The position numbers and the translations under genes were made by a program. A stretch of DNA of 52,090 bases from Patescibacteria group bacterium. Lineage in GTDB: Bacteria > Patescibacteriota > Patescibacteriia > Veblenbacterales > UBA10138. Below, one piece after another: positions 1 to 52,090 of this stretch. The stretch spans positions 1 through 52,090 of the forward strand of contig JBAZQK010000001.1 in NCBI GenBank assembly GCA_041645215.1, in the 5' to 3' direction. The notes under the pieces are model-generated. The model ran no database searches and had not been told where the DNA came from. It saw nothing but the letters and a program-made list of their open reading frames with translations. How positions within the stretch are numbered: the stretch's first letter is position 1; every line of letters starts with the position of its first letter.

Positions 1-195
1 GATCAGCCTGTTATCCCCGGAGTAACTTTTATCCGTTGAGCTTCGACCATCCTATATTGGATCGTCGGATCACTAACTTCTGCTTTCGCAACTGCTCGGG
101 TTGTCGCCCTTGCAGTAAAGCTGGCTTATGGGTTTGCCCTACCACTCCCGTTTCCATCGGGAGCTAGCCAACCTTTGTAAACGCCTCCGTTACAT

Positions 196-226
<31 letters not shown>

Positions 227-483
227 TGCCAGATACTGTCCCTTAGCCGGATAACGGCTTAAGGTTAGAATACTAAAAACATCAGGGTGGTATCTCACTT
301 GCTGGCTCTGTCCTAACCGGAGTCAGAACTTCAAAGCCTCCCACCTATACTGAGCAAACGGGCTTAATATTCAATACCAAGCTGTAGTAAAGCTTCACGG
401 GGTCTTTTCGTCTAGCCGTGGGTAACCCGCATCTTCACGGGTCTTGCAATTTCACCGAGTCCCTCGTTGAGACAGTCGTCAAC

Positions 484-534
<51 letters not shown>

Positions 535-609
535 GAAATATTACTAACTCTATCAAGTTAGCGGCGATCTTGTCGCCCTGCATGTCGCCATGCAGTCTGA
601 ACTCTATCT

Positions 610-1176
610 TCACTCCCGCCGAAACGGAGTGGTTGGCGTTTGGTTTCTGAGGATTCTAATTAAATTATTTTTAGATTTTTTATGATTCATTTGCTCCGAT
701 AATTTAAGTATCTTAATTAATCCTTTTCTCTCTAAATGCTTATTTTGACTCATCATTCTTACACACTGAGCAAATAACCTAAAATCATTATTCTTACTGG
801 TTTGTAAGTGGTGTTTCTCAAAGAAAGGGATAATCACACGCAGAAGATCTGCTCTTTTTCTAACAGCATACCGGTATAAATGTTCTTTATGATTATCATG
901 CCTTTGATTTAGGTATAAATTACCAACTCCAAAAAAGTTTCTAACTTTTTTCAAAGAGGATAAACTCTTCATACCTTGCGTGACGGCAAATTCATGCCAT
1001 GCTTGCACACCCATTCTATAGCCACGTCTTATTCGTAAAGACTCTTCTCGATCTGGTTGTTTTATAAAACCAATCGAGAAACAGCCCTCACCATCTACAA
1101 ATCCAACTATCCAACCTAATTTAATTAGTCTTTCCTGCTGATTGTCTGCACTAGTAGCATTATTACTTGTCGACAT
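610..1176 (-). CDS. Single-motif LAGLIDADG homing endonuclease (intron-encoded)
   Basis: Motif WIVGFVDGEGCF, 188 aa, inside the intron; its N- and C-terminal codons overlap the ribozyme Q and R elements. Confidence 0.95.
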   Translation of the reverse strand: MSTSNNATSADNQQERLIKLGWIVGFVDGEGCFSIGFIKQPDREESLRIRRGYRMGVQAWHEFAVTQGMKSLSSLKKVRNFFGVGNLYLNQRHDNHKEHLYRYAVRKRADLLRVIIPFFEKHHLQTSKNNDFRLFAQCVRMMSQNKHLERKGLIKILKLSEQMNHKKSKNNLIRILRNQTPTTPFRRE

Positions 1177-1182
1177 AATTTA

Positions 1183-1191
1183 ATTATATCA
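1183..1191 (-). promoter_or_regulatory. Extended -10 (TGnTATAAT) 6 nt before the homing endonuclease ATG; likely leaderless internal promoter
   Basis: Minus strand reads TTGATATAAT-TAAATT-ATG. Confidence 0.5.
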
Positions 1192-1410
1192 ACCTGTAGC
1201 TCTAGATTCAACAGAGTTTCCAGCATATAGCCAACTATTTTAAGACCATAGCACTATTGCGCTATGAGGCAGCTATTCCTATTTACTGCTAACCATTTAC
1301 CTGTTTATAACCGTCCCAGTCCTTCTGAAATCCTATAATACACCAGAATTCCAGAACCTTAGGACGGTTATAGTTACCGCCGGCGTTCATCAGCGCTTCA
1401 GTTCAAGGCT

Positions 1411-1527
1411 ACGCGCGCACAGCGCGCAACAAACAACAACTAACTAGCAACTAACAACACGGCTGGTTGTAAGTTGCTAGCTATAAGCGGCGTAAGCCGC
1501 GTGTTGCTAGCTGCGTGCTGCGCACGC
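1411..1527 (-). repeat. 23S hairpin expansion at the tip of helix 68 (~1870)
   Basis: About 115 nt with no counterpart in the canonical alignment; imperfect inverted ends; AAC/GTT-rich tandem interior. Confidence 0.8.
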
Positions 1528-1642
1528 TCACCTCTTGCCTTAACGTTCTGACACTGGCCAGGCATCAGCCCCTATACATCGCCTTACGGCTTAGCAGGGA
1601 CCTGTGTTTTTGGTAAACAGTCGGTTGACGTCTTTTACTGCG

Positions 1643-1788
1643 CCCCCCACTAATTTTGTCCCAATCCTATGAACGGCGCTGTGCCCTAAATGGGGCAGGG
1701 CTACTCGCCCTTACGCCGCGAATATCTAACGAACTAAGGATCGTTATCAACCATTAATTCGTTGATTAGTTACAAAATTAGTGGGGGG
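1643..1788 (-). repeat. 23S expansion of helix 63 (~1730)
   Basis: Perfect 17-bp stem CCCCCCACTAATTTTGT/ACAAAATTAGTGGGGGG enclosing 112 nt. Confidence 0.8.
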
Positions 1789-2317
1789 AGGCCTTATCCC
1801 GAAGTTACGGCCGTTGTATTGCCGAGTTCCTAAACGAGGGTTCTCTCGTTCACCTGAGGCTACTCGCCTCACCCACCTGTGTCGGTTTGCGGTACGGATG
1901 CCAATAAGTTGGCCCTAGAGGTTTTTCTAGGCTCTGATGCTAGTTTTATCGAGTCGGTGTTGCCACTTTCTCTGCGCCCGCTCGGTCTGCTTATGTCTGA
2001 CGGATTTACCATTCAAACACAGCCCTCGCCGGCACGCCCATAACCAAATGGCGCAAAACCTTAATCAAAGCGTCTCCCCATTGGAACTTAATGGCAGGGC
2101 AGGAATATTAACCTGCTGCTCCATCGTCTACGCCTTTCGGCCTCGACTTAGGTCCGCCTCACCCTGGGACGATTTGCGTTGCCCAGGAAACCTTGGGTTT
2201 ACGGTGGACTAGGTTTTCACTAGTCTTTTTGCTACTTATACCAACATTCTCACTCCTCTGTACTCCAGAGCGGGTCACCCCTACTCCTTCAGCGCAACAG
2301 AGGACGCTCCTCTACCA

Positions 2318-2421
2318 CCCCGCACTAATTCTAATCTCAACTATTTAAAATTTTACCAACATTCCCCTATAAAACTTACGGCTTATTGTAAAATTGTGTT
2401 GAGAACAAAATTAGTGCGGGG
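2318..2421 (-). repeat. 23S insertion at helix 45 (~1175), a classical IVS site
   Basis: Perfect 13-bp stem CCCCGCACTAATT/AATTAGTGCGGGG. Confidence 0.8.
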
Positions 2422-2504
2422 TCCACAAATTCGGTATTCAGCTTGAGCCCCGATACATTTTCGGTACCAAGTCGCTGGACCAGTGAGCTGTTACGCTATC
2501 TTTA

Positions 2505-2535
<31 letters not shown>

Positions 2536-2931
2536 TTGTTTGAGCGACGAGACCGCCTTTTACACTTAGCTGAAATTTAGGGACCTTATTTGGTGATCAT
2601 GGGCTGTTTCCCTTTTGACCAGTGAAGCTTAGCCCTCACGGTCTGACTCCATTCCTTTTACTATCTGACATTCGGAGTTTGGTTGGATTGTCTAGGCTTA
2701 CGCCATGACAACCCATTCAGTGCTCTACCATCAGATAGAAACAGAACAGGCTAGCCCTAAAGCTATTTCGAGGAGAACCAGCTATTTCCGAGTTCGATTG
2801 GAATTTCTCCCCTAACCACAGCTCATCCCCGCGTTTTGCACAGCGCGTGGGTTCGGTCCTCCACGTGGTTTTACCCACGCTTCAACCTGGCCATGGTTAG
2901 CTCACCCGGTTTCGGGTCTAGTGATAGCAGC

Positions 2932-3090
2932 GTTTGAGTAAGAAAAGCATTGCGCGCACAGCGCGCAACTTACAACACGCGACTACACCGCTTCTAACAC
3001 ACAACACTCAACTTATAACTTGTGTTGCTAGTTGTTGGTTGGTCGTTGTCTGTTGTCTGCTGCGTGCTGTACACGCCTCACTTTTCAAAC
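2932..3090 (-). repeat. 23S hairpin expansion near position ~650
   Basis: About 160 extra nt between GGGTCTAGTGATAGCAGC and GGCGGTTAAGCCTCG; stem GTTTGA..GAAAAG/CTTTTCAAAC. Confidence 0.8.
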
Positions 3091-3200
3091 TCAGTTCGGC
3101 GGTTAAGCCTCGCTTTCACTTTGACTTCGTCCCTTAGGACTTAATCCGCTACTACCAGCTAACTCGTTGGTTCATTCTTCAATAGGCACGCCATCACGCA

Positions 3201-3313
3201 CCACTCTAACGTTAGTTCGCCTATAACCCGGTCACTACACCAGCCGCCAAAGATTGTGTCTTTAGTTTCAACTGATTCGTCCGCGGCCATAAGCAAAACC
3301 GACGTTAGAGTGG
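3201..3313 (-). repeat. 23S insertion at helix 25 (~545), a classical IVS site
   Basis: Perfect 12-bp stem CCACTCTAACGT/ACGTTAGAGTGG. Confidence 0.8.
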
Positions 3314-3371
3314 TCAGCGCTCTGACTCCTTGTAAGCAAATGGTTTCAGATACTATTTCATCCCCCTCACC

Positions 3372-3418
<47 letters not shown>

Positions 3419-3640
3419 TGGAATGTATTTAGCCTTAACGCATAGTCGCGCCAGATTCCCACAGGATTTCACGAGTCCCGTGGTACTCAAGAATAATAAT
3501 ATAAAAGTCCAGAATTCCTTTCGCTTACAGGGCTGTCACCTTCTTTGGCTGACCATTCCAGGTCATTCGACTAGGAAAATCCTGATTTATAAACTTCCCT
3601 TAAGGACCACTCATCCTTAAGACATTACCATCTTTCAACC

Positions 3641-3729
3641 CTGCACTCAGCATTGGCTGAATGGGCCTTAAAACTATACGCCGCACCTATCAAAAGACAT
3701 GTACAGAATATAATTTAAGCTAAGTACAG
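3641..3729 (-). other. 23S expansion in domain I (~275)
   Basis: Stem CTGCACT/AGTACAG enclosing ~75 nt in a normally short variable helix. Confidence 0.55.
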
Positions 3730-3771
3730 TTTGGGCTGTTCCCGGTTCGCTCGCCACTACTACGGGAATTT

Positions 3772-3829
3772 TTGGTTTAATAACTACCATCCACCAAAGC
3801 TTTAGCGTGTCTGGTAGTAACTAAACCAA
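3772..3829 (-). other. 23S hairpin expansion near position ~220
   Basis: Stems TTGGTTTA/TAAACCAA and ACTACC/GGTAGT between GGGAATT and CGGTGTTTTCTTTTCC. Confidence 0.65.
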
Positions 3830-4143
3830 TTCGGTGTTTTCTTTTCCTCTGGGTACTTAGATGTTTCAGTTCCCCAGGTTACCTTCATAACCCTATGTAT
3901 TCAGATTATGATGTTACGATCTTCCATCGTAACGGGTTGCCCCATTCGGACATCTCCGGATCAAAGGTTGCTTGCCACCTCCCCGAAGCTTTTCGCAGGC
4001 TGCTACGTCCTTCATCGTCATTCCATGCCAAGGCATCCACCATTTGCACTTGTTGCGATTTAACCACAAGAATGAATACTTAATATTCATCTTTTACTAA
4101 TAATTGTTCGTATAACTTTGCTTGATTTATATTTACCTATTCA

Positions 4144-4156
4144 ATTATTAAAGAGC
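4144..4156 (-). promoter_or_regulatory. boxA-like antitermination element in the rRNA leader
   Basis: Minus strand GCTCTTTAATAAT versus consensus TGCTCTTTAACA. Confidence 0.55.
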
Positions 4157-4324
4157 TTTCCAAACGTATGACTTAAGCAACAAAAAATCGCTTGTTTCCA
4201 AGCGACATTCCTAGAGACTTTAAAAGCACACAAAACATATACCCTAGGTGGGCCGCTTGTAGAAAATTAAGGATAGTCTGTTGCTCATAGTTTTTGGACT
4301 GTACTACTAAAATACAGCTTTTAT

Positions 4325-4354
4325 AGTATACGGGATATTAAGCTACCGTGTCAA
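4325..4354 (-). promoter_or_regulatory. Sigma70-type promoter of the 23S gene
   Basis: TTGACA-18 nt-TATACT on the minus strand, ~260 nt upstream of the mature 5' end. Confidence 0.8.
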
Positions 4355-4392
4355 GAGGTTTAAAGTGTGAATAGTTAAAATATTAAAAAATC

Positions 4393-4426
4393 AACGGTTT
4401 TTGGCTAATATTAGCCAAAAACCGTT
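4393..4426. terminator. Perfect 34-bp palindrome between pepA and the rRNA promoter; probable terminator
   Basis: AACGGTTTTTGGCTAAT/ATTAGCCAAAAACCGTT. Confidence 0.5.
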
Positions 4427-4566
4427 AAATTGCTAAAAACCTAACCCCAACATCACTAATTTCCTAACTTTCTACTAATAACAGATCTAATAATCTTCAT
4501 AATACCAGGTAACCCAGCTGATCAAGAACGATATGAAAATGTCTTTTCTTCATTAGATAATAATCG

Positions 4567-6054
4567 TTAAACTGGATTTGTCCGCACTAATTCTACCAGG
4601 AAGCGCACGCCCACGCCACTGGCGCCCTTAGCCAAATACTGCCCATCTATAGTTTTCATCGGGCCGGCAATATCCAGGTGCGCCCATTTATATTTCTTGG
4701 CAAACTGCCACAAAAACATCGCGGCCGTAATAGCTCCGGCATAGCCTGATTTGCCAATATTTTGCACGTCGCCAAAAGTTCCTTTTATTTCTTCTTCATA
4801 TTCCTCCCACATCGGTAGCGGCCACACATAATCGCCTGAAATATCTCCTACTTTATGCAATTTGTCTTGCAACTCCTTATCTGGAGTCAATAAGCCAGCA
4901 ATCTGTAAGCCTAGCGCCACCGGACAAGCACCGGTAAGCGTGGCCACATCAACTACCAATTTGGGCTTAAACCGTTCAGCATAAGTCAGCGCGTCAGCCA
5001 AAATAATCCGGCCTTCAGCATCCGTATTTAGTACTTCAATGGTTTTGCCGGAAAGGCTTTTTAATAAATCACCCGGACGATAGCCGGCGCTCCCGGGCAT
5101 ATTTTCTACGGCCGGCACTAAACCCACCACATTAACGAGTAATTTAAGCTGGCTAATTGCGCCTAAGGCCGCCATCACTGCCGCGCCGCCGGACATATCT
5201 AAATGCATATCGCTCATACCCTTTTCGGGTTTAAGGTTCAAACCGCCGGTATCAAAAGTTACGCCCTTGCCTACAAGCACATAAGGCGCTTCATTTTTTT
5301 GACCGCCGTAATATTCCATAACAATAAACTTAGGGTCTTCAGCAGAACCGTTGGCCACCCCCAGAATCGCTCCCATTTTAGCTTTTTTAATTTCTGACAA
5401 CCCCAGCACCTTAACTTTAAAACCAAACTTCTTGCCAAATTCAACCGCCTTATTGGCTAATAGTTGCGGGGTCATTTCCCCACCGGGAATATTACCCAAA
5501 TCACGCGCTAAATTTATTTGCTCGCCAATTATTTGCCCGAGTCTAACTCCGGCAGATACGGGTTCAATTTTCTCTTTCTCGACCGCCAGCACCAATTCCT
5601 TCACAAAAAAACCATTATCGGGCTTTTGTTTATAATGTAAAAATTCGTAATCAGCCATCAGCGCGTTTTCCGCTATCAACTGTCCCAAACGCTCACTACT
5701 TAAGTCCAGCACAGCCAAGGCTTCCATCGGGACTGTTAATTGTTTAATTTTTTCAGCTTTAGCTACAGCCACCATATGCCGCGCCGCCAACACAGCCTTG
5801 CGTAAATTCCACTTTGACTTATTCCCTAGTCCTAACAGCATTAACTTGCCCTTACCGGCGCGCAGTAAAACTTTAACTTCTCCCTCTTTGCCGCTAAATT
5901 CGTGCTGCTTAAAAAGTCTGGCCACTTGTTTCTTCTCGCTTTGTTTAAGCCATTTCCAAAATAACTGGCTGATTGGTTTGTCTTTAGTAAAGTAAGTCAA
6001 CACTAAACTTTCAGCCTTAACTTTTGCTTTAATATCTCTAACTATAAATTTCAT
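4567..6054 (-). CDS. pepA: Leucyl aminopeptidase (M17)
   Basis: Motifs GKGVTFDTGG, DMSGGAAV, NTDAEGR. Confidence 0.97.
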   Translation of the reverse strand: MKFIVRDIKAKVKAESLVLTYFTKDKPISQLFWKWLKQSEKKQVARLFKQHEFSGKEGEVKVLLRAGKGKLMLLGLGNKSKWNLRKAVLAARHMVAVAKAEKIKQLTVPMEALAVLDLSSERLGQLIAENALMADYEFLHYKQKPDNGFFVKELVLAVEKEKIEPVSAGVRLGQIIGEQINLARDLGNIPGGEMTPQLLANKAVEFGKKFGFKVKVLGLSEIKKAKMGAILGVANGSAEDPKFIVMEYYGGQKNEAPYVLVGKGVTFDTGGLNLKPEKGMSDMHLDMSGGAAVMAALGAISQLKLLVNVVGLVPAVENMPGSAGYRPGDLLKSLSGKTIEVLNTDAEGRIILADALTYAERFKPKLVVDVATLTGACPVALGLQIAGLLTPDKELQDKLHKVGDISGDYVWPLPMWEEYEEEIKGTFGDVQNIGKSGYAGAITAAMFLWQFAKKYKWAHLDIAGPMKTIDGQYLAKGASGVGVRFLVELVRTNPV

Positions 6055-6197
6055 ATATACCCATTAACCTAATTAATAAAAAATGGCAGGCTATACATAA
6101 TATAAATTAAATAACATTATTTAGCAATAAAATAGGTTGAGTCTTAAAACTCAACCTGGTTTAATTTTTCGATATCTCGGCGGCAATTTCCAGAGCA

Positions 6198-6422
6198 TTA
6201 TTCAATATATTTAAACCGCGGGACTTTTTGGCCATCAACTTCTACATCTTCCAAAAACATTTTTACTGGCCTTACCCAATAATTACCCTTATTAGCATAC
6301 TTACCAGTGATATGCTTATAAACCACAAACTCCTCCATGGTTTCACTATGCCGCGCTAAACCAATAACTTCCATAATGTCGCCCTTGAAATGTTGATATT
6401 TACCTAATTTTATGTCCGTCAT
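6198..6422 (-). CDS. DUF1653 family protein
   Basis: GKYQHFKG..EVIGLARHSET.EEFVVY..WVRP..MF..V..VPRF signature; start moved to MTDIK. Confidence 0.85.
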   Translation of the reverse strand: MTDIKLGKYQHFKGDIMEVIGLARHSETMEEFVVYKHITGKYANKGNYWVRPVKMFLEDVEVDGQKVPRFKYIE

Positions 6423-6545
6423 AAATGTAAAGTCAATAAACCGATTACCATTGCCACTAATTATAGTTGACAATACATGAAATCTCAATTAGAGTGACTA
6501 AAATCCAAATCAAAAAAATACAAACACTAAAAAGAGGAAAAACAA

Positions 6546-6905
6546 ATGAAAACAATACTAGTAATTTATGAAGACAGTCTAACCAGTAAGGTAATTGAAA
6601 GAACCTTACAAAAAAACAATTATGAAATCGAGAAAGTGCAAATGTCTGACTTAAGTCTCGACCAACATTCTAATCCAGATCTCATAATAATCGAGTTACC
6701 AAAAATAATCGACATGGGGATAAAACTGGTAAAGATGATAAAAGAGACCAAATCTTCAATTAAAATACTAATAACTTCAGCTCACAACCAGTCTGACATA
6801 GACAAGGCAAAACAGGAACTAGGCCTAAATATAGAAATCATCCAGGCTCCTTGGTCAAAAAATGACTTTCTGTCGCTAGTCAAAAAAATGATTAAAAAAA
6901 AATAA
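6546..6905 (+). CDS. Stand-alone atypical receiver (CheY-like) domain protein
   Basis: Pattern ILVIYED...PDLIIIE...ILITSA...APW; the phosphoacceptor Asp is Glu and the conserved Lys is Ala. Confidence 0.65.
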   Translation: MKTILVIYEDSLTSKVIERTLQKNNYEIEKVQMSDLSLDQHSNPDLIIIELPKIIDMGIKLVKMIKETKSSIKILITSAHNQSDIDKAKQELGLNIEIIQAPWSKNDFLSLVKKMIKKK

Positions 6906-6968
6906 TAAGTAAATTAAAGATTTCTCAAAACCCCGCTTCTTTTACAAAGACGGGGTTAATTTTATATT

Positions 6969-7237
6969 TGGTGCCGGGGAGAGGACTCAAACCCAGAAGT
7001 AGCCCCGCTAAGCAGGACACTACTGGGCAAGCCTCCGCGTGATTACTTGACCCCGTACAAGTGGTGGGCGAGGTGGGACTCGAACCCACAATCCTTACGG
7101 AATACGGTCCTAAGCCGTACGCGTATACCAATTCCGCCACTCGCCCACCATCTATACGGGGCTGTTTATACCAACCCCGAACCATGTTGGGTTCGGGGTC
7201 CGGCACCCGATGTGGTACCGGGTTTCACCACTCCGGC
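6969..7237 (-). pseudogene. Split, degenerate tRNA-Leu remnant enclosing the intact tRNA-Leu(UAG)
   Basis: 5' piece GCCGGAGTGGTGAAA (7223-7237), then TTGGTATAAAC (7164-7174); 3' piece GGGTTTGAGTCCTCTCCCCGGCACCA (6969-6994). Confidence 0.65.
7062..7146 (-). tRNA. tRNA-Leu(UAG)
   Basis: GGGCGAG/CTCGCCC acceptor, TACGG-CT-TAG-GA-CCGTA anticodon arm, long variable arm, GGTTCGAGTCC, encoded CCA. Confidence 0.97.
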
Positions 7238-7361
7238 AAAATTACTACGGGGTAAATATACCAACTTGCCCCGTACTTCCGCCTGGGGCGGATAGTGCGG
7301 GGTTCCCTGCCCCGCTGAGCGGTGCTCCACCCATATTAATAATAACCTATTTATCTCCTAT

Positions 7362-7390
7362 TTAGTACCGCAAAAAATGCCAGTTGTCAA
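7362..7390 (-). promoter_or_regulatory. Promoter for the tRNA-Leu locus
   Basis: TTGACA-17 nt-TACTAA on the minus strand. Confidence 0.6.
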
Positions 7391-7441
7391 TTTAGACCGA
7401 CTTATAGTAAAATAAATGTATTCATAATTAAACGTAAACCT

Positions 7442-10387
7442 ATGGGGGGTAGGAAAACGTCGCGAGTTATTGTTATCACGCTTTTTTGTAGTGTGATTTT
7501 TTTATTACCAAGCGTCAGCCAGTCCGCACCTGAGCATTTGGTTATTAGTGAAGTGCAAACTACCGGCGGTGAAGGCCATACCACTAATGATTTTGTAGAA
7601 CTATTCAACCCGACTTCCACGCCGCTTAACTTAAAGGGTTATCGCTTGGTAAAACGTACAGCCGCGGGCGTAAGTGATACTACTCTTAAATCTTGGACCG
7701 ACGATGTTATTGTTCCGGCTTACGGTTTTTATCTTTGGGCTAATTCTGATTATACTTCCATATCAACCGCGCCCGATGCCACTACCAGCGGTAGCTTAGC
7801 CGATAACAACGGCGTTGCCTTGCGCCAGGGCGCGGCAGACACCGGCACAATTATAGACAGTGTGGCTTGGGGAAACAGCACCAACACTTTTATTGAAGGC
7901 GTAGCGTGGACAACTAATCCCGGACCAAATCAATCATTAGAACGCCGGAAACCGCTGGCTGGCGCCAGACAAGATACTAATAATAATACCGCTGATTTTA
8001 CTATCCAAACCAGTCCAACAGCGCAAAACAGCGCTACCGCGCCAGAAACTCCTATCCCAATCAACAACAACTCAACTGGTACCTACCCGATGTCGCCAAC
8101 CAACAACCCCCAAAGCGGCGAAGTGGTTATTAATGAAATTGTTAGCGACCCGGGAAGCGGCGGTGAAGAGTGGCTGGAACTTTATAATCGCTCAACCCGT
8201 GTAATTGACTTGTCTAAGTTTACCCTTGAGGATGGCAGTCATACTATAAACCAGTTAAACGGCAACCTGGGCACAGATGGCAACAGCCGTTTTACTGTTC
8301 TAAAATCACCCAAGGGTAATTTAAACAACGACGGCGACATTGTAATTTTAAAATTCGCTGACACTATAATTGACCAGGTAACTTACGGCAATTGGGACGA
8401 CGGCAATATGGCTAACAACGCGCCAGTGGCGCGCGCTCCTTGGGGTATTGGCCGCTTACCTGATGGCCAAGACAATAACAATGACCAAACAGATTGGATA
8501 ATTACTAATCCGACCATAGGTGCAGCTAATCAGGCCAGCTCGCCAGCCTCAACAAATTCGGACAATAAGTCCGCTGGTTTAACTTTTTCTGAAATATATC
8601 CTAATCCGCCCTTAAGCGACGAGACCAATGAATTCATTGAATTGTTTAACAACAGCGACCAAATTATCAATCTAAATGGTTGGATTATTAAAGATAAAAT
8701 AACCTCTTATCTAATTAACAATAACGACTGGCCATCAACCATCATTGAGTCCAAAAAGTTTTTTCTTTTACCACGGCCTAAAACCGGAATTGCCTTGGAT
8801 AATGAGGGCACGGAACAGCTAACACTTGCTTCGCCCGACAATAAAATCATTTTAAAACTTAACTACACTGGTCCGGCTAAAGAGGGTACAAGCTACGCCA
8901 AAAACGAACAAGGTGGGTGGCAATGGACTACTCAGTCCACACCAGGACAACTCAACAAAATAATATTGATTGATGAACCGCCTCATTTAGGATTTTTTAT
9001 ACCTAAAAAAGGCGTGGCAGGTGAATTAATAATTCTAGACGCTTCCGACACGGTTGACCCGGAAGGAAGACCAGTCAGCATTCTTTGGAGTTTGGGCGAT
9101 GGCGCTTTCAGCACCACCATCACCCCCAGCCATATCTATAATAAAGCCGGGCGCTATACTGTAAAATTAAAAGCCTCTGACCATGCTGGCAATGAGTCCA
9201 GCGACAGCCAAATCATAACTATTGAAAATTCCAACACCGTGAGCGGTAAGGTCGCCGGCGTGACAAGTGGACCAATTGAACTTACCGAAATTATGCCTAA
9301 TCCTCAAGGCAGTGATAATAACGAATGGCTGGAGCTATACAATCCTAATCTAACCGCTACTAATACGGCGGGATGGAAATTAATTATCAATGGCCGCGGT
9401 TACAACTTGCCCGAGCACGACATAGCGGCTGAATCATACTATTTAATTACCAAAAAAGACGGTAAATTCACTTTAATTAATGGCAAAACTAAACTGATCT
9501 GGCAATCGCCCACCGGCCAAAATAACCAGGAAATCAATTATAATTCCGCCCCCGAAGGCCAAAGTTTGATTATGGAGGAATATGGCAATGTCTGGACAAC
9601 CACACCTACGCCAGGCGGTGAAAATATCTTAACCCGGGCAAGTTCGACCAACTCTGATAGCTATCAAACCCTGCCGCTGGCTGAAATTAAATCTTTAGAC
9701 AGCGGCAGTAAAGTCAGCACCGAAGGTGTAGTGGCTCTGGAACCAGATGTGCTCGCCAAAAATATTTTCTGGCTTGGCGGCGAGGCTGGCATACAAATTA
9801 ACTTGAGCGGCGGCGGTTGGCCTAATCTTAAAGTCGGCGACCTGGTGAAAATTCAAGCTACATTGTCGCGAACGGCTACCTACGGCACTCGGTTGCTCTT
9901 ACGCCAACCGGAACAGCTCAACATTATCGGCCAAGTCCAATTACCTGAACCAAGTCTGATTAATCTTAGTGACATCGGTGACGATAACGAAGGCCAACTT
10001 ATAACCACCACCGGCAAGGTGAGTAAATCATTGGCTCGCAGTTTTACTCTTACAAATACTGACAGTAACCTGACAGTTAGTTTAAAAAACTCAACTTTAA
10101 AATGGCCTAAAGTAAAAAATAACGACGAGCTAAGCGTAACCGGATTTGTTGCTGTGACTAAAGACGGTATAAGGTTACTCGCCCGGTCGCCGCAGGACAT
10201 AATAACCAAATTCAGCGCGCCCGCCGCCCCAGCCGTACTAGACTTGAGCCAACCGGCCAAATCAAACAACCTGCCGGGTTATATATTAGTGGGCGGGGTT
10301 ATACTAGCCGGACTTGGTATTTACCTTTGGCAAAAATTCAACTGGCCGCACCTTGTTGATTTGATAAAAAACCGTTTTAAAAAATGA
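7442..10387 (+). CDS. Secreted, membrane-anchored protein with ~4 lamin-tail domains, a PKD domain and C-terminal OB-fold-like regions
   Basis: Repeated VISEV/INEI/FSEIYPNP/LTEIMPNP...EWLELYN motifs; PKD-like LDASDTVDPEG..WSLGDG..HIY.KAGRYTVKL; N-terminal hydrophobic signal and C-terminal TM helix. Confidence 0.8.
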   Translation: MGGRKTSRVIVITLFCSVIFLLPSVSQSAPEHLVISEVQTTGGEGHTTNDFVELFNPTSTPLNLKGYRLVKRTAAGVSDTTLKSWTDDVIVPAYGFYLWANSDYTSISTAPDATTSGSLADNNGVALRQGAADTGTIIDSVAWGNSTNTFIEGVAWTTNPGPNQSLERRKPLAGARQDTNNNTADFTIQTSPTAQNSATAPETPIPINNNSTGTYPMSPTNNPQSGEVVINEIVSDPGSGGEEWLELYNRSTRVIDLSKFTLEDGSHTINQLNGNLGTDGNSRFTVLKSPKGNLNNDGDIVILKFADTIIDQVTYGNWDDGNMANNAPVARAPWGIGRLPDGQDNNNDQTDWIITNPTIGAANQASSPASTNSDNKSAGLTFSEIYPNPPLSDETNEFIELFNNSDQIINLNGWIIKDKITSYLINNNDWPSTIIESKKFFLLPRPKTGIALDNEGTEQLTLASPDNKIILKLNYTGPAKEGTSYAKNEQGGWQWTTQSTPGQLNKIILIDEPPHLGFFIPKKGVAGELIILDASDTVDPEGRPVSILWSLGDGAFSTTITPSHIYNKAGRYTVKLKASDHAGNESSDSQIITIENSNTVSGKVAGVTSGPIELTEIMPNPQGSDNNEWLELYNPNLTATNTAGWKLIINGRGYNLPEHDIAAESYYLITKKDGKFTLINGKTKLIWQSPTGQNNQEINYNSAPEGQSLIMEEYGNVWTTTPTPGGENILTRASSTNSDSYQTLPLAEIKSLDSGSKVSTEGVVALEPDVLAKNIFWLGGEAGIQINLSGGGWPNLKVGDLVKIQATLSRTATYGTRLLLRQPEQLNIIGQVQLPEPSLINLSDIGDDNEGQLITTTGKVSKSLARSFTLTNTDSNLTVSLKNSTLKWPKVKNNDELSVTGFVAVTKDGIRLLARSPQDIITKFSAPAAPAVLDLSQPAKSNNLPGYILVGGVILAGLGIYLWQKFNWPHLVDLIKNRFKK

Positions 10388-10538
10388 AATAGAAATAATT
10401 ATTGTCTTTAATAAAAATTACAAAACTACTCTTTTGTGGAACAATTTTTAAAATAGCCTTGCAATAATTCATCTATTATGGTATACTTATAGAAAGTTAA
10501 TTTATCCTACTTTTTTAATCATTAACTATAATTAATAT

Positions 10539-10976
10539 ATGAATCACGAAAATATAAAGGGTCCTGAGGATGAAATTCAAAAAACTCCTGAGGGTAATAT
10601 TGAATTTCCTGAGGAAGTAAAGCAATGCATTGCGCAGGAGAAATCAAAATTAGTGGAAGAGATAAATAGGTGTGATAGTGTCAAAAAAGAGTATGACCGT
10701 TTTAAAACCGGAGGAAAGGGGTATCGCGAAGGTGGTCGGGTTAATGCTGGTCTTACTAGTTTTATGTTTGGGATACCGATTTTGTCTGCAGCATTAATGA
10801 CAGGAGGTAAGAATCTTAGTATTGAAGCGGGTGTTGCCGCGGTTCTAACGCCCCACATCATTGAAGGAGTGAGAGAGCTTGCTCATTATGGAAAATATAA
10901 GTATGCAGAACATAAACGCAAAAAAACGGTAAAAACTCTTTTGGGAGGTACTAACGCCGAGTCTGTGGTAGCATAA
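10539..10976 (+). CDS. Hypothetical protein with two putative TM segments
   Basis: 145-aa ORF; upstream TTGCAA-17-TATACT promoter. Confidence 0.6.
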   Translation: MNHENIKGPEDEIQKTPEGNIEFPEEVKQCIAQEKSKLVEEINRCDSVKKEYDRFKTGGKGYREGGRVNAGLTSFMFGIPILSAALMTGGKNLSIEAGVAAVLTPHIIEGVRELAHYGKYKYAEHKRKKTVKTLLGGTNAESVVA

Positions 10977-11006
10977 GAGGGCAATTAAAATTAATAACAA
11001 GATACT

Positions 11007-11294
11007 ATGGATATAGAAAAAAAACTTAAAGAAATCGGCGTTTCAGCCAACTGCATTGCCACATATGAATCAGTAATAGCGCTAAGTGGCGAAAAAGATG
11101 CTAAGTCGGCAGCGGCGATTGCATTTATGATTAGCGATCTAATAGATATCGCCACAGAACAAAAAGGGATAGAATTTGCAAAAAATTATATTGAATTACA
11201 AGCCAAAAGATTGGATGCTTTCTTTTTGGCTGACCCTAAGGCTCACAAAGAAGCACTTGAAGGCCTAGCTGATCTTTTGGGGGTTGAAAAATAA
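11007..11294 (+). CDS. Hypothetical helical protein
   Basis: 95-aa ORF directly downstream of the previous gene; no family recognised. Confidence 0.6.
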   Translation: MDIEKKLKEIGVSANCIATYESVIALSGEKDAKSAAAIAFMISDLIDIATEQKGIEFAKNYIELQAKRLDAFFLADPKAHKEALEGLADLLGVEK

Positions 11295-11369
11295 AAAAAC
11301 AAATAACCTTATTGCTAAACTTAACACTCTTCTATTATTTATTAATTATTTAACCTCTTGATTTTATAA

Positions 11370-11400
11370 TAACATCCCACACTGATAGTGTGGGATGTTA
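11370..11400. terminator. Bidirectional terminator-like hairpin
   Basis: 13-bp stem TAACATCCCACAC/GTGTGGGATGTTA between convergent genes. Confidence 0.6.
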
Positions 11401-11639
11401 TTGGTTTTAAACAATTAGTTTAAACTCTAAAAATAATTCATGGTGCAATTATTTGACGAAATCTGAACCTCTTTTGAATGAAACTGACGGCGCGCTTCAC
11501 TCCCCTTTACCATCTCGACCGATAATACAAACCTGGCAGTAAGCCTAAAAAATACCAAGTTTATTGGCCCAATTTAATAAAACTAATTGGTAATTTATAT
11601 AAAAAACGGCTAACCATACGCATGATTAGCCTTAAAAAA

Positions 11640-12089
11640 TTAACTGCTTAATAAATCTGTTAAAAACCAAACCGCTAAATCAACTTCGGTGATTATGGCA
11701 GTCTTGGTAGCCTGCGCTAATTGTCTAATTTTTTGACCATCAGTTGTTTCGGAATTATTACTTGTCAGGCTAGGAATATTTACAATCAACGACAACTGCT
11801 GTTCTTTTATTAACTGTTCTATACTTAATACCTGCTTCTTATCGCTTAGCTTGCTCACTATAATAATATTATCTACTCCTTCTTTACCAAGATAAGTTCC
11901 CGTACCGACCGTGGCAAAAATCTGACGATTGTTTTTAAGTACCAGCGCATGAACCATCGGCCGCAGGGCTGTTTTAGCCTCGTCAGATACGCTAAACAAT
12001 ATATTACCCACTTTCCCAAGTTGGTTCTTTAGTTTTTCAACCGCTAAGGCCTTTCTTTTTTTGTCTGTTTCTTTTTCACTACTTGTCAT
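11640..12089 (-). CDS. Stand-alone MGS-like domain (resembles the CarB allosteric domain)
   Basis: Motifs GNILFSVSD..K, IFATVGT..YL...G, LIVNIP, DG..IR..A....IIT. Confidence 0.75.
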   Translation of the reverse strand: MTSSEKETDKKRKALAVEKLKNQLGKVGNILFSVSDEAKTALRPMVHALVLKNNRQIFATVGTGTYLGKEGVDNIIIVSKLSDKKQVLSIEQLIKEQQLSLIVNIPSLTSNNSETTDGQKIRQLAQATKTAIITEVDLAVWFLTDLLSS

Positions 12090-12315
12090 TTTTTGTCCCT
12101 CGCATTTTTAAATTTATTATTTCAAGTTTCAATTGTTAAAGAAAATTTATTTAAAAAAATTCCCACCGTTTAAGGTGAGAATTAAAAACTACCAAATGAA
12201 AATCCACTACGGCCCGGCTTCGCCCAGGGCCTTTTAATACTTATTGCTCTAAAACAACCTAAATTCATACTGCTACTAATAGTAGCCATTATAAAAATTG
12301 TGTCAAGTTTATTAT

Positions 12316-12759
12316 TTAAATAATTAAAAATAACAAAAATAACCCAAACATTACAATTATTTCAGCTATGGAAAAGTATTTTATGGGCCCTTTTAAATTA
12401 ATCCTTTTATGTGGGTAAAAAGGAAAGTAATCGCTATTATCCAAAGCATCCAAAGCTAGGTGACTTAAATATCCCAAGGCAAACACCATTCCAAATTTAT
12501 AATCAAACACGGCCACCATCGCTGAAACTACCAAACCAAAAATTACATTATGCAAAACATTTCTTTGGTCACCCCAAGGGTCATGTCTGTTCGTAATTGT
12601 CTTTATAAATTTTTTAAAACTAAACAATGCCCCGTTTTTAAAATAAGACACCAAATGGTCCAAATCAACCAACAAAGCGCCGGCTAAAGCAGCGGTGTAA
12701 TTACCAGTAATTTCACCAATAATTAATCCACCTAAAAGGTGAGTTGGCAAGAGCATCAT
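12316..12759 (-). CDS. Membrane-bound metal-dependent hydrolase (YdjM/DUF457-like)
   Basis: Motifs PTH, LVDLDH, RNVLHN, GYLSHLALDAL. Confidence 0.8.
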   Translation of the reverse strand: MMLLPTHLLGGLIIGEITGNYTAALAGALLVDLDHLVSYFKNGALFSFKKFIKTITNRHDPWGDQRNVLHNVIFGLVVSAMVAVFDYKFGMVFALGYLSHLALDALDNSDYFPFYPHKRINLKGPIKYFSIAEIIVMFGLFLLFLII

Positions 12760-12842
12760 ATATCTAAATATCTAGCCAAACACAAATACCTATTAATTAT
12801 ACTGTGGTGTCGCGCTCAGCGCGACTATGACCACGCTAAGCG

Positions 12843-12929
12843 TGGTGGGCTAGGTGGGACTCGAACCCACATCCCGCAAACGGGACAGCATTTTAAGTGC
12901 TGCGCGTATACCAGTTCCGCCACTAGCCC
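12843..12929 (-). tRNA. tRNA-Leu(UAA)
   Basis: GGGCTAG/CTAGCCC acceptor, CAGCA-CT-TAA-AA-TGCTG, variable arm CCCG-TTTG-CGGG, encoded CCA. Confidence 0.97.
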
Positions 12930-13402
12930 TTATGTAAAATATTCCTCCCCCGATGAGTCGGCTGCAAGCTATGACAATTGGGACAAAGAATGCGTAAATT
13001 ATTCAAACGATTATCATGCCTGTCACCGTTAATATGGTCAAGCTCCAAAGGAAGATAACCATCAGTATTCCTTTTGGCCCAACCACACAACTCACAACAT
13101 TGTTTCTTTATACTGGCCGCAAACAACCGACGTTTTAATTTGTAGCTTTGAAAATTACTATTTTTGATAAGTATTTCTTCAAGTGGTATTCGCGGCTTAC
13201 CAATACCAGTCATGCCACGATTCCAACCTTTCCCTCTAAAATGTTTTGTTTTTAAATTATATTCGTGTATATATTGCTTGATTTGTTCATAATTACCACC
13301 TGCTGGACGCAACCCCAAATTAAGAAGTACTTGACGATAACTAAACGAATCTTTAACAGCTTTAGTTAATTGGTCCATTGTCCATTTTCTACGTCTAGCC
13401 AT
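12923..13402 (-). CDS. Free-standing HNH endonuclease
   Basis: CELCG...LELDHINGDRHDNRLNNLRILCPNCH; start moved to MARRRKW; stop codon lies inside the tRNA acceptor stem. Confidence 0.92.
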   Translation of the reverse strand: MARRRKWTMDQLTKAVKDSFSYRQVLLNLGLRPAGGNYEQIKQYIHEYNLKTKHFRGKGWNRGMTGIGKPRIPLEEILIKNSNFQSYKLKRRLFAASIKKQCCELCGWAKRNTDGYLPLELDHINGDRHDNRLNNLRILCPNCHSLQPTHRGRNILHKG

Positions 13403-13646
13403 AAATACATTATGGCATAAGGTAAACGCAAAGGCAATACAATACTTATATGTGTACCAGCTTACTCCGCACTGCCCCTCCGTGAGACTAATGTGGGGTT
13501 TCACACCCTAATTCTTTATTTTTAAAAATCACTAGCCCTTAATTTAGGCAAAAATAGCATAGCATTTGGGTTTTTTTATGGCAAGAAACCACCATAACAA
13601 TAAATAAAAACCCGGTCCTCCATTACCGGGTTAATAGTTTCATAAA

Positions 13647-14357
13647 TTAAGAACAAACTATTTTACTGTATTTGTTTGCCAAATATTCTTTCATTTTTGC
13701 TGGTTCAGAACCAATCGCGCACAGTGGGCATTCATCTGGTTTGTACTTAGGTAGATCAGGTTTTAATAAACTTACAATTTTAAATCCGCCTATTGAATCT
13801 TTTCCGGAACGATTAATTATAGCCGCTATTCTTTGATAAAACTCGACTGGTTGTGGATTCCCCGCTTTAATTGCATTAATAGTTTTAAAACTACTACCGC
13901 CTGTAGTCACAACATCTTCAATCGGCTGTACAAAAGCATTGGGTGGTATTATGTGGCGTTTCCAAGTTTGTAAATCACCTTCTTTTTCAGTTATTCCGTG
14001 AAAACAATCAAAATAATCAGCCAAATGACTAACTAAAAAGGTAGCGCCAAACGATGGACCAACTATCCAATCTGCCGAATTGATTCCTCCTAAACGGAAA
14101 GCTATTTGGTATGTAATGATTTTTGCGGCGGCTGATTTTTGCAGAACAAACGTACAGTCATAATACTCACCACTGTGCAACCCGCTTGTCAAAAGCGCAT
14201 GAGGTTCATTTTTATCTCCAGAATGAATCCAATGAACAAAATACGCCTGCAAAAAGTAGTCAATTTCAAGTCTAGTTAAAATACGACCGCCTATATCATT
14301 AACGGTTAACTTACGAACTTCTGAGAAAGAAAGCTTACAGATATCTTCTATCAGCAT
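13647..14357 (-). CDS. pyrE: Orotate phosphoribosyltransferase
   Basis: LLTSGLHSGEYYDC, PRPP-binding IEDVVTTGGS; overlaps the end of pyrF. Confidence 0.85.
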   Translation of the reverse strand: MLIEDICKLSFSEVRKLTVNDIGGRILTRLEIDYFLQAYFVHWIHSGDKNEPHALLTSGLHSGEYYDCTFVLQKSAAAKIITYQIAFRLGGINSADWIVGPSFGATFLVSHLADYFDCFHGITEKEGDLQTWKRHIIPPNAFVQPIEDVVTTGGSSFKTINAIKAGNPQPVEFYQRIAAIINRSGKDSIGGFKIVSLLKPDLPKYKPDECPLCAIGSEPAKMKEYLANKYSKIVCS

Positions 14358-15313
14358 CCTACACCTCCTTGCTTCGTAGTTAATAACTTACCCCTTACTG
14401 AAACAATAACCTGATGCATCTCCTGTGCTTTTTGACCAGCAGCTGCGGCAAACTTTTTTGGATCATCTGAAGCAAATATAATCGCGCGGCTGTTATTAAA
14501 AATGACATTCCTAAATTCCGAATTACCTATTGATAAAAACGCTTGCGTAATTACATCTTCCATTAATTGGTCTTTTGTCTGCGCTCCCACTGCCGGCGAT
14601 AAGATAATCATATTGTCCCCAGCGATCTCGCGCACAGCCTTGCCTTTTTCGGGCCGATTGGCGCCAACAACTAAACCACAATTATTATTCGCGTTCCAGT
14701 TGTGAGCAACATTATAAGCGACTCTTTCATAAAGGGGCCTGGCTGAACTACAAATTTCTCTATACCAATCCTCAAGTGTTATGGAGTCTGGTTTGTCCGC
14801 CGGATCAAATTTGAAAGTATATAAACCTTGAAACTCGTCCGCTTCGTCATTGGAAGTTAAACATACCACAATTATTCCCTTATCTTGCCTGTCCAGAAAC
14901 GGTTGCAGAGAACCTATTCCCATATAAGGCGCTACGGTTACAAAATCAAAACCGCAGTAGTCAAATAAGGCCACTACATAACCGTCGTTGGTATTTCCTA
15001 TGTCCCCCCTCTTTGCATCCGCTCCTACAACTATAGTAGGATCAATAGAGTTAATATAACCAGCGGTTTTCTTCATGACTTCAAATCCACCTTTAATTGA
15101 TTCGTAAAAGGCAGAATTGAGTTTGTAAAAACCAGCCACATCGCAAGTACTTTCAATTATCATCTTATTGAAATGCAGTTGCGCAGCGGCATCTGTTGTG
15201 CGGGTCACGACTTTTCTAACCTTCTTGATATCACTGTCGAGTCCCACACAAGCAAACTTCCCAACCCTGAACTGACTAAGTGTCAATTCACGGAAATTGC
15301 GTCCATTTGTCAT
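14351..15313 (-). CDS. pyrF: Orotidine-5'-phosphate decarboxylase
   Basis: Motifs CVGLDSD, YKLNSAFY, DAKRGDIGNT, CLTSN, GLVVGA, PAVGAQ. Confidence 0.92.
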   Translation of the reverse strand: MTNGRNFRELTLSQFRVGKFACVGLDSDIKKVRKVVTRTTDAAAQLHFNKMIIESTCDVAGFYKLNSAFYESIKGGFEVMKKTAGYINSIDPTIVVGADAKRGDIGNTNDGYVVALFDYCGFDFVTVAPYMGIGSLQPFLDRQDKGIIVVCLTSNDEADEFQGLYTFKFDPADKPDSITLEDWYREICSSARPLYERVAYNVAHNWNANNNCGLVVGANRPEKGKAVREIAGDNMIILSPAVGAQTKDQLMEDVITQAFLSIGNSEFRNVIFNNSRAIIFASDDPKKFAAAAGQKAQEMHQVIVSVRGKLLTTKQGGVGC

Positions 15314-15500
15314 ATTACTACCTCATATTGTTAAAGAATTGATTTATTTTTGCTGCTTGTTTGCCCATACCTTAAAACAAACGCCCACAAAAGTCAAATA
15401 AACTAGGCGCGTTAACCCTCTCACATCTTCTCTGTATCAACGTATTAACACATTAATACAAAGAATAAAAACTAAGAGATACAAAACTTTGGTGGGTGAA

Positions 15501-16274
15501 CTAAATTAAATTGCCCAATAAATAACCGACCACATAGGCCACGCTGGCGGCTACAGCGCCAACACCCAACATCTCCACTCCGGCCAGCCACCACTTTATT
15601 CCAGTAATATGGGTGCGCAAACTACCAACCATAAACAAACAAATTGCGGTTGCCACGATGGCCCATTTAAACGCCTCGTTGCCGGCCAAACCAAATATGT
15701 ACGGCACTAGCGGAACAGCTCCGGCAATAACAAAAGATGTAAAAGTGGCAACTGCGTTTTTTATAGGTTTATTATCTTCATCCCCGACGATTTTTAATTC
15801 ACTTATCATCATTTCATCCACCCAAACTTTTTTATCGCGCGTTATAATATCAACGACTCTTTCCAAATCCGCTCCCATAAAACCCTTGGCCGCGTAAATT
15901 TCACGAATTTCCTGCTTTTCCTCTTTTGGCAATCTGTCTACCTCCCACTCTTCGCGTTTGCGCTCGGTTTGTTCGTACTGACGTTCGGAACGGCGAGCCA
16001 AAAAATTACCGGCCGCCATCGAAAACCCATCGGCCAGTAAATTAGCCGAACCCAATATTAAAACCACCACCGGCGATAGTGAGGCGCCAGCTACGCCAGC
16101 CACTACCGCAAACGTGGTGATAATGCCATCATTGGCGCCAAAAACAATATCACCGATATATTTACCGGCCATTAACTTATGAAAATCTTCCTGGCTTTTG
16201 CCTTGGTGGTGAATCTGCCTTATCTCTTCAATTTTATATTGCGGAATAATCGGAGTCCTTTTAAAACTAATCAT
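15501..16274 (-). CDS. VIT1/CCC1 family Fe/Mn transporter
   Basis: DIVFGANDGIITTFAVVAG, ANLLADGFSMA, and an EKQEIREIY cytosolic domain. Confidence 0.93.
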   Translation of the reverse strand: MISFKRTPIIPQYKIEEIRQIHHQGKSQEDFHKLMAGKYIGDIVFGANDGIITTFAVVAGVAGASLSPVVVLILGSANLLADGFSMAAGNFLARRSERQYEQTERKREEWEVDRLPKEEKQEIREIYAAKGFMGADLERVVDIITRDKKVWVDEMMISELKIVGDEDNKPIKNAVATFTSFVIAGAVPLVPYIFGLAGNEAFKWAIVATAICLFMVGSLRTHITGIKWWLAGVEMLGVGAVAASVAYVVGYLLGNLI

Positions 16275-16375
16275 ATAACTGCAGTATACTATGGCTCAAA
16301 AATTTAAACAAAAAACCCCGTAACCTTAAGCGAGGCTCTAAATTCTAGCAAAGCCAACTGGAGCTTTAGCGTAAG

Positions 16376-16389
16376 TTGGAGCGGGTAAC
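16376..16389 (-). repeat. 14-bp direct repeat of the tRNA-Gly 3' end
   Basis: TTGGAGCGGGTAAC identical at 16376-16389 and 16669-16682. Confidence 0.85.
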
Positions 16390-16400
16390 CCGCCCAAATT

Positions 16401-16655
16401 TCAAACCAGTAAAGTTTTTTCTAATCGCTTTTTAATAAAATTTCGCCCCCAGCCCGTTTTTAAAAATCTTTCCCTGTTTTGAGCATCTTCTTTAGCTAAA
16501 CACGCCTCATAATAAATCAGCCTAAATGGTCGACTGTTTTGTGTAGAAAAAACTTTACCGGTCTGATGTTTTACAAACCTTTTTCTTAGGTTATTAGTAA
16601 AACCAGTATATAACTCACCATCTTGCAGACTTTTTAAAATATAAACGTAAAACAT
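16401..16655 (-). CDS. Small GIY-YIG nuclease (UPF0213-like)
   Basis: FYVYIL.S......YTGFT.NL.KR...H...T....PF.LIYYE......A..RE.FLK. Confidence 0.92.
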   Translation of the reverse strand: MFYVYILKSLQDGELYTGFTNNLRKRFVKHQTGKVFSTQNSRPFRLIYYEACLAKEDAQNRERFLKTGWGRNFIKKRLEKTLLV

Positions 16656-16669
16656 CTTGGTTTGAAACT

Positions 16670-16744
16670 TGGAGCGGGTAACGAGAGTCGAACTCGTATC
16701 TCGTCCTTGGCAAGGACGCATAATAGCCGCTATACTATACCCGC
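16670..16744 (-). tRNA. tRNA-Gly(GCC)
   Basis: GCGGGTA/TACCCGC, U73, CGTCC-TT-GCC-AA-GGACG, encoded CCA. Confidence 0.96.
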
Positions 16745-16818
16745 GCAAATACTCAATCCCTATATCACTAAATCATTTTACCACTAGTTGTAAATTTTGT
16801 TCATCACGCTCTAGCTCT

Positions 16819-17112
16819 TTAAATATTTAAGTGTTCTGGTGATCTAGTATCCAAATGCTGTTTCAGTATAGCAAAAACCTTACTCTCGTCAACGCCGAGA
16901 ATGGACAAGGTTTTTAGTTTAGCTGAATGCCCGGCCTTTATTTCAATTTGATTAACGGATAAACCTAATAGCTTAGCGACCGCATCACAAACTTCCGCGT
17001 TAGCCCGGCCATCAATTGGTGGCGCTGATACTTTGATATGCAAAACATTGCCAACTAAACCAACGATCTTGGGATGACGCGAATTGGCTGTAACTTTAAC
17101 CATTAAAAGCAT
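16819..17112 (-). CDS. DUF167 (YggU-like) protein
   Basis: VKV.AN.....I......L.IKVSAPP.DGRAN......AK.LG.....I.I..G..AK.K. Confidence 0.88.
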   Translation of the reverse strand: MLLMVKVTANSRHPKIVGLVGNVLHIKVSAPPIDGRANAEVCDAVAKLLGLSVNQIEIKAGHSAKLKTLSILGVDESKVFAILKQHLDTRSPEHLNI

Positions 17113-17182
17113 AAAAACAGCTAGAATTAAGAATCATGAATTATGAATCAAGAATAGTAAGTTGCTGTTTAGAAATTAAAAA

Positions 17183-17929
17183 TTACACACTTATAACTAT
17201 ATTCCTCAACTCTTTGGGTACTCGCGTCAGGTTTTTTATTCCCTTCTCCCCAACTACCACCATATCCTCAATCCTCACCCCGCCCCAACCTTTTAAATAA
17301 ACCCCGGGCTCAATTGTCATAACCATGCCGGGTTTTAATATATCTTTGCTCTTGGGTTTAAAATTCGGCCACTCGTGAATGGCAGTGCCAAGGCCATGTC
17401 CTAAACCATGGGTAAACGACTTTTTACCAAACTTTTTGTGTAAATAATTTCTAACTTTTCTATCCACCAGACTGGTTTGTTTTTGACCTTTAGCTAACAT
17501 AACTAAACCTCTATTTTGTGCTTCCAAAACCGCCTTATAAACCTTAATTTGTTTTTTACTTGGCCTACCAAAAATATAAGTCCTTGTCATATCTGAACAA
17601 TAACCATTTACCGTTGCCCCAAAATCAAACATCACCAAATCACCTTTTTTCAGTTTAGTTTTACCCGGCTGGTGATGAACATTGGCGGTATTTTTGCCAA
17701 AACTCACAATCGGCTCAAAAGCCAAAGCTTTAATGCCATAATGTTTCATTCGGCTCACAATAAACCCAGCCAAACTAATTTCAGTGACTCCAACTTTTAA
17801 CCTCGTCACCGCCTCATTCAAAACCATTTCGCTAATCCTTTGGGCCTTAATAATACTATTAAGCTCTAATTTAGTCTTAATGGCTTTTATCTCTTGAATA
17901 ACCGGTAGTTGATACTTATTCATATTCAT
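17183..17929 (-). CDS. M24 family (Xaa-Pro) aminopeptidase, catalytic domain only
   Basis: DFGA...GYCSDMTRT, HGLGHGLG..IHEWP, TIEPGVY, GGVRIED; start uncertain. Confidence 0.9.
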   Translation of the reverse strand: MNMNKYQLPVIQEIKAIKTKLELNSIIKAQRISEMVLNEAVTRLKVGVTEISLAGFIVSRMKHYGIKALAFEPIVSFGKNTANVHHQPGKTKLKKGDLVMFDFGATVNGYCSDMTRTYIFGRPSKKQIKVYKAVLEAQNRGLVMLAKGQKQTSLVDRKVRNYLHKKFGKKSFTHGLGHGLGTAIHEWPNFKPKSKDILKPGMVMTIEPGVYLKGWGGVRIEDMVVVGEKGIKNLTRVPKELRNIVISV

Positions 17930-17936
17930 TAAATAA

Positions 17937-19010
17937 CTAACCATTGCTTTTCGGCTCCTTACTATCAAAAACAATCGGCTCTAAAAATTCAGAACGATAT
18001 TTAGATGTCATACTAAATGTGCCATAGGGTGATTTTTTCACCTTATCCCAGCGCAAAGCTTGAGCTCTGGCAGAACCAATCAAATCTTTCTCTAATAAGG
18101 GCCTAGTGGCTAATTTCTGGCGAGCTTTAGACAAAGCTGACTCATTCTCAACAATCAACAAGCCATGAGTTTTTATGTCTAGTTCTGGCCTGACTTCAGC
18201 CATTAAATGTTCAAATCGGGGGCCGCTGCCAACATCGCCGGTAACTGAATCGCCTATAACTTCTAAACGATTATAAGAAACAGGAATATTGTCTTGTTCT
18301 AATTTTTCTATTAACCATTTCATTTTGTGTTCTTTGTCTCCCGGCACATCATCGTCAGTAGCACACTCAATAAACTTATCCGCCAAACCAGTGTACTTTA
18401 AAATTTCCAAAATAAACCCCCGCGGATTAGCCGTCATACCAACCATGGGCACACCCAAACGTTTATATTCTTCCGCCAGTTGAAAAACTGGGCCGATTTT
18501 AGCTTTATCATAACTCTCCGGGTCTTTTTTATAAATATCACGAGCTATCTGAGTTGCCATTTCGTCAAATCTTTTTAATTCAGTCGCGGCTATCTCATGG
18601 TACTCATCACCTGGCAGATTAATATTCTGACCTTCTGTTTCCAAAAAATCCTTTTCATAATAGTCAGCGTCCGCCCAGGTTGAATATTTGTCATCGTCAG
18701 GATTATCATTCAGCATCTTCATTCTATACATTTCTTTGAACATTGTGCCTAGTCTGAATCCAGCCAAATGTATATCATCAACCTTGCTGGAATCAATATT
18801 TGGCCACAATTTCCTTCTAACTTCAGGGTATAACAATTCTTCTAAGTTTAAAAAGGTCAGATCAATATCAAAAAAAGCCGTCAACGGCACAACCCCTTCG
18901 GCCGTACGAGCCAGACGAATTTCAGCGTTCTTCCCTTCAAGATTTTGCAGATGTGACTTAACTAACAGTGATTCTGATTTTTCTTTGTTAATTTCCATTT
19001 CCTCTTTCAT
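17937..19010 (-). CDS. HAD-superfamily-like hypothetical protein
   Basis: FFDIDLTF (motif I), MTANP (motif II), IGDSVTGDV (motif IV), with a long cap insertion. Confidence 0.6.
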   Translation of the reverse strand: MKEEMEINKEKSESLLVKSHLQNLEGKNAEIRLARTAEGVVPLTAFFDIDLTFLNLEELLYPEVRRKLWPNIDSSKVDDIHLAGFRLGTMFKEMYRMKMLNDNPDDDKYSTWADADYYEKDFLETEGQNINLPGDEYHEIAATELKRFDEMATQIARDIYKKDPESYDKAKIGPVFQLAEEYKRLGVPMVGMTANPRGFILEILKYTGLADKFIECATDDDVPGDKEHKMKWLIEKLEQDNIPVSYNRLEVIGDSVTGDVGSGPRFEHLMAEVRPELDIKTHGLLIVENESALSKARQKLATRPLLEKDLIGSARAQALRWDKVKKSPYGTFSMTSKYRSEFLEPIVFDSKEPKSNG

Positions 19011-19064
19011 ATTGTTATTGTTTCCAAAATATATTATGGCTAATCATATAAAAAGTCAATATTG

Positions 19065-20042
19065 TTAGTTACCGACTACTTCTTTGTTAAAATTATCCTC
19101 TCCATACTCAACAAATCTTTTTAAAAAACCATAGTGGTCAACTACTGTCTGCTGGCGATGGTCATCACTCCCATAAACCACGTTCCAACGATTAAATTCC
19201 AAGACAAATGATAAAAATCTAGCTTTAATCAAATTATACAAAAAACTCAGTTCTTTTGAAGACAGGGGATTAAGCTTCAAATATGTTCCTACAAACAATT
19301 TACCTTGATAAGGATTCCAATTATAACAAAAGGTTGTTAAATGAAGACTAACTGCTAAATTCTGAATATATGGACTAAAAGCCATATCGGAAAAATCAAT
19401 AATCGCCTGCAAGTTATCGGCACTAACCAGCCAGTTGTGAGGTACTATATCATTATGAATTAAACCTTTTGGCAAATTATCAAATTCATTTTTACATTTT
19501 TTAAATTCAGTAAATACATCAACCAGGACACCTCGGTCAAAACCTACCGGCAAATATTCCAAAGTGTTTTCCAGTATAAGAGTATTTTTTAAATCCCATT
19601 CATAATTTTGTCTGGTTCTACTGCCGTCTGAAAACTTTTTTAACAATAAATCCATCTTACCGGCCTGCTCGGCTACTGATACCACCAATCCATCAGATAA
19701 AATCTTTTGGTCCATATTCTCACCGGCAATATAACCCATAACTATTGAATATTTGTCTCCTATCACGGTCTCCAATTTACCCGCTTTATTTTGTAATATA
19801 TGCGGTGTTTTTAAACTCATCTGAAAACAATAGTCCATCACCTCCAATTCAAACAAAATATTCTCCGGTCTAATACCTATTCCTTCAAAAATTTTAATGA
19901 CAAATATGTTTACATCGGTTTCAATATAATAGTTCGAATTCTCATAGCCAGAAGTATAAAGAAAAAACTTCTTTATTTGGCCTAAGTCCAAATAATTATC
20001 AAGAATACTTTGCAAAAAACCTTGTTTATACTCTTGACGCAT
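19065..20042 (-). CDS. APH/homoserine-kinase type II-like phosphotransferase
   Basis: SGYENSNY, GLIHNDIVPHN, IIDFSD. Confidence 0.85.
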   Translation of the reverse strand: MRQEYKQGFLQSILDNYLDLGQIKKFFLYTSGYENSNYYIETDVNIFVIKIFEGIGIRPENILFELEVMDYCFQMSLKTPHILQNKAGKLETVIGDKYSIVMGYIAGENMDQKILSDGLVVSVAEQAGKMDLLLKKFSDGSRTRQNYEWDLKNTLILENTLEYLPVGFDRGVLVDVFTEFKKCKNEFDNLPKGLIHNDIVPHNWLVSADNLQAIIDFSDMAFSPYIQNLAVSLHLTTFCYNWNPYQGKLFVGTYLKLNPLSSKELSFLYNLIKARFLSFVLEFNRWNVVYGSDDHRQQTVVDHYGFLKRFVEYGEDNFNKEVVGN

Positions 20043-20050
20043 AATCTTTT

Positions 20051-20944
20051 CTAAAGCTTACTCAAAATAATTTTGTGTATTTTTCCGTTGGTCGCCAGCA
20101 AATCAATATTCGCCATTACCTTACCTTGTCTATCATAAATTGACCAAGGTTTATTCTTAAAATCCGTCACCTTACCGCCGGCTTCTTGCACCAACAAAAT
20201 GCCGGCCGCCGCGTCCCAGGGTTTGGTGCCGGGAATAACAATGCTTTCGGTGCGGCCGGCCGCTACCCAAGCTAACTCAATGGCCGCGCTGCCCAATTGA
20301 CGCATGTCTAAACTTTTTAATTTAAAATATTTATAAAGTTCCACTGCTCTTTTTATGTGTTTACTTTCAGAACCGTGGCAATAAGTTAAAAATGATTTTT
20401 TAATATCTTTAGTTTTTGACACTTTAAGTTTATGGCCATTCAAATAAGCGCCCTGGCCTTTTTCGGCCACATACATCTCTTTTAAATATGGCACATAAAC
20501 CGCACCAACAAGCGGCTTGGCTTTATAGTATAAACCTATAGAAACAGAAAACAATGGATTGTGAACGCAAAAATTAGTGGTGCCGTCCAACGGGTCCACC
20601 ACCCATAAATAATCCGATTCTTTATTTTCCCCCTCTTGAGATAAGAGGTGGTTAGGGGGCGTTATAATTTTTTTCCTATTCATAACTCCCTTAATCCCTC
20701 TTACCTTAAGAGGGATATCATGTGAAAACGTCCTCATTAACCCCGATTCCTCACTTAATATACTAAAATCTGGTGTATACTTTTTTAGTTCTGACAAAAT
20801 TATTTTTTCCGAAGTTAAATCAGCTTTAGTCACAATTTCGTGCGACTGTTTTAGTTCCCAACTAATAATGCCTTTACTAAATTCTTTGACTAAATAATCT
20901 CCGGCTTTTTGAGCAGCCCGAGCAGCAATATTTTTGTAATTCAT
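20051..20944 (-). CDS. suhB: Inositol monophosphatase family protein with an in-frame repeat-derived insert
   Basis: TKAD, ILSEES, WVVDPLDGTTNF, GSAAIELAWVAAG, PWDAAAG. Confidence 0.9.
   Translation of the reverse strand: MNYKNIAARAAQKAGDYLVKEFSKGIISWELKQSHEIVTKADLTSEKIILSELKKYTPDFSILSEESGLMRTFSHDIPLKVRGIKGVMNRKKIITPPNHLLSQEGENKESDYLWVVDPLDGTTNFCVHNPLFSVSIGLYYKAKPLVGAVYVPYLKEMYVAEKGQGAYLNGHKLKVSKTKDIKKSFLTYCHGSESKHIKRAVELYKYFKLKSLDMRQLGSAAIELAWVAAGRTESIVIPGTKPWDAAAGILLVQEAGGKVTDFKNKPWSIYDRQGKVMANIDLLATNGKIHKIILSKL
20627..20734. repeat. Double-hairpin palindromic element inserted in frame in suhB
   Basis: CCCTCTTGAGATAAGAGG (20631-20648) and ATCCCTCTTACCTTAAGAGGGAT (20694-20716). Confidence 0.8.
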
Positions 20945-20946
20945 AG

Positions 20947-21585
20947 TTAAAACTCCATTTCTTCGCTTAAATTAGGCAATAAATATCTAATTCCCAAGGG
21001 CGTTAAAACTTTATCAGGAATAACTTTATAGGCGTGTCCCACCGCTTTTAGATTACCATCGTGCACTGGGAAACAACTTTGCGGTTTTACTTGCTGTACA
21101 TAATCCAGAGCTTCCATAATGTCTAACCACGGCGCGGTGATGGGGAAAGCTAAAATTTCCACTGGTTTATTAGGCACGGTTAAGGCATCGCCTGGATAAA
21201 AGAACCGATTAGCAATAAAATAACCAGTATTATCAATAATAGGGATTATTGGATGAATTAAGTGATGTTTAATCCCCACACCCTCAACCAAAACCCCCTT
21301 CTCGGTTGCGCTTTGTCCGTTTTCAACTACAACATAAGGTACACGTTCTTTATCTAATAACAACCCAACACTATGATTGGTGATAATCTTAGCTTGCGGG
21401 TTATTTTGCAACACGGCTTTCAGCGACGGAATATGTAAATGGTCGCCATGCTCGTGGGTAATTAAAATAATATCAATACCTGTTACCAAGTTCTGTTCAG
21501 TTGTATAATCGCCCGGGTCAGTTAAAATTTTTAAGCCGTTTTCTTCTATTAACAGGCAACAATGGCCAAATTTAGTGATTTTCAT
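20947..21585 (-). CDS. Metallo-beta-lactamase-fold hydrolase
   Basis: FGHCC, LTDPG, ITHEHGDH, YPGDA, FPVHDG. Confidence 0.9.
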   Translation of the reverse strand: MKITKFGHCCLLIEENGLKILTDPGDYTTEQNLVTGIDIILITHEHGDHLHIPSLKAVLQNNPQAKIITNHSVGLLLDKERVPYVVVENGQSATEKGVLVEGVGIKHHLIHPIIPIIDNTGYFIANRFFYPGDALTVPNKPVEILAFPITAPWLDIMEALDYVQQVKPQSCFPVHDGNLKAVGHAYKVIPDKVLTPLGIRYLLPNLSEEMEF

Positions 21586-21592
21586 AAGTTAT

Positions 21593-22246
21593 TTATTTAA
21601 TAACCCGCTTTAAAAAGTCTTCAATGTCCAACATTAGATCTTTTAACAACACGTGCATATCATTGGTGAAAATATCAGGAAATTGATTCATTTCTTTAAT
21701 TAATTCAGGTAATGTGTAAAACAACACTCCTTTGGCTTCGCGATCCACGGGTTTAATACTGCCATCATAAATACCAAAATAGGCATGAACTTTATTGGCA
21801 ATAATTATTTTCTCATCGTTTATTACCTTCTCTAGTTCATATATCTTGCTACGTGAATGTTTTACTACGGAAATAGTGGTTAAATAGTCGCCCAATAATA
21901 CTAAGGTTTTTTCAAAGTCATTACTACCTTTCAATACTATTGAGGGGGTTTGTAACTCCTGTATGGTTTCCACCATCACCGCATAATCTGGGGAGTCGCC
22001 ATAAGCCACATGCCCGCCTACAGATTTGTCCAACATACCGGGGTTGTGTTTTTTATCATATGATCTTTTTTGCACCAATAACTCACCATTACTATTAAAA
22101 ATAAATACATTAACAACTTCGCAAGCTTTTGATGGTTTACCGGTTTCCTTAAAAACCTTAACTTGGTCTGAATAAAACTCATCGCGCGCCATGGGTATGG
22201 AGCGCTCGACATCATTTAATAAAAATGTGCTTAATATTTCGCTCAT
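21593..22246 (-). CDS. NUDIX hydrolase (IDI-like)
   Basis: FIFNSNGELLVQKRS..K...PG.LD.SVGGHV..G...AV..E..QEL. Confidence 0.8.
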   Translation of the reverse strand: MSEILSTFLLNDVERSIPMARDEFYSDQVKVFKETGKPSKACEVVNVFIFNSNGELLVQKRSYDKKHNPGMLDKSVGGHVAYGDSPDYAVMVETIQELQTPSIVLKGSNDFEKTLVLLGDYLTTISVVKHSRSKIYELEKVINDEKIIIANKVHAYFGIYDGSIKPVDREAKGVLFYTLPELIKEMNQFPDIFTNDMHVLLKDLMLDIEDFLKRVIK

Positions 22247-22247
22247 A

Positions 22248-23105
22248 TTATTTACCTCTAAACTTCTTAAGTATAGCTAAATTTCTGGGGTCGTCGCCAG
22301 TTTCATCTTTTGGCGTTTCAATAACAAAGTTGGCATTTTTTAATCTTTTGTCCTGTACCAAGGTTTTAAAACCAGCCAAGCCGATTTTACCATTGCCTAA
22401 ATGTTCGTGCCTGTCTTTGTGTTCGCCCAAACCGAATCTGGAATCGTTGCAATGAATTAATTTTAACCTGTCTAAACCAATAATATCATCAAACTCCTCT
22501 AAAGTCTTGCTAACCGCGTCTTTGGTTTGTAAATCGTAGCCCGAGGCAAAAACGTGGCACGTATCAAAACACACACCAATGGTATTTTTTAATTTTTTAT
22601 TACCCTGTTCCACTTGTTTAATAATTTTGGCCACTTCTTCAAATTTATCACCTATTACCATGCCGGCCCCGGCTGAAAGCTCAATTAAAAACTGGGTTAA
22701 TCCAGTATAACCACTAAGCATTCGCTTTAACCCCTCCACCACATAAACCATACCCTGTGCCTCGCCCACCTCTCGCGAGCTTCCCAAATGAGCCATCACA
22801 TATTCACAGCCTAAAACCGAACCCCGTTCCAACTCTTGTCGAATCACACTGGCTGAACTGTGGCGAATATTGTTTTTAGCAGACGCAAAGTTTATATAAT
22901 AGGGCGCGTGAATATAAGTTTCAACCTGTTTACATTTTTTACAATTATTTTTAAATGCCTTAACCAAACCGGGTGTTAATTCCGGAGCTGGCCCGCCTTG
23001 GGGTGAACGCGAAAAAAACTGAAATACCTCGCAGCCTACGGCTTGGGCGCGTTCGGGCGCCTTTTCCACCCCGCCGGCTGCTGATACATGAGAACCGAAT
23101 AACAT
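22248..23105 (-). CDS. nfo: Endonuclease IV (AP endonuclease)
   Basis: GSHVSAAGG, IHAPYYIN, CFDTCH.FASGYD, HCNDS, DRHEHLG.G.IG, IETP. Confidence 0.96.
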   Translation of the reverse strand: MLFGSHVSAAGGVEKAPERAQAVGCEVFQFFSRSPQGGPAPELTPGLVKAFKNNCKKCKQVETYIHAPYYINFASAKNNIRHSSASVIRQELERGSVLGCEYVMAHLGSSREVGEAQGMVYVVEGLKRMLSGYTGLTQFLIELSAGAGMVIGDKFEEVAKIIKQVEQGNKKLKNTIGVCFDTCHVFASGYDLQTKDAVSKTLEEFDDIIGLDRLKLIHCNDSRFGLGEHKDRHEHLGNGKIGLAGFKTLVQDKRLKNANFVIETPKDETGDDPRNLAILKKFRGK

Positions 23106-23290
23106 ATAAACAGAATTACGAATTAAGAATTAGGAACCAAGAATAAAATCACAAAGCTCTGACTCTAACCAATAAATTAATTTCTTAAAACACAGACAAC
23201 TGGCTGACTTTGACAACCAAACCCTAGTGGTATAAATTGCCCTATAGTCAATGTAACAAAAAAACCAACAATAACAAAGTCGAGGCTAAA

Positions 23291-23575
23291 ATGGCACAAG
23301 TTAAAAAGGTTACAAAAATTAAAAAAACCGCTATCAGTCTAGAAGATTTTAACAATCTAACCACTGGCGACATTATAATTGATGGTTGTAATCTGGAATG
23401 GCTAGTTGTACCCAAAGCCGCCTTAATTACAATAGACGCCTACCAATGCTTAAAACCATCATGCCATCCCGACACAATGATTGTTATTTGGCATAAAGGC
23501 AAGTTAGTAGATGAGAACCATAAAATAATCACCGAGCTTAATACCGGCGAAGAACAAATAAAACTAGCGGCTTAA
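23291..23575 (+). CDS. Hypothetical protein
   Basis: ORF with GAGG before ATG (MAQVKK), followed by a terminator hairpin. Confidence 0.55.
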   Translation: MAQVKKVTKIKKTAISLEDFNNLTTGDIIIDGCNLEWLVVPKAALITIDAYQCLKPSCHPDTMIVIWHKGKLVDENHKIITELNTGEEQIKLAA

Positions 23576-23591
23576 TATTTATGAGCAAACA

Positions 23592-23629
23592 AAAAACCCA
23601 TTGGACTATTGCTACACCAATGGGTTTTT
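23592..23629. terminator. Bidirectional terminator-like hairpin
   Basis: AAAAACCCATTGG...CCAATGGGTTTTT between convergent genes. Confidence 0.7.
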
Positions 23630-23636
23630 ATATTAA

Positions 23637-24908
23637 TTACTTAACCAGTTTCTGCTTTAACCACTCAATCACCCGCTGGTTTAACAAACGACTTTTTAAA
23701 TAAGCGCGATAATCATCACCCTGAAGATACCCCAAGGTCCGGGAATCATTAGTGTACTGCGCCAGCAGCGGCGCCAGTTCGGCCTCAATTGTGCTGTCTT
23801 CAATGGCAAAATTTTGCGCCCGCGCCAAAGCCCGCGTTAGCAAGGCCAGCTTAACTCTTTTTTCAGCTGGTGATTTAAATTCCTGTCTTAAGGCGGACTC
23901 GTCTTTTTTAAGATGAGACAAATAATCCGGCCATGACAAACCTCTCTGCTCCACTGAATGCGACAGCTCGTGAACCATTGAGTCCAATTCCTGCTCAACC
24001 AGCATTTCCGGCAATTCGGTAAAATTAGCCGCCTTAAGCATTTCTTCCAGCATTTCACGCTCGACTCTTTCTTCCTCGCGAAACGTATGATCATCTAACA
24101 TATTCTTTTTCAACTGTTCATTCAAATCGGCCACTGATTTAAAACTGCCCAATGAGGCGGCAAAAGCATCGGTTAACTCCGGTAATTGACGCTCAAACAA
24201 CTGGTTAAGCTTTAATTTAACCTGCGCCTCTTGGCCCGCCAGCGGGGGACGGTAATTATCAGGAAATTTCATGCTAAAAGTTTTTTCCTGGCCCGGTTCA
24301 ACCCCCACCACCGCTTCCTCAAAACCAAAAATAAGCTGACCTTTGCCTAGTATGGCTTTATAATGCGATTGTTTGCCATCTTCAATTACCACCTTAGCAA
24401 ACGAAATTTCAAAGTCAATATCTACCAAGTCGCCCAACTTGGCCGCTCTAGTTACGGCCGCCTCACTGGCTCGCCCCTCTCTTATATCAGTAAGCAGCTT
24501 GGCAATCTCAACCTCGCTAACGCTCACTGGCTTGCGCACAATCTTTATTTTGTCCCATTTTCCCAAATCAACCTCCGGCAAAACCACCACTGTCAAAGAA
24601 AAACTCAAAGGCGAAGCTAAAATTAAATTTACCTCCGGCTGGCCAATAGTTTCCAAATTATTTTCCGTTGCTAATTTCGGATAAAGTTCACGCACCGCCT
24701 CCAGCATGGTCTCTTGGTTTATGGTGTCATCACCCAAACGACTCTTTAACATTTGCAGTGGAACCTTACCGGGACGAAACCCTTTAACCACCTGTTCGCT
24801 GTTTAAATGCTTGAGGGCGCGGTCGACATATTTAACAGTTTCTTCCGGTGTAAGCGCAAAGATAATTTTAATCTTGCTGCCTTTAATTTTTTCAATTACT
24901 TGCTCCAT
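23637..24908 (-). CDS. tig: Trigger factor
   Basis: VKGFRPGKVP signature, FKBP-like middle domain. Confidence 0.96.
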   Translation of the reverse strand: MEQVIEKIKGSKIKIIFALTPEETVKYVDRALKHLNSEQVVKGFRPGKVPLQMLKSRLGDDTINQETMLEAVRELYPKLATENNLETIGQPEVNLILASPLSFSLTVVVLPEVDLGKWDKIKIVRKPVSVSEVEIAKLLTDIREGRASEAAVTRAAKLGDLVDIDFEISFAKVVIEDGKQSHYKAILGKGQLIFGFEEAVVGVEPGQEKTFSMKFPDNYRPPLAGQEAQVKLKLNQLFERQLPELTDAFAASLGSFKSVADLNEQLKKNMLDDHTFREEERVEREMLEEMLKAANFTELPEMLVEQELDSMVHELSHSVEQRGLSWPDYLSHLKKDESALRQEFKSPAEKRVKLALLTRALARAQNFAIEDSTIEAELAPLLAQYTNDSRTLGYLQGDDYRAYLKSRLLNQRVIEWLKQKLVK

Positions 24909-24932
24909 GATAAAAAATCAAAGTTTAAATAC

Positions 24933-25352
24933 CTGCCCGACGCTAGCCTTACTCAATTAACCAATAGTTGTTTAATTACCTTATATATATTCACCGCTAG
25001 ATTATGTTTAAGACTTTGGCTTTGGCAGGCGGGTCAAAAATCAAAATTGTTGATTAAAATACAAAATATTTTTTTAATTTTACATTGCCTGCCCGCCATC
25101 AGCTTCTTGCAATCAACGAGTTTAATAAAATATATTGTGCTAATAAATTGTAGCGTAGTTTATAAGGTACAGGCTTAGGCCGGCGGGCCTGCCCACCGCT
25201 CGCCTTACCTAGTTAACCGATTATTATAAAATTACAGTACTATTACCCGCCTGCCTAAGCCTATACCCAATAAACCCGCGCTACCAGAACCATAACTCAT
25301 ACTTTATTTCAGATTTGTTGATTGCAGGAGGTCACTGGCGGGCAGGTTTACA
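24933..25352. repeat. Stack of MITE/REP-like units (CCTGCCCGCC...GGCAGGCGGG; GTAYAGGCTTAGGC)
   Basis: Units near 24933-25033, 25088-25187 and 25167-25266; the last has a 21-bp inverted repeat with 2 mismatches. Confidence 0.7.
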
Positions 25353-25399
25353 GTTAGAGCTTATCTAGAATATCAGCTTTAGCTGGCGGTCATTTTCCA

Positions 25400-25545
25400 T
25401 TTTTCGTACCCGAGGTCATCCCTACGAGAGATATCCCGCAGGGACACAGATCTCCGCCGGCACGCCCCGCCAAAGGCGAGGCTCCGCCGAATGGCGGGCC
25501 GAGGGAGGCGGATGGACCTTGGGTGCACGCCTTGGGCGGAGATTT
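25400..25545. repeat. Nested GC-rich palindromic repeats
   Basis: GTACCCGAGGTC...GACCTTGGGTGCAC enclosing CCGCCAAAGGCG and CCGCCGAATGGCGG hairpins. Confidence 0.55.
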
Positions 25546-25645
25546 TTTAATTTTAAATTAGAAATGCCGCGACATTCAATATTTTAATCACCCCCGCAAA
25601 TTCGCTCAGCTTGCGCCGGGCGAGACGTAGCGCTAATCACGGTCA

Positions 25646-27643
25646 TTATACCAAAAGAGCCACGAGCAAAAGCGCAACCACATTCAAAATCTTGATCATG
25701 GGGTTAATGGCTGGGCCAGCCGTATCTTTATAAGGGTCGCCCACGGTGTCGCCGGTAATCGCGGCCTGATGAGCCAAACTGCCCTTACCGCCAAAATTTC
25801 CGGCTTCAATGTATTTTTTGGCGTTATCCCAGGCCGCGCCGCCAGTCGTCATTGATACCGCCACAAATAAACCGGTTACAATACTGCCGACCAATACGCC
25901 GCCTAAAGCTTGCGGACCTAAAATAAATCCTACCACAATCGGCACCACGACTGGCAATAAAGCCGGCGCGATCATTTCGCGCAACGCACTCTTAGTCACA
26001 ATATCAACCGCCTGGCCGTACTCGGGTTTAGCCGTGCCGTCCATAATTCCCGGAATTTCCCGAAACTGACGGCGCACTTCCTCCACCACTTGGCCAGCGG
26101 CCTTACCAACCGCCTCCATCGACCAAGCGCCAAATAAATATGGCAACAAACCGCCAATAAAAAGACCAACCAATACTTTGGGGTCATCAAGTAAAAAATT
26201 AATAGTTACGCCGTAATTGCTAAATTCTTGCACATAAGCCGAAAACAAAACTAGCGCGGCCAAGGCGGCCGACCCAATGGCGTAACCTTTAGTAACAGCC
26301 TTAGTGGTATTGCCAACGGCATCCAACGGATCAGTGACAGCGCGAACCTCGTCCGGTAACTTTGCCATTTCCGCAATACCGCCGGCATTGTCCGTAATTG
26401 GCCCATAGGCGTCAATCGCCACAATAATACCGGTTAAAGACAACATACTCATGGCGGCAATCGCCACGCCATAAATTCCCGCCAAAGAAAAAGCTGATAA
26501 AATCGCCGCCCCAATCACCACTACCGGCCAAGCGGTTGATTTCATTGACACTGCCAAGCCGCGAATTATATTAGTGCCGTGGCCGGTGGTGGAAGCCTGC
26601 GCAATTGATTGAACCGGTTGGTGTTCGGTTGAAGTGTAATATTCGGTAATAACAACCAACAAACCAGTCACCGCTAAACCAATCAACGAACTTAAAAAAA
26701 TATTAATCTCGCCATAAAGGCCGTTGCCGGTCATTAATTTTGGTGTCACAAAATAAAACGCTGCCGCCGCCAGGACACCGGCCGTTATTAACCCTTTATA
26801 CATGGCGCCCATAATTTTCTGTTTATCAGTTAACTTAATTACTAAACTGCCAACCAGTGAAGACAGCACTGAAATTCCACCCAGTACCAACGGATAAATA
26901 ATGGCGTTGTCAAAATTTTTAAAAACTAACGAACCCAGCAACATCGCCGCCACCGCCGTAACCGCGTACGACTCATACAAGTCTGCCGCCATGCCGGCGC
27001 AATCGCCCACATTATCTCCTACCAAATCAGCAATTACCGCCGGATTGCGCGGATCGTCTTCGGGAATGTTGCTCTCTACCTTACCCACCAAATCAGCGCC
27101 GACATCAGCCGCTTTGGTATAAATGCCGCCACCCAAGCGGGCAAATACCGAAATCAAGCTACCACCAAAACCCAAACCGATTAGGGCTGGCAAATTTCCC
27201 CCCGACAACCAATAAAATCCCGCCACCCCCAACAAAGCCAATCCCACTACTAATAATCCGGTTACGGTTCCACCCTTAACCGCCACGCTAAAAGCTTGAG
27301 CCATACCGCTTTTAGCCGCCTCGGCCGTACGCACATTGGCCCGCACCGAAATATTCATACCAATAAATCCGGCTAAAGCCGAAAACAAAGCTCCCACCAA
27401 AAACGCTACCGCCGTTGACCAATTCCAAAACAACCATAATAGAACAAATACTACGGCAGCGATCCAAACCACTGTCTTATATTGACGAATCAGGTAGGCT
27501 TTGGCGCCGGCTTGAATAGCGGCTGCTATATCTTTCATGCGGTCCGAACCAGTGGGCAATTTTAAAATGGCGCGGGCCAAAAACAAGCCATAAACTATTA
27601 CCACCACCGCGGAAATTATGGCAAAAGTAACGTAATTAAACAT
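25646..27643 (-). CDS. hppA: Membrane-integral pyrophosphatase, predicted K+-independent H+-pumping type
   Basis: [34 protein letters not shown] (Lys at the K+-determining site), [10 protein letters not shown]. Confidence 0.93.
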
Positions 27644-27672
27644 AGTTTTTGCAATTAATTATATTGCTTAAA

Positions 27673-28893
27673 TTAATCTTTTTGATTATCTTCGGCCGCG
27701 ACCTCATTGGCTGGGGACGCTCCTTCCGGCATCGCGGCTAATTTTTCCGCCGGCTCGCTCGTAGCCATCTCGACCGGGTCTACTGTTGCGGACGAATCAG
27801 GCGCGCTACCGGCCGCCGGCTCAATATCAACTGGCCCCGAAACCGCGCCGCTTATATCTATTCTCCAACCAGTTAACTTAACAGCTAGACGAACATTTTG
27901 ACCACTCCGACCAATCGCTAAAGATAGTTGATCTTCGGCCACCTCAACTTGAGCCGAGTGTTGATTTTCGTTCAAAGTTACGGTTTGAACTTTAGCGGGC
28001 GACAAGGCGGCCGCGATAAATTTATGAATATCTTCCGACCATTCAATTATATCAATCTTCTCGCCGCCGAGTTGGGTAATTATGGTTTGAACGCGCATAC
28101 CGCGCTGACCAACACAAGATCCGATCGGATCAACATTAGACTCGGTGGTGTAAACCGCAATTTTGGTGCGACTGCCCGCTTCACGAGCAATCGCCTTTAT
28201 GATTACTGCCGCCGAAGCTATTTCGGGAACTTCTTGCTCAAATAACTGACGAACCACTTCGGGATGAGTCCGCGACACAATCACTTCTGGTCCGCGCGCC
28301 GTCGCGTTCACCGCCACTAAATAAAATTTAAAACGAACGGCGGGCGCGTAATGCTCGCGCGGAATCTGTTCGCTATAAGGCATAACCGCGATCGTGTGCC
28401 CCAAATCAACAAAAACGGTTCTGCCTTCCACACGCTGAACCGTACCAATTACCACCTGCCCCTCTTTGTCTTTATATTCGGAAAACACCACTTCGCGCTC
28501 CGCCTCTCTTAAGCGCTGAATTATAACTTGCTTGGCGGTTTGGGCCGCCATGCGGCCGTATTCCGCCGGCACTATTAATTCAGTTTTAATTTCGTCGCCG
28601 ACTTGAACATCGCCCTTAATTGATTTAGCGTCACTCCACAATAGCTCTTTTTTTTCATTGATAGTTTCTTCATCTTCGGCCGGACCTTCCACCACCGTCT
28701 TGATATCAAATACGCGGGCGCCGCCGGTAACCGGATCAAACTCAACTTTTATATTTTCATTCTTTTGGCCAAAATCCTTGCGGTAAGCCGCGGCCAGCGC
28801 CTGTTCAATAGTTTCCACCACCGCCGCCACGGAAATATTTTTCTCTTCGCAGATTTGCTGAATAGCCGTTAAAATTGGAGAATTCTGCTGCAT
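27673..28893 (-). CDS. nusA: Transcription factor NusA
   Basis: GRMAAQTAKQVI.Q, S1 and KH domains (AREAGSRTKIAV, AIGRSGQNVRLA); start moved to MQQNS. Confidence 0.97.
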   Translation of the reverse strand: MQQNSPILTAIQQICEEKNISVAAVVETIEQALAAAYRKDFGQKNENIKVEFDPVTGGARVFDIKTVVEGPAEDEETINEKKELLWSDAKSIKGDVQVGDEIKTELIVPAEYGRMAAQTAKQVIIQRLREAEREVVFSEYKDKEGQVVIGTVQRVEGRTVFVDLGHTIAVMPYSEQIPREHYAPAVRFKFYLVAVNATARGPEVIVSRTHPEVVRQLFEQEVPEIASAAVIIKAIAREAGSRTKIAVYTTESNVDPIGSCVGQRGMRVQTIITQLGGEKIDIIEWSEDIHKFIAAALSPAKVQTVTLNENQHSAQVEVAEDQLSLAIGRSGQNVRLAVKLTGWRIDISGAVSGPVDIEPAAGSAPDSSATVDPVEMATSEPAEKLAAMPEGASPANEVAAEDNQKD

Positions 28894-29138
28894 ATATCTA
28901 AAGCTTATAATAAATCGTATGAAACCGTCCCCCGCTGTACAGCGGGGGGTATTTATAACAAGGCGTTTCATCCGCCGTAGCCCCAGCGGCGGGACAAAGG
29001 AAGATAAAAATAACTAGGTTACCTTAATCAAGTAATCTAGTCATAATTTAATTCTACTCTAACAAAGCTTGGCTGTCAATTATATTCGTGGACTTGAACA
29101 TTATGCCGTAGCTTGCACAACCGGCTTCTAAATCATAA

Positions 29139-29519
29139 CTAGGTGAACTTATCGTCTAAATAAAGGCTTTGATAATGTTTAAGGTCAACTATAACCCGCT
29201 CCGTATTAACCACAATAGCTATTACCTCTAAGCGCACTGGACCGTCAAATTGGGGATGAGAGACCATAAATGATTGGGCGGCTAAGCGCAATTTCTTAAG
29301 TTTAGCGCGGTTGACAGCGTTTTCAGGATAGCCAAATTTTATCTGCTGTCGAGTTTTTACTTCAACCACCACTAGACTGCCATTATTGCTGGCCACAATG
29401 TCTATTTCGCCATAGCGACCGGCATGCCAATTTTTAAATAATATCCGGTAACCCAAGCCGGTTAAATAATTCACCGCCGCCGCTTCACCGGCGCCGCCTA
29501 ATTGCTGGCGTTCATGCAT
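29139..29519 (-). CDS. yraN: YraN (UPF0102) family protein
   Basis: G..GE..A..YL...GY.IL..NW....GEIDIVA......VEVKTR. Confidence 0.93.
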   Translation of the reverse strand: MHERQQLGGAGEAAAVNYLTGLGYRILFKNWHAGRYGEIDIVASNNGSLVVVEVKTRQQIKFGYPENAVNRAKLKKLRLAAQSFMVSHPQFDGPVRLEVIAIVVNTERVIVDLKHYQSLYLDDKFT

Positions 29520-29522
29520 AAA

Positions 29523-29942
29523 CTAACGACTAACGGGCCAGTAACGTGATTGCCGGGCGCGTTCCAATTGTTGTCGTCTCTGCTTAGGAACTACTTTTAA
29601 CAACCAATAAATAAGTCGCACTAACCAAATAATGCCAATCAATAACCATAACAAAAACCAAAATCGACTGCCTAAAACCGGTGTCTGGGTCTGGCTAAAG
29701 ATAAACGACACTCCAAACATAAACGCTAAGGTCGCGCCCCAGGCGCCGAATCGTCCCACAATAGTTCGCCCCAAACTGTCTTTGACCCACATACGCTTAA
29801 TAATCAGCGCCCCTATCCCCCCAACAATCCCTCCTATTATTACCACCTGTACTAACAGCAAAAACTTGCCGGCTAAGGGGCCGGGGTAAGAGGCAAACCA
29901 ATAACGTATATCTATAAACTGATTATAAAACTCCAGCCACAT
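29523..29942 (-). CDS. Hypothetical membrane protein (3 TM)
   Basis: Hydrophobic segments and a basic C-terminal tail; operonic spacing. Confidence 0.7.
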   Translation of the reverse strand: MWLEFYNQFIDIRYWFASYPGPLAGKFLLLVQVVIIGGIVGGIGALIIKRMWVKDSLGRTIVGRFGAWGATLAFMFGVSFIFSQTQTPVLGSRFWFLLWLLIGIIWLVRLIYWLLKVVPKQRRQQLERARQSRYWPVSR

Positions 29943-29947
29943 AACAT

Positions 29948-30505
29948 TTATTGTTTAACAAAGACAATTCCATAATGATAAGGACCGGCGGCAAACTCTT
30001 GATCAATAACGAAACCGTATTTGTTTACAATCTGTTTAATTACTTCGGGGGCCAGCCGGTTGCCTAACGGCGGACCAAAAGGGGTTGGCTCAATTTTCCA
30101 ATCAACCACCAACAATTTTCCCCCGACCCGTAATAAACGTCGGGCTTCTTGCGCTAAGGCGTCATTCTGTCTTGACTGAAACATTATATTAATAAGCAAG
30201 GCGTGATCAAGGCTGTCAGGCAATATCTTGGCCGCCCCGACGGTTTCCAAGTCAGACCAAACCGTTTCAATATTAGACAAGTTTTCCAGTTTAGCTTTAC
30301 TCACAACTCCTTCCAGGGCTGATTTCAAAATATCAATGGCGTAGATCTTGCCAGTGGCGCCAACTAAGCGCGCGGCCGGTAAAGTAAAATAACCCGCGCC
30401 GCCACAGCCCAAGTCGCCGACCTGTTGACCCAACTGTACGCCAAGTTTAACTTTTAACAAATCTTCCGGATCAAGTAATTTGGCAGTAATAATTTCCGTG
30501 CGCAT
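29948..30505 (-). CDS. Class I SAM-dependent methyltransferase
   Basis: VGDLGCGGAG.F, IYAIDI, RLLRVGGKLLVVDW. Confidence 0.9.
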   Translation of the reverse strand: MRTEIITAKLLDPEDLLKVKLGVQLGQQVGDLGCGGAGYFTLPAARLVGATGKIYAIDILKSALEGVVSKAKLENLSNIETVWSDLETVGAAKILPDSLDHALLINIMFQSRQNDALAQEARRLLRVGGKLLVVDWKIEPTPFGPPLGNRLAPEVIKQIVNKYGFVIDQEFAAGPYHYGIVFVKQ

Positions 30506-30585
30506 ATTTTTCTACCTGATTATTTACTAATTTATCCTTAAAGTCTGTTGCCATGAACTCTTAGTAAGGTAATCTACTATTCACA

Positions 30586-31215
30586 CTATACCAAATACCG
30601 GGCAACTGGTCGATAACTGCGGCGATGAATGTTGGTAACACCCAATTTAGCCAAAGCGATTTGATGTTGCTTAGTGCCATAGCCCTTATGCTGACTAAAC
30701 CCATAGCCCGAACAGTATTTATCAAATTTCACCATTAAACGGTCGCGATAGATTTTGGCCATAATTGAAGCCAAGGCAATAACAACTATTTTGGCATCAC
30801 CGTGAATAACCGATTTAATTGGTGATTGGTTTATTGTTGGCGGCAACTTGGCAACGTAATCCGCCAAAATATAATTAGGTTTTAATGGTAATTTATTTAC
30901 AGCTCTTTTGACCGCCAATCGATTGGCTGGCCCCACTCCTAGTTGATCAATTTCTTTGTTGCTGACCACTCCCACCGCCCAAGTGATTTTATCTTTAAGC
31001 TGATTAAAAATTTCCTGACGACGCCGCGGGCTTAATTTTTTTGAATCATTGATTAATTCCAACCACGGCGCCACAGCAATCTTGGTTGATTTAGGTAAAA
31101 TAACCGCCGCCGCCACCATCGGCCCGGCCCAGGCCCCGCGACCAACCTCGTCCACCCCGGCAATTAATTTATATCCTTGGCGCCATAATTGTTTTTCCAA
31201 ATATGACAATCTCAT
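30586..31215 (-). CDS. rnhB: Ribonuclease HII
   Basis: AGVDEVGRG..AGP, DSKKL, GDA...IALAS..AK..RD, HKGYGT..H, HRRSY. Confidence 0.97.
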   Translation of the reverse strand: MRLSYLEKQLWRQGYKLIAGVDEVGRGAWAGPMVAAAVILPKSTKIAVAPWLELINDSKKLSPRRRQEIFNQLKDKITWAVGVVSNKEIDQLGVGPANRLAVKRAVNKLPLKPNYILADYVAKLPPTINQSPIKSVIHGDAKIVVIALASIMAKIYRDRLMVKFDKYCSGYGFSQHKGYGTKQHQIALAKLGVTNIHRRSYRPVARYLV

Positions 31216-31268
31216 AGATTATCCCGGTGACTAATTTGCTAAAAAATTTACAACTGAATATTGCATAG

Positions 31269-31733
31269 TTATTTTGAATTATCATCAGCTTTTTGTCCGA
31301 TATATCGTCTAAGTTCTTTTAATGATTGCCTAATTTGATCAATTCTTTGCGGTTCTAATATCATACTAAATTCAACCTCAAGTTTTTTTTGCTTATTTAT
31401 TTTAAACTTTATAAGTTGATCAACCCCGTTTTTATCTATTTCAGCAATAATTCCGTGAGCCATTGCATGTCTTAACTGTACTAATTCTTGAGGAAGGCTA
31501 ATATCGGGGAAATATTCATTAAATTTTTTTGTAATTTCTCCGAAGCTTGAATTGGAAAAAGATTTTGGATAGTCATTATAAATTTTCTTTTTTGTGTACG
31601 GAGGTTTTGGTAATTTATTGATTTCTCTATCTTTTTTCGCGATAGCGCAGCGCATTAAAAATTCAATAGCCATAATGTCTCGCCAAATTTCTCCCAAACA
31701 TTCAAAAAATTTTTTGACTTCGTCTTGGTTCAT
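31269..31733 (-). CDS. Hypothetical protein, HEPN-like
   Basis: Helical; LRHAMAHG fits the HEPN R-x4-H motif. Confidence 0.55.
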   Translation of the reverse strand: MNQDEVKKFFECLGEIWRDIMAIEFLMRCAIAKKDREINKLPKPPYTKKKIYNDYPKSFSNSSFGEITKKFNEYFPDISLPQELVQLRHAMAHGIIAEIDKNGVDQLIKFKINKQKKLEVEFSMILEPQRIDQIRQSLKELRRYIGQKADDNSK

Positions 31734-31805
31734 ATCCTATTTCCAAAAATTTAATTTCTCGCCTTTTACCGTTTTATAATTTACAACTGAATATTGCATA
31801 GTTAT

Positions 31806-32486
31806 TCAAGCGAGAAAACTAATATTACTATTTTTATTAAGATTCAAAGATATCTGTCTAATATTTTCATATAAAAACTCAATGTCCTTGATTAATTCAT
31901 TGATTTTTTCTTGACTGATAATAGAAATAGTTTCTACGCTGTTTTCTTTTATTAAATTTAAATAGCCGTCAAGACTAATGCCTTCAGGAAGAGTTATTGT
32001 CTTTCCTTTGCCATCTATTGTCTGAAATAATTCCAGCTTATCGTAAGGAGATCCTTGAGGATATCGCTCAAATTGATTTTCAATATCACATTTTTTATTA
32101 TCGAGTAAAAACAAGTTCCCAAAAGCGTATTTTTCTATAGTATTTTTTATTGTTTTATTTTCAACACCCGCTTTCTCTAAAAGATCAAGCAAATTATGAT
32201 TTTTGGGAAATTTAGAGTTTGTTATTCCAATAATAGCCTTGAGATAAATTTCAATTCCATGCTTAAAATTAAAAAGGATCGGGAACATTAAATAAACAGG
32301 TTCTTGTGAATAATTTCCATATATCTCTTTGAGGCAATATTCGAGGGGTGAGCCTTCAGCTATGGCAAATTTATTTAATCTTTTACTTAAGATGCGAGCA
32401 CTTATTAAGGCACACTGAAGATAAGATTGGGCGATTATCAACCAATCATACTCTCTTTTATGGTCAAATTTTATTTGTCTGGACAT
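31806..32486 (-). CDS. Hypothetical protein, HEPN-like
   Basis: FPILFNFKHGIEIYLKA...HNLLDL...RYP pattern. Confidence 0.55.
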   Translation of the reverse strand: MSRQIKFDHKREYDWLIIAQSYLQCALISARILSKRLNKFAIAEGSPLEYCLKEIYGNYSQEPVYLMFPILFNFKHGIEIYLKAIIGITNSKFPKNHNLLDLLEKAGVENKTIKNTIEKYAFGNLFLLDNKKCDIENQFERYPQGSPYDKLELFQTIDGKGKTITLPEGISLDGYLNLIKENSVETISIISQEKINELIKDIEFLYENIRQISLNLNKNSNISFLA

Positions 32487-32565
32487 TTAAAAACTTATTT
32501 CCAAGAACTTAATTTTTATCTTGTTATTTTATAATTTACAACTGAATATTGCATAGTCCAAAAAA

Positions 32566-33288
32566 TTACAAACCATAATCGGTATTATTCATCCTATTTC
32601 TCCTATTTTCATTAATTCGATTTTGTTCCATTTGGTGATAAAAATGAGCCGATTTGTTAATAAGAGCTATGTCTTTTTCTATTTCCTGCAAAAGATTTTT
32701 GAGGTTCAAAATAGAAACTATCTCTATAAAGCATTCTCCATTCGGTAAACTAAAAGTATTATCCAGTGCATTTATTCTAATAAGTGCTCCATCACAATTT
32801 TGCTGATTTTTACTATCATCTAAATAAAACACTGTGCCGTCAAAAACTACCAGCAAATAGTACACTCCCACTTGTTGATTATTTTTTCTGAAGGCTCTAA
32901 AAAATTGTAGATTTTGATTTACTGCTTTATACAAAAAATCTCCACTGTCTTTAGATTTAAAAAATTCTCTGTACTTTGCATAAAAATGTGTTTGTTTATT
33001 TCTTTCCATTTCTGAAATATCTGCAAAAGGGATATTATTAGTAATGAGAGTACTTTCAATATCCTCCATCTTGCCTTTCTGGTGTATTCTTGTTGCTTCT
33101 GGAATCGACTTACATTCAACAAATAATATTGCATCATAGTTATGATTATCTTGATGTTTTCGCGCAATAATATCTTTTTCGCGTGGCTTTTGAGTGTTCG
33201 GGTCGGTATAAAAAACTTCAGATGATACTTTCCACCCGTCGTCTTTTAAAATCTTTTCCACTTGTTCTTCTAATGTATTTCCATTCAT
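32566..33288 (-). CDS. Hypothetical PD-(D/E)XK-type nuclease
   Basis: LEEQV..IL...GW.V, REKDIIA, FVECKS. Confidence 0.6.
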   Translation of the reverse strand: MNGNTLEEQVEKILKDDGWKVSSEVFYTDPNTQKPREKDIIARKHQDNHNYDAILFVECKSIPEATRIHQKGKMEDIESTLITNNIPFADISEMERNKQTHFYAKYREFFKSKDSGDFLYKAVNQNLQFFRAFRKNNQQVGVYYLLVVFDGTVFYLDDSKNQQNCDGALIRINALDNTFSLPNGECFIEIVSILNLKNLLQEIEKDIALINKSAHFYHQMEQNRINENRRNRMNNTDYGL

Positions 33289-33310
33289 ATTTTTATTTCC
33301 AAAAACTTAA

Positions 33311-33608
33311 TTTTTCTTTTTTCGTCCTTTTAATAAATCCAACCTCTTGGCGTTTTTGCCGGTAATTACTTTTTGCCATCCGTGGCTTGCATTTTCAGTT
33401 GTCCGATTTTTTCGGACACCTCGCTACCCTCCGCTTTTAGCTTGGTTTTTAGATCATTCCAATATTTTCTTGGTCTATCGGTTTGCGCCAATATTTCCAC
33501 CACATCCATAACGGCAAAATGCCATAATTCTTTTTTCTCGTCCCAAAATCGGCGGATTTGTTTGCCCTCAAAAATTGCTATTGCTTTATTTTTTGAATGT
33601 TTTTTCAT
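33311..33608 (-). pseudogene. Bro-N domain gene with internal deletion and frameshift
   Basis: IAIFEGKQIRR.WD....W.FAV.DVV.IL..T..PRKYWNDLK.KL..EG; stops after ATDGKK; a probable C-terminal tail VITGKNAKRL.. follows in another frame. Confidence 0.8.
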
Positions 33609-33855
33609 ATTTTTAAATTCTATTTCCAAAAACTTAATTTTTCCGATTTTGCCCATTCAATAAACTTTTCCGCCACGCCGCCCGGTCCAAGTTTTTAAAC
33701 TTTGGTATATAGACTAAATCAGTACCAATATTAATATTGATATTCATATTTTTACGAACCAATCATGTAATCAATTTTACACTTATAAACCCAAATAAAC
33801 AATGCCCAAGAACTACGTCTCGGGCATTTTAGCTACAATATTTTAACTAATTTCA

Positions 33856-34671
33856 TTAAGCCTTACTGGGATCAATTTCACTTGGATCCCAAAGCACCCT
33901 GCCTTCCATCCCTCCAGCCGCAACCACTACTAGGCCGGTAACCTGCCCCGAAACTATACTTGAAGACAGAATCATAATTTGGTTAGCTATGTCTCGGGCT
34001 TCAGCTATTTTTCGCAGCGGCCTGGTTAATAAAGCCCTAGTAACCGCTTGGTGATTAGACTTAAATTTTTCAGTCATCGGCGACCAGGTCCAGCCTGGCG
34101 CTACGGCATTAACTCTTCCTTGCGGAGCCAAACGAGTAATCTCATTTTTTAAAGTCAGAGTTAAACCAATTAGCGCGGCTTTAGCCGCCGCATATTCGCT
34201 GTGTCCGGCTTCTCCAAAAACACCGGCTGTAGAACTTACAAAAACCAACGACGGGCTGTCAGTTTTATTTTTGGCTATAGACTTAAAAAATTCCCTGGCG
34301 GTTAACCAGGCGCCGGTTAAATTCGTACTGATTACTTTGTCCCAGCGCAAGGTATCCATATTTTGAATAGCCATATCCTCTTCTGGAAAAATACCAGCGT
34401 TAGCCACCACAATGTCAATTTGGCCGAATTTTTTAACAGCCTCGTTAAACAAAGTAACCACCTGCTCCTCTTTGGTCATATCAGCTGCCACTACCAAAGT
34501 TTCAGTGCCGAGTGGTAATTGCTTTAACAATTTTTCAATATCCGCCTTATTTTTGCCATAATGCAGAACCAGTTTAGCTCCCTCCTGGGCAAACACCCGA
34601 GCTGTAGCGGCGCCAATGCCACCAGAAGCCCCGGTAATTAATACGATTTTGTTTTTTAATCCTAAGTCCAT
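33856..34671 (-). CDS. SDR family oxidoreductase
   Basis: TGASGGIG, NAG, YAAAK, VNAVAPG. Confidence 0.93.
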   Translation of the reverse strand: MDLGLKNKIVLITGASGGIGAATARVFAQEGAKLVLHYGKNKADIEKLLKQLPLGTETLVVAADMTKEEQVVTLFNEAVKKFGQIDIVVANAGIFPEEDMAIQNMDTLRWDKVISTNLTGAWLTAREFFKSIAKNKTDSPSLVFVSSTAGVFGEAGHSEYAAAKAALIGLTLTLKNEITRLAPQGRVNAVAPGWTWSPMTEKFKSNHQAVTRALLTRPLRKIAEARDIANQIMILSSSIVSGQVTGLVVVAAGGMEGRVLWDPSEIDPSKA

Positions 34672-34712
34672 AATATTTTTCCTTTGATTTATTGTTAGGT
34701 TTGTTTTCTAAT

Positions 34713-35948
34713 TTAATATTTACCCCTAGCTTCAATCGCCTGAGCAATTCTTTCCAAGGCTACCACATAAGCGGCGGTGCGCAAATCAATTTTCAACTGC
34801 TGCGCCCGCTCCCAAACATGTTTAAAAGCCTGAACCATAATCGGCTTTAATTTTGCCAATACCTCGCCCTCATCCCAATAATACTGTTGTAAATTTTGCA
34901 CCAATTCAAAATAAGACACCGTTACCCCGCCGGCGTTAGCTAAAACATCAGGCACTACCACTACGCCTTTTTTAGCCAGTTTCACATCAGCCTCCGGGGT
35001 AGTGGGGCCATTGGCCATTTCAAACACTATCCGGGCTTTTATTTTGCCGGCATTATCTTTGGTAATCTGATTTTCCAAAGCCGCCGGTATTAAAATATCA
35101 ACTGGTAACAGCAATAACTTACGATTGTCAATTTTAGTCGCTTCTTTATAACCCGCCAACGAGCCATGCGCTTTTTTATATTTTTCCACTTCGGCTACGT
35201 TTAAACCCTTGGAATTATAAATGGCAGTGGTTGAATCAGACATAGCCACTATTTTTACGCCAGCTTGCCACAACAAAACTGCCGTCATGCCGCCGACATT
35301 ACCCATACCTTGGACCGCCGCCGTGAGCTTTTTAGGATTAAGCTTAAGTTTGCTTAATAATTCAGTTAAAACATAAAAGCCGCCTTGGGCTGTAGCCGGC
35401 ACGCGCCCCTGCGAACCACCTAAACTTAACGGCTTGCCTGTAACCACGCCGGGCACTTGGCGCCCAACTACGCGCGAGTACTCGTCCATTATCCACCCCA
35501 TTATCTCTGGTGTGGTATTTACATCCGGCGCCAGTATGTCTTTATCTGGACCAATAAATAGTGACAACTGCCGAGCAAAAGCGCGGGTCAACCTTTCTAG
35601 TTCACTCGTGGATAATTTTTTAGGGTCAACCGTAACACCGCCCTTAGCCCCACCCAAAGGGATACCCACGACCGCGCATTTTATTACCATCCAAAATCCT
35701 AAGGCTTTAACTTCGTCCAAATTGGTTTTGGGGTGATAACGTATTCCCCCCTTGTAAGGACCGCGCGCCGAGGAATATTGCACGCGGTAGCCTTCAAAAA
35801 CTTTAACCTCACCATTATCCATCACCACCGGCAAAGCCAACTGCAAAATCCTTTCTGGTTTTTTTAGTTGCTCAATAACCGACCCGGACAAATTCATCTG
35901 GTCAGTAGCCCGCTTAAGTTGACTAAGCGCATTGTTAAATACTGACAT
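34713..35948 (-). CDS. gdhA: Glu/Leu/Phe/Val (glutamate) dehydrogenase
   Basis: GPYKGGIRYHP, GGAKGG, APDVNT, VTGKP...GGS.GR..ATAQG, QGMGNVG, EMANGPTT, ANAGGVTVSYFE. Confidence 0.95.
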   Translation of the reverse strand: MSVFNNALSQLKRATDQMNLSGSVIEQLKKPERILQLALPVVMDNGEVKVFEGYRVQYSSARGPYKGGIRYHPKTNLDEVKALGFWMVIKCAVVGIPLGGAKGGVTVDPKKLSTSELERLTRAFARQLSLFIGPDKDILAPDVNTTPEIMGWIMDEYSRVVGRQVPGVVTGKPLSLGGSQGRVPATAQGGFYVLTELLSKLKLNPKKLTAAVQGMGNVGGMTAVLLWQAGVKIVAMSDSTTAIYNSKGLNVAEVEKYKKAHGSLAGYKEATKIDNRKLLLLPVDILIPAALENQITKDNAGKIKARIVFEMANGPTTPEADVKLAKKGVVVVPDVLANAGGVTVSYFELVQNLQQYYWDEGEVLAKLKPIMVQAFKHVWERAQQLKIDLRTAAYVVALERIAQAIEARGKY

Positions 35949-36115
35949 AATAGTAAGATTAAAATTAAAAAATCAAAATGTAAAATGATAAATTAAAAGT
36001 CAAAAATTTTTAACATTTTAACATTTTAACTTTGTTATTTTGATTTTTGATATTTGCATTTTGAATTATTTCCCGCCCGCACGCTCCGCCGAAGGCGGAA
36101 GAATTTAGAAATTTT

Positions 36116-37114
36116 TTAACTGGCTTTAACTGTTGGCAATTTAGCTACCCCCCAATCAATGTTTACACCGCGAAACCCTTTGGTTTTTTGTAAATACTCA
36201 TAAGCCTTAAGCGCGGCCGTGGCTCCCCAGCCGGCTGAAATTATTATTTGTTTGTAAGAAATGGTAGTGATGTCGCCGGCCGCAAAAACCCCGGCTTGGG
36301 AAGTTTCCGCGTCCGGCGATATTTTAATTTGCTGGCGACTATCAAGTTCAACCAACCCGTCTATTAATTTGGAATTAACCACATAGCCAATTTCCACAAA
36401 TACGCCATCAACCAACAAACTTTTAACTTTATTATTATCGCCAATCTTTTCAACCACCAACTCACTAACTCTGGTGGTGCCTTTAATTTCTTTAACCTGA
36501 CTGTTCAACACCAACTCTATTGGCGGCTGTTTCAGTTGCTCCACTAAAACCGCCTCGGCTCTAAAATCAGCTTGGCGATGAATCAAATATACTTTAGGGC
36601 ATAGCTTAGCTAATAATAAAGCGGCGTCAACCGCTGAATTCCCGCCACCAACCACTGCCACCACCTTACCCTTATAAAGCGGCGCGTCACAGGTGGCGCA
36701 ATAACTTACGCCCTTACCGCCGAATTTTTCCTCACCCGGTACGCCTAAATGGCGATGGGTTAAGCCGTAAGCCAAAACAACCGTATCGGTTATGAAATTA
36801 TCCGTATTAGTTTTCACGATAAACTGCCGGCCGCCATTAGCGTCAGTATCTTTGGTAATACTTCTAACTTCAGCCATTATAAACTCCGCTCCAAATTTTT
36901 CCGCTTGGTCCTTGAATTTATACATAAGCTCGGGTCCGCCAATCATACTTACCCCGGGATAGTTTTCAACCTCCTCGGTGGTAGCGGCCTGACCGCCAAT
37001 ATCCTGGCTTATTACCAAAGTTTTCATGGCGCGACGACTAGCATAAAGCGCGGCTGTTAAACCAGCCGCCCCCGCCCCGACAATAATCACATTATATTCA
37101 GTAGCCGCCAACAT
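36116..37114 (-). CDS. trxB: Thioredoxin-disulfide reductase
   Basis: GAGAAGLTAA, CATCD, VGGGNSA, FAAGD. Confidence 0.96.
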   Translation of the reverse strand: MLAATEYNVIIVGAGAAGLTAALYASRRAMKTLVISQDIGGQAATTEEVENYPGVSMIGGPELMYKFKDQAEKFGAEFIMAEVRSITKDTDANGGRQFIVKTNTDNFITDTVVLAYGLTHRHLGVPGEEKFGGKGVSYCATCDAPLYKGKVVAVVGGGNSAVDAALLLAKLCPKVYLIHRQADFRAEAVLVEQLKQPPIELVLNSQVKEIKGTTRVSELVVEKIGDNNKVKSLLVDGVFVEIGYVVNSKLIDGLVELDSRQQIKISPDAETSQAGVFAAGDITTISYKQIIISAGWGATAALKAYEYLQKTKGFRGVNIDWGVAKLPTVKAS

Positions 37115-37116
37115 AT

Positions 37117-37440
37117 TTAGATTAATTTGGCCAAAGCCGATTTTAGGTTGTCTTTGCTTTGCACTCCCACAAATTGCTGAACCACCTGCCCGTTTTTAAA
37201 AATTAATAATGAGGGAATACTTAAAATATTATACCTCTGGGCGGTGGTTAAGTTTTCATCCACATTTAATTTAGTAATTTTAAATTTACTAACATCAGTT
37301 TCACTGGCCAGCTCTTCAATAATCGGCCCCTGAATACGACAAGGTCCGCACCAGGGCGCCCAAAAATCAACCAACACCGGAACCGAACTTTTTAAAACCT
37401 CCGGCTCAAAAGATTGGTCTGTTAATACAACTACTGCCAT
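37117..37440 (-). CDS. trxA: Thioredoxin
   Basis: WCGPC active site. Confidence 0.97.
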   Translation of the reverse strand: MAVVVLTDQSFEPEVLKSSVPVLVDFWAPWCGPCRIQGPIIEELASETDVSKFKITKLNVDENLTTAQRYNILSIPSLLIFKNGQVVQQFVGVQSKDNLKSALAKLI

Positions 37441-37479
37441 ATTATAATAAATAAATAATTAGTAAATTAAGTGAAGTGC

Positions 37480-37620
37480 TCCCCGAGCTTATGGGACAGG
37501 AACGCTCTGGTATCCCACTGTGGTGTTCGGGCTTCAGCCCTTTCGGCTGGCGGAGCGCGCCTGTCCGCCGGTGGTGGAAACCCCGTACCGTCACGATGAA
37601 CATCGGGACTGGTGCGTGGT
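37480..37620. repeat. Cluster of GC-rich palindromic repeats upstream of trxA
   Basis: GGGCTTCAGCCC, CGGCTGGCGGAGCGCGCCTGTCCGCCG and CCCCGTACC..CATCGGGAC..GGTGCGTGG. Confidence 0.5.
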
Positions 37621-37623
37621 TAA

Positions 37624-37884
37624 TTAAGTAATTTTAAATAAACCCGCCACAATTCTTTCCAAATCTTTGATTTCAACTTCACCAACAACCGGCTGAAGAC
37701 AACCCTTAGCCTCAAACTCCAGCAATAAAATGCCAAGTCTAGCCAAAGAAGCGCGAGCCGCCACGATCTGCTGCAGGACTTCGGCGCAATCTCTTTTATC
37801 ATCTATCATGCGACCAATACTGGTAACTTGTCCGCTAGCGCGCCGATATTGATCACTAATGTCTTTGATATTGCATTCAATCAT
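37624..37884 (-). CDS. CsoR/RcnR-family repressor lacking the metal-ligating His
   Basis: R.RR..GQV..I.RMI...RDC.EVLQQI.AARASL; C-terminal EFEAKGC where the family has H..C. Confidence 0.85.
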   Translation of the reverse strand: MIECNIKDISDQYRRASGQVTSIGRMIDDKRDCAEVLQQIVAARASLARLGILLLEFEAKGCLQPVVGEVEIKDLERIVAGLFKIT

Positions 37885-37924
37885 ATACTAGGTACTAGTA
37901 TACAGTAGTATAAATATATGTCAA
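37885..37924 (-). promoter_or_regulatory. Promoter with overlapping palindromic operator
   Basis: TTGACA (37919-37924), TATACT (37897-37902); inverted repeat ATACTAG-GTA-CTAGTAT at 37885-37901. Confidence 0.55.
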
Positions 37925-37965
37925 GTTATTTAATTTGCTATATTTTACGACGCTTATAATATAAT

Positions 37966-37981
37966 TGTTCCACGTGGAACA
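37966..37981. promoter_or_regulatory. parS site
   Basis: Perfect palindrome TGTTCCACGTGGAACA matching the ParB/Spo0J consensus, ~5 kb from dnaA. Confidence 0.88.
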
Positions 37982-38169
37982 ATTAAGACAATATTGTCGT
38001 AGCCCCACTAAACAAGCTGGAAATGACAAAGAATAATAATTTTAATGAAATTAAGACTTACCCGTTTGGTGCTAAATAAAGGCTTTCTCGTTCCGTTATT
38101 CTCACCCGATGGCCATTGGGTGAGAATAACAAACACGTAAATCCTAAATATATTTAAACCTTGGTGGCC

Positions 38170-38235
38170 TGAACCAGAGCATAGCACGATTCAGGCCTAC
38201 CATGAACCGTGTTGCTTTAGAGCAACTCTGGTTCA
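38170..38235. repeat. Hairpin element abutting the CCA end of tRNA-Ala(GGC)
   Basis: TGAACCAGAG/CTCTGGTTCA termini; near-duplicate of the tRNA end TGGTGG(A)CC on the far side (38162-38169). Confidence 0.7.
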
Positions 38236-38312
38236 TGGTGGACCCGATCGGATTCGAACCGACGACCTTCTGCATGCCATGCAGACGCTCTAACCAACTG
38301 AGCTACGGGCCC
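38236..38312 (-). tRNA. tRNA-Ala(GGC)
   Basis: GGGCCCG/CGGGTCC with G3.U70, TCTGC-ATGGCAT-GCAGA, encoded CCA. Confidence 0.97.
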
Positions 38313-38383
38313 ACAAAAATACCAAATCATTACTGAGCTATGGGTCAAAGTGCAGATAAATTATAATAATTAATTACAATATG

Positions 38384-39160
38384 TCAACTTGTTCCACGTG
38401 GAACTTTACTAAACAAACAATAAAATATAACAACAAGCGGAAAAACCACTACAGCATTAAAAATACGTCTAAGTCTGACTGGTTGTTTAACTAACCTATA
38501 TAACCACTCCAAACCAAGGCTTTGCCATGCTTTTGGGGCCCTTTTAATAGCCCCAGCAAAATAATCAAAACTACCACCAACACCAATCCCAACTTTACAA
38601 GGTAATAGTGGTAAATAATAATCAAGCCAGTAATCTTGCTTAGGGGAACCAAACCCAACTAGTAATATGTCTGGTTTTTTTGCTTTTATATCATTTACCA
38701 ACCAGTTATTATCCTGATTATTAATCGGCATTGTTTGGTTTACATTAAAAAACGGCCCTTCAGCATAACCTGCAATTTTACAATTTGGATATTTTAATTT
38801 TAAGTTTTGTGTCGCTTTTTGTAACACATTATCATTATAACCTACAAAATACAATGTAAAATCGTTTGCTTCACTTTGTTTAGCTAACTCCTCAACTAAA
38901 TCTGCCCCAGTCACTCTGCCTTGTTTAAGTGGCTTACCTAATAAATACGATGCCAAAATAACACCAGCCCCATCAATACAAACTAGCCTGGCGCGGCTTA
39001 TTATTGCGTGGTATTGCTTGTTTTTGTGTGCTCGTAGCAAAATTTCAGGATTAGCTGTCACAACAAAAGTCCGCTGGTTTGATCTTATATATGCCTTAAT
39101 TTTTTCAACTATTTCACCCAAGTTACAATCATCAATTTTTATATTAAAAATGTGTAACAT
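38384..39160 (-). CDS. WecB/TagA/CpsF glycosyltransferase
   Basis: VTANPE, DGAGV, RVTGADL, DILLVG.GSPKQD.W, GVGGSFD, RAP...Q..GLEWLYRL; start moved to MLHIF. Confidence 0.95.
   Translation of the reverse strand: MLHIFNIKIDDCNLGEIVEKIKAYIRSNQRTFVVTANPEILLRAHKNKQYHAIISRARLVCIDGAGVILASYLLGKPLKQGRVTGADLVEELAKQSEANDFTLYFVGYNDNVLQKATQNLKLKYPNCKIAGYAEGPFFNVNQTMPINNQDNNWLVNDIKAKKPDILLVGFGSPKQDYWLDYYLPLLPCKVGIGVGGSFDYFAGAIKRAPKAWQSLGLEWLYRLVKQPVRLRRIFNAVVVFPLVVIFYCLFSKVPRGTS
38390..38405. promoter_or_regulatory. Second parS site (inside the 3' end of the glycosyltransferase gene)
   Basis: TGTTCCACGTGGAACT, 15/16 match. Confidence 0.8.
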
Positions 39161-39197
39161 ACTAATGGTCGCTTCATAATTATTAGTAATTTGGTGA

Positions 39198-39233
39198 TGG
39201 ACCGAGTGGGAGTTGAGCCCACGACCTCCGCAA
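39198..39233 (-). pseudogene. Orphan 3' half of an Ala-type tRNA
   Basis: TTGCGG-AGGTC-GTGGG-CTCAACT-CCCAC-TCGGTCC-A; degenerate T-loop. Confidence 0.65.
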
Positions 39234-39292
39234 CCCGCCCTGTTAGACATTTTTGGACCTAGGGAGAATCGAACTCCCGTCTCCACAACTTG

Positions 39293-39401
39293 CCCCGTTA
39301 GAAATTCGCTTTTGGACTCACCGGGAATCGAACCCGGAACTCGGCAATGCGAATGCCGCGTAATACCGTTTTACTATGAGCCCACATCATTTCTAACGGG
39401 G
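39293..39401. mobile_element. MITE-like element with 12-bp TIRs carrying a tRNA
   Basis: CCCCGTTAGAAA (39293-39304) / TTTCTAACGGGG (39390-39401). Confidence 0.8.
39313..39383 (-). tRNA. tRNA-Ala(CGC)
   Basis: GGGCTCA/TGAGTCC with G3.U70, CGGCA-TT-CGC-AT-TGCCG, CCGGG-TTCGATT-CCCGG; CCA not encoded. Confidence 0.93.
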
Positions 39402-39472
39402 TGAACGAATGTGGTGTCATACCACTAGACCATAGGCCCTAAATAAACATTATAGCTGATTATAAGCCTCTT

Positions 39473-39544
39473 TGCCCCTGGCACGAATTGAACGTGCATT
39501 TATCCCTTAGGAGAGGATTGTTCTATCCATTGAACTACAGGGGC
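39473..39544 (-). tRNA. tRNA-Arg(CCU)
   Basis: GCCCCTG/CAGGGGC, ATCCT-CT-CCT-AA-GGGAT; CCA not encoded. Confidence 0.93.
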
Positions 39545-39592
39545 ATAATCGCTAGTTGATGTAAAAATCGTCTTATTTCATTAACCTTGAAC

Positions 39593-39645
39593 CTTATCCA
39601 TTGTCCCGCTATGCGGGATCCGCCTTGGGGGAAAACTACAAGGGC
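39593..39645 (-). pseudogene. Interrupted 5' remnant of tRNA-Arg
   Basis: GCCCTTGTAGTT [30-bp palindromic insert] CAATGGATAAG versus intact GCCCCTGTAGTTCAATGGATAG. Confidence 0.75.
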
Positions 39646-39890
39646 CTACCTAAGCCTATATCAAAGGAACACTGAAACACTGGAACACTTAATCACTGAA
39701 CCATAAGCTTATTGCCGAGTTTTGTTTATTTGTTCAAGTGTTTCAGTGTTTATATGATTAAGTGTCATAGTGATACGGTAAGGAGAACGGCGGGCACTGC
39801 TTAGCGGGGCGGGGCCGGCCCGCCTTTGACGGGCTTGATAATAACATACTACAATAGGGGTGGTTTTACTAATTTTTAAAATATTTTTAT

Positions 39891-40298
39891 ATGTTTACTA
39901 AATCGGAAAACTCATCCAAAATTGAAACTGTAATTGGTCCGTCGGTTTCAATTGACGGCGGTTTTGTCAGCCAAGGTGATGTTAAAATTGAGGGGTCGGT
40001 AACGGGCTCAATCGTAACCAATGGCAACTTATTGGTGGGAGAGCAGGCCCATATAACCGCCAATATTCAAGCCAGCAATGCTTATATTGCCGGTCATATT
40101 AAGGGCAATTTACAAGTCAAAGAGCGGCTGGAGTTGGCCCCAACCAGTAAAATTGACGGCGATATTTCAACCAAGGTTTTGATTGTGGCGGAGGGGGCGC
40201 AAGTGTCGGGTAAATTTAATATGGGAAGTTTATCCAGCCAGGCTTTAGCAAACGACCGCAATAGCCACAAAAAACCCGTTGCTAACGCGGCCGTATGA
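39891..40298 (+). CDS. Bactofilin (polymer-forming cytoskeletal protein)
   Basis: ETVIG.SV.I.G......DV.IEG.V.G.I...G.L.VG..A.I.A.I.A....I.G...GN repeat pattern. Confidence 0.92.
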   Translation: MFTKSENSSKIETVIGPSVSIDGGFVSQGDVKIEGSVTGSIVTNGNLLVGEQAHITANIQASNAYIAGHIKGNLQVKERLELAPTSKIDGDISTKVLIVAEGAQVSGKFNMGSLSSQALANDRNSHKKPVANAAV

Positions 40299-40316
40299 AA
40301 TCGGGCTTAACTGACT

Positions 40317-41087
40317 ATGCCCTATTTTTATTTATATGACAGCTATCTTCAGGATCGCAGTTACTCTAATCAGTTAATTCGCCTGGAGACAACAATCACC
40401 GATCTGGGGTTGCAAGGCAAGGTCGGTCGTTTGACACTGCTTAAAAGTATTCGTGATTTGATTGAAAACGCGCTGCGCGACAACACCGATACAATCGTCG
40501 TGGTTGGCAATGATATTACTTTCAGCCAAACCGCGGAAATCTTGGCGCTTCACCCTAAAATAACTTTGGGTTTTATTCCGCTGGGCCCCACTAATCAAAC
40601 TTTAGCTTATTTATTGGGTATACCGCTGGGCATTTTGGCTTGCCACACTTTATCAAGCCGAATAGTTGAAAAAATAAATTTACCCAAAATTAACAATCAG
40701 TCTTTTATTAAATCGGCCGAAGCTCAAGGTGTGGCCACTTTTAATTGTGAAAATCATTATCAATTATCAGTCAGTTATCCGCATTATTATAAAATTTGCA
40801 ATTTAGATGTTTGGGGCGAATCAGACCAAGCCATTAGTAACCCTAAGGACGGCTTGGTTGAGGTGGTTTTAACACCCCATAAACCAAAGTCGTGGTGGAA
40901 CAAATTTAAAAAAACCCCGGCTTCGTCACCGACTGTTTTACCATTAAAAAATGTCCGCCTTGACGCGGTTGGTGACAGCCTTAGCTTACTGATAGACGGA
41001 CACCGAGTCATAAAAACCCCGGCCACGGTAGTTGCCACCGGGGACTACTTACGAGTAATCGTCGGACGTGATAGAAAGTTTAAATAA
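40317..41087 (+). CDS. Diacylglycerol-kinase-catalytic-domain-like protein
   Basis: TIVVVGNDITF....E.L......LGFIPLG..N..LA..LGIP. Confidence 0.65.
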   Translation: MPYFYLYDSYLQDRSYSNQLIRLETTITDLGLQGKVGRLTLLKSIRDLIENALRDNTDTIVVVGNDITFSQTAEILALHPKITLGFIPLGPTNQTLAYLLGIPLGILACHTLSSRIVEKINLPKINNQSFIKSAEAQGVATFNCENHYQLSVSYPHYYKICNLDVWGESDQAISNPKDGLVEVVLTPHKPKSWWNKFKKTPASSPTVLPLKNVRLDAVGDSLSLLIDGHRVIKTPATVVATGDYLRVIVGRDRKFK

Positions 41088-41103
41088 CACTGGAACACTG
41101 GAG

Positions 41104-41310
41104 CAAATTTGTTCGTAAGCGATTATGCCCTGTAGTTTCCGCCCACCTGCCCGCCATCGGCCTCTGGCAATCGATAATTATTATTTAGTGCTGTAGCTTT
41201 CTATTTAATAGCATCGTTTACCCCGTTAGAAGTAACCCCAATGGCTGTCGGGATACTCCACCACCAGTGGAGACTTCTAACGGGGTTTACTTTGTACAGG
41301 CTTAGGCAGG
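41104..41310 (+). repeat. Dispersed ~138-bp repeat, copy 1 (contains a MITE insertion)
   Basis: Near-identical to 46158-46295 apart from a 65-bp insert plus 4-bp duplication. Confidence 0.92.
41221..41285. mobile_element. MITE with CCCCGTTAGAAG/CTTCTAACGGGG TIRs and TTTA target duplication
   Basis: Filled site here; empty site at ~46271. Confidence 0.88.
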
Positions 41311-41349
41311 CCCCGCTTAGCGGGGCGGGCGGGCGGTGGCGCTTTATTA

Positions 41350-41631
41350 TCAAACTGTAATACTGGCGGCTAAATTAACATCTAAATCAACATTTTTAAC
41401 AGTGGTGTCGGCCACTATCATCTTGGTTTTGCTCAAACTTATAACTTGGCGCGGGCTTATTAGGATTGTTTTATTTTTATTTAACAAGGGCAGATTAAAG
41501 GCCTTGTTTTTCACCACCAATCTCACAACTTGCCAAGTGGCCGGATCAATCTCTATGCCGGTAATCCGTCCCAAATAAATATCGCTTTGCGTATAAACCG
41601 GGATGTTAAAACAATTTAAACTAAGCGGCAT
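41350..41631 (-). CDS. PRC-barrel domain protein
   Basis: PVYT....YLG.I.GIEIDP.TWQV..L.V.........LI...QV..L....MIV. Confidence 0.75.
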   Translation of the reverse strand: MPLSLNCFNIPVYTQSDIYLGRITGIEIDPATWQVVRLVVKNKAFNLPLLNKNKTILISPRQVISLSKTKMIVADTTVKNVDLDVNLAASITV

Positions 41632-42319
41632 GTTTTTTTATAGTTAAGTATTGTTGCCCGATTGTAAGCAGGGTATTAACTAACCAATACAACATTAAAC
41701 CGGCTGGTAAACTTAAACCAAAAATAATTGTTATAACCGGCATAATATAAAGAGCTTGTTTGCTCATATTGGCCGCCAAGTCATCGCCCATGATTTTAGT
41801 TGTTGATTGGTTGGGGATTATCATTTTGGCCTGCCAATACTGGGTAAGCCCAGTTATCACCGCAATTATCCAATTCGGCTTCGCCAACGACCAAATACCC
41901 AAAAAAGTGTCAGCCAGATGACCGGGATTAGCTATAAAACCATAAATTAAATTTAAATCACTGGACTCCAAACCGGAGAGGAACACTTGATATAAGGCTA
42001 TTAAAAAAGGCAGTTGTATGATTAAGGGCAAACAAGAAGAAAACGGACTAACTTTTTCACGGCTGTATAAAGCCATTAACTCACGGCTTATTTTTTGCTT
42101 GTCGCCGCTATATTGTTGGCGTAGTTTGGCTACTTGGGGTTGAAGTTTTTGCAGGGCTAGTTGTGATTTTAAGGTTTTTTGCGACAAGGGGTACATTATT
42201 AATTTCAGCAACACTGTCAAAACAATAATAGCTATTCCCATATCTCCCACTAAACCATAAACAAAGACCAACAAATTAAACAAGGGTTGATAAAATGCAG
42301 TTTGCCAAAATAATAACAT
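41621..42319 (-). CDS. yidC: Membrane protein insertase YidC (short form)
   Basis: YQPLFN.L, G.AII.LT, KLQP....L...Y..DKQ, SCLPLIIQLPFLIALY, LPAGL.LYWLV. Confidence 0.95.
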   Translation of the reverse strand: MLLFWQTAFYQPLFNLLVFVYGLVGDMGIAIIVLTVLLKLIMYPLSQKTLKSQLALQKLQPQVAKLRQQYSGDKQKISRELMALYSREKVSPFSSCLPLIIQLPFLIALYQVFLSGLESSDLNLIYGFIANPGHLADTFLGIWSLAKPNWIIAVITGLTQYWQAKMIIPNQSTTKIMGDDLAANMSKQALYIMPVITIIFGLSLPAGLMLYWLVNTLLTIGQQYLTIKKHAA

Positions 42320-42322
42320 AAT

Positions 42323-42577
42323 TTAATTTTTATATAACAAATCTACCCCGCCTTTTGACCATGGATGGCAACGACTTAAACGACTCAACCCTAGAGCGCC
42401 CCCTTTTATTGGGCCGTAGCGCTCAATCGCCTGATAGGTATAGTCCGAGCATGATGGATAAAATTTACAACCGGCCTTTGGCCACAGATACCTGCCCCAA
42501 CCATGGTCGGGTGATAGTGTTTTTTGGTAAAACCTTATTAAAATTAGGATCGCGATATTTAGCAACCTTTTAAACAT
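42323..42577 (-). CDS. yidD: Membrane protein insertion efficiency factor
   Basis: [18 protein letters not shown]...AI..YG...G..L...RL.RCHPW..GG.D. Confidence 0.95.
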
Positions 42578-42600
42578 ATAACCTTATCGGTTTAACTGTT

Positions 42601-42939
42601 TTATTTAATCTGGGATAACAATTTAACTAATTGGGTTTGCACTCCCTTATAATCTTGTAACAATATGTGACGGTTGGCTACCACCACTAAATTCAAACCA
42701 GTGGCAGGTAAATTGGGTAAATATTCTTTTATAACCGCGGCCAGACGCCGCCGATAAAGATTGCGCAAGTTAGCTTTATGACTAACCTGGCGTGATAAAA
42801 CTATCCCAACCTGAATTGGTTCAGTGGTTGGCGTTTTAAGCCAATAAATTATTATTTCCCGGCTTTGCCGCTTTTGGCCGCGGCGGTAGATTCTTATAAA
42901 ATCCTTAGCTTGCCTCAAACGATGTCGCCGGCTGAGCAT
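42601..42939 (-). CDS. rnpA: Ribonuclease P protein component
   Basis: ML....RL....DF..IY..G, VGIV.S..V..KAN.RN..RRRL; canonical position. Confidence 0.92.
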   Translation of the reverse strand: MLSRRHRLRQAKDFIRIYRRGQKRQSREIIIYWLKTPTTEPIQVGIVLSRQVSHKANLRNLYRRRLAAVIKEYLPNLPATGLNLVVVANRHILLQDYKGVQTQLVKLLSQIK

Positions 42940-42942
42940 AGC

Positions 42943-43080
42943 TTAAACTGTTAATCTGGCCCGGCCGCGGCGGCGGCGCCTGGCCAAAACCCGACGACCG
43001 GTAGCCGTTCCTTGACGAGCTCTAAAACCATGACGCCTACTTCTTTTTATTTTCTTTGGTTGGTATGTCCGTTTGGGCAT
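42943..43080 (-). CDS. rpmH: 50S ribosomal protein L34 (not in the supplied ORF track)
   Basis: [45 protein letters not shown], 45 aa. Confidence 0.97.
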
Positions 43081-43247
43081 AATTAAAAAAATTAAAGTAA
43101 TACAAATATACTTAAAATGCGGGTTTTTGTCAATTAGTATATAATTAGTGTGGCTATCCCCTTATAATCAACAGTTTATGAACAAGCGCGCTGTTTTTTT
43201 AATAACCAATTTGCTTTATATTAATAATAGTCTTAATTTACATTTCC
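43081..43247. promoter_or_regulatory. rpmH-dnaA divergent intergenic region with degenerate DnaA-box-like 9-mers
   Basis: TGTGGCTAT, ATATCAACA and TTATGAACA. Confidence 0.45.
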
Positions 43248-44597
43248 ATGAACAATCTTGATTTGTGGCGCTCGGTACTAGGAGAATTGGAATTGCTTAT
43301 CAGCAAGGCTAATTTTACAACCTGGTTTAAAAATACCAACATAATCTCTTTTGTTGATGGTCAAATTGTGGTGGCGGTTCCAAACGCCTTTACTAAAGCT
43401 TGGTTAGAGAAAAAATACCATGTCTATATTCTTAAGGCTTTGCAAAATGTTGGCGGCAGTATTGTAAAATCAGTAACCTACCAAGTTGAATTAGTAAATG
43501 GACCGACCAACAACCCCAAAACCACCGAGTTGTCCCCAACTATAAATGTAAATTCTAACACTGGTAACAGCTTTGGTTTAAACCCTCGTTATATTTTTGA
43601 AACTTTTATAGTGGGTAAAAATAATGAGCTGGCTCGAGCCGCGGCCATAGCGGTTACGCAAAAACCCGGACAAACTTATAACCCCTTGTTTATTTATGGC
43701 GGGGTTGGTCTTGGCAAAACCCACCTCATGCAGGCGGTGGGGCACGAAATTCTTCGCCAAGACCCCGGCAAAAAAATTATTTATGCGCCGTGCGAGAAAT
43801 TTACCAATGAATTCATCCAGGCCATTGGCAGCGGCAAGATTGAACGGTTTAAGACCACTTATCGCTCAGTTGATGTTTTATTAATTGATGATATTCAATT
43901 TTTAGCCGGTAAAGAAGGTACGCAAGAGGAATTTTTTCACACTTTTAACACTCTTCACCAATCAAACAAGCAAATTATATTAACATCTGACCGACCGCCA
44001 AAGTCCATACAAACCCTGGAAAACCGGTTGGTTTCTCGTTTTGAGTGGGGTATGATTGCTGATATTGCCAGCCCTGATCTAGAAACACGTACTGCAATAT
44101 TAGAGCAAAAATGTCAAGAAAAAGGGTATAAACTTGACCGCGAGATTGTTGGTTTTTTGGCTAATTCTATACAAAACAACATAAGAGAGTTAGAAGGAGC
44201 TTTAAATCGTATAATTGCTTATCATCAACTTAATAATAGGGTTCCAACTCTTGACAATGTTAAAGATTTGTTGGATAATATATTATCTAAAAATAAAACT
44301 TCTCCGCAAGTGAGTCCCAAAAAAATAATACAAATCATTTCCAATTATTTTGATATTGGAGTTGATGAAATATTGGGTATCAGCCGTAAAAAGCACCTGG
44401 TTGTACCTCGTCAGATTTGCATGTATCTGATGCGGGAGGAATTAAAATCCTCCTTCCCTTCAATTGGGGGTGAGTTAGGTGGTCGCGACCACACCACCGC
44501 TATGCACGCTTGTGCTCGTATTAACAACCTGCTAAACACTGACTCCAAAATTCAACAAGATATAAACAGTTTGCGCCAACAGCTTTATCAAAATTAA
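43248..44597 (+). CDS. dnaA: Chromosomal replication initiator DnaA
   Basis: YNPLFIYGGVGLGKTHL, DVLLIDDIQF, RELEGALNR, GGRDHTT.MHA. Confidence 0.99.
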   Translation: MNNLDLWRSVLGELELLISKANFTTWFKNTNIISFVDGQIVVAVPNAFTKAWLEKKYHVYILKALQNVGGSIVKSVTYQVELVNGPTNNPKTTELSPTINVNSNTGNSFGLNPRYIFETFIVGKNNELARAAAIAVTQKPGQTYNPLFIYGGVGLGKTHLMQAVGHEILRQDPGKKIIYAPCEKFTNEFIQAIGSGKIERFKTTYRSVDVLLIDDIQFLAGKEGTQEEFFHTFNTLHQSNKQIILTSDRPPKSIQTLENRLVSRFEWGMIADIASPDLETRTAILEQKCQEKGYKLDREIVGFLANSIQNNIRELEGALNRIIAYHQLNNRVPTLDNVKDLLDNILSKNKTSPQVSPKKIIQIISNYFDIGVDEILGISRKKHLVVPRQICMYLMREELKSSFPSIGGELGGRDHTTAMHACARINNLLNTDSKIQQDINSLRQQLYQN

Positions 44598-44720
44598 TTT
44601 TTCTTTTTTATTTACACCTTATAAACATTTAAATTAACAACTACTGTAGATAATTATTTTTTATTTTGTTGTTTTTAAAGGCCAATTAAGGTTATCAACA
44701 TAACCACAAGGATTACTATT
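44598..44720. other. Probable oriC (dnaA-dnaN intergenic)
   Basis: AT-rich; DnaA-box variants TTATAAACA (44619), TGTAGATAA (44645) and TTATCAACA (44692); the majority coding strand switches near this locus. Confidence 0.65.
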
Positions 44721-45821
44721 ATGAAATTCTTATGTACTAAAGACAATCTAATAACAGGGTTAAGCGCGGTTGTGCATATAGCCAGCCGTAATTCAAGTTT
44801 GCCTATTTTAAATAACATACTTTTAAAAACCAGCAAAATCGGTTTGGAAATATCAGCTACCAACCTTGAGGTTGCTATAAAAACAGTGGTGCGGGGAAAA
44901 GTTGAACAAGAGGGCGCCATAGTTGTTCAAGGTAAATTGATTTTTGATTGGGTTGTTTTGGCCGCCTCTGAAAAAATTGAGATTGAAGCTGATGGAACTA
45001 ATTTAAATTTATTGGCCGGCAAAAGAAAGGCCATAATTAGGGGGGTTGCCGCCGAGGAATTTCCGGTAATACCGGAAATTGAAAGTGGTTTAAGTTTTTC
45101 GGCAAACAACCAAGAATTAACCAAAGCTCTTAGTGGGGTGGCGTTGGCGGTAAACAACGACGAAAGCCGCCCGGAGATAAGTGGAATTTTTTTAAAAAAA
45201 CAAAACCACGTTTTGTTTTTTGTGGGTACTGATAGTTACCGTTTGGCTGAGGCAAAAATAACAACCACTAACGAACAAGATGTCCAAACCATCGTACCAT
45301 TAAGAACTATTCAGGAATTAGTAAGAATCGCCGCCGGCAACAACGAAGAAACAACCGTATTCGTTAGCGACAACCAAATTTTGTTTGTGATTGGCGACAC
45401 TAAAATTACTTCTCGGGTTATAGCTGGTCAGTATCCTGATTATCAACAAATTATTCCCCAACAACACAACACCAAACTGGTGGTTGAAACCAATCAACTT
45501 ATTCAAGCTGTTAAAGCTGCTAGTTTGTTTGTCAGGAGTGGAATCAACGACGTTAAATTAATTTATAGCAGTATTACTAAAGAACTAACCGTGGCTTCTA
45601 ACAATGCCCAGGTGGGCGAAGGCGCCACCGAGTTAAGTTTAATTAATAGCGAAGGAGAAACCGTGGAAATTGTGTTTAATTATAGGTATTTGTTGGATGG
45701 TTTAACAGTTATGGTGACAGATCAAACAGAGATAAAAATTAACAATTCAACTACCCCGGCGGTTTTAACCCCAATTAAACAAACCGATTATTTTTATATA
45801 ATAATGCCGATTAGGCAATAA
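44721..45821 (+). CDS. dnaN: DNA polymerase III beta clamp
   Basis: LPIL.NIL, ATNLE, RPEISG, GTDSYRLAE, GQYPDY..IIP, FNYRYL.DGL, IIMPIR. Confidence 0.98.
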   Translation: MKFLCTKDNLITGLSAVVHIASRNSSLPILNNILLKTSKIGLEISATNLEVAIKTVVRGKVEQEGAIVVQGKLIFDWVVLAASEKIEIEADGTNLNLLAGKRKAIIRGVAAEEFPVIPEIESGLSFSANNQELTKALSGVALAVNNDESRPEISGIFLKKQNHVLFFVGTDSYRLAEAKITTTNEQDVQTIVPLRTIQELVRIAAGNNEETTVFVSDNQILFVIGDTKITSRVIAGQYPDYQQIIPQQHNTKLVVETNQLIQAVKAASLFVRSGINDVKLIYSSITKELTVASNNAQVGEGATELSLINSEGETVEIVFNYRYLLDGLTVMVTDQTEIKINNSTTPAVLTPIKQTDYFYIIMPIRQ

Positions 45822-46157
45822 TGATGCTCCACGGCCCACCTGTTTAAACTAAGCCGGGCCCGCTCTCACACCTATACCCAACCAGTAAACAGTAAACAAT
45901 TTTAAATTTTAAATTTTAAATTTTTAATAAATTTACTACCCTGTCTTTTTTTATCCGGTCACCGCACCTACTATTAAAAAAATTTTAATTTTGCGGGATG
46001 CCGCTATGGCGGCACCGGACATATTTTGCCACAAATAAAACAAATCGTGTTTATAGTTTTTAATTAAATAATTTAGTAATTTAATAAAACCACCTGCCAA
46101 AGCTTGAACTAAAAAATCACTTAATCACTGGAACACTAGATCACTTTATTGCTGGAT

Positions 46158-46295
46158 CAAATTTGTTCACTAGCGATTATGCCCCGTAGTTTCCGCCCAC
46201 CTGCCCGCCATCGGCCTCTTGCAATCGATAATTATTATTTAGTGCTGTAGTTTTCTATTTAATAGCATCGTTTACTTTGTACAGGCTTAGGCAGG
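46158..46295 (+). repeat. Dispersed ~138-bp repeat, copy 2 (empty site)
   Basis: Matches 41104-41310; a more diverged copy lies at 25088-25187. Confidence 0.92.
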
Positions 46296-46408
46296 CGGGC
46301 CTGTCCGCTTTTGGCGGAAGGCGTGCGCCCACGGCCCATCCGCCGCCGGAGATCAGCCTAGGGCTGACAAGTGTTAAAGTGTTATAGTGAGGGCGAAAGT
46401 GGATAAAA

Positions 46409-49237
46409 CTAAGGAGAAACCTTAAACTCAACCCAAGGACCAAATTGAGCTGTTCCGGTGTTAGCGGTTAAAACCAGAGAGAATGTTATTTTACCAACAA
46501 CACTTTTGTTCCAAACAAAAGTGTTGTTGGTTTGAGGAGAAGGAATCACCCCCAACCATTGTGACGGGGAGTTGTTTATAGAATAATATAAATCAAGTTG
46601 TTTTAATTTTTCCGGGCGCTGATTATTAATTTTTATAATTAATGGCCAAGTCGACAAATTTAACAGACTGCCGTTAAGCGGATAAATAAAACTGGTGTTG
46701 GGGGCGTCGCTTGGCCAAGCCGACAAAAAATTAAAGTTAACCGACGCTTCACCAGTATTACCAACCTCATCGTCAGCCACAACCCTTAGCTGGTGGAAGC
46801 CGGAATTAATAAAATCACCAAGTTGCAAGGTGGTGGCGTAGGGGGGAGAATTAAGCGTTTTTACCAAAATATTATCAATCCAATAATCAACTTTTTTAAT
46901 AGTATAGAATGAGGTTATTTGTGACGAAAATTGATAAGAATTGGTGCTAATAACCTCGTTATTAACTGGCGAGGCAACAAAAACACGAGGTTGGTTGTTA
47001 GTGGTGTGCAGATTGTCATAATCAACCGGCGGGAACTCGTCTTTTAATCCTTGTTGGTGCGTCCAATTTTTTACAGCCCCCTCCCACAAAGAGTATTGCG
47101 GGTCATTGGCCGGGTTGGTGGGGGTGGGCCCCTGGGGGTCGCCCGGAGTGACATATTGTAGGATGGTGTGGTATTGGCGAAAGGTTTTTTGTTCGCGCAG
47201 TTGGATGGGCGTTAAATCAGTGGCTAACAAACCAGAAACTTTGTCTATCATAACAGTCTGTCCGCCTAAGTCGCCGTTTAGCATTGGTTTGTCAGGAGTA
47301 ATTGGTTCGGGCGGGATAAAATATTGGATTGGCAGCTGTTTAACCGCTTGACTAAAAAAACGTTGCCAGATTGGGGCCGCTACCACTGAACCATCAGCGC
47401 CTTTTGACATTGCTCGGTTGTTATTGTTTCCCACCCACACTCCGACCGCCAATTGCGGGGTATAACCCATAGTCCAGGCGTCGCGATATTCATTAGTAGT
47501 GCCGGTTTTGGCGGCGACCGGGCGGTCGGCTAAGGTCAGGCGGTTTTGATTTCCAAATATAAACGAACGAGCCTCATTGTCAGACAGGATATTGGTTAGG
47601 TTGCGAACTGGTTGTTCATTGATTACTCGTTCACCAGTCGTGTCACGAAACTCTTGCAGAGTCCGACCTTGACCGTCCTCAACTTTGATAATTGAAATTG
47701 TGGGTTTGAACACTCCCTCGCGGGCAAAAACAGCGAAGGCGTTGGTGTGTTCCAGTAAATTAACCTCCGCCCCGCCCAACACCAAAGACAAACCAAACCG
47801 ACTTCGTTCTTTGAGAGTGGTGTAACCGAGTTTGTCAGCTAAATCAAGAACTTTATTTATTCCGGTTAAATAAAGAAATTTGACAGCTGGTATATTTAAG
47901 GAGCCGGCTAAAGCGTGTCGCAAGTCAACCGGGCCGCGCTCTTGGCCGTCATAATTACTTGGCGTATAAACACCAGTGTCAGTTTTAAAATCAGTAGTGA
48001 CGTCATAAATGATGGTTTGAGGGGCAAAACCCGCGGCCAAGGCGGTGGCGTAGGCAATCGGTTTAAAAGATGAACCGGGTTGTCGTGGTCGCAAGGCCAC
48101 ATTCACTTGCCCTTGGATGTCATTGTTAAAATAATCAGCCGACCCCGCCATAGCTAATATCTGTCCGGTGGCCGGGTCAATAGCGACCAATGAGGCGTTG
48201 TTGGCTTGGTAACGTTTTAATAAAGGCAACGATTCAGTAATGGAGTCTTCCGCCAGTTTTTGCATGCGTATATCAAGCGAGGTAATAATTTTTAAGCCGC
48301 CTTGTTCAACCATTCTTTCGCTGTATATATCAGCCAATTGTTCTTTAACATAAAAAACAAAATGGGGGGCTATAATAGCTTCACGGTTGGGTTGGAATTC
48401 CAAATTAGCTTGTTTAGCCGCCTCGGCTTGGTCGGTGGTTATGTAGCCTTGAGCCGCCATTCCATCCAGTATGTAATGTTGGCGATTTATTAATTCGTCG
48501 ATATGAATGCCCCACGGCGAGTAATAAGACGGCGCTTTAACCAAAGAGGCTAAAATAGCGGCTTCGGCCAGGCTTAGGTCTTTAGCCGATTTGCCAAAAA
48601 AAAGTTGAGTGGCCGCCTCGGCGCCATAAGCATTGGAACCATAGGGAATTTCATTAAGGTATAGTTTTAAGATTTCATCCTTGCTAAAACGTTGTTCAAT
48701 TTGGTAAGCCAAAAAAATTTCTTTAATTTTGCGAATATATGATTTTTCATCACCCAAAATAGCTTTTTTAATAAATTGTTGAGTGATGGTCGATCCGCCC
48801 TGAACCCTGGCTCCACTAACCATATTAACAATAACCGCCCGTAACATTGAGGTTAAACGAAAACCGCGGTGTTGGTAAAAATTACGGTCTTCCGCTGTCA
48901 AAGTCGCTTGTTTTAAAAAATCGGGAAAAGCATTAAAATTTACTACTGTTCGCCGCTCTTCCCCGTGGATATTGTAAAGTACGGTTTGGCCGGTGCGGTC
49001 GTAGATTTTTGTGCTTTGCGGCACTGCCCGGTTCATAATACCGGCGGGGGTGGGTAAATCCCGACTAAACCAAGCTAGGGTTATTAACAAAGTTATTACC
49101 GCCACGCTAAAACCAGCCAGGATTATCCGCCCCAACCAGTACCACCATTTGAAATAGCTGCGGCCGAGCCGTCGATGTTGCCACGCTCGGGGAGTGGCGG
49201 TCCGGCGGTGTTTTAAAAAAGGTAGTCTTAATTTCAT
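46409..49237 (-). CDS. Class A penicillin-binding protein (PBP1A family) with C-terminal Ig-like domains
   Basis: AEDR.FY.H.G, GGSTITQQ, RKIKE, PGSSFKP, KTGT. Confidence 0.95.
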   Translation of the reverse strand: MKLRLPFLKHRRTATPRAWQHRRLGRSYFKWWYWLGRIILAGFSVAVITLLITLAWFSRDLPTPAGIMNRAVPQSTKIYDRTGQTVLYNIHGEERRTVVNFNAFPDFLKQATLTAEDRNFYQHRGFRLTSMLRAVIVNMVSGARVQGGSTITQQFIKKAILGDEKSYIRKIKEIFLAYQIEQRFSKDEILKLYLNEIPYGSNAYGAEAATQLFFGKSAKDLSLAEAAILASLVKAPSYYSPWGIHIDELINRQHYILDGMAAQGYITTDQAEAAKQANLEFQPNREAIIAPHFVFYVKEQLADIYSERMVEQGGLKIITSLDIRMQKLAEDSITESLPLLKRYQANNASLVAIDPATGQILAMAGSADYFNNDIQGQVNVALRPRQPGSSFKPIAYATALAAGFAPQTIIYDVTTDFKTDTGVYTPSNYDGQERGPVDLRHALAGSLNIPAVKFLYLTGINKVLDLADKLGYTTLKERSRFGLSLVLGGAEVNLLEHTNAFAVFAREGVFKPTISIIKVEDGQGRTLQEFRDTTGERVINEQPVRNLTNILSDNEARSFIFGNQNRLTLADRPVAAKTGTTNEYRDAWTMGYTPQLAVGVWVGNNNNRAMSKGADGSVVAAPIWQRFFSQAVKQLPIQYFIPPEPITPDKPMLNGDLGGQTVMIDKVSGLLATDLTPIQLREQKTFRQYHTILQYVTPGDPQGPTPTNPANDPQYSLWEGAVKNWTHQQGLKDEFPPVDYDNLHTTNNQPRVFVASPVNNEVISTNSYQFSSQITSFYTIKKVDYWIDNILVKTLNSPPYATTLQLGDFINSGFHQLRVVADDEVGNTGEASVNFNFLSAWPSDAPNTSFIYPLNGSLLNLSTWPLIIKINNQRPEKLKQLDLYYSINNSPSQWLGVIPSPQTNNTFVWNKSVVGKITFSLVLTANTGTAQFGPWVEFKVSP

Positions 49238-49256
49238 AAATGTGAAGAATTAAACC

Positions 49257-49841
49257 TCAATACTTATTCGTGGGGGTTTCCCTTATTACCCAAATCCCTC
49301 CATGGTAGTGATTTTTCAACGCCGCCAGCAAATCTTTCGGTAGGGTTTTCCTCGTCTGCTTGTGTTTGGGGCTAGGGTCACGCAAGGTTACGTGTTTTTC
49401 GTTCACTTCTTCAATGAGTGAGGCATGTCCATGCGATCCTTCTAGGTGATAAAGAAGCGGGTAATTGAAACATATTAATAAATCATTTTCTTTTCCTATA
49501 TTGTCTAATAAAAATTTCTTAAACTGTCTGACCGACCTAAACTCTTCCGCCGAATGGAATATTTCTTGTAAGGAATACCCTCGCCGTTTAAAAAATGTGG
49601 CCAGAGAATACTTTTTGAGGGTTAGGCGCGTTCCCCAGCCGGCTTTTGGTTTAGTACCTTTATATGATTTTGGTAATAAATGTTTATCCTTTGGCGACAA
49701 AATAATTCCTAAATCATAAGCGATATCTGTTTGCGGTAGTATTGGCAATTTTCTTTGATGTAAAATCATCTGCACGCAGGCGGGGATACAGCAATATGGT
49801 TTTTGGGATATGTGTTTATATTTCATATTTCTATTTTCCAT
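49257..49841 (-). CDS. Papain-like (C39-type) peptidase domain protein
   Basis: Q...CC.PAC..M.L, GHASLI, LRDP; start uncertain. Confidence 0.7.
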   Translation of the reverse strand: MENRNMKYKHISQKPYCCIPACVQMILHQRKLPILPQTDIAYDLGIILSPKDKHLLPKSYKGTKPKAGWGTRLTLKKYSLATFFKRRGYSLQEIFHSAEEFRSVRQFKKFLLDNIGKENDLLICFNYPLLYHLEGSHGHASLIEEVNEKHVTLRDPSPKHKQTRKTLPKDLLAALKNHYHGGIWVIRETPTNKY

Positions 49842-50246
49842 GACACCGCTTATATTTATATGGTACAATAAGATAAATTATATGCCCAGTAACAAAACTT
49901 TACTATACTCGCAGCGGCACTCAGTAGATTTTCCATTTTTTAATAATATGACTCCAATTTTAACTTATTTAAATTTTATCTCACTCGGCTCGTATAAAGT
50001 GCCTAGTGAAGTTATTGTTACCGGGCATACCCAGTAACAAAACCTTATCATATTCTCTTGTGGTTACACCCGGTAATGCCCGTTAGCCGCCTGTCATTTA
50101 AACTAATTTGGTATAAAATTATTGAATATGCTAGACACTAAACAAAGAATACCCCAAATTACAGCTAGCCAACAGTTTTTAAACAAAGACCAAAATAGCA
50201 AAAGTTGGTTTGTTTTAGTGTCTAAGTAAGGTTATTGTTACTGGGT

Positions 50247-51440
50247 ATGGCGAACACCACTACACAAATTCAACAACTGTTGACCCGCAACATTGAAGAC
50301 ATATTTGTAGAAAAACACCTGGCCGAGCGCCTGCGCAAGGGTGACAAATTGCGTATAAAATTTGGCATTGACCCGACTGGACCAAATATACACATCGGCC
50401 GGGCCGTCCCGTTATGGAAATTGCGGGAGTTTCAAGATTTGGGCCACCAGTTAGTTATAATAATTGGCGATTTTACCGCTCAAATTGGCGACCCCTCGGA
50501 CAAGTTGTCAAAAAGACCAATGTTGGCAGTTTCGCAAATTAAACAAAACCTTAAAACTTACCAGGCGCAACTGGGTAAAATATTAGACATTAAAAAAGTG
50601 GAGTGGCGTTATAATAGCGAGTGGTTGGGTAAAATGAACTTAACCCAAGTCGCGCACTGGGCTGAATCTTTTTCCGTGCAACAAATGTTGGCGCGTCGGA
50701 ATTTTAAAGACCGCTGGCGCGCCGGCAATGAAATTAGTGTGCGTGAACTATTGTATCCTTTAATGCAAGGCTATGATTCGGTGGCGGTTAAGGCCGATGT
50801 TGAACTGGGCGGGGTTGACCAGTTGTTTAATTTGCAGGCTGGCCGCGTTATTCAACCGCTTTATGAACAACCTGCCCAAGACATTATGACCACCCAAATG
50901 TTGGCGGGCACGGATGGCCGTAAAATGTCAACCTCCTGGGGTAATGTTATTACTATTATGGACGAGCCAGAAGTTATGTACGGCCAAGCGATGTCAATTA
51001 AAGATGAACTAATTCCTCAGTATTTATTGTTAGCCACTCGCTTAGACCAAAACAACCTAAATAAAATAACAGCGGCTTTGAGCCAAGGCGGCAACCCGCG
51101 TGATATTAAAACGCAACTGGCTTATGAGTTGGTTAAGCTTTATCATGGTTCTAAATTGGCCAAGCAGGCCCAAGCTGAATTTGAATTGGTTCATAAAAAA
51201 AATCAACTGCCTACTAACATACGAAAAAAGAAATTATCAACCACTCCCCAGAATTGGTCAGTGGTTGAATTGTTGGTTTATTTAGAAATGGCGCCGTCAA
51301 AAGCGGCCGCCCGTCGGTTGATTGAGCAAAAAGGCATAAAAATAAATAAAATAACCATTACTGATTGGCAGCGGAAAATAGCAGTAACCTCTGGCACGGT
51401 GATTCAAGTGGGCAATCGCCAATTTGTTAAGATAGTTTAA
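50247..51440 (+). CDS. tyrS: Tyrosine-tRNA ligase
   Basis: GIDPT...HIGR, YPLMQGYDS, GG.DQLFN, KMSTS, C-terminal S4 domain. Confidence 0.98.
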   Translation: MANTTTQIQQLLTRNIEDIFVEKHLAERLRKGDKLRIKFGIDPTGPNIHIGRAVPLWKLREFQDLGHQLVIIIGDFTAQIGDPSDKLSKRPMLAVSQIKQNLKTYQAQLGKILDIKKVEWRYNSEWLGKMNLTQVAHWAESFSVQQMLARRNFKDRWRAGNEISVRELLYPLMQGYDSVAVKADVELGGVDQLFNLQAGRVIQPLYEQPAQDIMTTQMLAGTDGRKMSTSWGNVITIMDEPEVMYGQAMSIKDELIPQYLLLATRLDQNNLNKITAALSQGGNPRDIKTQLAYELVKLYHGSKLAKQAQAEFELVHKKNQLPTNIRKKKLSTTPQNWSVVELLVYLEMAPSKAAARRLIEQKGIKINKITITDWQRKIAVTSGTVIQVGNRQFVKIV

Positions 51441-51466
51441 ATACGCCAATATTGGCAGTTAACGAA

Positions 51467-51567
51467 CCCCGTCAGAAGCTCACACGGGGCATTAAACCCC
51501 GTGTTCGCTGTTGAGAATTGGGCATTCATCCCCGCCGAATCGGCGGGGCATCCTGCTTCTAACGGGG
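51467..51567. mobile_element. MITE (CCCCGTCAGAAG/CTTCTAACGGGG) between convergent tyrS and ruvC
   Basis: 12-bp TIRs with 1 mismatch; internal CCCCGCCGAATCGGCGGGG hairpin. Confidence 0.8.
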
Positions 51568-52053
51568 GCGAACTGTAAAGGCGCACAAAGCCAAGGCTAA
51601 AGCGTCGGCCGCGTCATCTGGTTGGGGCGGGGCGGAAAGCTTAAAGATTATTTGCAGCATTTTTTGCACTTGTTGTTTAGTGGCATTGCCTTGGCCGGTC
51701 GCGGCCAATTTTAATTCCTGGGGTGAGAATTCGGTTAGGCGATGATTATTTTTTTTAGCCAAATAAATTATCAAGCCGCGGGCCTCGGATACCACCAAGG
51801 CGGTTTTTACATTTTTGGAAAAAAACAATTTTTCCACCGCTACGTCCGTTGGTTTATATTTTGCTAAAAACTTTTCCAGCAGGCGGCCTAGTTCAAGCAA
51901 GCGGTCAGCTTGGCTGTGTTGGGGATTAGTTTTCCAACAACCAAAGGTGATTATTTTGGGGTGGGAAAGGTTGCCGGATAAAACTGAATAACCTAGTCGT
52001 CCGATGCCGGGGTCAAAACCAATAACGCAACGCTCTTTAATCAGCGTTGTCAT
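51559..52053 (-). CDS. ruvC: Holliday junction resolvase RuvC
   Basis: IGFDPG...GY, AVEKLFFSKN.KT, EARG, TG.G.A.K.QV..M, DDAADALA.A.C. Confidence 0.97.
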   Translation of the reverse strand: MTTLIKERCVIGFDPGIGRLGYSVLSGNLSHPKIITFGCWKTNPQHSQADRLLELGRLLEKFLAKYKPTDVAVEKLFFSKNVKTALVVSEARGLIIYLAKKNNHRLTEFSPQELKLAATGQGNATKQQVQKMLQIIFKLSAPPQPDDAADALALALCAFTVRPR

Positions 52054-52090
52054 AAATATTGTTTATATCATCATCGCTGTTCAAGGCTTC

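Follow-up and report, generated by a model that had tools for sequence, protein, structure and literature searches.

Group I introns recognise their 5′ exon, in the textbook account, through one short helix, P1. The locus examined here raises the question of why an intron in a 23S rRNA gene carries, in addition, 13 nucleotides complementary to helix 69 (H69) of the rRNA that it interrupts, and which part of the intron holds the 5′ exon. The stretch of DNA that we analysed (the window; 52,090 nucleotides) lies at a contig end and includes genes for DnaA, a class A penicillin-binding protein, trigger factor and an H+-pyrophosphatase. Its 23S rRNA gene is on the minus strand, from 3646 to 1, where it is interrupted by the contig end, and is the only 23S rRNA gene match found in this Patescibacteria genome of 1.17 Mb in 26 contigs. 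An insert of 822 nucleotides (1355-534, minus strand) separates the equivalents of E. coli U1931 and A1932, with the junction placed by alignment to the LSU model. Besides this insert, the 23S rRNA contains three large variable-region insertions (1413-1540, 1650-1800 and 2330-2440, minus strand), and a separate 5′ fragment that matches the 5.8S model is found at 3895-4051, about 250 nucleotides upstream of the LSU match.

The explanation that we favour, and that as a whole we hold to be probable, takes the insert, from its sequence, to be a group I intron at 23S position 1931 and a member of a Patescibacteria-centred group of L1931 introns, denoted class B below. A cmscan with the Rfam model Intron_gpI (RF00028) gave a weak match, confined to the 3′ half of the core (30.9 bits, E = 8e-6, compared to a gathering score of 50); the score falls under the threshold because the open reading frame splits the intron core. 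The core helices were assigned by hand, namely P3 (1235-1230/637-632, in which GUUGGC complements GCCAAC), P4-J4/5, P7 (649-642/604-599) and P8 (630-612), and they align with those of more than 60 relatives. The J3/4-P4 motif UAUAUGCUGGAAA is common to the window intron and other L1931 introns, and the endonuclease is encoded by a single-motif LAGLIDADG gene. Rfam scans of 450-1450 yielded no match to a group II family, even at E <= 10. The core of the intron is laid out as follows.

1180-1235, minus strand: 5′ strand of P3 (1235-1230, GUUGGC), J3/4, P4 (1224-1220) with J4/5 and P5, and the rest of the P4-P6 domain; boundaries approximate.
610-1176, minus strand: LAGLIDADG homing endonuclease open reading frame, 188 aa, LAGLIDADG_1 (PF00961, E = 9e-20), extending into the 3′ half of the core.
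599-649, minus strand: 3′ half of the core, with the 5′ strand of P7 (649-642), the 3′ strand of P3 (637-632), P8 (630-612), J8/7 and the 3′ strand of P7 (604-599), from Rfam and relatives.
534-598, minus strand: P9 region (three hairpins) and intron 3′ end, with U534 as last base, from comparison with relatives.

The initial annotation had described a 13-nucleotide pairing between the intron and H69 with a U.G at U1926, and both the pairing and its numbering are correct on the minus-strand sequence: exon UAUAACCGUCCUA (1372-1360, E. coli 1915-1927) complements intron UGGGACGGUUAUA (1318-1306) over 13 bp, with U1361 (U1926).G1317 as the single wobble. U1356 (U1931) is the last base of the 5′ exon and U1355 the first of the intron. 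The hairpin at the splice site, for which 11-12 bp had been claimed, has 12 bp counted from intron +1, or 13 if U1356-A1323 is included. The minimum free energy of the segment 1384-1296 in RNAfold is −35.2 kcal/mol, compared to −19.1 ± 2.6 kcal/mol for 200 dinucleotide shuffles (z = −6.09, with 0 of 200 shuffles as stable), and the optimal structure is the one that the annotation had drawn. The elements of this 5′ module are listed below.

1360-1372, minus strand: 5′ exon 1915-1927, the loop and 3′ strand of H69, forming the exon strand of the antisense helix (helix C); 91.7% of cells paired across 51 homologues, with covariation at 1921.
1324-1355, minus strand: splice-site hairpin (hpA) from intron +1, with stem 1355-1344/1335-1324 and loop 1343-1336, from the fold and covariation.
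1323, minus strand: single unpaired A between this hairpin and helix X (described below); the first spacer base is A in 56, U in 3 and C in 3 of 62 sequences (~90% A).
1306-1318, minus strand: 13-nucleotide antisense guide UGGGACGGUUAUA, the intron strand of the antisense helix, from the fold, the homologues and a duplex energy of −18.4 kcal/mol.

Further downstream, the intron contains a second segment that is complementary to its exons, and it is this segment that supplies what the initial annotation had taken to be missing, a U.G pair at 1931. The heptamer GCUGCCU (1273-1267) occupies the position of the classic L1931 guide and is followed at once by a P2-like hairpin, then an A-rich joiner and P3/P4. 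G1270, located 86 nucleotides into the intron, wobbles with U1931 (U1356), 1269-1267 pair with G1930, G1929 and A1928 to give a 4-bp P1, and G1273, C1272 and U1271 pair with A533, G532 and C531 of the 3′ exon to give a 3-bp P10. The guide GCU-R-CCU is found in every class B member and, as the exact complement of AGGU|AGC in the ligated exons, qualifies as a textbook internal guide. In 13 short relatives, RNAalifold likewise paired the GCU of the conserved AGCU-R-CCU to AGC, the start of the 3′ exon. Among 51 homologues, the splice-site pair is U.G in 30 and U-A in 21, and P1 is paired in 97.5%. The P10 pairing of GCU with AGC fixes the splice junction at 1931|1932, and hence the 3′ splice site at U534|A533, so that cleavage at 1926, which had been raised as an alternative 5′ site, is rejected; U1926 pairs inside the antisense helix, adjoining a junction. 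The corresponding elements are the following.

1356-1359, minus strand: 5′ exon AGGU (1928-1931), the exon strand of P1, with the 5′ splice site between 1356 and 1355; 97.5% paired in the family.
1267-1273, minus strand: internal guide GCUGCCU, the exact complement of the junction AGGU|AGC.
531-533, minus strand: 3′ exon AGC (1932-1934), P10 partner of 1273-1271, from alignment and from RNAalifold in relatives.
1274-1305, minus strand: linker of 32 nucleotides from antisense guide to internal guide (7-115 nucleotides in relatives), in which no conserved structure was found.

Within the local minimum-energy fold of the window copy, GCAG of the linker (1286-1289) pairs with CUGC of the guide (1269-1272), a pairing that could sequester the guide; the CU of the guide is also open to competition from the base of the P2 hairpin.

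To find relatives, we used pattern searches. A scan of one genome per prokaryotic species required the exon sequence up to U1931 followed by any base but A, disregarding the intron sequence. Among the 120 L1931 loci recovered, 64 had the classic guide GCCUUAG, which forms a contiguous 7-bp P1 with CUAAGGU; 26 were mostly classic variants with a P2-like hairpin after a shorter GCC(UU) guide, together with a few cut-off records; and 30 belonged to class B (31 with the window). The class B layout consists of a hairpin from intron +1, two spacer bases, GACU, and then R-GGAC-N-GUUAUAG. Where the hosts are named, they are Paceibacterota, Saccharibacteria, Nomurabacteria, Yonath-, Taylor-, Buchanan- and Kerfeldbacteria and Minisyncoccia, with one labelled Gammaproteobacteria. 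A scan of metagenomes added 40 class B loci; its pattern (non-G at exon 1921 plus GACU-RGGA) inflates the conservation of the selected bases and leaves the partner of 1921 and the far pair of helix X unconstrained. In all, the antisense segment recurs in about 70 introns inserted at 23S 1931, almost all of them from Patescibacteria (CPR). When 401 genomes were sampled evenly across the phylum, about 12-13 had the motif (18 matches, of which four or five were false, in intron-less genes), and 92 of the 401 had an uninterrupted 1931|1932 junction. A BLAST search with the whole intron against 400 genomes of the phylum found no close relative of the 5′ module; the similarity was to the endonuclease gene and core at other sites, or to classic L1931 introns.

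Pairing statistics were calculated from a MAFFT alignment of 51 sequences (A2), which, being relatives, are not independent. The exon is invariant except at 1921, which forms the variable stem pair of H69 with 1909. Exon 1921 and its intron partner are CG in 21, GU in 17, GC in 4, UA in 2 and AU in 1 of the aligned sequences and unpaired in 6, so that all four Watson-Crick types occur; 1921 is mismatched in 11 of 62 unique members, including those 6. The covariation for which the initial annotation proposed to test homologues with differing H69 sequences is thus observed at 1921, in a segment that about 70 introns conserve. Positions 1915-1927 are paired in 77-100% of members, compared to 49% at 1914 and 16% at 1913, and U1926 faces G in 38 of the 51 sequences and A in the other 13. 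As the exon is invariant outside 1921, the support for P1 proper and for most of the antisense helix comes from conservation and complementarity and not from covariation. The splice-site hairpin shows double compensatory changes in all 10 pairs tested (its first pair is UA in 48 and CG, GC and UG in 1 each).

A further helix, here termed helix X, links this 5′ module to the strand leaving P2. It joins the second spacer base and the GAC that precedes the antisense segment with the four bases that follow the P2 hairpin:

1319-1322, minus strand: 5′ strand of helix X, GGAC, pairing with 1246-1243; 100% paired in the alignment.
1247-1266, minus strand: P2-like hairpin (hpB), stem 1266-1261/1252-1247, a covarying hairpin.
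1243-1246, minus strand: 3′ strand of helix X, GUCU, from covariation in the family.

In the family, helix X is GGAC/GUCC in 47 sequences, AGAC/GUCU in 6 and UGAC/GUCA in 4, with G.U variants in the window and a few others, and its strands are fully complementary in 61 of 62 unique sequences. A Watson-Crick end pair occurs in 59 of 62, compared to a maximum of 52 in 2000 shuffles under a best-match search. The end pair in the 51-sequence alignment is GC in 39, AU in 6, UA in 4 and GU in 2, with the helix 100% paired. The internal loop of AGG and GGAC in the annotated fold is thereby resolved, with AGG(U) pairing to the guide and GGAC to the GUCU after P2. For the model of four helices, 94.9% of cells are paired in the 51 sequences, compared to 81.0% after shuffling (reached in 0 of 500 replicates) and 35-42% with slid partners, and the covariation score is 0.416 vs. 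0.138.

Two other partners for U1931 were considered and rejected. The G of the invariant GACU could serve as wobble partner, at the cost of an A.G mismatch and a bulged A1927, but its GAC covaries with the GUC after P2 and the canonical guide lies downstream. Pairing of U1931 with the spacer A, extending the hairpin as in the RNAfold optimum, leaves AGG and GGAC unpaired, whereas the comparative data pair both; it might exist as a transient co-transcriptional state.

The strands of these helices run on from one to the next. The exon strand is continuous from the end of the antisense helix (A1360-U1318) to the start of P1 (A1359-U1267), and the passages from guide to P2 (U1267 to C1266), from P2 to GUCU (G1247 to G1246) and from GGAC to the antisense segment (C1319 to U1318) are free of gaps. 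On this topological argument from the pairings, the antisense helix, P1, P2 and helix X would meet in a four-way junction without an unpaired base. The splice-site hairpin would then bridge the far ends of P1 and helix X (4 bp each), with U1356 running directly into U1355 and A1323 as the sole unpaired base, and would take the place of the normal P1 extension. In class B, the GGAC strand and the antisense guide could accordingly be viewed as inserted sequence that interrupts the 3′ strand of the P1 stem-loop across from the splice site. The pairings of the exon with the antisense segment and with the guide cross in sequence order, so that the fold is pseudoknotted. The linker of just 7-10 nucleotides in the shortest relatives is a point against the four-way junction model.

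Comparison of the helix energies suggests which pairing carries the exon. The calculated values are −2.8 kcal/mol for P1, −18.4 for the antisense helix and −7.5 for the H69 hairpin, such that the antisense duplex exceeds H69 in stability by about 11 kcal/mol. Given the values for P1 and the antisense helix, the latter most likely holds the 5′ exon. It takes up the whole 3′ strand of H69, and H69 therefore cannot form alongside it; the energies and the full use of this strand agree with the proposal of the initial annotation that the pairing would melt H69 in the precursor.

We consider it likely, judging from the sequences, that the class B intron has a split, two-segment hold on its 5′ exon. 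The short guide GCUGCCU (P1, later P10) and the 13-nucleotide antisense segment would together grip the exon, and pairing of GGAC (1322-1319) with GUCU (1246-1243) would link the 5′ module with the strand that exits P2. The antisense helix, in its modelled role as most likely the main anchor of the 5′ exon, would give most of the binding energy, keep the exon on the ribozyme between the two splicing steps and position the weak P1, and the unfolding of H69 in the precursor would be a necessary side effect. Once the exons are ligated, the intron would be base-paired to 20 consecutive exon nucleotides, and product release would probably depend on the refolding of H69, on proteins or on a helicase. 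CPR rRNA transcripts have been reported to lack insertions of this kind (PMC11270868).

The last base of the window intron is U534 (C535 in the other register) rather than omega-G, and the guanosine-binding pair of P7 is A645-U600 rather than G-C; with this combination, the splicing chemistry of the window copy is uncertain. All seven introns with the A-U pair in P7 (CAGAAACC/GAGUUC), namely the window intron and L010, L043, L081, L156, L164 and L178, end in U before AGCG. Where a G-C pair was recognised in P7, 74 unique introns end in G, 8 in A and none in U. A U.A-U base triple in place of G.G-C would fit the U-ending introns, but this is speculation. A terminal G is lacking from about a quarter to a third of class B introns (examples are L060, L111, L151, L152, L155, L163, L173, L175, L180, L181 and L188), and many of these end in A, often as ...CGAAA|AGCG, with a normal G-C pair in P7. 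Several introns of the classic L1931 type also end in A, C or U.

At the short end of the family's size range are ORF-less class B mini-introns (178-260 nt) that have no P4-P6, with the 5′ strand of P3 followed directly by J6/7 and P7 (L004, L017, L018, L026, L027, L028, L042, L047, L055, L062, L065, L066, L076, L088, L089, L104, L153, L157, L159 and L185). The two that were checked against Rfam, L065 and L027, are missed at the gathering threshold, as is the window intron. In 21 mini-introns the guide is GCUACCU and the splice-site pair is U-A instead of U.G. In all 36 members whose guide has G, more than 75 nucleotides separate the guide from the downstream P7, enough to accommodate P4-P6 by this criterion of distance; direct inspection of the domain covered some of them. 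The mini-introns also conserve RAGGAAU in the last hairpin loop before the terminal G (columns ~314-321 of alignment A1), complementary to AUUCCU of the 3′ exon (1938-1943), and this loop is possibly an extra clamp on the 3′ exon; as the pairing is absent from the window copy, it was not retained as part of the finding. A longer P10, in which the 3′ strand of the splice-site hairpin would pair with 3′ exon 1935-1941 (a potential 7 bp in the window copy), was also considered and rejected, given that it occurs only in a subset with GGUUUC-type hairpins and not family-wide. Three introns of 338-356 nt (L156, L164 and L178) have kept the first ~25 nucleotides of the endonuclease frame (GCAGAC-AUCAGCAGGAAAGAC) and lost the rest. 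In short BLAST matches, these 22-25 nucleotides recur with 96-100% identity in the phylum's rRNA introns at other insertion sites, and this sequence identity suggests that the endonuclease start may be conserved as RNA as well as protein.

Beyond its part in splicing, the complement of 20 bases (1915-1934) could allow a free intron to re-bind nascent or mature 23S rRNA at H69, where it would either reverse-splice into intron-less copies or act as an antisense brake on 50S maturation in slow-growing episymbionts; we regard this as unlikely. If true, reverse splicing would be an endonuclease-independent means of spread and would explain the many ORF-less members. The related proposal, that the long guide exists to serve mobility at the RNA level, with the free intron pairing to 20 bases (1915-1934) of an intron-less 23S rRNA and reverse-splicing specifically, is compatible with the two-segment hold, and we give it a somewhat lower probability still. 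It is consistent with the occurrence of many ORF-less members (178-300 nt) across many CPR lineages and with a guide that complements the ligated junction without interruption, and reverse splicing of group I introns into rRNA is established, with a natural guide that is short (PMC1299323 and references listed in PMC3984707). However, the ORF-less members are mostly devoid of P4-P6 and their splice-site pair is A-U rather than G.U, so that their catalytic competence is doubtful; the window copy, with its intact LAGLIDADG gene, has no need of such a route; and neither a cDNA step nor a reverse transcriptase is evident.

The mutual exclusion of H69 and the antisense helix, with the duplex more stable by about 11 kcal/mol, could also be read as a checkpoint, in which the melted H69 (bridge B2a) stops unspliced 50S precursors from joining 30S subunits and the excised intron may stay on H69 and damp translation. 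Introns of Coxiella reportedly associate with ribosomes. Similarly, when the Tetrahymena intron is inserted into E. coli 23S rRNA, it is found in association with 50S subunits and growth is slowed (PMC3984707). Yet the 822-nucleotide insert between 1931 and 1932 already disables the bridge region, to which a melted H69 adds nothing obvious, and the classic L1931 introns of other bacteria do without H69 pairing. The incorporation of the antisense segment in a junction with P1 and P2 argues, moreover, for an architectural role within the ribozyme, and we consider the checkpoint very unlikely.

It is more improbable again that the 13-bp helix and the 12-bp hairpin are a signal for a host nuclease such as RNase III, the insert being removed without ligation as in bacterial intervening sequences. 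The window copy, like about a quarter to a third of its relatives, has no terminal G, and fragmented 23S rRNAs are tolerated by many bacteria (PMC4990558). The helix, however, pairs exon with intron near the 5′ end only, and not both ends of the insert as in RNase III-type intervening sequences, whose long stem lies in H25 or H45 and which have no ribozyme core; a cut inside it would destroy H69; and P3, P7, P8 and the guide with P10, none of which a nuclease substrate needs, are present and conserved at site 1931.

Chance complementarity, or a relic of an intron formerly spliced at U1926 (the L1926-type guide suggested in the initial annotation), is hardly credible at all: the window copy does have U1926.G, but about 70 introns conserve the pairing with covariation, the fold has z = −6.09, no AAGGU follows the intron, and the relic is excluded because U1926, paired inside the helix next to the junction, has A as its partner in a quarter of members (13 of 51).

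The two-segment hold can be placed beside several known systems. L1931 introns are known from Simkania, Thermotoga, Synechococcus and organelles and have been described as IC1-like without P2 (PMC1995217). The classic L1931 introns share with the window intron the site, the PF00961 gene, the J3/4-P4 motif UAUAUGCUGGAAA and the P7/J8/7 motif AAGAUAGAGU, and a guide just before the P2-like hairpin or J1/3. They differ in having one contiguous 7-bp P1 (GCCUUAG with CUAAGGU) and nothing that pairs with H69, whereas P1 of the window intron has 4 bp and a guide of GCCU only, with an extra hairpin, GGAC and the 13-nucleotide antisense segment between splice site and guide, and GUCN after P2. In group II introns, IBS1-EBS1 is backed by IBS2-EBS2, such that two intron segments each bind one of two neighbouring stretches of 5′ exon. 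As in that case, the pairing proximal to the splice site is short and a second pairing adds affinity and specificity; the resemblance is functional only, since the ribozyme class differs and the second pairing here has 12-13 bp, vs. ~6, and is joined to P1 via the putative four-way junction.

Engineered trans-splicing Tetrahymena and Azoarcus ribozymes (Koehler et al. 1999) provide another comparison: an added antisense-region duplex backs the short P1 and strongly raises efficiency (reviewed in PMC6155759). That antisense region is man-made, is located at the 5′ end of the ribozyme, is separated from P1 by an internal loop and has 35 bp or more; the antisense segment in the window is natural, has 13 nucleotides and binds the exon upstream of P1 with no loop. 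Tsurumaki et al. (2024; PMC11270868) catalogued CPR rRNA insertions with an Rfam model, including 23IS7 at position 1931, host of I-ShaI, and characterised the enzyme. 23IS7 belongs to the same phylum-level group as the window intron and shares its site and the presence of a LAGLIDADG_1 gene in a group I-like insert; the terms 'internal guide' and 'helix 69' are absent from the text of PMC11270868, and the RNA architecture given here is not in it. In full-text literature searches, no L1931 or CPR intron was described as having a split guide. The Coxiella burnetii intron Cbu.L1917, reportedly the subject of Raghavan et al. in 2007, is said to interrupt the H69 region of 23S rRNA as a group I intron whose last base is A and not the canonical G. 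It thus resembles the window intron in the region and in the non-G end, and differs in its site, 1917, and in that no split guide is reported for it.

L1931 introns themselves being already known, the canonical short guide, the GGAC/GUCN helix and the junction model would be the additions made here from sequence comparison. They correct the annotation, with the guide ~85 nucleotides into the intron and not at the splice-site hairpin. Taken together, these findings indicate a large natural family in which P1 would have been cut to 4 bp and most of the binding energy moved to a separately encoded helix of 12-13 bp, so that class B would be a natural counterpart both to the two-part recognition of group II introns and to engineered extended guides. 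The antisense helix would also offer a concrete, mutable structure for the competition of an intron with a folding rRNA helix, H69, which is the central inter-subunit bridge. Finally, as the family includes members without P4-P6 and without a terminal G, it may be a good system for defining the minimal needs of a group I ribozyme.

Follow-up and report, generated by a model that had tools for sequence, protein, structure and literature searches.

The window analysed here is a stretch of 52,090 nucleotides from the genome (G000) of an ultra-small, Kerfeldbacteria-like Patescibacteria group bacterium, in which a single intact tRNA-Leu(UAG) gene lies amid fragments of other tRNA-Leu genes; its neighbours encode a response-regulator receiver, a DUF1653 protein, an LTD/PKD surface protein and an M17 peptidase. 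The intact gene, on the minus strand at 7062-7146, was identified by ARAGORN with a tag anticodon and scored 60.1 bits (E 1.6e-12) against the Rfam tRNA model. This 1.17-Mb genome has 47 tRNA genes, which include no other Leu(UAG) gene; its intact tRNA genes cover all 20 amino acids and all five Leu anticodons. The gene is carried in a 111-bp cassette whose 15-nt leader and 11-nt trailer form a flanking inverted repeat that lengthens the acceptor stem into a 22-bp helix, hereafter the clamp. Read as RNA, the clamp comprises 19 Watson-Crick pairs, two G.U pairs and one A.C mismatch over its 22 positions, and the 111-nt cassette has a folding energy of -60.4 kcal/mol, the cloverleaf capping the clamp. 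The terminal inverted repeats characteristic of MITEs are present (CCCCGTATAGATGGT / ACCACTTGTACGGGG), and no target-site duplication was found around this cassette (flanks ACAG and TCAA) or around those of the relatives described below. An earlier note on this DNA had proposed an intact tRNA-Leu(UAG) inside a CCCCGT-ended 111-bp element; ARAGORN, Rfam and the 22-nt inverted repeat all bear this out, and every element that it named is present in its place on the minus strand.

The cassette is surrounded by collinear Leu-type tRNA pieces that are broken up by GC-rich hairpins. The resulting nest spans about 6969-7315 on the minus strand, further upstream than the interval of the earlier note, and contains no credible ORF; no nuclease or recombinase gene lies in it or adjoins it. 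We number its layers from L1 (innermost) to L3 (outermost) and compare them throughout with those of a same-genus sister genome (G001). In tRNA sense the features are as follows.

7360-7390, minus strand: candidate promoter-like site, TTGACA (7390-7385), 17 nt, TACTAA (7367-7362), picked by eye from the sequence
7303-7315, minus strand: decayed L3 5' end (GC-GGGGCAGG-GAA), aligned with G001 at 62% identity plus indels
7265-7302, minus strand: hairpin module H1 (CCCCGCACTATCCGCC..GGCGGAAGTACGGGG plus CAAG), an insert in the L3 D-loop, 37/38 identical to G001
7253-7264, minus strand: L3 D-loop piece TTGGTATATTTA, 12/12 identical to G001
7238-7252, minus strand: leader arm of the layer-2 cassette, CCCCGTAGTAATTTT, orphaned here and paired with a trailer in G001
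7223-7237, minus strand: L2 5' piece GCCGGAGTGGTGAAA (GCCGGAG TG GTG AAA), comprising the 5' acceptor strand, positions 8-9, the D-stem 5' strand and the start of the D-loop, 14/15 identical to G001
7175-7222, minus strand: hairpins H2 (7221-7200) and H3 (7198-7175), inserts in the L2 D-loop, recognised by inverted repeat and fold
7162-7174, minus strand: L2 D-loop piece TTGGTATAAACAG, 12/13 identical to G001
7051-7161, minus strand: layer-1 cassette, 111 bp (ARAGORN, Rfam, inverted repeat, fold)
7161-7147, minus strand: cassette leader CCCCGTATAGATGGT, 15-nt inverted-repeat arm
7061-7051, minus strand: cassette trailer CTTGTACGGGG, 11-nt inverted-repeat arm
7032-7050, minus strand: spacer TCAAGTAAT, CAC/CGC, G26 and GGAGG, assigned by homology with G008 (another genus) and with L3 of G001
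6992-7031, minus strand: hairpin H4 (CTTGCCCAGTAG..CTACTTCTGGG), an L2 insert, recognised by sequence and fold
6969-6991, minus strand: T-loop, T-stem 3' strand, acceptor 3' strand and ACCA (TTTGAGTCCTCTCCCCGGCACCA), aligned with G001
6924-6957, minus strand: terminator-like hairpin AACCCCGTC..GCGGGGTT followed by TTTGAG, recognised by fold

Comparison of the orthologous locus recovered the same nest in the sister genome at 87% identity, there with three complete layers, and its layer-1 tRNA is identical to that of the window at 84 of 85 positions. Stripped of its inserts, layer 3 of G001 is a perfect tRNA-Leu(tag) that keeps all 24 cloverleaf pairs and has an intact 5' end (GCCGGGGTGGTGGAA), and layer 2 combines a perfect 7-bp acceptor stem with a CCCCG/CGGGG clamp of its own, the trailer AAATTTACTTCGGGG just after the layer-2 3' end pairing with the layer-2 leader arm. 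The 5' and 3' fragments of each G001 shell are exactly complementary halves separated at one breakpoint, and attL/attR-type duplicated tRNA ends are absent from the shells. Aligned with this locus, the window has lost 84 nt between the layer-2 and layer-3 T-loops, and its layer-2 leader arm is orphaned because the corresponding trailer was deleted. The segment at 6969-6991 matches the layer-3 3' end of G001 (21/23) and not the layer-2 3' end. By this alignment the outer "tRNA-Leu" of the window is a chimera in which the 5' half of layer 2 is joined to the 3' end of layer 3, a fusion that accounts for its A6.C67 mismatch; layer 3 is moreover decayed at its 5' end. The broken outer tRNA-Leu of the earlier note is thus upheld as to the Leu-type remains and not as to their unity, the pieces being drawn from two older genes. 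We dropped a supposed compensatory change in the outer acceptor stem, which partly reflects the chimeric 3' end.

Conservation between the two genomes is uneven. The relic shell pieces are 91-100% identical, as against 68% at four-fold sites of a neighbouring gene, and the variable region and the hairpin interiors diverge freely (55% and lower). Only two differences occur in the layer-2 5' stem strands, and each matches the current 3' partner; by a rough estimate the probability that both would do so by chance is 0.04. Six positions are substituted in the stems of H2 and H3, with pairing kept at all of them in tRNA sense, and in the five copies of the H1 family, which has 14 pairs, 98.6% of cells are paired and four pairs are changed on both sides. 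H4 keeps its outer stem in G001, its inner hairpin being swapped for a different, still paired sequence. For seven of nine helices the sense-strand fold is more stable than the antisense fold. Judged by these patterns, the shells do not look neutral and the hairpin stems change only in compensated ways; conserved helices and compensatory changes leave room for a role of the shells at the RNA level. A recent conversion tract around the locus was also considered and rejected: along the LTD gene on one side identity follows no clear gradient, and on the other side the G001 sequence is non-homologous.

The most likely position of the layer-1 cassette is the 3' side of the D-loop and not the anticodon loop. 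Upstream of the cassettes in two other genomes (G008 and G011) and in a metagenome contig (L017), and of the layer-2 cassette in L3 of G001, the shell reads ..GGTATA plus 4-5 nt, and downstream of the same cassettes it reads (N)CAAG..CAC/CGC-G, which is the D-stem 3' strand. The junction at the L3 D-loop piece TTGGTATATTTA recurs in G008, G011, G016, L017 and G004. Within 7032-7050, the CAC/CGC corresponds to the D-stem 3' strand of L2 and GGAGG (7036-7032) to the T-stem 5' strand; this segment is only 55% identical to G001, and its counterpart in G008 reads CACGCG followed by the later tRNA arms. On the D-loop reading the stretch TCAAGTAATCACGC, previously described as resembling a variable arm, is instead spacer plus D-stem 3' strand, and homology indicates that layer 2 lacks both anticodon and variable arms. 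The extra hairpins reported within the D-loop at 7175-7222 are H2 and H3, and the AGTAG..CTACT hairpin that was placed before the T-arm is H4, which lies inside that arm, where it separates T-stem position 53 from T-loop position 54 of L2. From this arrangement neither shell should be able to decode, layer 2 having no anticodon arm and layer 3 being split.

When the three inserts were deleted in silico, ARAGORN called an 85-nt tRNA from the remaining outer sequence. Piecewise-shuffled controls gave no tRNA call in 2000, and controls with shifted deletion boundaries (none moved by more than 12 nt, and one or more moved by at least 3 nt) gave 173 in 2979; the rebuilt sequence does outperform shuffled controls, the comparison that the earlier note had set as its test. 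The anticodons assigned to it (tgt, agt, att or ata) are not Leu anticodons, and acceptance requires that the tips of the cassette arms serve as the anticodon stem. On the D-loop reading this GCCCC/GGGGT "anticodon stem" would be the cassette's own terminal repeat. In its intron mode ARAGORN returned mostly chimeras of neighbouring tRNAs.

The 36-nt block that contains the promoter-like site is conserved at 31 of 36 positions in G001, where a hairpin also occupies the position equivalent to the terminator-like hairpin. A consensus scanner called neither: the -10 hexamer of the site at 7360-7390 is weak, and the hairpin at 6924-6957 is followed by a run of only four T. Folding of the predicted precursor gives -205 kcal/mol (z = -7.2), and both clamp and inner cloverleaf are preserved in the structure. 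RNase III is encoded in the genome (C7:83535-83930), and the insert is closed by a helix at a loop-coding site of a gene for structured RNA, the combination seen with rRNA intervening sequences. No match to EndA (PF01974) was obtained in this 100%-complete genome, archaeal controls being positive, and none to RtcB (PF01139), which matched 10 of 14 control genomes. The junctions show no bulge-helix-bulge, the clamp being a continuous 22-bp stem without 3-nt bulges. An Rfam scan of 6850-7450 with E up to 1 returned tRNA only and no group I or other intron ribozyme, and 85 nt of the 111-nt insert are tRNA. The possibility that the outer shell is a tmRNA was rejected: the tmRNA lies elsewhere (C6:61774-62162, 88 bits), found by Rfam in a genome in which ARAGORN found none.

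An un-nested tRNA-Leu(UAG) occupies the syntenic site in three other genera. In G010 it lies beside the DUF1653 gene, between the LTD and M17 peptidase genes; in G005 it adjoins the DUF1653 and M17 genes; and in G018 it stands between the LTD and DUF1653 genes. These plain orthologues are closer to the innermost than to the outermost layer, sharing with it the acceptor GGGCGAG and the variable arm, a likeness that seems awkward for a simple history in which the outermost layer is the ancestral resident. The cassette arms themselves are found in four other genera, where the loci concerned are Leu(UAG), Leu(UAA) and Leu(CAG), at one copy per genome. G008 and G011 have a Leu(UAA) gene that is surrounded by the arms CCCCGTATAGATGGT / CTTGTACGGGG and the same acceptor stem, inside a Leu shell; in G016, where the contig ends before the trailer, this leader and acceptor surround a Leu(CAG) gene inside a Leu shell; and in L017 the same trailer and acceptor, with a variant leader, surround Leu(CAG), again inside a Leu shell. 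In G004 a related clamp encloses Leu(CAA), within a shell that has the same acceptor. The exact leader was found in only four species representatives of the genome collection, and viral contigs searched for the trailer pattern yielded none.

Within G000 at least seven tRNA genes are clamped and nested. The nesting of one tRNA in another had been thought to extend beyond this locus, and it does: besides the Ala locus, at least five further tRNA loci of G000 show it. The likeness in architecture to the Ala locus claimed in the earlier note holds for the kind of nest and fails for the insertion site, which at Ala is the anticodon loop. At the Ala(CGC) locus G000 and G001 carry different nests, the intact gene of G001 having the acceptor type of the G000 shell and vice versa. 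A related arm core, CCCCGTACAAG, clamps tRNA-Ser(CGA) in G000. Elements with CCCCG ends are mobile DNA in this genome: a MITE of the type CCCCGTTAGA.. is present in 47 copies with 4-bp target duplications such as TGAA. Searches for IS1380-type and Y1/IS200-type transposases were negative, and no long element with CCCCG ends was found, the 63 left ends pairing within 300 bp except for two near contig ends. The genome has 19 GIY-YIG matches, about 17 of them small ORFs, and an HNH ORF; most of these GIY-YIG and HNH ORFs adjoin tRNA genes, at least nine small GIY-YIG ORFs lying within a few hundred bases of one.

Three layers, a deletion, an un-nested state in other genera and a genome with no splicing machinery are what is directly observed here. 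On balance we lean towards serial insertion of clamped tRNA cassettes that disrupt and replace the resident gene, with one precursor produced from the signals of the outermost gene. Successive DNA insertions into a cognate tRNA gene would have built the layers: the layer-1 cassette would be a protein-free unit that entered an older Leu tRNA gene (L2) in its D-loop region, L2 being itself an earlier clamped cassette that had gone into the D-loop of a still older resident tRNA-Leu(UAG), L3. Small GC-rich hairpin modules would have been added at loop-coding positions (D-loop and T-loop) of both shells. Since the cassette now carries the only functional copy, the host could not lose it. With no promoter of its own, the cassette would be transcribed as part of a single precursor of about 430 nt that runs from the promoter-like site to the terminator-like hairpin, and the inner tRNA would be freed by ordinary processing, probably RNase III acting on the 22-bp clamp, RNase P and 3' trimming. 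The shell helices may persist under some selection because they are part of this precursor. Small GIY-YIG and HNH nucleases, encoded next to many other tRNA genes of the genome, are candidates for the enzyme that moves the cassette; neither this cassette nor those of relatives has a target-site duplication, unlike the sibling MITEs.

The uneven conservation bears most directly on the proposal, unlikely in our judgement though deserving of serious attention, that the shells are now functional RNA, an old acceptor/T-arm minihelix with hairpin-capped loops that scaffolds folding, processing or protection of the precursor; in its extreme form, RNase III would cut the clamps and leave helix-clamped, multi-piece outer tRNAs that still work. 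The high identity of the relic pieces relative to four-fold sites, the six pairing-preserving substitutions in H2 and H3, the four doubly changed pairs of the H1 family, the stability of the sense folds, the 24 of 24 cloverleaf pairs retained by layer 3 of G001, the two partner-matching differences in the layer-2 5' strands (at that rough chance estimate of 0.04) and the presence of an RNase III gene are all as such a scaffold would have them. Yet layer 2 is without an anticodon arm, in G000 the 5' end of layer 3 has decayed and an 84-nt deletion has been tolerated, the variable region and hairpin interiors diverge freely, and the outer tRNA is not needed because intact genes serve all 20 amino acids and all five Leu anticodons. 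The comparison rests on one sister genome, moreover, and conservation could partly reflect gene conversion among Leu paralogues or recurrent replacement by mobile hairpins. A related and rather doubtful reading joins the two views in a two-sided system of CPR bacteria. On its DNA side, clamped tRNA cassettes of about 110 bp and GC hairpins would be inserted at loop-coding positions of structured-RNA genes, guided by structure and in trans, by mini GIY-YIG/HNH nucleases; on its RNA side, shells consisting of an acceptor/T minihelix and capped loops would be selected as a processing or protective scaffold of the precursor, at the extreme as helix-clamped split tRNAs.

It is improbable that the fragments are merely scars of a tRNA hot spot, produced by integrase islands or nuclease cassettes, local duplications and deletions with no mobile clamped cassette involved. 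tRNA genes are classic integration sites, nuclease-plus-tRNA modules stand at other tRNA loci of the genome and a deletion between repeated T-loops did happen here; but the shell fragments of G001 are complementary halves at one breakpoint with no att-type 3' ends, an inverted repeat of its own closes off every enclosed unit, other genera and other Leu loci carry the same bounded unit, and the locus holds no recombinase or nuclease gene. Far less credible is that the inserts are true bacterial tRNA introns, whether archaeal-type, ribozyme or new, which are spliced out and the exons religated into a normal outer tRNA-Leu with joins reading GTGAAA|TTGGTATA and GGAGG|TTTGAGT. Inserts at D-loop, T-loop and near-anticodon positions do recall the non-canonical introns of archaea, and ARAGORN accepts the sequence once the inserts are removed. 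Against this, the clamp is an uninterrupted 22-bp helix with no BHB, EndA and RtcB are missing from the genome, Rfam shows no intron ribozyme, no 7-nt anticodon loop with a Leu anticodon can be regenerated (tgt/agt/att/ata only), and the outer gene, a chimera, carries a mismatch and a deletion.

Set beside known systems, the serial cassette insertion that we favour resembles several of them in part. Bacterial palindromic repeats (MITEs, REP/BIME, Rickettsia palindromic elements and Correia elements) are short, non-coding and bounded by inverted repeats, fold into long hairpins, are often nested in one another and lie within RNA genes as well as between genes. The cassette shares the shortness, lack of coding capacity, inverted-repeat ends, hairpin fold and nesting; it differs from these repeats in its cargo of a complete, essential tRNA gene, a target specific for the same amino acid, the lack of target duplication and one copy per genome as opposed to dozens. 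The intervening sequences in 23S and 16S rRNA genes of Salmonella, Leptospira and others are cut out by RNase III with no religation. Here, too, a helix-closed insert lies at a loop, the long helix is a likely target of RNase III and the process calls for no ligase; an rRNA host, however, stays functional in fragments, whereas here the shell would be unable to decode and the insert is the useful product. Free-standing homing endonuclease genes of the phage T4 SegB type lie beside or within tRNA genes, and they too combine a selfish unit at a tRNA gene with a replacement tRNA copy, but no nuclease gene lies in or beside the nest and any nuclease would have to act in trans. Archaea also have split or permuted tRNAs.

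Prophages, ICEs, genomic islands and archaeal pNOB8/SSV-type elements likewise target tRNA genes, bring tRNA sequence with them and leave displaced tRNA fragments, which repeated events turn into layers; the model for disruption of a Caldiarchaeum tRNA-Thr gene is an example of an integrative element in a tRNA gene (PMC3293823). Such elements are kilobases in size, encode a recombinase, restore no more of the tRNA than lies beyond the crossover and leave its 3' (or 5') ends duplicated, whereas the cassette is 111 bp, protein-free and bounded by inverted repeats, carries a whole tRNA, lies in the D-loop region and divides the older gene into complementary halves. Archaeal tRNA genes can hold non-canonical, multiple and transposable introns (Fujishima 2010, cited in PMC10714607). 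The nest is like them in having several inserts per tRNA gene (D-loop, anticodon, T-loop) that behave as mobile units, and unlike them in its bacterial host, the lack of BHB, EndA and RtcB, an insert that is a second tRNA and an outer gene that is not restored. A full-text search of the literature found no description of bacterial tRNA-in-tRNA nests.

If the favoured reading is true, the smallest bacterial genomes harbour selfish genes cut down to a single tRNA and its clamp, each surviving by destroying the resident gene and becoming indispensable, which would amount to a minimal ratchet of gene replacement at the core of translation. The nest would then parallel, in a bacterium, the disrupted tRNA genes of archaea, with no splicing machinery involved. 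Its conserved shell helices raise the question of how a tRNA matures from a 430-nt structured precursor that contains look-alike sequences, and the three-layer locus together with the sister-species comparison yields dated layers and a recombination event. Annotation is affected too: tRNA finders report the inner gene alone and leave the 300-400 bp around it unexplained, as "intergenic" DNA.

ARAGORN identifies an intact tRNA-Leu(tag) (7062-7146, minus strand; 60.1 bits against Rfam). It is the sole Leu(UAG) gene among the 47 tRNA genes of this 1.17 Mb, 26-contig genome (G000), which has intact genes for each of the five Leu anticodons and for all 20 amino acids. The earlier note had described this gene as lying between flank repeats in a 111-bp element (7051-7161) inside a broken tRNA-Leu. 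The repeats are confirmed: the acceptor stem and the flanks CCCCGTATAGATGGT and CTTGTACGGGG make up a 22-nt inverted repeat. As RNA this clamp has 19 Watson-Crick pairs, two G.U pairs and one A.C mismatch in a bulge-free helix, and the predicted fold of the 111-nt cassette (-60.4 kcal/mol) carries the cloverleaf at its tip. With both strands read, the outer tRNA pieces and extra hairpins also lie at the positions noted.

When three inserts are deleted from the outer sequence, ARAGORN calls an 85-nt tRNA, as against 0 of 2000 piecewise shuffles and 5.8% of controls in which the boundaries of the deletions were shifted. The rebuilt outer tRNA is therefore distinguished from shuffled controls, the comparison on which the broken-gene claim had been staked. 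The pieces are indeed of tRNA-Leu type, but they do not come from one gene, since alignment with the same-genus sister genome (G001) reveals the 5' half of one shell (layer 2) joined to the 3' end of the outermost one (layer 3). In the comparison with relatives that had been proposed, G001 carries an orthologous nest, 87% identical, with three layers.

Layers of the nest in the sister genome, from the alignment
Layer 3, 5' part: GCCGGGG TG GTGGAA, hairpin H1 and CAAG, TTGGTATATTTA, then the layer-2 cassette
Layer 3 after the layer-2 cassette: G CAC G CATGG CTTAGGA CCATG, then the variable arm
Layer 3, 3' end: GGAGG TTCGAGT CCTCT CCCCGGC A
Layer 2: perfect acceptor stem GCCGAAG/CTTCGGC, with its own clamp CCCCGTAGTAATTT / AAATTTACTTCGGGG
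Layer 1: intact gene, 84/85 identical to the window copy

Freed of its inserts, layer 3 of G001 is a perfect tRNA-Leu(tag) by ARAGORN. The window lacks 84 nt between two T-loops, which share GGTTCGAGTC; this deletion took the layer-2 3' end and trailer and everything from the layer-3 D-stem 3' strand through its T-stem 5' strand. The resulting fusion explains the A6.C67 mismatch; the decayed 5' end of layer 3 lies at 7315-7303.

An un-nested state is found in three other relatives. In G010 a plain tRNA-Leu(UAG), without clamp or fragments, lies between an LTD/PKD surface-protein gene and DUF1653 and M17-peptidase genes, the same neighbours as those of the window nest; the plain gene adjoins the DUF1653 and M17 genes in G005 and lies between LTD and DUF1653 genes in G018. 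The un-nested state is therefore ancestral and the nest derived, with an age at least that of the G000/G001 split. A simple history is complicated by the finding that layer 1 is nearer than layer 3 to the plain orthologues, and by the conservation of the shells described below.

The clamp-bounded unit recurs in relatives. G008 and G011 have its leader, acceptor stem and trailer, G016 has the leader and acceptor stem (its contig stops before the trailer), metagenome contig L017 has the trailer, and G004 has a related clamp. The frame of arm, acceptor and T-arm is almost constant across genera, and the anticodon and variable arms carried as cargo belong to Leu(UAG) in the two sister genomes G000 and G001, to Leu(UAA) in G008 and G011, and to Leu(CAG) in G016 and L017. 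Upstream of the unit each of these relatives has ..GGTATA plus 4-5 nt. Downstream, in all bar G016, whose contig ends first, comes (N)CAAG.., and after it CAC or CGC with a G; these last represent the D-stem 3' strand and position 26, and the later shell arms follow. Layer 2 within layer 3 of G001 has the same insertion context. Because of this homology with the relatives' junctions, placement of the window cassette on the 3' side of the D-loop in layer 2 is better supported than insertion into the layer-2 anticodon arm. ARAGORN does report an 'anticodon stem' (GCCCC/GGGGT), which is better read as the arm tip of the cassette itself. With the cassette in the D-loop, CACGC at 7041-7037 would be the layer-2 D-stem 3' strand plus G26, and layer 2 would have lost both its anticodon arm and its variable arm, again the better-supported reading.

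The variable arms of cargo and shell agree at 14/15 positions in G008, and in G004 both share the acceptor GCCGCTG, which suggests that the resident gene may be the source from which the cargo centre is copied. Generic CCCGAT(N4)ATCGGG hairpins occupy the place of the anticodon arm in the Leu shells of G008 (C19, L005) and G004 (C4, L021), one also standing in the T-arm place in G004; the observation includes a site in the window's own genome (C21:36447-36474). It looks as if the arms of dead tRNA genes were overwritten by one common hairpin family.

Most shell pieces are far more conserved between G000 and G001 than are four-fold sites in the adjacent LTD gene (68% identity, n = 167).

Identity of shell pieces, G000 vs G001
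Layer-3 D-loop piece: 100%
H1 (GC-rich hairpin module): 97%
Layer-2 leader: 93%
Layer-2 5' piece: 93%
Layer-2 D-loop piece: 92%
Shell 3' end: 91%
Layer-3 5' relic: 62%
Shell variable region: 55%

Hairpin interiors diverge freely. All six stem substitutions in modules H2 and H3 preserve pairing in the tRNA sense, four pairs of the H1 family are changed on both sides, and for 7/9 helices the sense fold is more stable than the antisense fold. The layer-2 5' stem strands differ at just two positions, acceptor position 5 and T-stem position 52 (G in G000, A in G001), each matching the present partner strand in its genome (chance probability roughly 0.04, a rough estimate). Given this conservation, the compensated stems, the sense-fold bias and the partner-matched differences, the shells may hold an RNA-level role rather than being dead relics.

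Candidate expression signals flank the nest, both matched in G001; a consensus scanner called neither.

7390-7362, minus strand: candidate promoter, TTGACA-17 nt-TACTAA
6957-6924, minus strand: candidate terminator, GC hairpin and T-rich tail TTTTGAG

The predicted fold of the putative 428-nt precursor (-205.4 kcal/mol, z = -7.2) keeps the clamp and inner cloverleaf, and Rfam finds no family other than tRNA at the locus. EndA and RtcB are both absent from the genome, and a splicing route is likewise absent; RNase III is encoded. We propose that clamped tRNA cassettes inserted serially as DNA, disrupting and replacing the cognate gene, that the nest would be expressed from the signals of the outermost gene, and that RNase III and RNase P, together with 3' trimming, would free the inner tRNA. 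A full-text literature search found no description of bacterial nests of this type, the nearest printed concept being tRNA disruption driven by mobile elements in archaea (PMC3293823).

At least seven tRNA genes of G000 (Ala UGC, Val UAC, Ala CGC, Ser CGA, Arg UCU, Ser UGA and Leu UAG) have clamps made of CCCCG/CGGGG-ended arms and stand amid cognate tRNA fragments. The Ala(CGC) nests differ between the sisters (window 39254-39439 vs G001:C2 ~10600-11050, L024): the acceptor of the intact G001 gene is of the type seen in the outer shell of G000 (GGGCCTA), its clamp has a different 20-nt repeat, and an upstream 5' fragment resembles the G000 inner gene (GGGCCCATAGTAAAGCGGTATTAC). Inner and outer roles are swapped between the two allele types, which is direct evidence of turnover.

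CCCCG-ended elements form an abundant MITE-like superfamily in G000. Of 110 arm pairs (stem of at least 10 bp), 17 fall no more than 400 nt from a tRNA gene, a zone covering only 3.5% of the genome. The CCCCGTTAGA.. family (47 copies) has 4-bp target duplications, unlike the clamped tRNA cassettes, which have none. Neither an IS1380-type or Y1 transposase nor a long element bearing CCCCG-type ends was found in G000. The CCCCGTTAGA..TCTAACGGGG MITEs occupy an exact position in ATGAA at a gene start in 5/5 copies read with their flanks (C5:8219-8317, C8:7850-7983, C8:18534-18613, C8:26216-26277 and C22:6515-6609) and in several more judged from ATGAA/TGAA flanks; the final G of the MITE and the duplicated TGAA restore the start codon of the downstream ORF as GTG-AA. 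The window has a related nested copy at 41221-41285. Its 23S rRNA gene contains, at 2318-2421, a 104-nt CCCCG/CGGGG-ended hairpin with a 15-bp stem. The Rfam LSU match there (1-4051 region) takes 3646 nt for just 2487 model positions, and a separate 5.8S-like hit (3895-4051) suggests that a further insert sets the 23S 5' end apart.

The genome also has 19 GIY-YIG matches, about 17 of them small ORFs of roughly 70-170 aa (for example window 16455-16655). Of these small ORFs, at least nine are a few hundred bases or less from a tRNA gene, and two have in-frame stops. An HNH-type ORF (12923-13504, minus strand) extends into tRNA-Leu(UAA) (12843-12929) at its 5' end. Rfam RF00023 places a tmRNA at C6:61774-62162 (88 bits), whereas ARAGORN finds none in the genome; the same Rfam search gave a tRNA-like match at C1:341-411, also uncalled by ARAGORN. 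Two other 3' trailer modules are shared among tRNAs: TGAACCAGAGTTGCTCTAAAGCAACACGGTTCATGGTAGGCCTGA occurs after four, and CGCTTAGCGTGG..GCGCTGAGCGCGACACC, which pairs through its start with the encoded ACCA, after three. Their sites are ~38191-38235 (after tRNA-Ala GGC) and ~12800-12842 (after tRNA-Leu UAA) in the window, and C13, C20:69638, C20:146398, C8:41718 and C20:68322 elsewhere.

Follow-up and report, generated by a model that had tools for sequence, protein, structure and literature searches.

The HNH and tRNA-Leu(UAA) Genes

The locus described here lies on the minus strand of the window, the whole 52,090-nucleotide stretch of Patescibacteria (CPR) DNA that was analyzed. It consists of a gene for a 159-aa HNH endonuclease (12923..13402, stop codon TAG at 12925-12923) that runs directly into a gene for tRNA-Leu(UAA) (12843..12929; ARAGORN, 61 bits with the Rfam tRNA model). 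The HNH gene is present in a single copy, and the tRNA is the sole tRNA-Leu(UAA) among the 47 tRNAs of the genome. The tRNA has the acceptor sequence GGGCTAG, an encoded CCA and a C30-G40 pair in its anticodon stem (CAGCA/TGCTG). The 3' end of the open reading frame (ORF) reads CAT AAG GGC TAG, in which TAG corresponds to nucleotides 5-7 of the tRNA. As the tRNA begins with GGGCTAG at 12929, the HNH stop falls within its nucleotides 1-7, and the two genes overlap by these 7 nt (12923..12929). The claim that the stop codon is built from the first 7 nt of the tRNA is thus confirmed by the ORF and ARAGORN coordinates, and the same overlap occurs in the same-genus locus L009. It is a family trait, with the HNH stop lying inside the tRNA in 38 of 74 GTDB loci with a 3' tRNA-Leu(UAA) and 24 of 77 from metagenomes. 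The tRNA begins approximately 15 nt past the last conserved HNH codon, and the ORF reads through to the first available stop, here within tRNA-Leu. A group I intron that encodes a homing endonuclease, as found in tRNA-Leu(UAA) of cyanobacteria, would split the tRNA, usually in its anticodon loop, and does not describe this arrangement: the tRNA is uninterrupted, and an Rfam search of 12300-14000 at E<=10 found only the tRNA, with no ribozyme core, group I intron or other family.

Three helices make up the N-terminal domain of the protein, and a disordered linker (residues 59-68) joins it to an HNH fold at the C-terminus that has a CxxC...CxxC arrangement. It passes the Pfam HNH cutoff (22.8 bits, cutoff 21.4) and falls slightly below that of HNH_3 (24.2 bits, cutoff 24.8). 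The catalytic and zinc residues D122, H123, N135, H144, C103, C106, C140, and C143 are invariant across 36 homologues. The AF2 model (pLDDT 84.6) consists of two domains with a flexible linker between them, and in it residues 120-123 and 136-139 form strands and residues 141-145 a helix. With its beta-beta-alpha metal fold, catalytic residues and two CxxC pairs, the protein belongs to the HNH (His-Me finger) endonucleases. Structural comparison gave weak, generic HNH matches (McrA, Cap5, PacI, Gme HNH), and a PDB sequence search returned no match. The protein also belongs to phrog_10822, a family of phage HNH endonucleases, by a full-length profile match (E 6.4e-47) that pairs residues 1-154 with positions 2-154 of the 245-position profile, which extends further C-terminally. 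Its top match in the PADLOC defense library is a "homing endonuclease" model (E 1e-18), and ZorE-type defense HNH domains match weakly. Comparison with the copy in the second sequenced species of the genus gave a dN/dS of 0.07 at a dS of 0.58, and the gene is therefore under strong purifying selection. Outside the genus the best match, at 75% identity, is in a Komeilibacteria MAG, while another Kerfeldbacteria MAG reaches only 66%; identities of 65-75% among CPR lineages do not follow taxonomy.

The Leader Upstream of the HNH Gene

Directly ahead of the HNH gene lies a promoter (TTGCCT-17 nt-CATAAT, 13409..13437, minus strand) that was found by promoter scan and is conserved in 55 loci, with a family-conserved block, GCGTTTACC, in its spacer at 13429-13421. 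Its -10 hexamer ends only 6 nt ahead of the ATG (mostly 3-6 nt in the 55 loci), which suggests that the HNH mRNA is probably leaderless. At the far end of the leader, a terminator-like hairpin (13609..13632, minus strand) belongs to the upstream gene (13647-14357), is conserved in L009 and marks where native upstream DNA ends; an Rfam match to ftsZ-DE (27.8 bits, gathering score 72) is this same hairpin. Between the hairpin and the HNH gene lies a promoter-like site (TTGCCA-17 nt-TATGCT, 13556..13584, minus strand), also conserved in L009. It is probably the native tRNA-Leu promoter, having the same layout as the native promoter at the empty site of genome G034.

Two stretches between these promoters resemble the 5' end of the tRNA. 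The first, GGGGCAGTGCGGAGTAAGCTGGTACAC (13451..13478, minus strand), had been noted as a weak likeness in the original prediction and is a candidate decayed copy of tRNA-Leu nucleotides 1-24/26. In its alignment with nucleotides 1-24, 21 positions match, one is mismatched and four gaps take up six columns. Dinucleotide shuffling of the 127-nt leader reaches this score 171 times in 2000 (p 0.09), whereas mononucleotide shuffles of a 65-nt segment give p = 0.023. Taken alone the similarity is borderline (p 0.02-0.09), but its position, 48-49 nt ahead of the HNH ATG, coincides with the 38-55 nt at which significant tRNA fragments end in relatives (see below). The second, absent from the original prediction, is one copy of a perfect 12-nt direct repeat, TAAGGGCTAGTG, which comprises TAA and tRNA nucleotides 1-9 (13541-13530 and 12932-12921, minus strand, spacing 609 nt). 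Its downstream copy spans the HNH/tRNA junction, and an exact 12-mer anchored at that junction is expected in the leader 2.4e-4 times by chance. The upstream copy lies 14 nt downstream of the promoter-like site, placing its tRNA nucleotide 1 at 17 nt past the -10 hexamer; the homologous position of L009 reads GGGCCATTTG. Either stretch may record an earlier tRNA start, and the end of 13478-13451 is a candidate for the 5' boundary of the inserted DNA. With the window alone, a lenient gapped scoring scheme and a 161-nt query, neither fragment is significant (p 0.17-0.21).

Relative to L009 the leader carries a 49-nt indel (13459..13507, minus strand), which contains a hairpin, GGGTGTGAAACCCC, and most of 13478-13451. 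Neither the indel nor the whole leader has a second copy in the genome or in the 200 fetched loci. A 17-nt match on contig C23 was taken as chance and by eye seems to be the end of a coding frame. A search of 13403-13546 for HNH remnants or other pieces of the HNH unit gave nothing significant (p 0.17-0.49).

Linkage and Stranded tRNA Fragments in Relatives

The original prediction treated the nuclease and tRNA as one unit, and counts of their adjacency bear this out. Across two collections the HNH gene lies directly 5' of tRNA-Leu(UAA) in 150 of 160 loci (73/80 GTDB, 77/80 metagenome), and in those 73 GTDB loci the tRNA starts between -102 and +24 nt relative to the HNH stop. Relatives also clarify the upstream region. 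The first 28 nt of each resident tRNA were compared with the region from -100 to -36 (p<=0.05), and a significant stranded copy of tRNA nucleotides 1-26, ending approximately 45 nt before the ATG, was found in 41 of 151 loci. These comprise 19 of 75 GTDB and 22 of 76 metagenome loci, against a chance expectation of about 3.8 per set. They break off at tRNA nucleotides 23-28, mostly 38-55 nt ahead of the ATG. The fragment often differs from the resident tRNA, as does the full 26-nt fragment in loci L028, L054, L077, and L174, and in genome G261 the stranded fragment matches the native tRNA of a congener and not the resident one. The suspected old tRNA front end upstream of the gene is thus found in relatives, which keep about 26 nt of it at the equivalent position. 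These alignments place the 5' edge of the inserted unit after approximately nucleotide 26 of the old tRNA, where the D arm meets the anticodon stem, and show that the old front end stays upstream and decays.

Patchy Distribution and Empty Sites

The HNH gene occurs in 20 of the 401 genomes of the class (5%), scattered over 15 families. Orthologous loci lacking it, with which the original prediction proposed to compare the tRNA alleles, exist as intact empty sites in same-genus relatives: occupied and empty sites, the latter with syntenic flanks, occur together within genera g28, g209, g114, and g157. The inserted DNA in each occupied/empty pair is about 0.55-0.6 kb, contains no other gene than HNH and lies on the 5' side of the tRNA. 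A lone gene at a fixed site (the same in 150 of 160 loci), no intron by Rfam, and presence/absence polymorphism with a patchy distribution are the features of a free-standing homing endonuclease. In one landfill sequencing run (X2) the flanks have a contig depth of 14-20 and the HNH stretch one of 1-3; no contig bridging an empty site was found in that run, leaving an HNH-less allele unsupported there. Among the sequencing runs listed as containing this stretch there is no RNA run.

Replacement of the tRNA-Leu Allele

Replacement of the tRNA had also been proposed, and comparison with congeneric genomes that lack the HNH gene indicates that the nuclease-linked tRNA does differ. In g28 the tRNA-Leu(UAA) genes of congeners agree at 66 of 83 positions, with flanks at 82-83%. 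In g209 they agree at 65 of 86 with tRNA-Gly at 100%, and in g157 at 74 of 84 and 64 of 84 with tRNA-Cys at 98.9% and 54 nt of tRNA-Gly at 100%. Overall, congeneric pairs show 76-88% identity in tRNA-Leu vs. 99-100% in neighboring tRNAs. In g28 and g209 the whole tRNA, including the acceptor stem, is unlike that of the congener while the flanks (g28) or tRNA-Gly (g209) are conserved. A divergent tRNA-Leu among other tRNAs at 99-100% is what co-conversion of flanking markers leaves behind, with the direction, that is, the donor allele, deduced from the comparison. For the window's own tRNA no near-identical donor was found; the best match is 72 of 84, and the HNH-less tRNAs of its own family reach 70 of 84.

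The C30-G40 pair (CA/loop/TG) is found in 61 of 76 linked tRNAs from GTDB and 67 of 77 from metagenomes. In the class sample, genomes with the HNH gene divide into 15 with CA/TG and one with GA/TC (n = 16 typed), while those without it divide into 32 and 276 (n = 308). The association is strong (Fisher p 4e-13), and within-family contrasts agree in nine of ten cases, although approximately 8-18% of linked tRNAs retain G30-C40 (for example, in G088). Almost all families have G30-C40 as their majority state (277 of 401 genomes), which makes C30-G40 the derived state at every locus with the HNH gene. The association is compatible with a tRNA resistant to cutting, which it fits but does not prove. 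These comparisons identify the tRNA next to the nuclease as a foreign or converted allele with C30-G40 as its marker.

A Probable Homing Cassette in tRNA-Leu(UAA)

We consider it probable that the locus is an intron-less, free-standing HNH homing cassette that resides in the tRNA-Leu(UAA) gene of Patescibacteria, entering at nucleotide 26/27 and overwriting it. Linkage, patchiness, stranded fragments and foreign tRNA alleles all support the homing unit invading tRNA-Leu genes that was originally predicted. Its parts would be the compact promoter, the HNH gene with its probably leaderless message and a tRNA-Leu(UAA) of full length. In naive tRNA-Leu genes the nuclease is predicted to bind GGTAnACGC, a conserved sequence of the D arm, and to cut within the anticodon arm or just 3' of it. 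The break would then be repaired off a cassette-bearing copy, with the stranded fragment, often plus tRNA-Cys, as left homology arm and the tRNA body as right arm, so that promoter, HNH gene and the tRNA sequence of the donor are all copied in. As the insert would carry a replacement of the target's first 26 nt, the interrupted tRNA gene would be rebuilt, and the C30-G40 allele may make the carrier immune to the nuclease it encodes. The D-arm motif also occurs inverted within the cassette promoter and could serve there as an operator, a suggestion drawn from the conservation of the inverted motif. A stem under selection, in RNA or DNA, formed by the D-arm-like motif with the promoter block was rejected as covariation is unsupported (22 of 200 permutations), and two protein-binding half-sites are therefore preferred. 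Cleavage of the tRNA 5' end by RNase P may strip the stop codon from the message and hold the nuclease low, as proposed for SegB of phage T4. The window's cassette probably arrived before the two sequenced species of the genus split and would then have been kept under strong purifying selection.

A bolder version, which we put forward tentatively, is a phylum-wide cassette resembling a gene drive, which would overwrite the one essential tRNA-Leu(UAA) gene of ultra-small bacteria, cut naive G30-C40 alleles, install an immune C30-G40 tRNA together with a new promoter, use tRNA-Cys and tRNA-Leu as arms and repress itself. The conserved tRNA-Cys and tRNA-Leu genes could act as universal homology arms for crossing species borders, and self-repression could rely on an operator in the promoter that resembles the target's D-arm half. 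If true, such a cassette would be a main driver of tRNA-Leu turnover in CPR, including conversions with no nuclease left behind.

The alternative that survives best, although we regard it as unlikely, also has the cassette mobile at tRNA-Leu(UAA) but takes C30-G40 as the recognized target, so that only lineages already carrying it were invaded and the tRNA was usually not replaced. The association by itself gives no direction, and CA/TG does occur in 32 HNH-less genomes. In g157, moreover, the HNH-less genomes G180 (84/84) and G319 (86/87) have the same or nearly the same tRNA as the HNH-bearing G360, behind a native-looking terminator and spacer. However, G30-C40 predominates in almost all families (277/401) and C30-G40 is derived, and in g28 and g209 the whole tRNA is unlike the congener's despite conserved flanks or tRNA-Gly. 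Stranded fragments also differ from the resident tRNA, and an intact target beside its own nuclease would suffer repeated cutting.

Less probable still is that the HNH gene belongs to the host's own tRNA-Leu operon and serves, for example, DNA repair, defense or regulation, being ancient in CPR, vertically inherited and often lost, so that its position beside the tRNA would just be the trace of an old operon. A useful host gene would likewise be single copy with a dN/dS of 0.07 at a dS of 0.58, and the weak ZorE-type matches would suit a defense function, but a presence in 5% of the class and 15 families would need hundreds of precise losses, each restoring the promoter-spacer-tRNA layout. An old operon would not predict stranded tRNA fragments or foreign tRNA alleles either, nor do the identities of 65-75% across CPR lineages follow taxonomy, and the best defense-library match is a homing endonuclease model.

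We find it very hard to see the HNH gene and tRNA as the leftover of a larger integrative element or prophage attached at tRNA-Leu. Although tRNA genes are classical integration sites and the HNH protein has phage relatives, the insert is only about 0.55-0.6 kb in all occupied/empty pairs and lies 5' of the tRNA, not 3', where a tRNA-targeting island or prophage would have att repeats. The neighboring ORFs encode a YdjM-like membrane protein, an MGS-like protein and a product without a Pfam match, with no integrase domain or phage protein among them, and no group I intron or other Rfam family was detected. Chance similarity upstream, combined with a gene-tRNA overlap due to tight packing, is scarcely credible and already largely refuted by the comparative data: the non-significant scores (p 0.17-0.21 for both fragments, p 0.09 for 13478-13451 alone) have to be set against a position shared with stranded fragments in 41 of 151 relatives, a junction-anchored 12-mer expected 2.4e-4 times and HNH-tRNA adjacency in 150 of 160 loci.

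Comparison With Known Systems

A few phages are known to have homing endonucleases interspersed with their tRNA genes, and the HNH cassette would be a cellular counterpart spread across a radiation of uncultured bacteria; in the literature searched we came upon no account of such a cassette in CPR. Its apparent anatomy is not known from free-standing nucleases, in that the cassette inserts into an essential tRNA gene present only once, leaves the old 5' part stranded and provides both a tRNA and a promoter of its own. If the proposed mechanism holds, it would explain why tRNA-Leu(UAA) varies so much between close CPR relatives when other tRNAs do not, would show how a selfish element uses universally conserved genes as interspecies landing pads and would offer a small natural nuclease whose target in a tRNA gene is defined. 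G30-C40 vs. C30-G40 is a concrete allele pair bearing on the specificity of this nuclease.

Integrative elements bear a replacement tRNA end in attP, and the cassette resembles them as a mobile element that would enter a tRNA gene and restore the displaced part from its own copy. These elements, however, replace the tRNA 3' end through an integrase and site-specific recombination, whereas the HNH cassette would replace the 5' end and has no integrase. I-TevI represses its own expression through an operator that resembles its homing site, and a target-like site in the nuclease's own promoter may be a parallel here, as suggested by the conserved inverted motif.

The closest characterized parallel is SegB of phage T4, a free-standing GIY-YIG homing endonuclease encoded within the T4 tRNA gene cluster, whose recognition site lies in the conserved T-psi-C motif of several tRNAs and which spreads its own gene and adjacent tRNA genes with loss of the recipient's markers (PMC2330249). 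The SegB ORF abuts a tRNA, and it has therefore been proposed that tRNA maturation cuts between the last codon and the stop, lowering expression (PMC2330249). The CPR gene shares with it a free-standing nuclease beside a tRNA and an ORF end that abuts the tRNA, but it encodes an HNH and not a GIY-YIG enzyme and is found in cellular genomes, not phage crosses; for SegB neither a stranded tRNA half nor replacement of a single essential host tRNA is described. Phage T5 has site-specific nucleases of the HNH family with ORFs in its tRNA gene cluster, for which, as far as the summary in PMC2330249 goes, transcript processing is likewise proposed to lower expression. These are phage genes, and within that summary neither their targets nor their insertion anatomy are known to involve tRNA-Leu nucleotides 26/27. 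SegF, SegG, and MobE of T-even phages carry out intron-less homing (references in PMC2330249 and PMC2790892). They would share with the cassette an intergenic nuclease gene, a cut in the allele lacking that gene and co-conversion between cut and gene, but they lie between protein-coding genes and involve no target duplication.

Full-length homologues of the HNH protein at 36-48% identity are found among phage genes of phrog_10822, such as gp113 of Escherichia phage mistaenkt and g201 of Synechococcus phage S-CRM01, which are uncharacterized and annotated only as "HNH endonuclease." Both lie beside other leucine isoacceptors: gp113 ends 1 nt ahead of tRNA-Leu(UAG) inside a tRNA cluster, and g201 adjoins tRNA-Leu(CAA).

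The HNH Gene and Its Linkage to tRNA-Leu(UAA)

Contig C20, from a 26-contig, 1.17-Mb genome, makes up the window, and the MAG of the same genus is titled Candidatus Kerfeldbacteria. The genome of the window has 47 tRNAs, among them one tRNA-Leu(UAA) (12843-12929, minus strand; ARAGORN; Rfam 61 bits), and a single copy of the HNH gene (13402-12923, minus strand). The ORF ends in ...CAT AAG GGC TAG and the tRNA starts at 12929 with GGGCTAG, therefore the stop codon lies within tRNA nt 1-7, and the coordinates of both confirm the original prediction on this point. The CCA end is encoded in the window's tRNA-Leu (12843-12845) and not in the same-genus copy (L090), which is 96% identical.

The 159-aa product is, by homology, an HNH endonuclease: Pfam matches are weak (HNH and HNH_3), phrog_10822 matches over the full length (E 6e-47), the top PADLOC model is "homing endonuclease," and the catalytic and zinc residues do not vary across 36 homologues. 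Its AlphaFold model (pLDDT 84.6) has an N-terminal three-helix domain, a disordered linker (59-68) and an HNH fold; solved structures gave weak generic HNH matches and nothing better.

The protein family comprises more than 5600 cluster representatives, the named members being nearly all Patescibacteria. Counts of HNH-tRNA adjacency, one of the checks originally proposed, bear out the pairing: of 80 loci in GTDB species genomes, 73 have the start of tRNA-Leu(UAA) at -102 to +24 nt relative to the HNH stop, tRNA-Cys(GCA) being the commonest upstream neighbor of HNH, and in an independent metagenome set 77 of 80 loci are paired. Between the end of the conserved protein and tRNA nt 1 lie ~13-18 nt, and the ORF continues to the first stop, which falls inside the tRNA in 38/74 GTDB and 24/77 metagenome loci; the "fusion" seen here is accordingly nothing unusual in this family. 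A variant order occurs at one fetched locus (L039:1687-2464), namely tRNA-Cys, tRNA-Leu(UAA) without spacer, 63 nt, HNH and tRNA-Leu(CAG), the anticodon arm of the last being similar to the HNH-linked UAA type. A switch of anticodon could explain this layout, as could a changed target.

Mobility and Age of the Cassette

Sequence comparison indicates that the HNH cassette is mobile. The gene is present in 7/61 relatives and, in a class-wide sample of 401 genomes, in 20 that belong to 15 families, and within the window's own family it was found in the same-genus genome only. The best HNH match outside the genus is in a Komeilibacteria MAG (75%), whereas another Kerfeldbacteria MAG reaches just 66%. 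HNH-less orthologous loci, which the original prediction had proposed to seek, were found as empty sites within the same genera (g157 and g28). In g157 the order in the HNH-less species is gene, terminator, spacer, tRNA, and in the one HNH-positive species gene, short tRNA-like remnant, promoter, HNH, tRNA. The occupied and empty sites of g28 are 82-83% identical in both flanks, with 14 nt replaced by 552 nt. In a landfill metagenome (run X2), contig depth is 14-20 in both flanks and 1-3 over HNH (window 12932-13486); a contig bridging the HNH stretch was sought in this run and none was found, and the drop in depth may or may not represent an HNH-less strain.

The cassette boundary is kept in the same-genus locus, so the insertion is older than the split of these two species (dS 0.58), and the dN/dS of 0.07 between their HNH genes indicates strong constraint since then. 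Elsewhere, a truncated HNH (G378:C69:9156-9389), a 104-aa frame that retains residues 77-154 alone, adjoins a C30-G40 tRNA-Leu and may be a decaying cassette.

Replacement of the tRNA and the 30:40 Allele

Comparison of alleles between HNH-positive and HNH-less congeners, as originally suggested, revealed that tRNA-Leu(UAA) differs where control tRNAs are 98.9-100% identical. The tRNA matches at 65/86 positions in g209 (neighboring tRNA-Gly 100%), at 74/84 and 64/84 in g157 (tRNA-Cys 98.9%, 54 nt of tRNA-Gly 100%), at 66/83 in g28 (flanks 82-83%) and, without a control, at 64/85 in g114, where only the D stem, anticodon arm and variable arm differ. In the window, tRNA nt 1-26 match the nearest HNH-less family tRNAs at 25/26 positions and the remaining 58 nt at 44/58, vs. 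51/58 for the best HNH-linked tRNA from elsewhere. The HNH-linked tRNA is, on these comparisons, a foreign or converted allele. Two HNH-less g157 species (L127 and L128) differ from one another at 22/86 positions of tRNA-Leu(UAA), and the neighboring tRNA-Gly and tRNA-Cys that were compared in this genus, each with the HNH-positive G360 locus, are 99-100% identical, which hints at repeated replacement of tRNA-Leu(UAA) alone.

The anticodon-arm sequence CA-CTTAARA-TG (C30-G40) is carried by HNH-linked tRNAs in 61/76 and 67/77 loci, and GA-...-TC (G30-C40) by 10/10 HNH-less tRNAs fetched from relatives (nine from the window's family, one from another). Across the class sample, 277 genomes have G30-C40 and 47 have C30-G40. 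The 20 HNH-positive genomes divide into 15 with C30-G40, one with G30-C40 and four with neither pattern; among the 381 HNH-negative genomes, 32 have C30-G40, 276 have G30-C40 and the rest have neither. The association of C30-G40 with HNH is strong (Fisher p 4e-13), and 9/10 within-family contrasts agree (p 0.011); taken alone, it fits either an immune or a target allele. Linked-type tRNAs without HNH (G180 and G319) could have arisen by conversion with no transfer of the nuclease or by its subsequent loss, or could be a native susceptible allele.

The 5' Edge of the Cassette

Alignment of the 110 nt upstream of the ATG in all loci revealed a conserved cassette promoter, whose -35 hexamer and -10 tATAAT flank a spacer block, cgtNtacc; the -10 mostly ends 3-6 nt before the ATG, a distance which suggests a leaderless HNH mRNA. 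A GGTAnACGC motif (corresponding to tRNA-Leu nt 18-26) ends ~45 nt before the ATG. Resident tRNA nt 1-28 were matched upstream at p<=0.05 in 19/75 GTDB and 22/76 metagenome loci (~3.8 per set expected by chance), the matches ending at tRNA nt 23-28, mostly 38-55 nt before the ATG. Several loci (L028, L054, L077 and L174) have complete 26-nt fragments whose acceptor strand is unlike that of the resident tRNA, and the G261 fragment matches the native tRNA in G310, an HNH-less congener, and not the G261 resident tRNA. The fragment ends and motif position therefore place the 5' edge of the cassette at the D arm/anticodon stem junction of an older tRNA-Leu gene, a boundary that comparison of loci locates at tRNA nt 26/27.

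In 55 related loci GGTAnACGC is paired with an inverted counterpart in the promoter spacer, GCGTnTACC (window 13450-13458 and 13421-13429, respectively, minus strand); the pair is conserved, has a constant 19-21 nt gap and scores above shuffles (0/200). Covariation between the two halves was not detected (22/200). This motif may be an operator for the nuclease.

Upstream Pieces in the Window

On the minus strand, the upstream gene's terminator (13632-13609) is followed by a promoter-like site common to the same-genus locus (13584-13556), 14 nt later by a 12-mer (13541-13530), by 51 nt with a unique hairpin, by the stretch originally predicted to be an old tRNA 5' end (13478-13451), and by the cassette promoter (13437-13409), HNH and the tRNA. 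The predicted stretch matches tRNA nt 1-24 at 21 positions with four gaps, a score reached by 171/2000 dinucleotide shuffles when the whole 127-nt leader is used; a separate test restricted to 65 nt gives p 0.023, and under lenient scoring with a longer query significance was not reached. Its similarity, taken alone, is borderline. However, it ends 48-49 nt before the ATG, in register with the fragments of relatives, and we read it as an old tRNA 5' end because of this positional homology, not its own score.

The 12-mer, which the original prediction overlooked, is a better-preserved piece: TAAGGGCTAGTG is a perfect direct repeat of the HNH/tRNA junction (12932-12921, minus strand) 609 nt away, with 2.4e-4 junction-anchored 12-nt matches expected by chance. 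Its GGGCTAGTG starts 17 nt past the -10 hexamer, the expected native tRNA start position, where the same-genus locus has GGGCCATTTG. That locus is without 49 nt (13459-13507), which include most of the predicted stretch, and keeps the boundary GGTAAACAC. The 49 nt (minus strand) carry a hairpin, GGGTGTGAAACCCC, and have no second copy in the genome or ~200 fetched loci. The two 5'-end-like pieces could be one decayed fragment plus an insertion or the scars of two invasion rounds; a search for an HNH remnant between them found none.

Proposed Mechanism and Known Relatives

Comparison shows linkage, patchiness, empty sites, the boundary at tRNA nt 26/27, foreign tRNA alleles and a selected intact nuclease, and overall the intron-less homing unit on tRNA-Leu that was first proposed is supported. 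The nuclease would bind the D-arm motif of naive tRNA-Leu genes and cut within the anticodon arm or 3' of it, and repair from a carrier would bring the promoter, HNH and donor tRNA sequence into the recipient, with conversion tracts presumably including the anticodon arm always and the whole tRNA sometimes. C30-G40 would shield carriers. If RNase P cuts at the tRNA 5' end, the HNH reading frame would lose its stop codon; stop-codon removal by tRNA processing has already been proposed for T4 segB and tRNA-Arg (PMC2330249).

Among the papers searched, none was found to describe the HNH/tRNA-Leu(UAA) cassette. T4 SegB is the nearest described system; HNH nucleases encoded among the T5 tRNA genes are likewise close. 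Compared with these, the cassette has a cellular, phylum-wide setting, targets a single essential tRNA gene, and strands the old 5' part while supplying a new promoter and replacement tRNA. In Escherichia phage mistaenkt, a homologue with 40% identity stands 1 nt upstream of tRNA-Leu(UAG) (L137:1201-1731). Another in Synechococcus phage S-CRM01 (L136:1064-1653; ~40% identity) lies against a tRNA-Leu with anticodon CAA.

Follow-up and report, generated by a model that had tools for sequence, protein, structure and literature searches.

A 2.44-kb island in the genome of an ultra-small Patescibacteria bacterium is probably the eroded remnant of a slot, once occupied by several cargo genes, in a two-gene restriction-modification (R-M) operon. 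The genome (1.17 Mb) has 43% G+C; the island has 29% and contains four genes, all on the minus strand, which are accompanied by two short repeats. R1 (23 nt, GAAAAATTAAGTTTTTGGAAATA) lies ahead of each of the four genes, and its four minus-strand copies, with 0 to 2 mismatches, are at positions 31738-31760, 32496-32518, 33294-33316 and 33621-33643. R2 (25 nt, ACTATGCAATATTCAGTTGTAAATT) lies behind three of the four genes, and its three copies on the same strand, at 31245-31269, 31778-31802 and 32533-32557, have no mismatches. Dinucleotide-preserving shuffles gave an expectation of 0.00 chance matches for R1 or R2, and neither repeat was found outside the island in the whole 1.17-Mb genome. Along the minus strand the order is R1, a truncated Bro-N gene, R1, a 240-aa gene, R2.R1, a 226-aa gene, R2.R1, a 154-aa gene and R2.

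This order and the two repeats had been described in a sequence-only reading of the window (the whole stretch of 52,090 nucleotides that was analysed), and both were recovered. The same reading had noted that the region is more AT-rich than its flanks, and G+C is indeed 0.28-0.31 over 31200-33000 against 0.42-0.47 outside. It had also reported that no integrase is present. No tyrosine recombinase was found within the window, and the genome has only two Phage_integrase (PF00589) matches, one on contig C5 and the nearest, C20:79078, 45 kb away. A promoter scan of the island found 15 candidates against 15.1 expected from shuffles, that is, no enrichment.

The repeats are ends of R-M genes

[quoted passage not shown] In G187, G064, G361 and L092, R1 closes the full-length M genes and R2 opens the full-length S genes, so that the peptide identities proposed in the sequence-only reading, a methyltransferase C-terminus and a specificity-subunit N-terminus, match real genes. 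M has 677 aa and its full-length genes finish with …DGVAEKFIEWAKSEKLSFWK and a stop codon, and S genes open with MQYSVVN(Y/L)K…R(I/L)DAE(Y/F)(Y/F). R2 is the S head including about 9 conserved bases before the ATG; AAAATAACT is conserved ahead of the S ATG.

A Pfam search with one 677-aa M gave HSDR_N_2 (6.5e-27), N6_Mtase (PF02384, 5e-34) and Eco57I, and the D…ExK residues are present in the N-terminal nuclease domain (SADIVIF…VEIKKP). As judged from these domains, M is a PD-(D/E)XK nuclease fused to an N6-adenine methyltransferase and not a plain type I HsdM. Methylase_S (PF01420) matches two stretches of S, which is accordingly predicted to be a specificity subunit with two target-recognition domains. 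No match to hsdR (TIGR00348) was found in G187 and G168, both of which carry full M; in G064 and G361, hsdR sits on contigs other than that of M. No helicase gene adjoins M or S in L032, L033, L092 or L099. Thus, the earlier assignment to R-M stood as far as the M/S pair is concerned and had to be amended for M, a fused nuclease-methyltransferase that occurs with S in genomes without hsdR. PADLOC assigns M to MTase_I (962 bits). The nearest NCBIfam models belong to the methylation-associated defence system (MADS), and membership was rejected since MAD2 (301 bits, cut-off 720) and MAD5 (142, cut-off 400) both score under their cut-offs.

Junctions with the host genome

The left end of the island lies in acpS, the gene for holo-ACP synthase. 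The first ~29 codons of acpS (33676-33762, minus strand), cut after ...NLDRAA, were recognized by homology to a genome of the same genus, G001: the remnant shares 91% identity with the beginning of acpS there, which is intact and encodes 116 aa, and the match stops exactly at 33676, the left junction. Upstream of the remnant, after an SDR gene, a consensus scan predicts a terminator-like hairpin (33801-33828, minus strand). The remnant is followed by the first M-tail stub (33620-33675, minus strand; R1 copy a), which consists of the last 17 codons and the stop of the nuclease-methyltransferase gene (…VAEKFIEWAKSEKLSFWK and stop) and is near-identical in nucleotides to the 3' ends of full-length M in L033, L031 and L092. 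The join between acpS and this stub shares the 5-nt microhomology CGGCG.

At the other end, the S-head stub (31245-31269, minus strand; R2) retains the S start with 7 codons (MQYSVVN) and 3 nt upstream. Beyond it lies host sequence upstream of rnhB (30586-31215, minus strand), which encodes RNase HII (Pfam RNase_HII, E 8e-38), and the gene order GDH-(x)-rnhB-MTase-membrane protein-YraN is kept in family relatives. The sequence upstream of rnhB in G001 is unrelated and at a contig end, and so gave no right-hand boundary for the island.

The cargo genes

The Bro-N cassette named in the sequence-only reading is present as an 80-aa N-terminal fragment (33366-33608, minus strand), the relatives' proteins having ~190-280 aa. 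Full-length Bro-N proteins of class relatives share 52-64% identity with it at their N-termini. Its match to PADLOC PDC-S13 is confined to positions 3-77 of 286, and the gene is probably dead. The three other genes are intact, and none of them gave a match in PADLOC or NCBIfam.

The 240-aa gene (32566-33288, minus strand) is a candidate for a PD-(D/E)XK-like nuclease on the basis of motif and fold. It has no Pfam match; D39 and E58-C59-K60 are invariant in 17 homologues. Its AlphaFold model (pLDDT 86) best matches domains of restriction-endonuclease type, those of R2 RLE, McrC, AF1548 and MspJI, all weakly (E 3e-3 to 0.15, low TM-scores). The 226-aa gene (31806-32486, minus strand) is HEPN-like by weak profile and fold matches. 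Its own Pfam HEPN match is sub-threshold (E 0.007), a family member, P0049, passes PF05168 (24.9 bits against a cut-off of 22), and the top fold matches of its model (pLDDT 86.5) are HEPN proteins at non-significant values (E 0.3 or more). Its homologues have Fic genes and Mrr as neighbours or lie inside a type II R-M system (L096), and one in L093 is beside an SLFN-type ATPase with an R1 stub. The 154-aa gene (31269-31733, minus strand) is also HEPN-like, from a motif and weak profiles: it has a weak HEPN_RiboL-PSP match and Pfam HEPN matches below cut-offs, and among its more than 100 homologues weak matches to three HEPN families were seen. The motif R88-x4-H93 (R88-HAMA-H93) is kept in the G002 homologue, which adjoins a PDC-S45 protease. 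Another homologue, in L099, is downstream of S. Tentatively, then, the intact cargo may comprise two HEPN-like proteins besides a candidate nuclease of the PD-(D/E)XK type.

The cassettes have their own homologues elsewhere with 67-83% identity. Since the cargo has been kept where M and S are gone, and since its homologues turn up in unrelated settings, the three intact genes most likely encode abortive-infection or defence effectors that act on their own and are not guarded by an R-M complex.

A variable slot between M and S

Slots that hold cargo of this kind can be seen in related Patescibacteria contigs. Labels on several public contigs are unreliable; the G361 record, for example, is titled Gammaproteobacteria yet falls in this Patescibacteria class, so that a spread over phyla is not established. 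The slot between M and S is either empty or holds one to four unrelated genes of defence or toxin type. In at least 18 loci the arrangement is M-X-S, X being unrelated cargo of defence type. The catalogue of filled slots, 0.6-3 kb in size, covers 21 loci, and M-S without cargo was found in two (L033/L066 and L062). The cargo families include OLD, AAA_13, DUF3800, DUF4145, DUF6119, Mrr_cat, PDDEXK_3, Fic, RhuM-Doc, SLFN/AlbA and AbiU2, and entirely different cargo can lie between M proteins that are 90-96% identical. That the M-S slot is variable, as the sequence-only reading had proposed, is borne out by this difference in content from locus to locus.

Stacks also occur in intact operons, with three genes in L092 and two each in L067 and L068. 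L092 is an intact M-X-X-X-S operon in which one X is a 67%-identical homologue of the 240-aa cassette, an operon of the kind that the sequence-only reading had suggested looking for. The closest homologue of the 154-aa gene with known context (79% identity) lies between R1 and R2 in the decayed operon L100. Neither of the two outcomes that would have refuted the earlier idea, peptides that match no R-M subunits and genes never seen singly between these repeats elsewhere, was thus borne out.

Scars between cassettes

The boundaries inside the island are fused remains of the two genes. In scar J1 (31737-31802, minus strand), an S head of 12 codons is in frame with an M tail of 8 codons (GEKLNFWK and stop, R1 copy d), which makes an open mini-ORF of 20 codons ending 3 nt before the next ATG. 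Scar J2 (32495-32557, minus strand) joins an S head of 9 or more codons (R2) to a decayed M tail, KLSSWK and stop (R1 copy c), in a mini-ORF with an internal stop. The second M-tail stub (33291-33338, minus strand; R1 copy b) has about 14 decayed codons (…KKEKLSFWK and stop), for which the M end of L092, GAGTGGGCGAAAAAAGAAAAATTAAGTTTTTGG, served as the comparison sequence, and the S-head stub before it is absent. The translations given earlier, MQYSVVNYKTVKGEKLNFWK and stop at 31799-31737, MQYSVVNYKITR interrupted by a stop before KLSSWK and stop, and the extension of the first R1 to GGVAEKFIEWAKSEKLSFWK and stop, all read as claimed. The J1 allele, EKLNFWK, matches the natural M allele of G361 and L042, and stubs 1 and 2 carry the other allele, EKLSFWK. 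That the R1 copies match different natural M alleles points to separate donors.

Scars in the relatives differ in length, retaining from 2 (L067) to 13 (L074) S codons and from 0 (L092) to 88 (G361) M codons. Some boundaries retain R1 alone or R2 alone, single-cassette operons have no scar, and the spacing from the M stop to the cargo ATG ranges from 1 to about 20 nt. Open mini-ORFs that stop 0-4 nt before the next ATG are found in J1 (G000), L092 (as an ATGA overlap) and L067. The M tail ends with TGGA(A/G)ATA(A/G) and would supply a Shine-Dalgarno-like GGA(G/A) 8-16 nt ahead of each cargo ATG, and the S head would act as a small ORF ending just before the next start, so that scars may hand ribosomes from cassette to cassette. 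Both features may be the reason that scars persist. The internal stop of J2 and a frameshifted scar in L074 indicate that such a relay is not universal.

A search of 241 million metagenome records for the short R2.R1 pattern returned two contigs, both carrying one argS/RhuM element, and short scars of this exact form are thus rare. The same element was also seen in an Altiarchaeales-labelled contig. In IMG/VR viral contigs, R2 gave only unrelated 3-mismatch matches inside a phage ORF, without M or S, and hence no sign of phage carriage.

How the stack may have formed

In the route that we propose from sequence comparison, the M gene (about 75-85% DNA identity between operons) and the conserved S head would serve as homology arms for cargo swaps between operons. 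A new segment consisting of M tail, X and S head would land beside the resident cargo, with one end joined by homology and the other illegitimately, at a short stretch that the S head (GTAAAAGAA) has in common with the M tail (GCAAAA.GAA). The products would be S-head::M-tail scars of variable length. Homologous plus illegitimate recombination is therefore our inferred route; the microhomologies concerned are short and A/T-rich and could be coincidental. Natural transformation in Acinetobacter and Streptococcus can proceed by homology-facilitated illegitimate recombination, which adds foreign DNA by one homologous anchor and a microhomology join of 3-10 nt while the resident DNA is kept. Judged from the junction sequences only, both the scars and the acpS::M-tail join would fit this process.

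The array also recalls an integron. The attC sites of integrons are imperfect palindromes that fold as single-strand hairpins, and cassette boundaries are uniform at a fixed core site; where attC sites are clustered without an integrase, the term CALIN is used, and an adjacent tyrosine-recombinase integrase belongs to complete integrons only. Likeness to such a cluster lies in short, unrelated, mostly promoterless genes of one orientation, rich in toxin and defence types, with a recurring composite repeat (about 63 nt) and no integrase adjacent. If this were a true integron-like system, R2.R1 would be an attC-type site and the M|S junction attI, and a site-specific recombinase encoded elsewhere would excise cassettes as circles and insert them at that junction. 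One related array, in which the S head is fused to the gene of an IS200-like Y1 transposase, would suit it, as would the common end of cargo genes, AAAATAACT, before the S ATG. However, we regard it as very unlikely. Attempts to find attC-like folding at both junctions, on both strands, gave DNA fold z-scores of -0.7 to +1.4 against shuffled controls, so that no structure beyond the controls is present. The repeat has no fixed core and is made of the coding ends of two identifiable genes, the numbers of S and M codons kept vary by locus, boundaries with R1 only or R2 only exist, and the gap between M stop and cargo ATG is inconstant. Single-cassette operons lack the scar to be expected if a circle bearing a composite site had been inserted, and there is no recombinase gene within 45 kb here or in the flanks of the loci examined. 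With unfolded junctions, unequal scars, scar-free single cassettes and no linked recombinase, the array is therefore integron-like in outcome, not in mechanism, and the earlier description of an integron-like stockpile holds for the former and fails for the latter. Repeated units could also arise by local tandem duplication in this genome with later divergence of the genes between. G361, in which a unit of an 88-codon M tail plus Fic is genuinely duplicated in tandem, shows that unequal crossing-over happens at these loci. For the present array this origin is hardly credible, since neither sequence nor fold relates the four genes to one another, each has its own homologues elsewhere at the identities given above, and the R1 copies belong to different natural M alleles.

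A more far-reaching reading, which we hold only as a tentative and rather doubtful extension, is that M tail and S head are portable docking arms of an integrase-free cassette platform. Units would be exchanged and stacked among ultra-small bacteria by homologous and microhomology-mediated recombination, the arms would carry translation signals by which any captured gene could be expressed, and free-standing arrays could be seeded without an R-M operon (at acpS here; at argS). The M 3' end, with 67-74% DNA identity, was not found to have extra conservation compared with the rest of M, which gives no sign of special selection as a docking arm. If true, this reading would mean that integron-like defence stockpiles can be built in a second way, by a different mechanism.

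Loss of M and S

What remains of M and S in this genome are stubs of 7 to 17 codons. A whole-genome tblastn search found only residues 657-677 of M, at 33623-33685, and no S body. The sequence-only reading had supposed that genes were collected after deletion of the R-M genes; this order is contradicted by L092, L067 and L068, where stacking occurs with M and S still intact, and the orphan state is thus probably a later erosion. Intermediate stages are known from other loci: L063 has an internal deletion in M and L048 has one in S, G271 lacks M, and in L100 both genes are gutted around an R1, 154-aa HEPN homologue and R2 unit. L079 is reduced to an R1 stub and about 30 initial S codons (MQYSVVNYKTVKENYDFRIDSEYY…); neither an M body nor an S body was detected there. 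In the case of the present island, the bodies of M and S would have been lost after stacking, the M tail becoming joined to codon 29 of acpS at CGGCG and 7 S codons being left on the right side ahead of the rnhB upstream region.

It is possible, though on balance unlikely, that no operon was ever here and that the 2.44-kb block arrived already trimmed, from M tail to S head, out of a donor array, replacing the 3' part of acpS and downstream genes by illegitimate recombination at both ends. Units of this kind could in that case settle at sites outside R-M operons. An M N-terminal remnant is absent here, unlike in the erosion intermediates L063 and L100, the left end is joined at a 5-nt microhomology, and G001 has no trace of the operon. 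Cassettes with R1 or R2 stubs lie at other ectopic sites as well: a RhuM cassette stands before argS, joined at GAAAAAT(T/C)AA and flanked by a 174-nt duplication, and a membrane-protein gene is followed by Bro-N with an R1 stub, here with a flanking duplication of 42 nt. However, illegitimate recombination at both ends is rarer than deletion, and many intermediate stages of erosion are known in other loci. Weighed directly against import of a trimmed block, erosion of a complete operon in place is slightly favoured.

Relation to known systems

Operons of the R-M, BREX, DISARM and Hma types can have defence genes embedded in them, and such genes have been collected under the principle of 'guilt by embedding' (Payne et al., bioRxiv 10.1101/2024.01.29.577857). 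Within R-M operons, genes of the HEPN, RhuM and Fic families have been reported (PMC3710099), and TgvAB in a Vibrio type I R-M system (PMC11411939); PrrC in EcoprrI is a known example. The loci described here share with them defence- or toxin-type cargo between methyltransferase and specificity genes and the cargo families HEPN, RhuM, Fic/Doc, OLD/ABC ATPases, Mrr and PD-(D/E)XK, and PADLOC 'PDC' candidates are matched both by the Bro-N fragment and by the protease that adjoins the G002 homologue. Those studies deal with the content of intact operons, whereas here the boundaries are scarred, the cargo is stacked and the host operon has vanished. The words 'recombination' and 'remnant' have zero occurrences in the Payne preprint (10.1101/2024.01.29.577857). 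Embedded defence genes are therefore already known, and for scars, stacking and the orphaned state no description was found in the literature searched. Ronin, a type I R-M derivative composed of HsdM, HsdS and the small effector RonA with the nuclease lost (bioRxiv 10.1101/2023.04.06.535777), is likewise an R-M locus that has been reshaped to accommodate an accessory effector and has lost some of its R-M machinery. Ronin keeps HsdM and HsdS as the sensor of its effector. In the present genome M and S are both gone and the effectors are left by themselves, an argument that they can do without the R-M complex.

For the parent operon, BcgI-type (type IIB) R-M systems, which cut DNA on either side of the recognition site and have a fused nuclease-methyltransferase subunit and a separate specificity subunit, are a close parallel in sequence: an N-terminal PD-(D/E)XK domain and a gamma-type N6-adenine methyltransferase with a separate two-domain S, and no HsdR in two genomes carrying the operon. 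The database assignments are different, PADLOC filing M as 'MTase_I' and NCBIfam placing it nearest to the sub-cut-off MAD2/MAD5. Type I R-M systems also have an N6-adenine methyltransferase subunit and an S with two target-recognition domains, but their separate HsdR motor-nuclease subunit was not found with the parent M/S in G187 and G168.

Implications

Embedding of defence genes serves as a discovery heuristic, and the route by which they arrive is not yet explained. Since gene-end scars mark each addition, the loci described here keep a readable record of cargo capture. This record points to a recombinase-free building and shuffling of defence stacks in very small genomes with few mobile-element enzymes. 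The three cargo genes that are intact without an M-S complex are probably autonomous modules, unlike PrrC and RonA, which are guarded by R-M. Searches for M-tail and S-head stubs would locate defence cargo, unannotated families included, even after the R-M genes have been lost. The array suggests that ordinary recombination is enough for R-M operons to take up defence genes, and that the cargo can outlive the operon.

The Array and Its Parent Genes

Four ORFs occupy the minus strand from 33675 to 31245: first one for a Bro-N fragment of 80 aa, then three for proteins of 240, 226 and 154 aa. A 23-nt repeat, R1 (GAAAAATTAAGTTTTTGGAAATA), lies 1-16 nt 5' of every one of the four start codons (two copies exact, two with two changes), and a 25-nt repeat, R2 (ACTATGCAATATTCAGTTGTAAATT), stands in three exact copies 3' of the last three genes. 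Shuffled sequence gave no match to either, and no copy was found outside the island in the whole 1.17-Mb genome. The repeat-bounded array described in the sequence-only reading is thus real, and the mini-ORFs at the R2-R1 junctions J1 (31737-31802, minus strand) and J2 (32495-32557, minus strand) were read in the same way. The AT-richness (28-31% G+C in the island against 42-47% in the surroundings) and the lack of an integrase also held, as the window contains no tyrosine recombinase gene and the nearest in the genome is 45 kb off.

When 400 genomes from the class of the source were searched for R2, it turned up in four other families. In genome G361, R2 encodes the N-terminus of a 488-aa protein (MQYSVVNLGK…RLDAEFY…) assigned by Pfam to the type I specificity domain (S). 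Genomes G187 and G064 encode a 677-711-aa protein (M) with the end …HDGELPDGVAEKFIEWAK(A/S)EHLSFWK-stop, and further M alleles terminate in …SEKLSFWK-stop, identical to that of the window. The earlier proposal that R1 is a methyltransferase C-terminus and R2 a specificity-subunit N-terminus is borne out by these full-length proteins; by this comparison, R1 is the M tail, and so is the extension read at its first copy. M combines a type I HsdR N-terminal PD-(D/E)XK nuclease with N-6 DNA methylase and Eco57I-type domains (Pfam). It matches PADLOC MTase_I over its full length (962 bits), and the closest NCBIfam models, MADS MAD2 and MAD5, both score well under their cut-offs. In G187, S comes directly after M. 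No hsdR was found in the whole genomes of G187 and G168, each with a complete M, and none of the loci read has a helicase gene next to M or S. Since M carries fused domains and S is separate, without hsdR or an adjoining helicase, the parent operon is a two-gene system, in architecture nearer to BcgI-type enzymes than to classical type I.

A Variable Slot Between M and S

Scanning species-representative genomes for R2 yielded 45 stretches, which were compared by tblastn and repeat search. M and S are directly adjacent at two loci (L066 and L062: M stop, 3-15 nt, S ATG), and at least 18 loci hold 0.6-3 kb of other genes between them, in agreement with the variable slot suggested previously. This cargo is unrelated between loci, yet all of defence or toxin type: ATPases (OLD-family ATPase-TOPRIM, AAA_13, AAA_15/21, SLFN/AlbA ATPase), nucleases (Mrr_cat, PDDEXK_3), Fic, RhuM, RhuM-Doc, AbiU2-type HEPN, DUF3800, DUF4145, DUF6119 and several proteins without any family. 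Because M proteins of 90-96% identity border quite different cargo, cargo turns over faster than M diverges. Several contig titles name other phyla, and at least one is wrong: CAZCCC010000034 bears the title 'uncultured Gammaproteobacteria bacterium', yet its genome, G361, falls in the same class as the source. The labels on several operon contigs are therefore unreliable, and cross-phylum spread is not claimed.

Cargo can also be stacked. The order at locus L092 is Bro-N, M, SLFN-type ATPase, R1 stub, AbiU2 HEPN, R2 stub, a homologue of the 240-aa gene of the window, and S. This homologue (67% identical) lies inside an intact operon, so that matching M-cargo-S operons, as had been suggested, do exist. 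Loci L067 and L068, likewise intact operons, carry two cargo units apiece. The scars between units retain each gene end to a length that varies by locus: 12 S-head and 8 M-tail codons at J1, 13 and about 6 at L074, 2 and 30 at L067, 0 and about 15 at L068, 12 and 0 at the boundary of the second and third cargo of L092, and an R2 copy before an 88-codon M fragment in G361. In the last genome (G361:C34, L031:7513-10570), this M C-terminal fragment and a Fic gene form a near-identical tandem duplication, upstream of more cargo and then an intact S. Residues 4-507 of M, the 5' three-quarters of the gene, are encoded on a separate contig, G361:C8. Several natural M alleles are represented among the R1 copies of the window (…SEKLSFWK, …KEKLSFWK and …GEKLNFWK), which fits separate acquisitions.

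How Units May Be Stacked

Several observations speak against assembly by a site-specific recombination system: the R2-R1 junctions do not fold, the scars have neither length nor crossover point in common, operons with single cargo lack a scar, the spacing from M stop to cargo ATG is variable, and no recombinase gene is linked to the loci. Judging from the few dozen junctions read, general recombination would be the simplest account. M and the S head may serve as homologous flanks for cargo swap between operons, whose M genes are about 75-85% identical in DNA. When an S head is instead joined illegitimately to an M tail, a unit would be added, not substituted; both ends share G(T/C)AAAAG…GAA where the J1 and L074 scars switch.

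Ectopic joins are found as well. At L082 (also L081 and L074), a RhuM cassette lies immediately 5' of argS and carries both an R1-like stub and an R2-R1 scar. The join to R1 falls at GAAAAATTAA in argS, which resembles R1, and on either side of the cassette stands a 174-nt copy of the argS 5' end (L082:2403-2576 and 3670-3843), the two being about 87% identical. Similarly, a full-length Bro-N gene with an R1 stub 5' of it (L015, G060:C34) lies between two 42-nt direct repeats (L015:6191-6232 and 6765-6806), duplicates of the 3' end of the membrane-protein gene upstream. Either 42-nt copy encodes …IRKKVYRS-stop, and a cytosine methyltransferase gene comes after this unit.

Decay and Origin of the Island

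Loss of M and S can be followed across loci. M is cut down to residues 1-59 and 642-676 at L063 and missing in G271, and S has an internal deletion at L048. At L100, M has kept 64 residues from its N-terminus and about 60 from its C-terminus, and S has 8 codons joined to its last 30. R1 and R2 are still there, and between them lies a 79%-identical homologue of the 154-aa gene, the nearest one whose context was read. At L079, what is left is an R1 stub plus about 30 codons from the S start, and no M or S body was detected. In the source genome, whole-genome tblastn found no M or S body, the sole match being 21 residues of the first stub; on these comparisons, the window is the final stage of the series. 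The decayed operon of L100 (L100:2955-6180, JAHIHU010000175) is also present in two metagenome contigs (L101 and L102). One of its cargo positions is taken by a 176-aa homologue of IS200-like Y1 transposases (PF01797, 30 bits), the reading frame of which starts with the S-head codons MQYSVVN.

In family relatives, glutamate dehydrogenase and sometimes one small gene precede rnhB. The same-genus genome G001 has the dehydrogenase, then an SDR gene, acpS (intact, 116 aa) and a gene for an 824-aa acyl-CoA ligase/acyltransferase fusion, followed by an alpha/beta hydrolase; the stretch compared is L011:1765-4602. The ligase gene is absent from the source genome and only the start of acpS remains; this genome has thus lost or replaced a small group of lipid-related genes. 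The match of the acpS remnant to G001 ends at base 33676, and M-tail sequence takes over at a CGGCG common to both parents; on the right side, seven S codons lead into the rnhB upstream region, where G001 differs. Deletion of a complete operon into acpS is slightly favoured as the origin, with insertion of a ready-trimmed block nearly as probable.

Possible Translation Signals and Cargo

Translation signals in the retained ends may explain why the stubs have been kept. The M tail terminates in TGGA(A/G)ATA(A/G), placing GGAG or GGAA 8-16 nt 5' of the cargo ATG. The nine bases 5' of the S ATG, AAAATAACT, are conserved, and thus unrelated cargo genes stop two bases short of the S start. Open mini-ORFs run from three scars (J1, L067 and L092) to 0-4 nt before the next start, with an ATGA overlap at L092. 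Such scars may act as a relay, handing translational coupling from cassette to cassette; the relay is not universal, since J2 has an internal stop and the L074 scar a frameshift. A terminator-like hairpin lies between SDR and the acpS remnant (33801-33828, minus strand; 11 pairs, then a T-rich tail), and array transcription may thus begin at the old acpS promoter without SDR read-through.

Cargo functions were assigned from motifs and weak matches. In the 240-aa protein, D39 and E58-C59-K60 are invariant among 17 homologues, and the confidently predicted model (pLDDT 86) has restriction-endonuclease-like domains as its top, weak, fold matches. The 226-aa protein gives a helical model (pLDDT 86.5); one member of its family is above the Pfam HEPN threshold, and HEPN structures top a non-significant fold list. 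Its homologues are found beside Fic genes, inside a type II restriction-modification (R-M) system, beside Mrr and beside an SLFN-type ATPase with an R1 stub. The 154-aa protein has R88-x4-H93 and weak matches to three HEPN families. A homologue at G002:C1 (L012:3674-4982) is paired with a 265-aa trypsin-like protease (PADLOC candidate PDC-S45, E 1e-41); the two may form a two-gene defence module, of which the window keeps one half. Bro-N is a fragment. As the intact genes were kept without M and S and have homologues in unrelated settings, they can be read as candidate autonomous effectors.

Genes embedded in R-M systems are well documented, including PrrC, HEPN, RhuM and Fic genes (PMC3710099) and TgvAB (PMC11411939), and have been surveyed by 'guilt by embedding' (bioRxiv 10.1101/2024.01.29.577857), in the text of which neither 'recombination' nor 'remnant' occurs. 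No description of gene-end scars, scar-based stacking or orphaned arrays was found in the literature searched. What the window contributes is the orphan stage, a cargo array with no M or S body.

Follow-up and report, generated by a model that had tools for sequence, protein, structure and literature searches.

A tRNA-Ala(CGC) gene within an inverted-repeat cassette interrupts the anticodon loop of another tRNA-Ala(CGC) gene in a Patescibacteria genome

Results

Structure of the nested tRNA-Ala(CGC) locus

The window, i.e. the whole 52,090-nt stretch of DNA that was analyzed, belongs to a Patescibacteria genome of 1.17 Mb in 26 contigs. As shown in Table 1, the minus strand encodes a tRNA-Ala cloverleaf whose anticodon loop is split by an insert. 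The two outer halves pair with each other in the acceptor stem (GGGCCTA/TAGGTCC, including G3:U70) and in the anticodon stem (CCACA/TGTGG), and ARAGORN in intron mode reports a single cloverleaf that covers c[39254,39439] and contains an insert of 115 nt. The "Leu-CAA" label that this program gives to the outer tRNA is an artifact of the forced splice. The insert itself is a cassette of inverted ends, leader, intact tRNA-Ala(CGC) and trailer. Hereafter, the inner tRNA is called the cargo and the split outer tRNA the shell. The 5′ halves of the two tRNAs differ at 11 of 30 positions, and the predicted RNA fold of the 196-nt stretch is a nested cloverleaf (-74 kcal/mol, z = -5.1). The original prediction for this DNA had described one tRNA-Ala(CGC) inside another, between perfect 12-bp inverted ends, and it is correct to the base by direct reading, ARAGORN and Rfam. 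Furthermore, it had placed the same inverted ends without a tRNA at 41221 and 51467; both copies were found, the latter with one mismatch.

The 109-bp cassette contains no reading frame and encodes no enzyme, an integrase included, and its junctions have no direct-repeat core. The junction 4-mer TTCA is not repeated on the opposite side of the cassette; in other words, there is no target duplication. In the tRNA inventory of the genome, which comprises 47 tRNAs, the cargo is the sole Ala-CGC gene, and tRNA-Ala(UGC) is also encoded. The cargo is the predicted working copy of Ala-CGC and the split resident gene is probably a dead shell.

Table 1. Features of the nested tRNA-Ala(CGC) locus and related copies in the window
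Feature	Position	Strand	Description
Third layer, 3′ half of an older tRNA-Ala	39198-39237	-	CGGG T TGCGG AGGTC GTGGGCTCAACTCCCAC TCGGTCCA; direct reading
Decayed arm of an earlier cassette, same family	39238-39247		CCCTGTTAGA, one mismatch; directly past the outer tRNA plus a short trailer
Outer tRNA-Ala cloverleaf, G3:U70	39439-39254	-	Anticodon loop split by the cassette
Outer tRNA-Ala(CGC), 3′ half	39254-39288	-	Direct reading: T TGTGG AGAC GGGAGTTCGATTCTCCC TAGGTCCA; T38, TGTGG, variable loop AGAC, T arm GGGAG/CTCCC, acceptor TAGGTCC, discriminator A
Junction 4-mer CAAG, right flank	39289-39292	-	+ strand CTTG
Cassette, 109 bp	39293-39401	-	12-bp inverted ends, 7-nt leader, cargo tRNA, 8-nt trailer
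Cassette arms, perfect over 12 bp	39293-39304 and 39390-39401		CCCCGTTAGAAA/TTTCTAACGGGG
Inner (cargo) tRNA-Ala(CGC)	39313-39383 (Rfam); 39312-39384 (ARAGORN)	-	Intact, G3:U70; Rfam 63.4 bits
Junction 4-mer TTCA, left flank	39402-39405	-	+ strand TGAA
Outer (resident) tRNA-Ala(CGC), 5′ half	39406-39439	-	GGGCCTATGGTCTAGTGGTATGACACCACATTCG; acceptor GGGCCTA, D arm, anticodon-stem strand CCACA, loop T32 T33 C34 G35; direct reading, ARAGORN intron mode
tRNA-Arg(CCT), upstream neighbor	39472-39545	-	ARAGORN; Rfam 67 bits
tRNA-less copy, 63-bp subfamily	41221-41285		4-bp duplication TTTA
tRNA-less copy, 99-bp subfamily	51467-51567		Left arm one mismatch; flanks CGAA / G+CGAA

The locus contains an older layer

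The decayed arm and the third-layer half in Table 1 are remains of an older layer at this locus. The junction of the third layer (CGGG-T-stem) is of the type found in L084 and L088, its 5′ half is gone, and Rfam gives weak tmRNA/tRNA-like signals alone on the remaining half. Because a decayed arm and the 3′ half of an older tRNA-Ala remain at 39198-39247, the present shell is the former cargo of an earlier cassette, and the locus has been overwritten at least twice. Nested tRNAs are also present elsewhere in this genome. On contig C19, an Ala shell encloses a tRNA-Ala(UGC) between the ends CCCCGCCACATTT/AAATGTGGCGGGG, and at C20:78609-78714 the D loop of an Arg shell is interrupted by a tRNA-Arg(UCU) between the ends CCCCTTTATTTA/TAAATAAAGGGG. 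In total, a half-copy of the gene itself is found within 450 nt at 19 of the 47 tRNA genes.

The shell resembles the resident gene of relatives

The gene order Arg(CCT) > Ala(CGC) > protein gene > Ala(GGC) is conserved in the relatives G001 (same genus), G005 and G011, and the order around tRNA-Arg(CCT) was used to locate the matching locus. As the original prediction had proposed to look for, empty alleles exist. Two genomes of the same family, G011 and G012, carry an uninterrupted tRNA-Ala(CGC) with the loop TTCGCAT at the matching place, anchored by tRNA-Arg(CCT) upstream in G011 and by tRNA-Ala(GGC) downstream in G012. In G001, tRNA-Ala(CGC) is likewise intact and the end motif of the cassette has zero copies; this gene is framed by another inverted-repeat pair and lies within the remains of another tRNA-Ala.

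The outer halves in the window were compared with the resident tRNA-Ala(CGC) of G012: 30 of 34 positions are identical in the 3′ half and 22 of 30 in the 5′ half. The inner tRNA shows 72-75% identity to the residents of the family and 92-94% identity to the cargos of L132 (Gribaldobacteria), L140 and L076. Because the outer 3′ half matches the resident and the inner tRNA is closer to cargos of distant genomes than to the family residents, the shell is the former resident gene and the cargo was imported. In G195, the two types have changed places: the cargo is of the type that is outer in the window (CCACA/TGTGG, variable loop AGAC) and the shell is of the type that is inner in the window. By this comparison, the two tRNA-Ala alleles overwrite each other in different genomes.

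The cassette ends belong to a repeat family with ordinary target-site duplications

The end motif occurs in 51+51 copies genome-wide, as against 2+0 for the reversed control. Within the window, the end 10-mer is weakly enriched (7 matches versus 2.6 expected). The motifs pair into about 47 elements of 40-283 bp with highly varied interiors. For example, a 282-bp member (C5:62621-62902) contains a GIY-YIG nuclease reading frame (Pfam, 47 bits) with one in-frame stop codon, TGA. The copy at 41221-41285 lies within a larger repeat that is present three times in the genome, and several ordinary copies are located at the tip of longer inverted repeats. In total, 95 end motifs are present here versus 0 in G001 and 0-4 in other relatives. 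Because the family is so patchy among relatives, its distribution points to a recent burst of the end-motif family in this genome.

The mode of insertion of ordinary copies was determined with 92 tRNA-less copies from other genomes. An identical 4-mer was present on both sides in 68 of them, and the layout is NNNN-(Y-CCCGTTAGAA...TTCTAACGGG-R)-NNNN, which corresponds to an ordinary target-site duplication. A 6-bp GTNNAC duplication had been considered, and comparison of the 92 copies replaced it by the 4-bp duplication with Y...R ends. A sticky-end model, in which the same flank is kept at each move, was rejected since the duplications within one subfamily differ (TTCA, TTTA, CGAA and TGAA).

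Cargo and shell have the same isotype in other genomes

We scanned 185,579 species genomes with the pattern CCCGTTAGAA-N45-75-GTTCRA-N20-50-TTCTAACGGG. Because the scan demands exact ends and a T-loop-like GTTCRA, the isotype counts are biased and are lower bounds. At least 119 loci were obtained, of which 40 hold a whole tRNA between the ends. Eight amino-acid types are represented: Ala-CGC (11 loci), Pro with UGG or CGG (11 loci), Val (7 loci), Leu-CAG (3 loci), Thr-UGU (3 loci), Gly-CCC (2 loci), Met (2 loci) and Ile (1 locus). The hosts are Nomura-, Uhr-, Niyogi-, Gribaldo-, Giovannoni-, Staskawicz-, Jorgensen-, Kaiser- and Lipton-bacteria, Kazan and "Saccharibacteria".

Each shell was then scored against the cargo tRNAs of all other loci, and the labels were shuffled 5000 times. 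The best match of the shell was the isotype of its own cargo in 33 of 41 cases, as compared with a mean of 8.3 and a maximum of 17 in the shuffles, none of which (0/5000) reached 33. When parsed by eye, the remaining 8 shells were decayed halves of the same isotype or contig ends. Wherever the outer halves are recognizable, cargo and shell are co-oriented, and no cargo copy was found at a non-tRNA site among the cargo loci examined. The original prediction had named the absence of an association between cargo and target isotype in other genomes as the result that would speak against it; the association is present. Together with the empty alleles in relatives, this match supports its suggestion of a minimal selfish element that pays for its target with a replacement tRNA.

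The junctions of tRNA-carrying copies are fixed and asymmetric

The shell junctions were parsed by eye against the inner tRNAs. A 4-bp target duplication was present in none of the 40 tRNA-carrying copies, versus 68 of the 92 ordinary copies. The flanks of the cargo copies are constant and asymmetric: TTCA stands on one side at 18 of 40 loci, and CAAG on the other side at 18 of 40 (CAAG or CGAG at 22 loci). At Pro-UGG and a few other loci the flanks are the reverse complement, CTTG...TGAA, with the cargo still co-oriented with the shell. At most loci, the shell is broken between anticodon positions 35 and 36 or lacks a few bases, and the flank 4-mers commonly overlap the loop bases by 2-4 nt. 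The three Thr shells have in common a loss of 3 nt in the 3′ anticodon stem. Together with the constant junction, this loss may point to co-conversion of flanking sequence with the element; the hosts of two of these shells are relatives, and one of the three shells has a decayed T arm. Because target duplications are missing and the junction is constant and asymmetric, the tRNA-carrying cassettes do not come by the usual transposition of the family. Thus, the original classification of the cassette as a MITE agrees with the inverted ends and the many dispersed copies but not with the lack of target duplication (0/40) and the fixed TTCA...CAAG junction.

The same junction flanks are also found with other end sequences, namely CCCCGTCAATAAAAA, CCCCGTATAAAC, CCCCTTTATTTA and CCCCGCCACATTT. 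In 401 genomes of the phylum, the pattern TTCACCCC-N85-115-GGGGCAAG was matched 12 times, versus 2 for the control, and 7 of the 12 matches contain a tRNA. A phage vehicle was rejected because the cargo pattern gave 0 matches on viral contigs and the 120 junction-pattern matches there are all without a tRNA and at chance level.

The insert is not an intron

Between the two stems the sequence reads TTCG|TTCA-cassette-CAAG|T, and no single excision yields a 7-nt loop with CGC. The possible products would place a CAA, CGA or CGT anticodon on a body with alanine identity, and such products would be harmful because alanyl-tRNA synthetase would charge the body with alanine. By manual inspection in two registers, a bulge-helix-bulge motif was found at neither junction. 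Moreover, the tRNA-splicing endonuclease PF01974 is absent from the genome (the control detects it in four archaea). An archaeal-type intron was therefore rejected. In addition, no group I or II intron family of Rfam matches even at E = 10, and nothing beyond the tRNAs is detected, which rejects these introns and other known RNAs. A Y-RNA-like Rfam match is weak (20 bits versus a gathering threshold of 80) and is due to the "stem plus tRNA" shape; no Ro/TROVE protein is found in the genome, and a bacterial Y RNA was rejected on these grounds. Trans-splicing of split tRNAs as in Nanoarchaeum was also rejected, since the genome is bacterial and the halves decay elsewhere. In other genomes most outer halves are shortened or interrupted by hairpins, and a cloverleaf is still obtained for only about 13 of 41, as expected of pseudogenes. 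Thus, the insert is not an intron. The original prediction had also allowed that the inverted-end stem might be excised as an intron-like unit, giving two tRNAs from one locus; this idea is not supported, given the lack of a restoring excision, the decayed halves, the missing splicing endonuclease and the lack of an intron match.

Small GIY-YIG reading frames cluster at tRNA genes

Besides UvrC, 18 small GIY-YIG reading frames are present in the genome, and for 9 of them a tRNA gene is no more than 400 nt away (binomial 2e-8). An intact example is located at 16455-16655 of the window. The link between these nucleases and the cassette is associative, and they are plausible candidates for the driver of the cassette. 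The GIY-YIG protein of the 282-bp family member is a candidate mobilizing enzyme; mobilization of the cassette would have to occur in trans.

Discussion

In this study, we analyzed a cassette that brings a complete tRNA-Ala(CGC) into the anticodon loop of a resident tRNA-Ala(CGC). In principle, the match between cargo and shell might arise from ordinary MITE-type transposition followed by survivorship. In other words, the element would jump into hairpin-loop DNA anywhere, and only insertions into a matching tRNA gene would survive. The cassette indeed shares its ends with about 47 ordinary elements that make 4-bp duplications, several of these elements sit at the tips of longer inverted repeats, and small genomes carry single-copy tRNAs. 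However, the complete lack of duplications among the cargo copies, in contrast to the ordinary copies, argues against the same reaction, and cargo copies at non-tRNA sites, which would be neutral, were not found. Moreover, 25 of the 41 cargos are C34 isoacceptors, e.g. Ala-CGC. The tRNA-Ala(UGC) can read GCG by standard wobble; because this tRNA is present, the loss of Ala-CGC should be tolerable. Since the loss of such C34 isoacceptors should be tolerable where a U34 partner exists, lethality by itself cannot explain or enforce the match between cargo and target. We therefore consider survivorship unlikely. If it is insufficient, targeting must depend on the tRNA sequence, which favors a homology-dependent or site-specific process. 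A distinctly less probable explanation is a local origin, in which a palindromic insert in the resident gene was the focus of duplication, template switching or gene conversion and the inner tRNA is a repaired copy of the resident. In L054, L058, L079 and L124, cargo and shell have almost the same sequence, and the half-copies near 19 of the 47 tRNAs would fit such events. For the first three of these loci, the near-identity could reflect local duplication or later gene conversion instead of import. In the window, however, the 5′ halves differ (11/30), and the inner tRNA is closest to distant cargos while the outer one matches the family resident. The swapped alleles in G195 and the missing end motif in the same-genus genome G001 also speak against a local origin. 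With regard to the original proposal of a protected hairpin scaffold for tRNA gene conversion, no evidence in its favor was obtained.

The position of the insert in the anticodon loop, where tRNA introns are found, the stable nested fold (z = -5.1) and the weak Y-RNA-like match might suggest that the element acts at the RNA level, i.e. that the inverted-end stem is a processing or splicing signal that gives two tRNAs or a Y-RNA-like stem-plus-tRNA molecule. This is highly improbable in view of the missing CGC-restoring excision and bulge-helix-bulge, the lack of PF01974, of Ro/TROVE and of group I/II intron matches at E = 10, and the outer halves that are broken in most other genomes. Finally, two strain variants of tRNA-Ala(CGC) might have been merged during assembly, given that the genome is a metagenome-type assembly in 26 contigs. 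Because the same architecture with conserved junctions is present in 40 independent assemblies from many projects, misassembly is very unlikely, and since a strain chimera would not produce inverted ends and junction 4-mers, the probability of such an artifact is close to negligible.

On the best reading, the insert is a non-autonomous cassette of the homing type, which destroys a tRNA gene and provides the substitute for it; we assign this a probability of roughly 70%. The mechanism may be as follows. A small GIY-YIG nuclease would break the resident tRNA gene at the DNA of the anticodon loop; the assignment of the enzyme and of the cut site is provisional. For repair, a copy of that tRNA gene with the cassette in it would then serve as template, and the conserved tRNA halves as homology, which would amount to homing. 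The cassette could persist in an essential or useful gene because the replacement tRNA comes along. With respect to homing, the target is specific and conserved, and occupied as well as empty alleles (G011, G012) exist, but no nuclease gene lies within or beside the cassette. The anticodon loop of the cargo is identical to that of the target, and nothing obvious would protect the cargo from the same cut. The layers found at the locus fit this property; the advantage of drive is then in doubt. Furthermore, simple homing does not predict a TTCA...CAAG junction that stays constant across isotypes, and about 35 nt is a short homology arm for recombination.

Several known systems share features with this cassette. 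Integrative elements at the 3′ ends of tRNA genes restore the gene by a partial 3′ copy and use an integrase. As in these elements, tRNA genes are the conserved landing sites and function is kept by sequence of the element; in contrast, a whole divergent tRNA comes with the cassette and the old gene falls out of use. Bacterial MITEs and palindromic elements (Correia/NEMIS, RUP, Nezha and the Rickettsia palindromic elements) are short, non-coding and multi-copy, have terminal inverted repeats and possess longer, gene-bearing relatives. The ordinary family members described here, with their 4-bp target duplication, resemble them, whereas the tRNA-carrying copies differ in their cargo (a predicted working tRNA), the lack of duplication, the fixed asymmetric junction and their location, which is always a gene of the matching tRNA. 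Introns, too, interrupt tRNA genes in the anticodon loop; group I introns do so in bacteria (bioRxiv 10.1101/2020.01.27.920355), and bulge-helix-bulge introns or split tRNAs are known in archaea (PMC4090602). Unlike these, the cassette has no ribozyme core, bulge-helix-bulge, splicing enzyme or anticodon-restoring splice, and the interrupted gene decays.

The nearest published idea is the tRNA-dependent lysogeny of actinobacteriophages (Guerrero-Bustamante and Hatfull 2024, PMC10865867), and its outcome is alike. [quoted passage not shown] What integrates is an entire temperate phage, equipped with a tyrosine integrase and an attP/attB core of about 10 bp (PMC10865867). The cassette likewise supplies a same-isotype tRNA for the disrupted gene. 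However, it is 109 bp long, consists of a tRNA alone between inverted ends, enters the anticodon loop, is layered and has no integrase. For the nuclease, the T4 enzyme SegB offers a precedent. This free-standing GIY-YIG enzyme, encoded in the tRNA gene cluster of the phage, is reported to recognize a conserved motif of tRNA genes, to leave a 2-nt 3′ overhang and to drive the inheritance of itself and of neighboring tRNA genes (PMC2330249). The clustering of small GIY-YIG genes at tRNA genes and the GIY-YIG-bearing family member with the ends of the cassette are reminiscent of SegB. In contrast, SegB works in phage crosses, travels with the segment that is spread and is not known to leave a broken shell, whereas the cassette is bounded by inverted repeats, contains no nuclease gene and leaves the split resident tRNA around itself. 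A meeting report (PMC10714607) covers archaeal split tRNAs and rRNA introns of CPR bacteria, and contains no nested replacement tRNAs. In our full-text literature searches, no published description of nested replacement tRNA cassettes was found.

Taken together, the cassette may be a new form of mobile element that compensates for the tRNA gene it disrupts, and there is a fair chance that it represents a distinct cleave-and-rescue class. A fuller version of this proposal is tentative, and we place it somewhat below even odds: tRNA-only cassettes of about 105-140 bp in Patescibacteria would be mobilized in trans by GIY-YIG-type nucleases of about 80-130 residues, would home into the anticodon loop of the same tRNA, and would destroy and replace it, so that rival tRNA alleles would spread between distant lineages by layered overwriting. 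If the cleave-and-rescue reading is true, competition among cassettes would shape the tRNA genes of these bacteria no less than vertical descent does, and the fixed TTCA...CAAG junction would mark a joining chemistry unlike ordinary transposition.

If this reading holds, tRNA callers and tools that use tRNA genes for integration sites or phylogeny would need care with nested and half genes. The design of the cassette (stem, short leader, tRNA, short trailer) may also be a possible compact format for delivery of tRNA genes in laboratory strains. If the interpretation is true, the cassette would be among the smallest self-sufficient "deals" known between selfish DNA and its host, since about 110 bases hold a gene for translation, and it would be a natural model of cleave-and-rescue inheritance. 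It would give the many tiny GIY-YIG proteins of these genomes a testable role, and would explain the litter of half-tRNAs at the tRNA loci of ultra-small bacteria (19 of 47 here). Moreover, horizontal movement of tRNA genes between classes of Patescibacteria would be possible.

tRNA loci as targets of insertion

In the whole Patescibacteria genome (G000), tRNA loci are general targets of invasion. A half-copy of its own sequence lies within 450 nt of 19 of the 47 tRNA genes, and nine of the 18 small GIY-YIG reading frames have a tRNA gene within 400 nt. The window contains a nuclease cassette that is inserted at the 3′ end of tRNA-Gly(GCC). The last 12 bases of this tRNA, TTACCCGCTCCA, occur a second time near 16385, after the GIY-YIG gene, and the gene itself is bounded by the inverted repeat AGTTTCAAACC/GGTTTGAAATT. 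The design of this cassette differs from that of the nested tRNA cassette.

Features of the window, of other G000 contigs (C14, C19, C20 and C22) and of the same-genus genome G001
Feature	Location	Strand	Remark
tRNA-Gly(GCC)	window 16744-16670	-	
Small GIY-YIG gene, intact	window 16655-16455	-	starts 15 nt past tRNA-Gly(GCC)
Region of the nuclease cassette	window 16380-16744	-	
CCCGTTAGAA copy	window 41221-41285		tRNA-less
Region of the larger three-copy repeat	window 41130-41345; C14:5172; C14:8632		
Locus of nested tRNA-Ala(UGC)	C19:11540-11720	-	outside window
Nested tRNA-Arg(UCU)	C20:78609-78714		outside window
CCCGTTAGAA cluster	C22:700-6610		10-kb contig
Locus of tRNA-Ala(CGC) matching window shell	L162 (G001:C2) 1990-2330	-	intact

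Further nested tRNAs

A second nested case was observed on C19, where an older tRNA-Ala(UGC), represented by its 5′ half and its 3′ end, surrounds an intact tRNA-Ala(UGC) that lies between CCCCGCCACATTT and AAATGTGGCGGGG. The GTCCAC 3′ end of this shell is the exact insertion point of an ordinary element of the inverted-end CCCGTTAGAA family. On C20, an older tRNA-Arg hosts tRNA-Arg(UCU) in its D loop, not its anticodon loop; the inner tRNA is bounded by CCCCTTTATTTA/TAAATAAAGGGG, has the CTTG...TGAA flanks of other tRNA cassettes, and a GC-rich palindrome lies within the upstream shell.

At the G001 locus, the inverted repeat that bounds tRNA-Ala(CGC) is a different one, 20 bp long (CCTCGCATTAAATTTTCACC/GGTGAAAATTTTAGTGCGAGG). 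The tRNA and its repeat sit within the remnants of another tRNA-Ala, the T loop of which carries a further insert.

Elements without tRNA

The tRNA-less copy at 41221-41285 is part of the three-copy repeat and is flanked on both sides by GC-rich, roughly complementary stretches, cgcccacctgcccgcc ... ggcgggcgggcggtggcg; a search of Rfam gave no known RNA in 41130-41345. C22 carries at least six CCCGTTAGAA elements, several of them tandem or nested, with recurring flanks of the form agaaattctNaaac; one copy there, 283 bp long, lacks an open GIY-YIG frame. Loci L297, L298, L301 and L294 (genomes G349, G217 and G076) lie outside tRNA genes and contain elements that combine CCCGTTAGAA ends with the tRNA-type flanks TTCA...CAAG; their interiors are AT-rich and contain no tRNA. 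Two of these elements have the motifs GTATGAAT and TATGCTNATTATCC in common.

Isoacceptor types of the cargo

C34 isoacceptors (Ala-CGC, Pro-CGG, Val-CAC, Leu-CAG and Gly-CCC) make up 25 of the 41 cargo tRNAs (L036-L144 and the window locus), a count possibly skewed by the pattern used for the scan. These isoacceptors could be covered by a U34 partner, and cassettes may land most easily in dispensable tRNAs.
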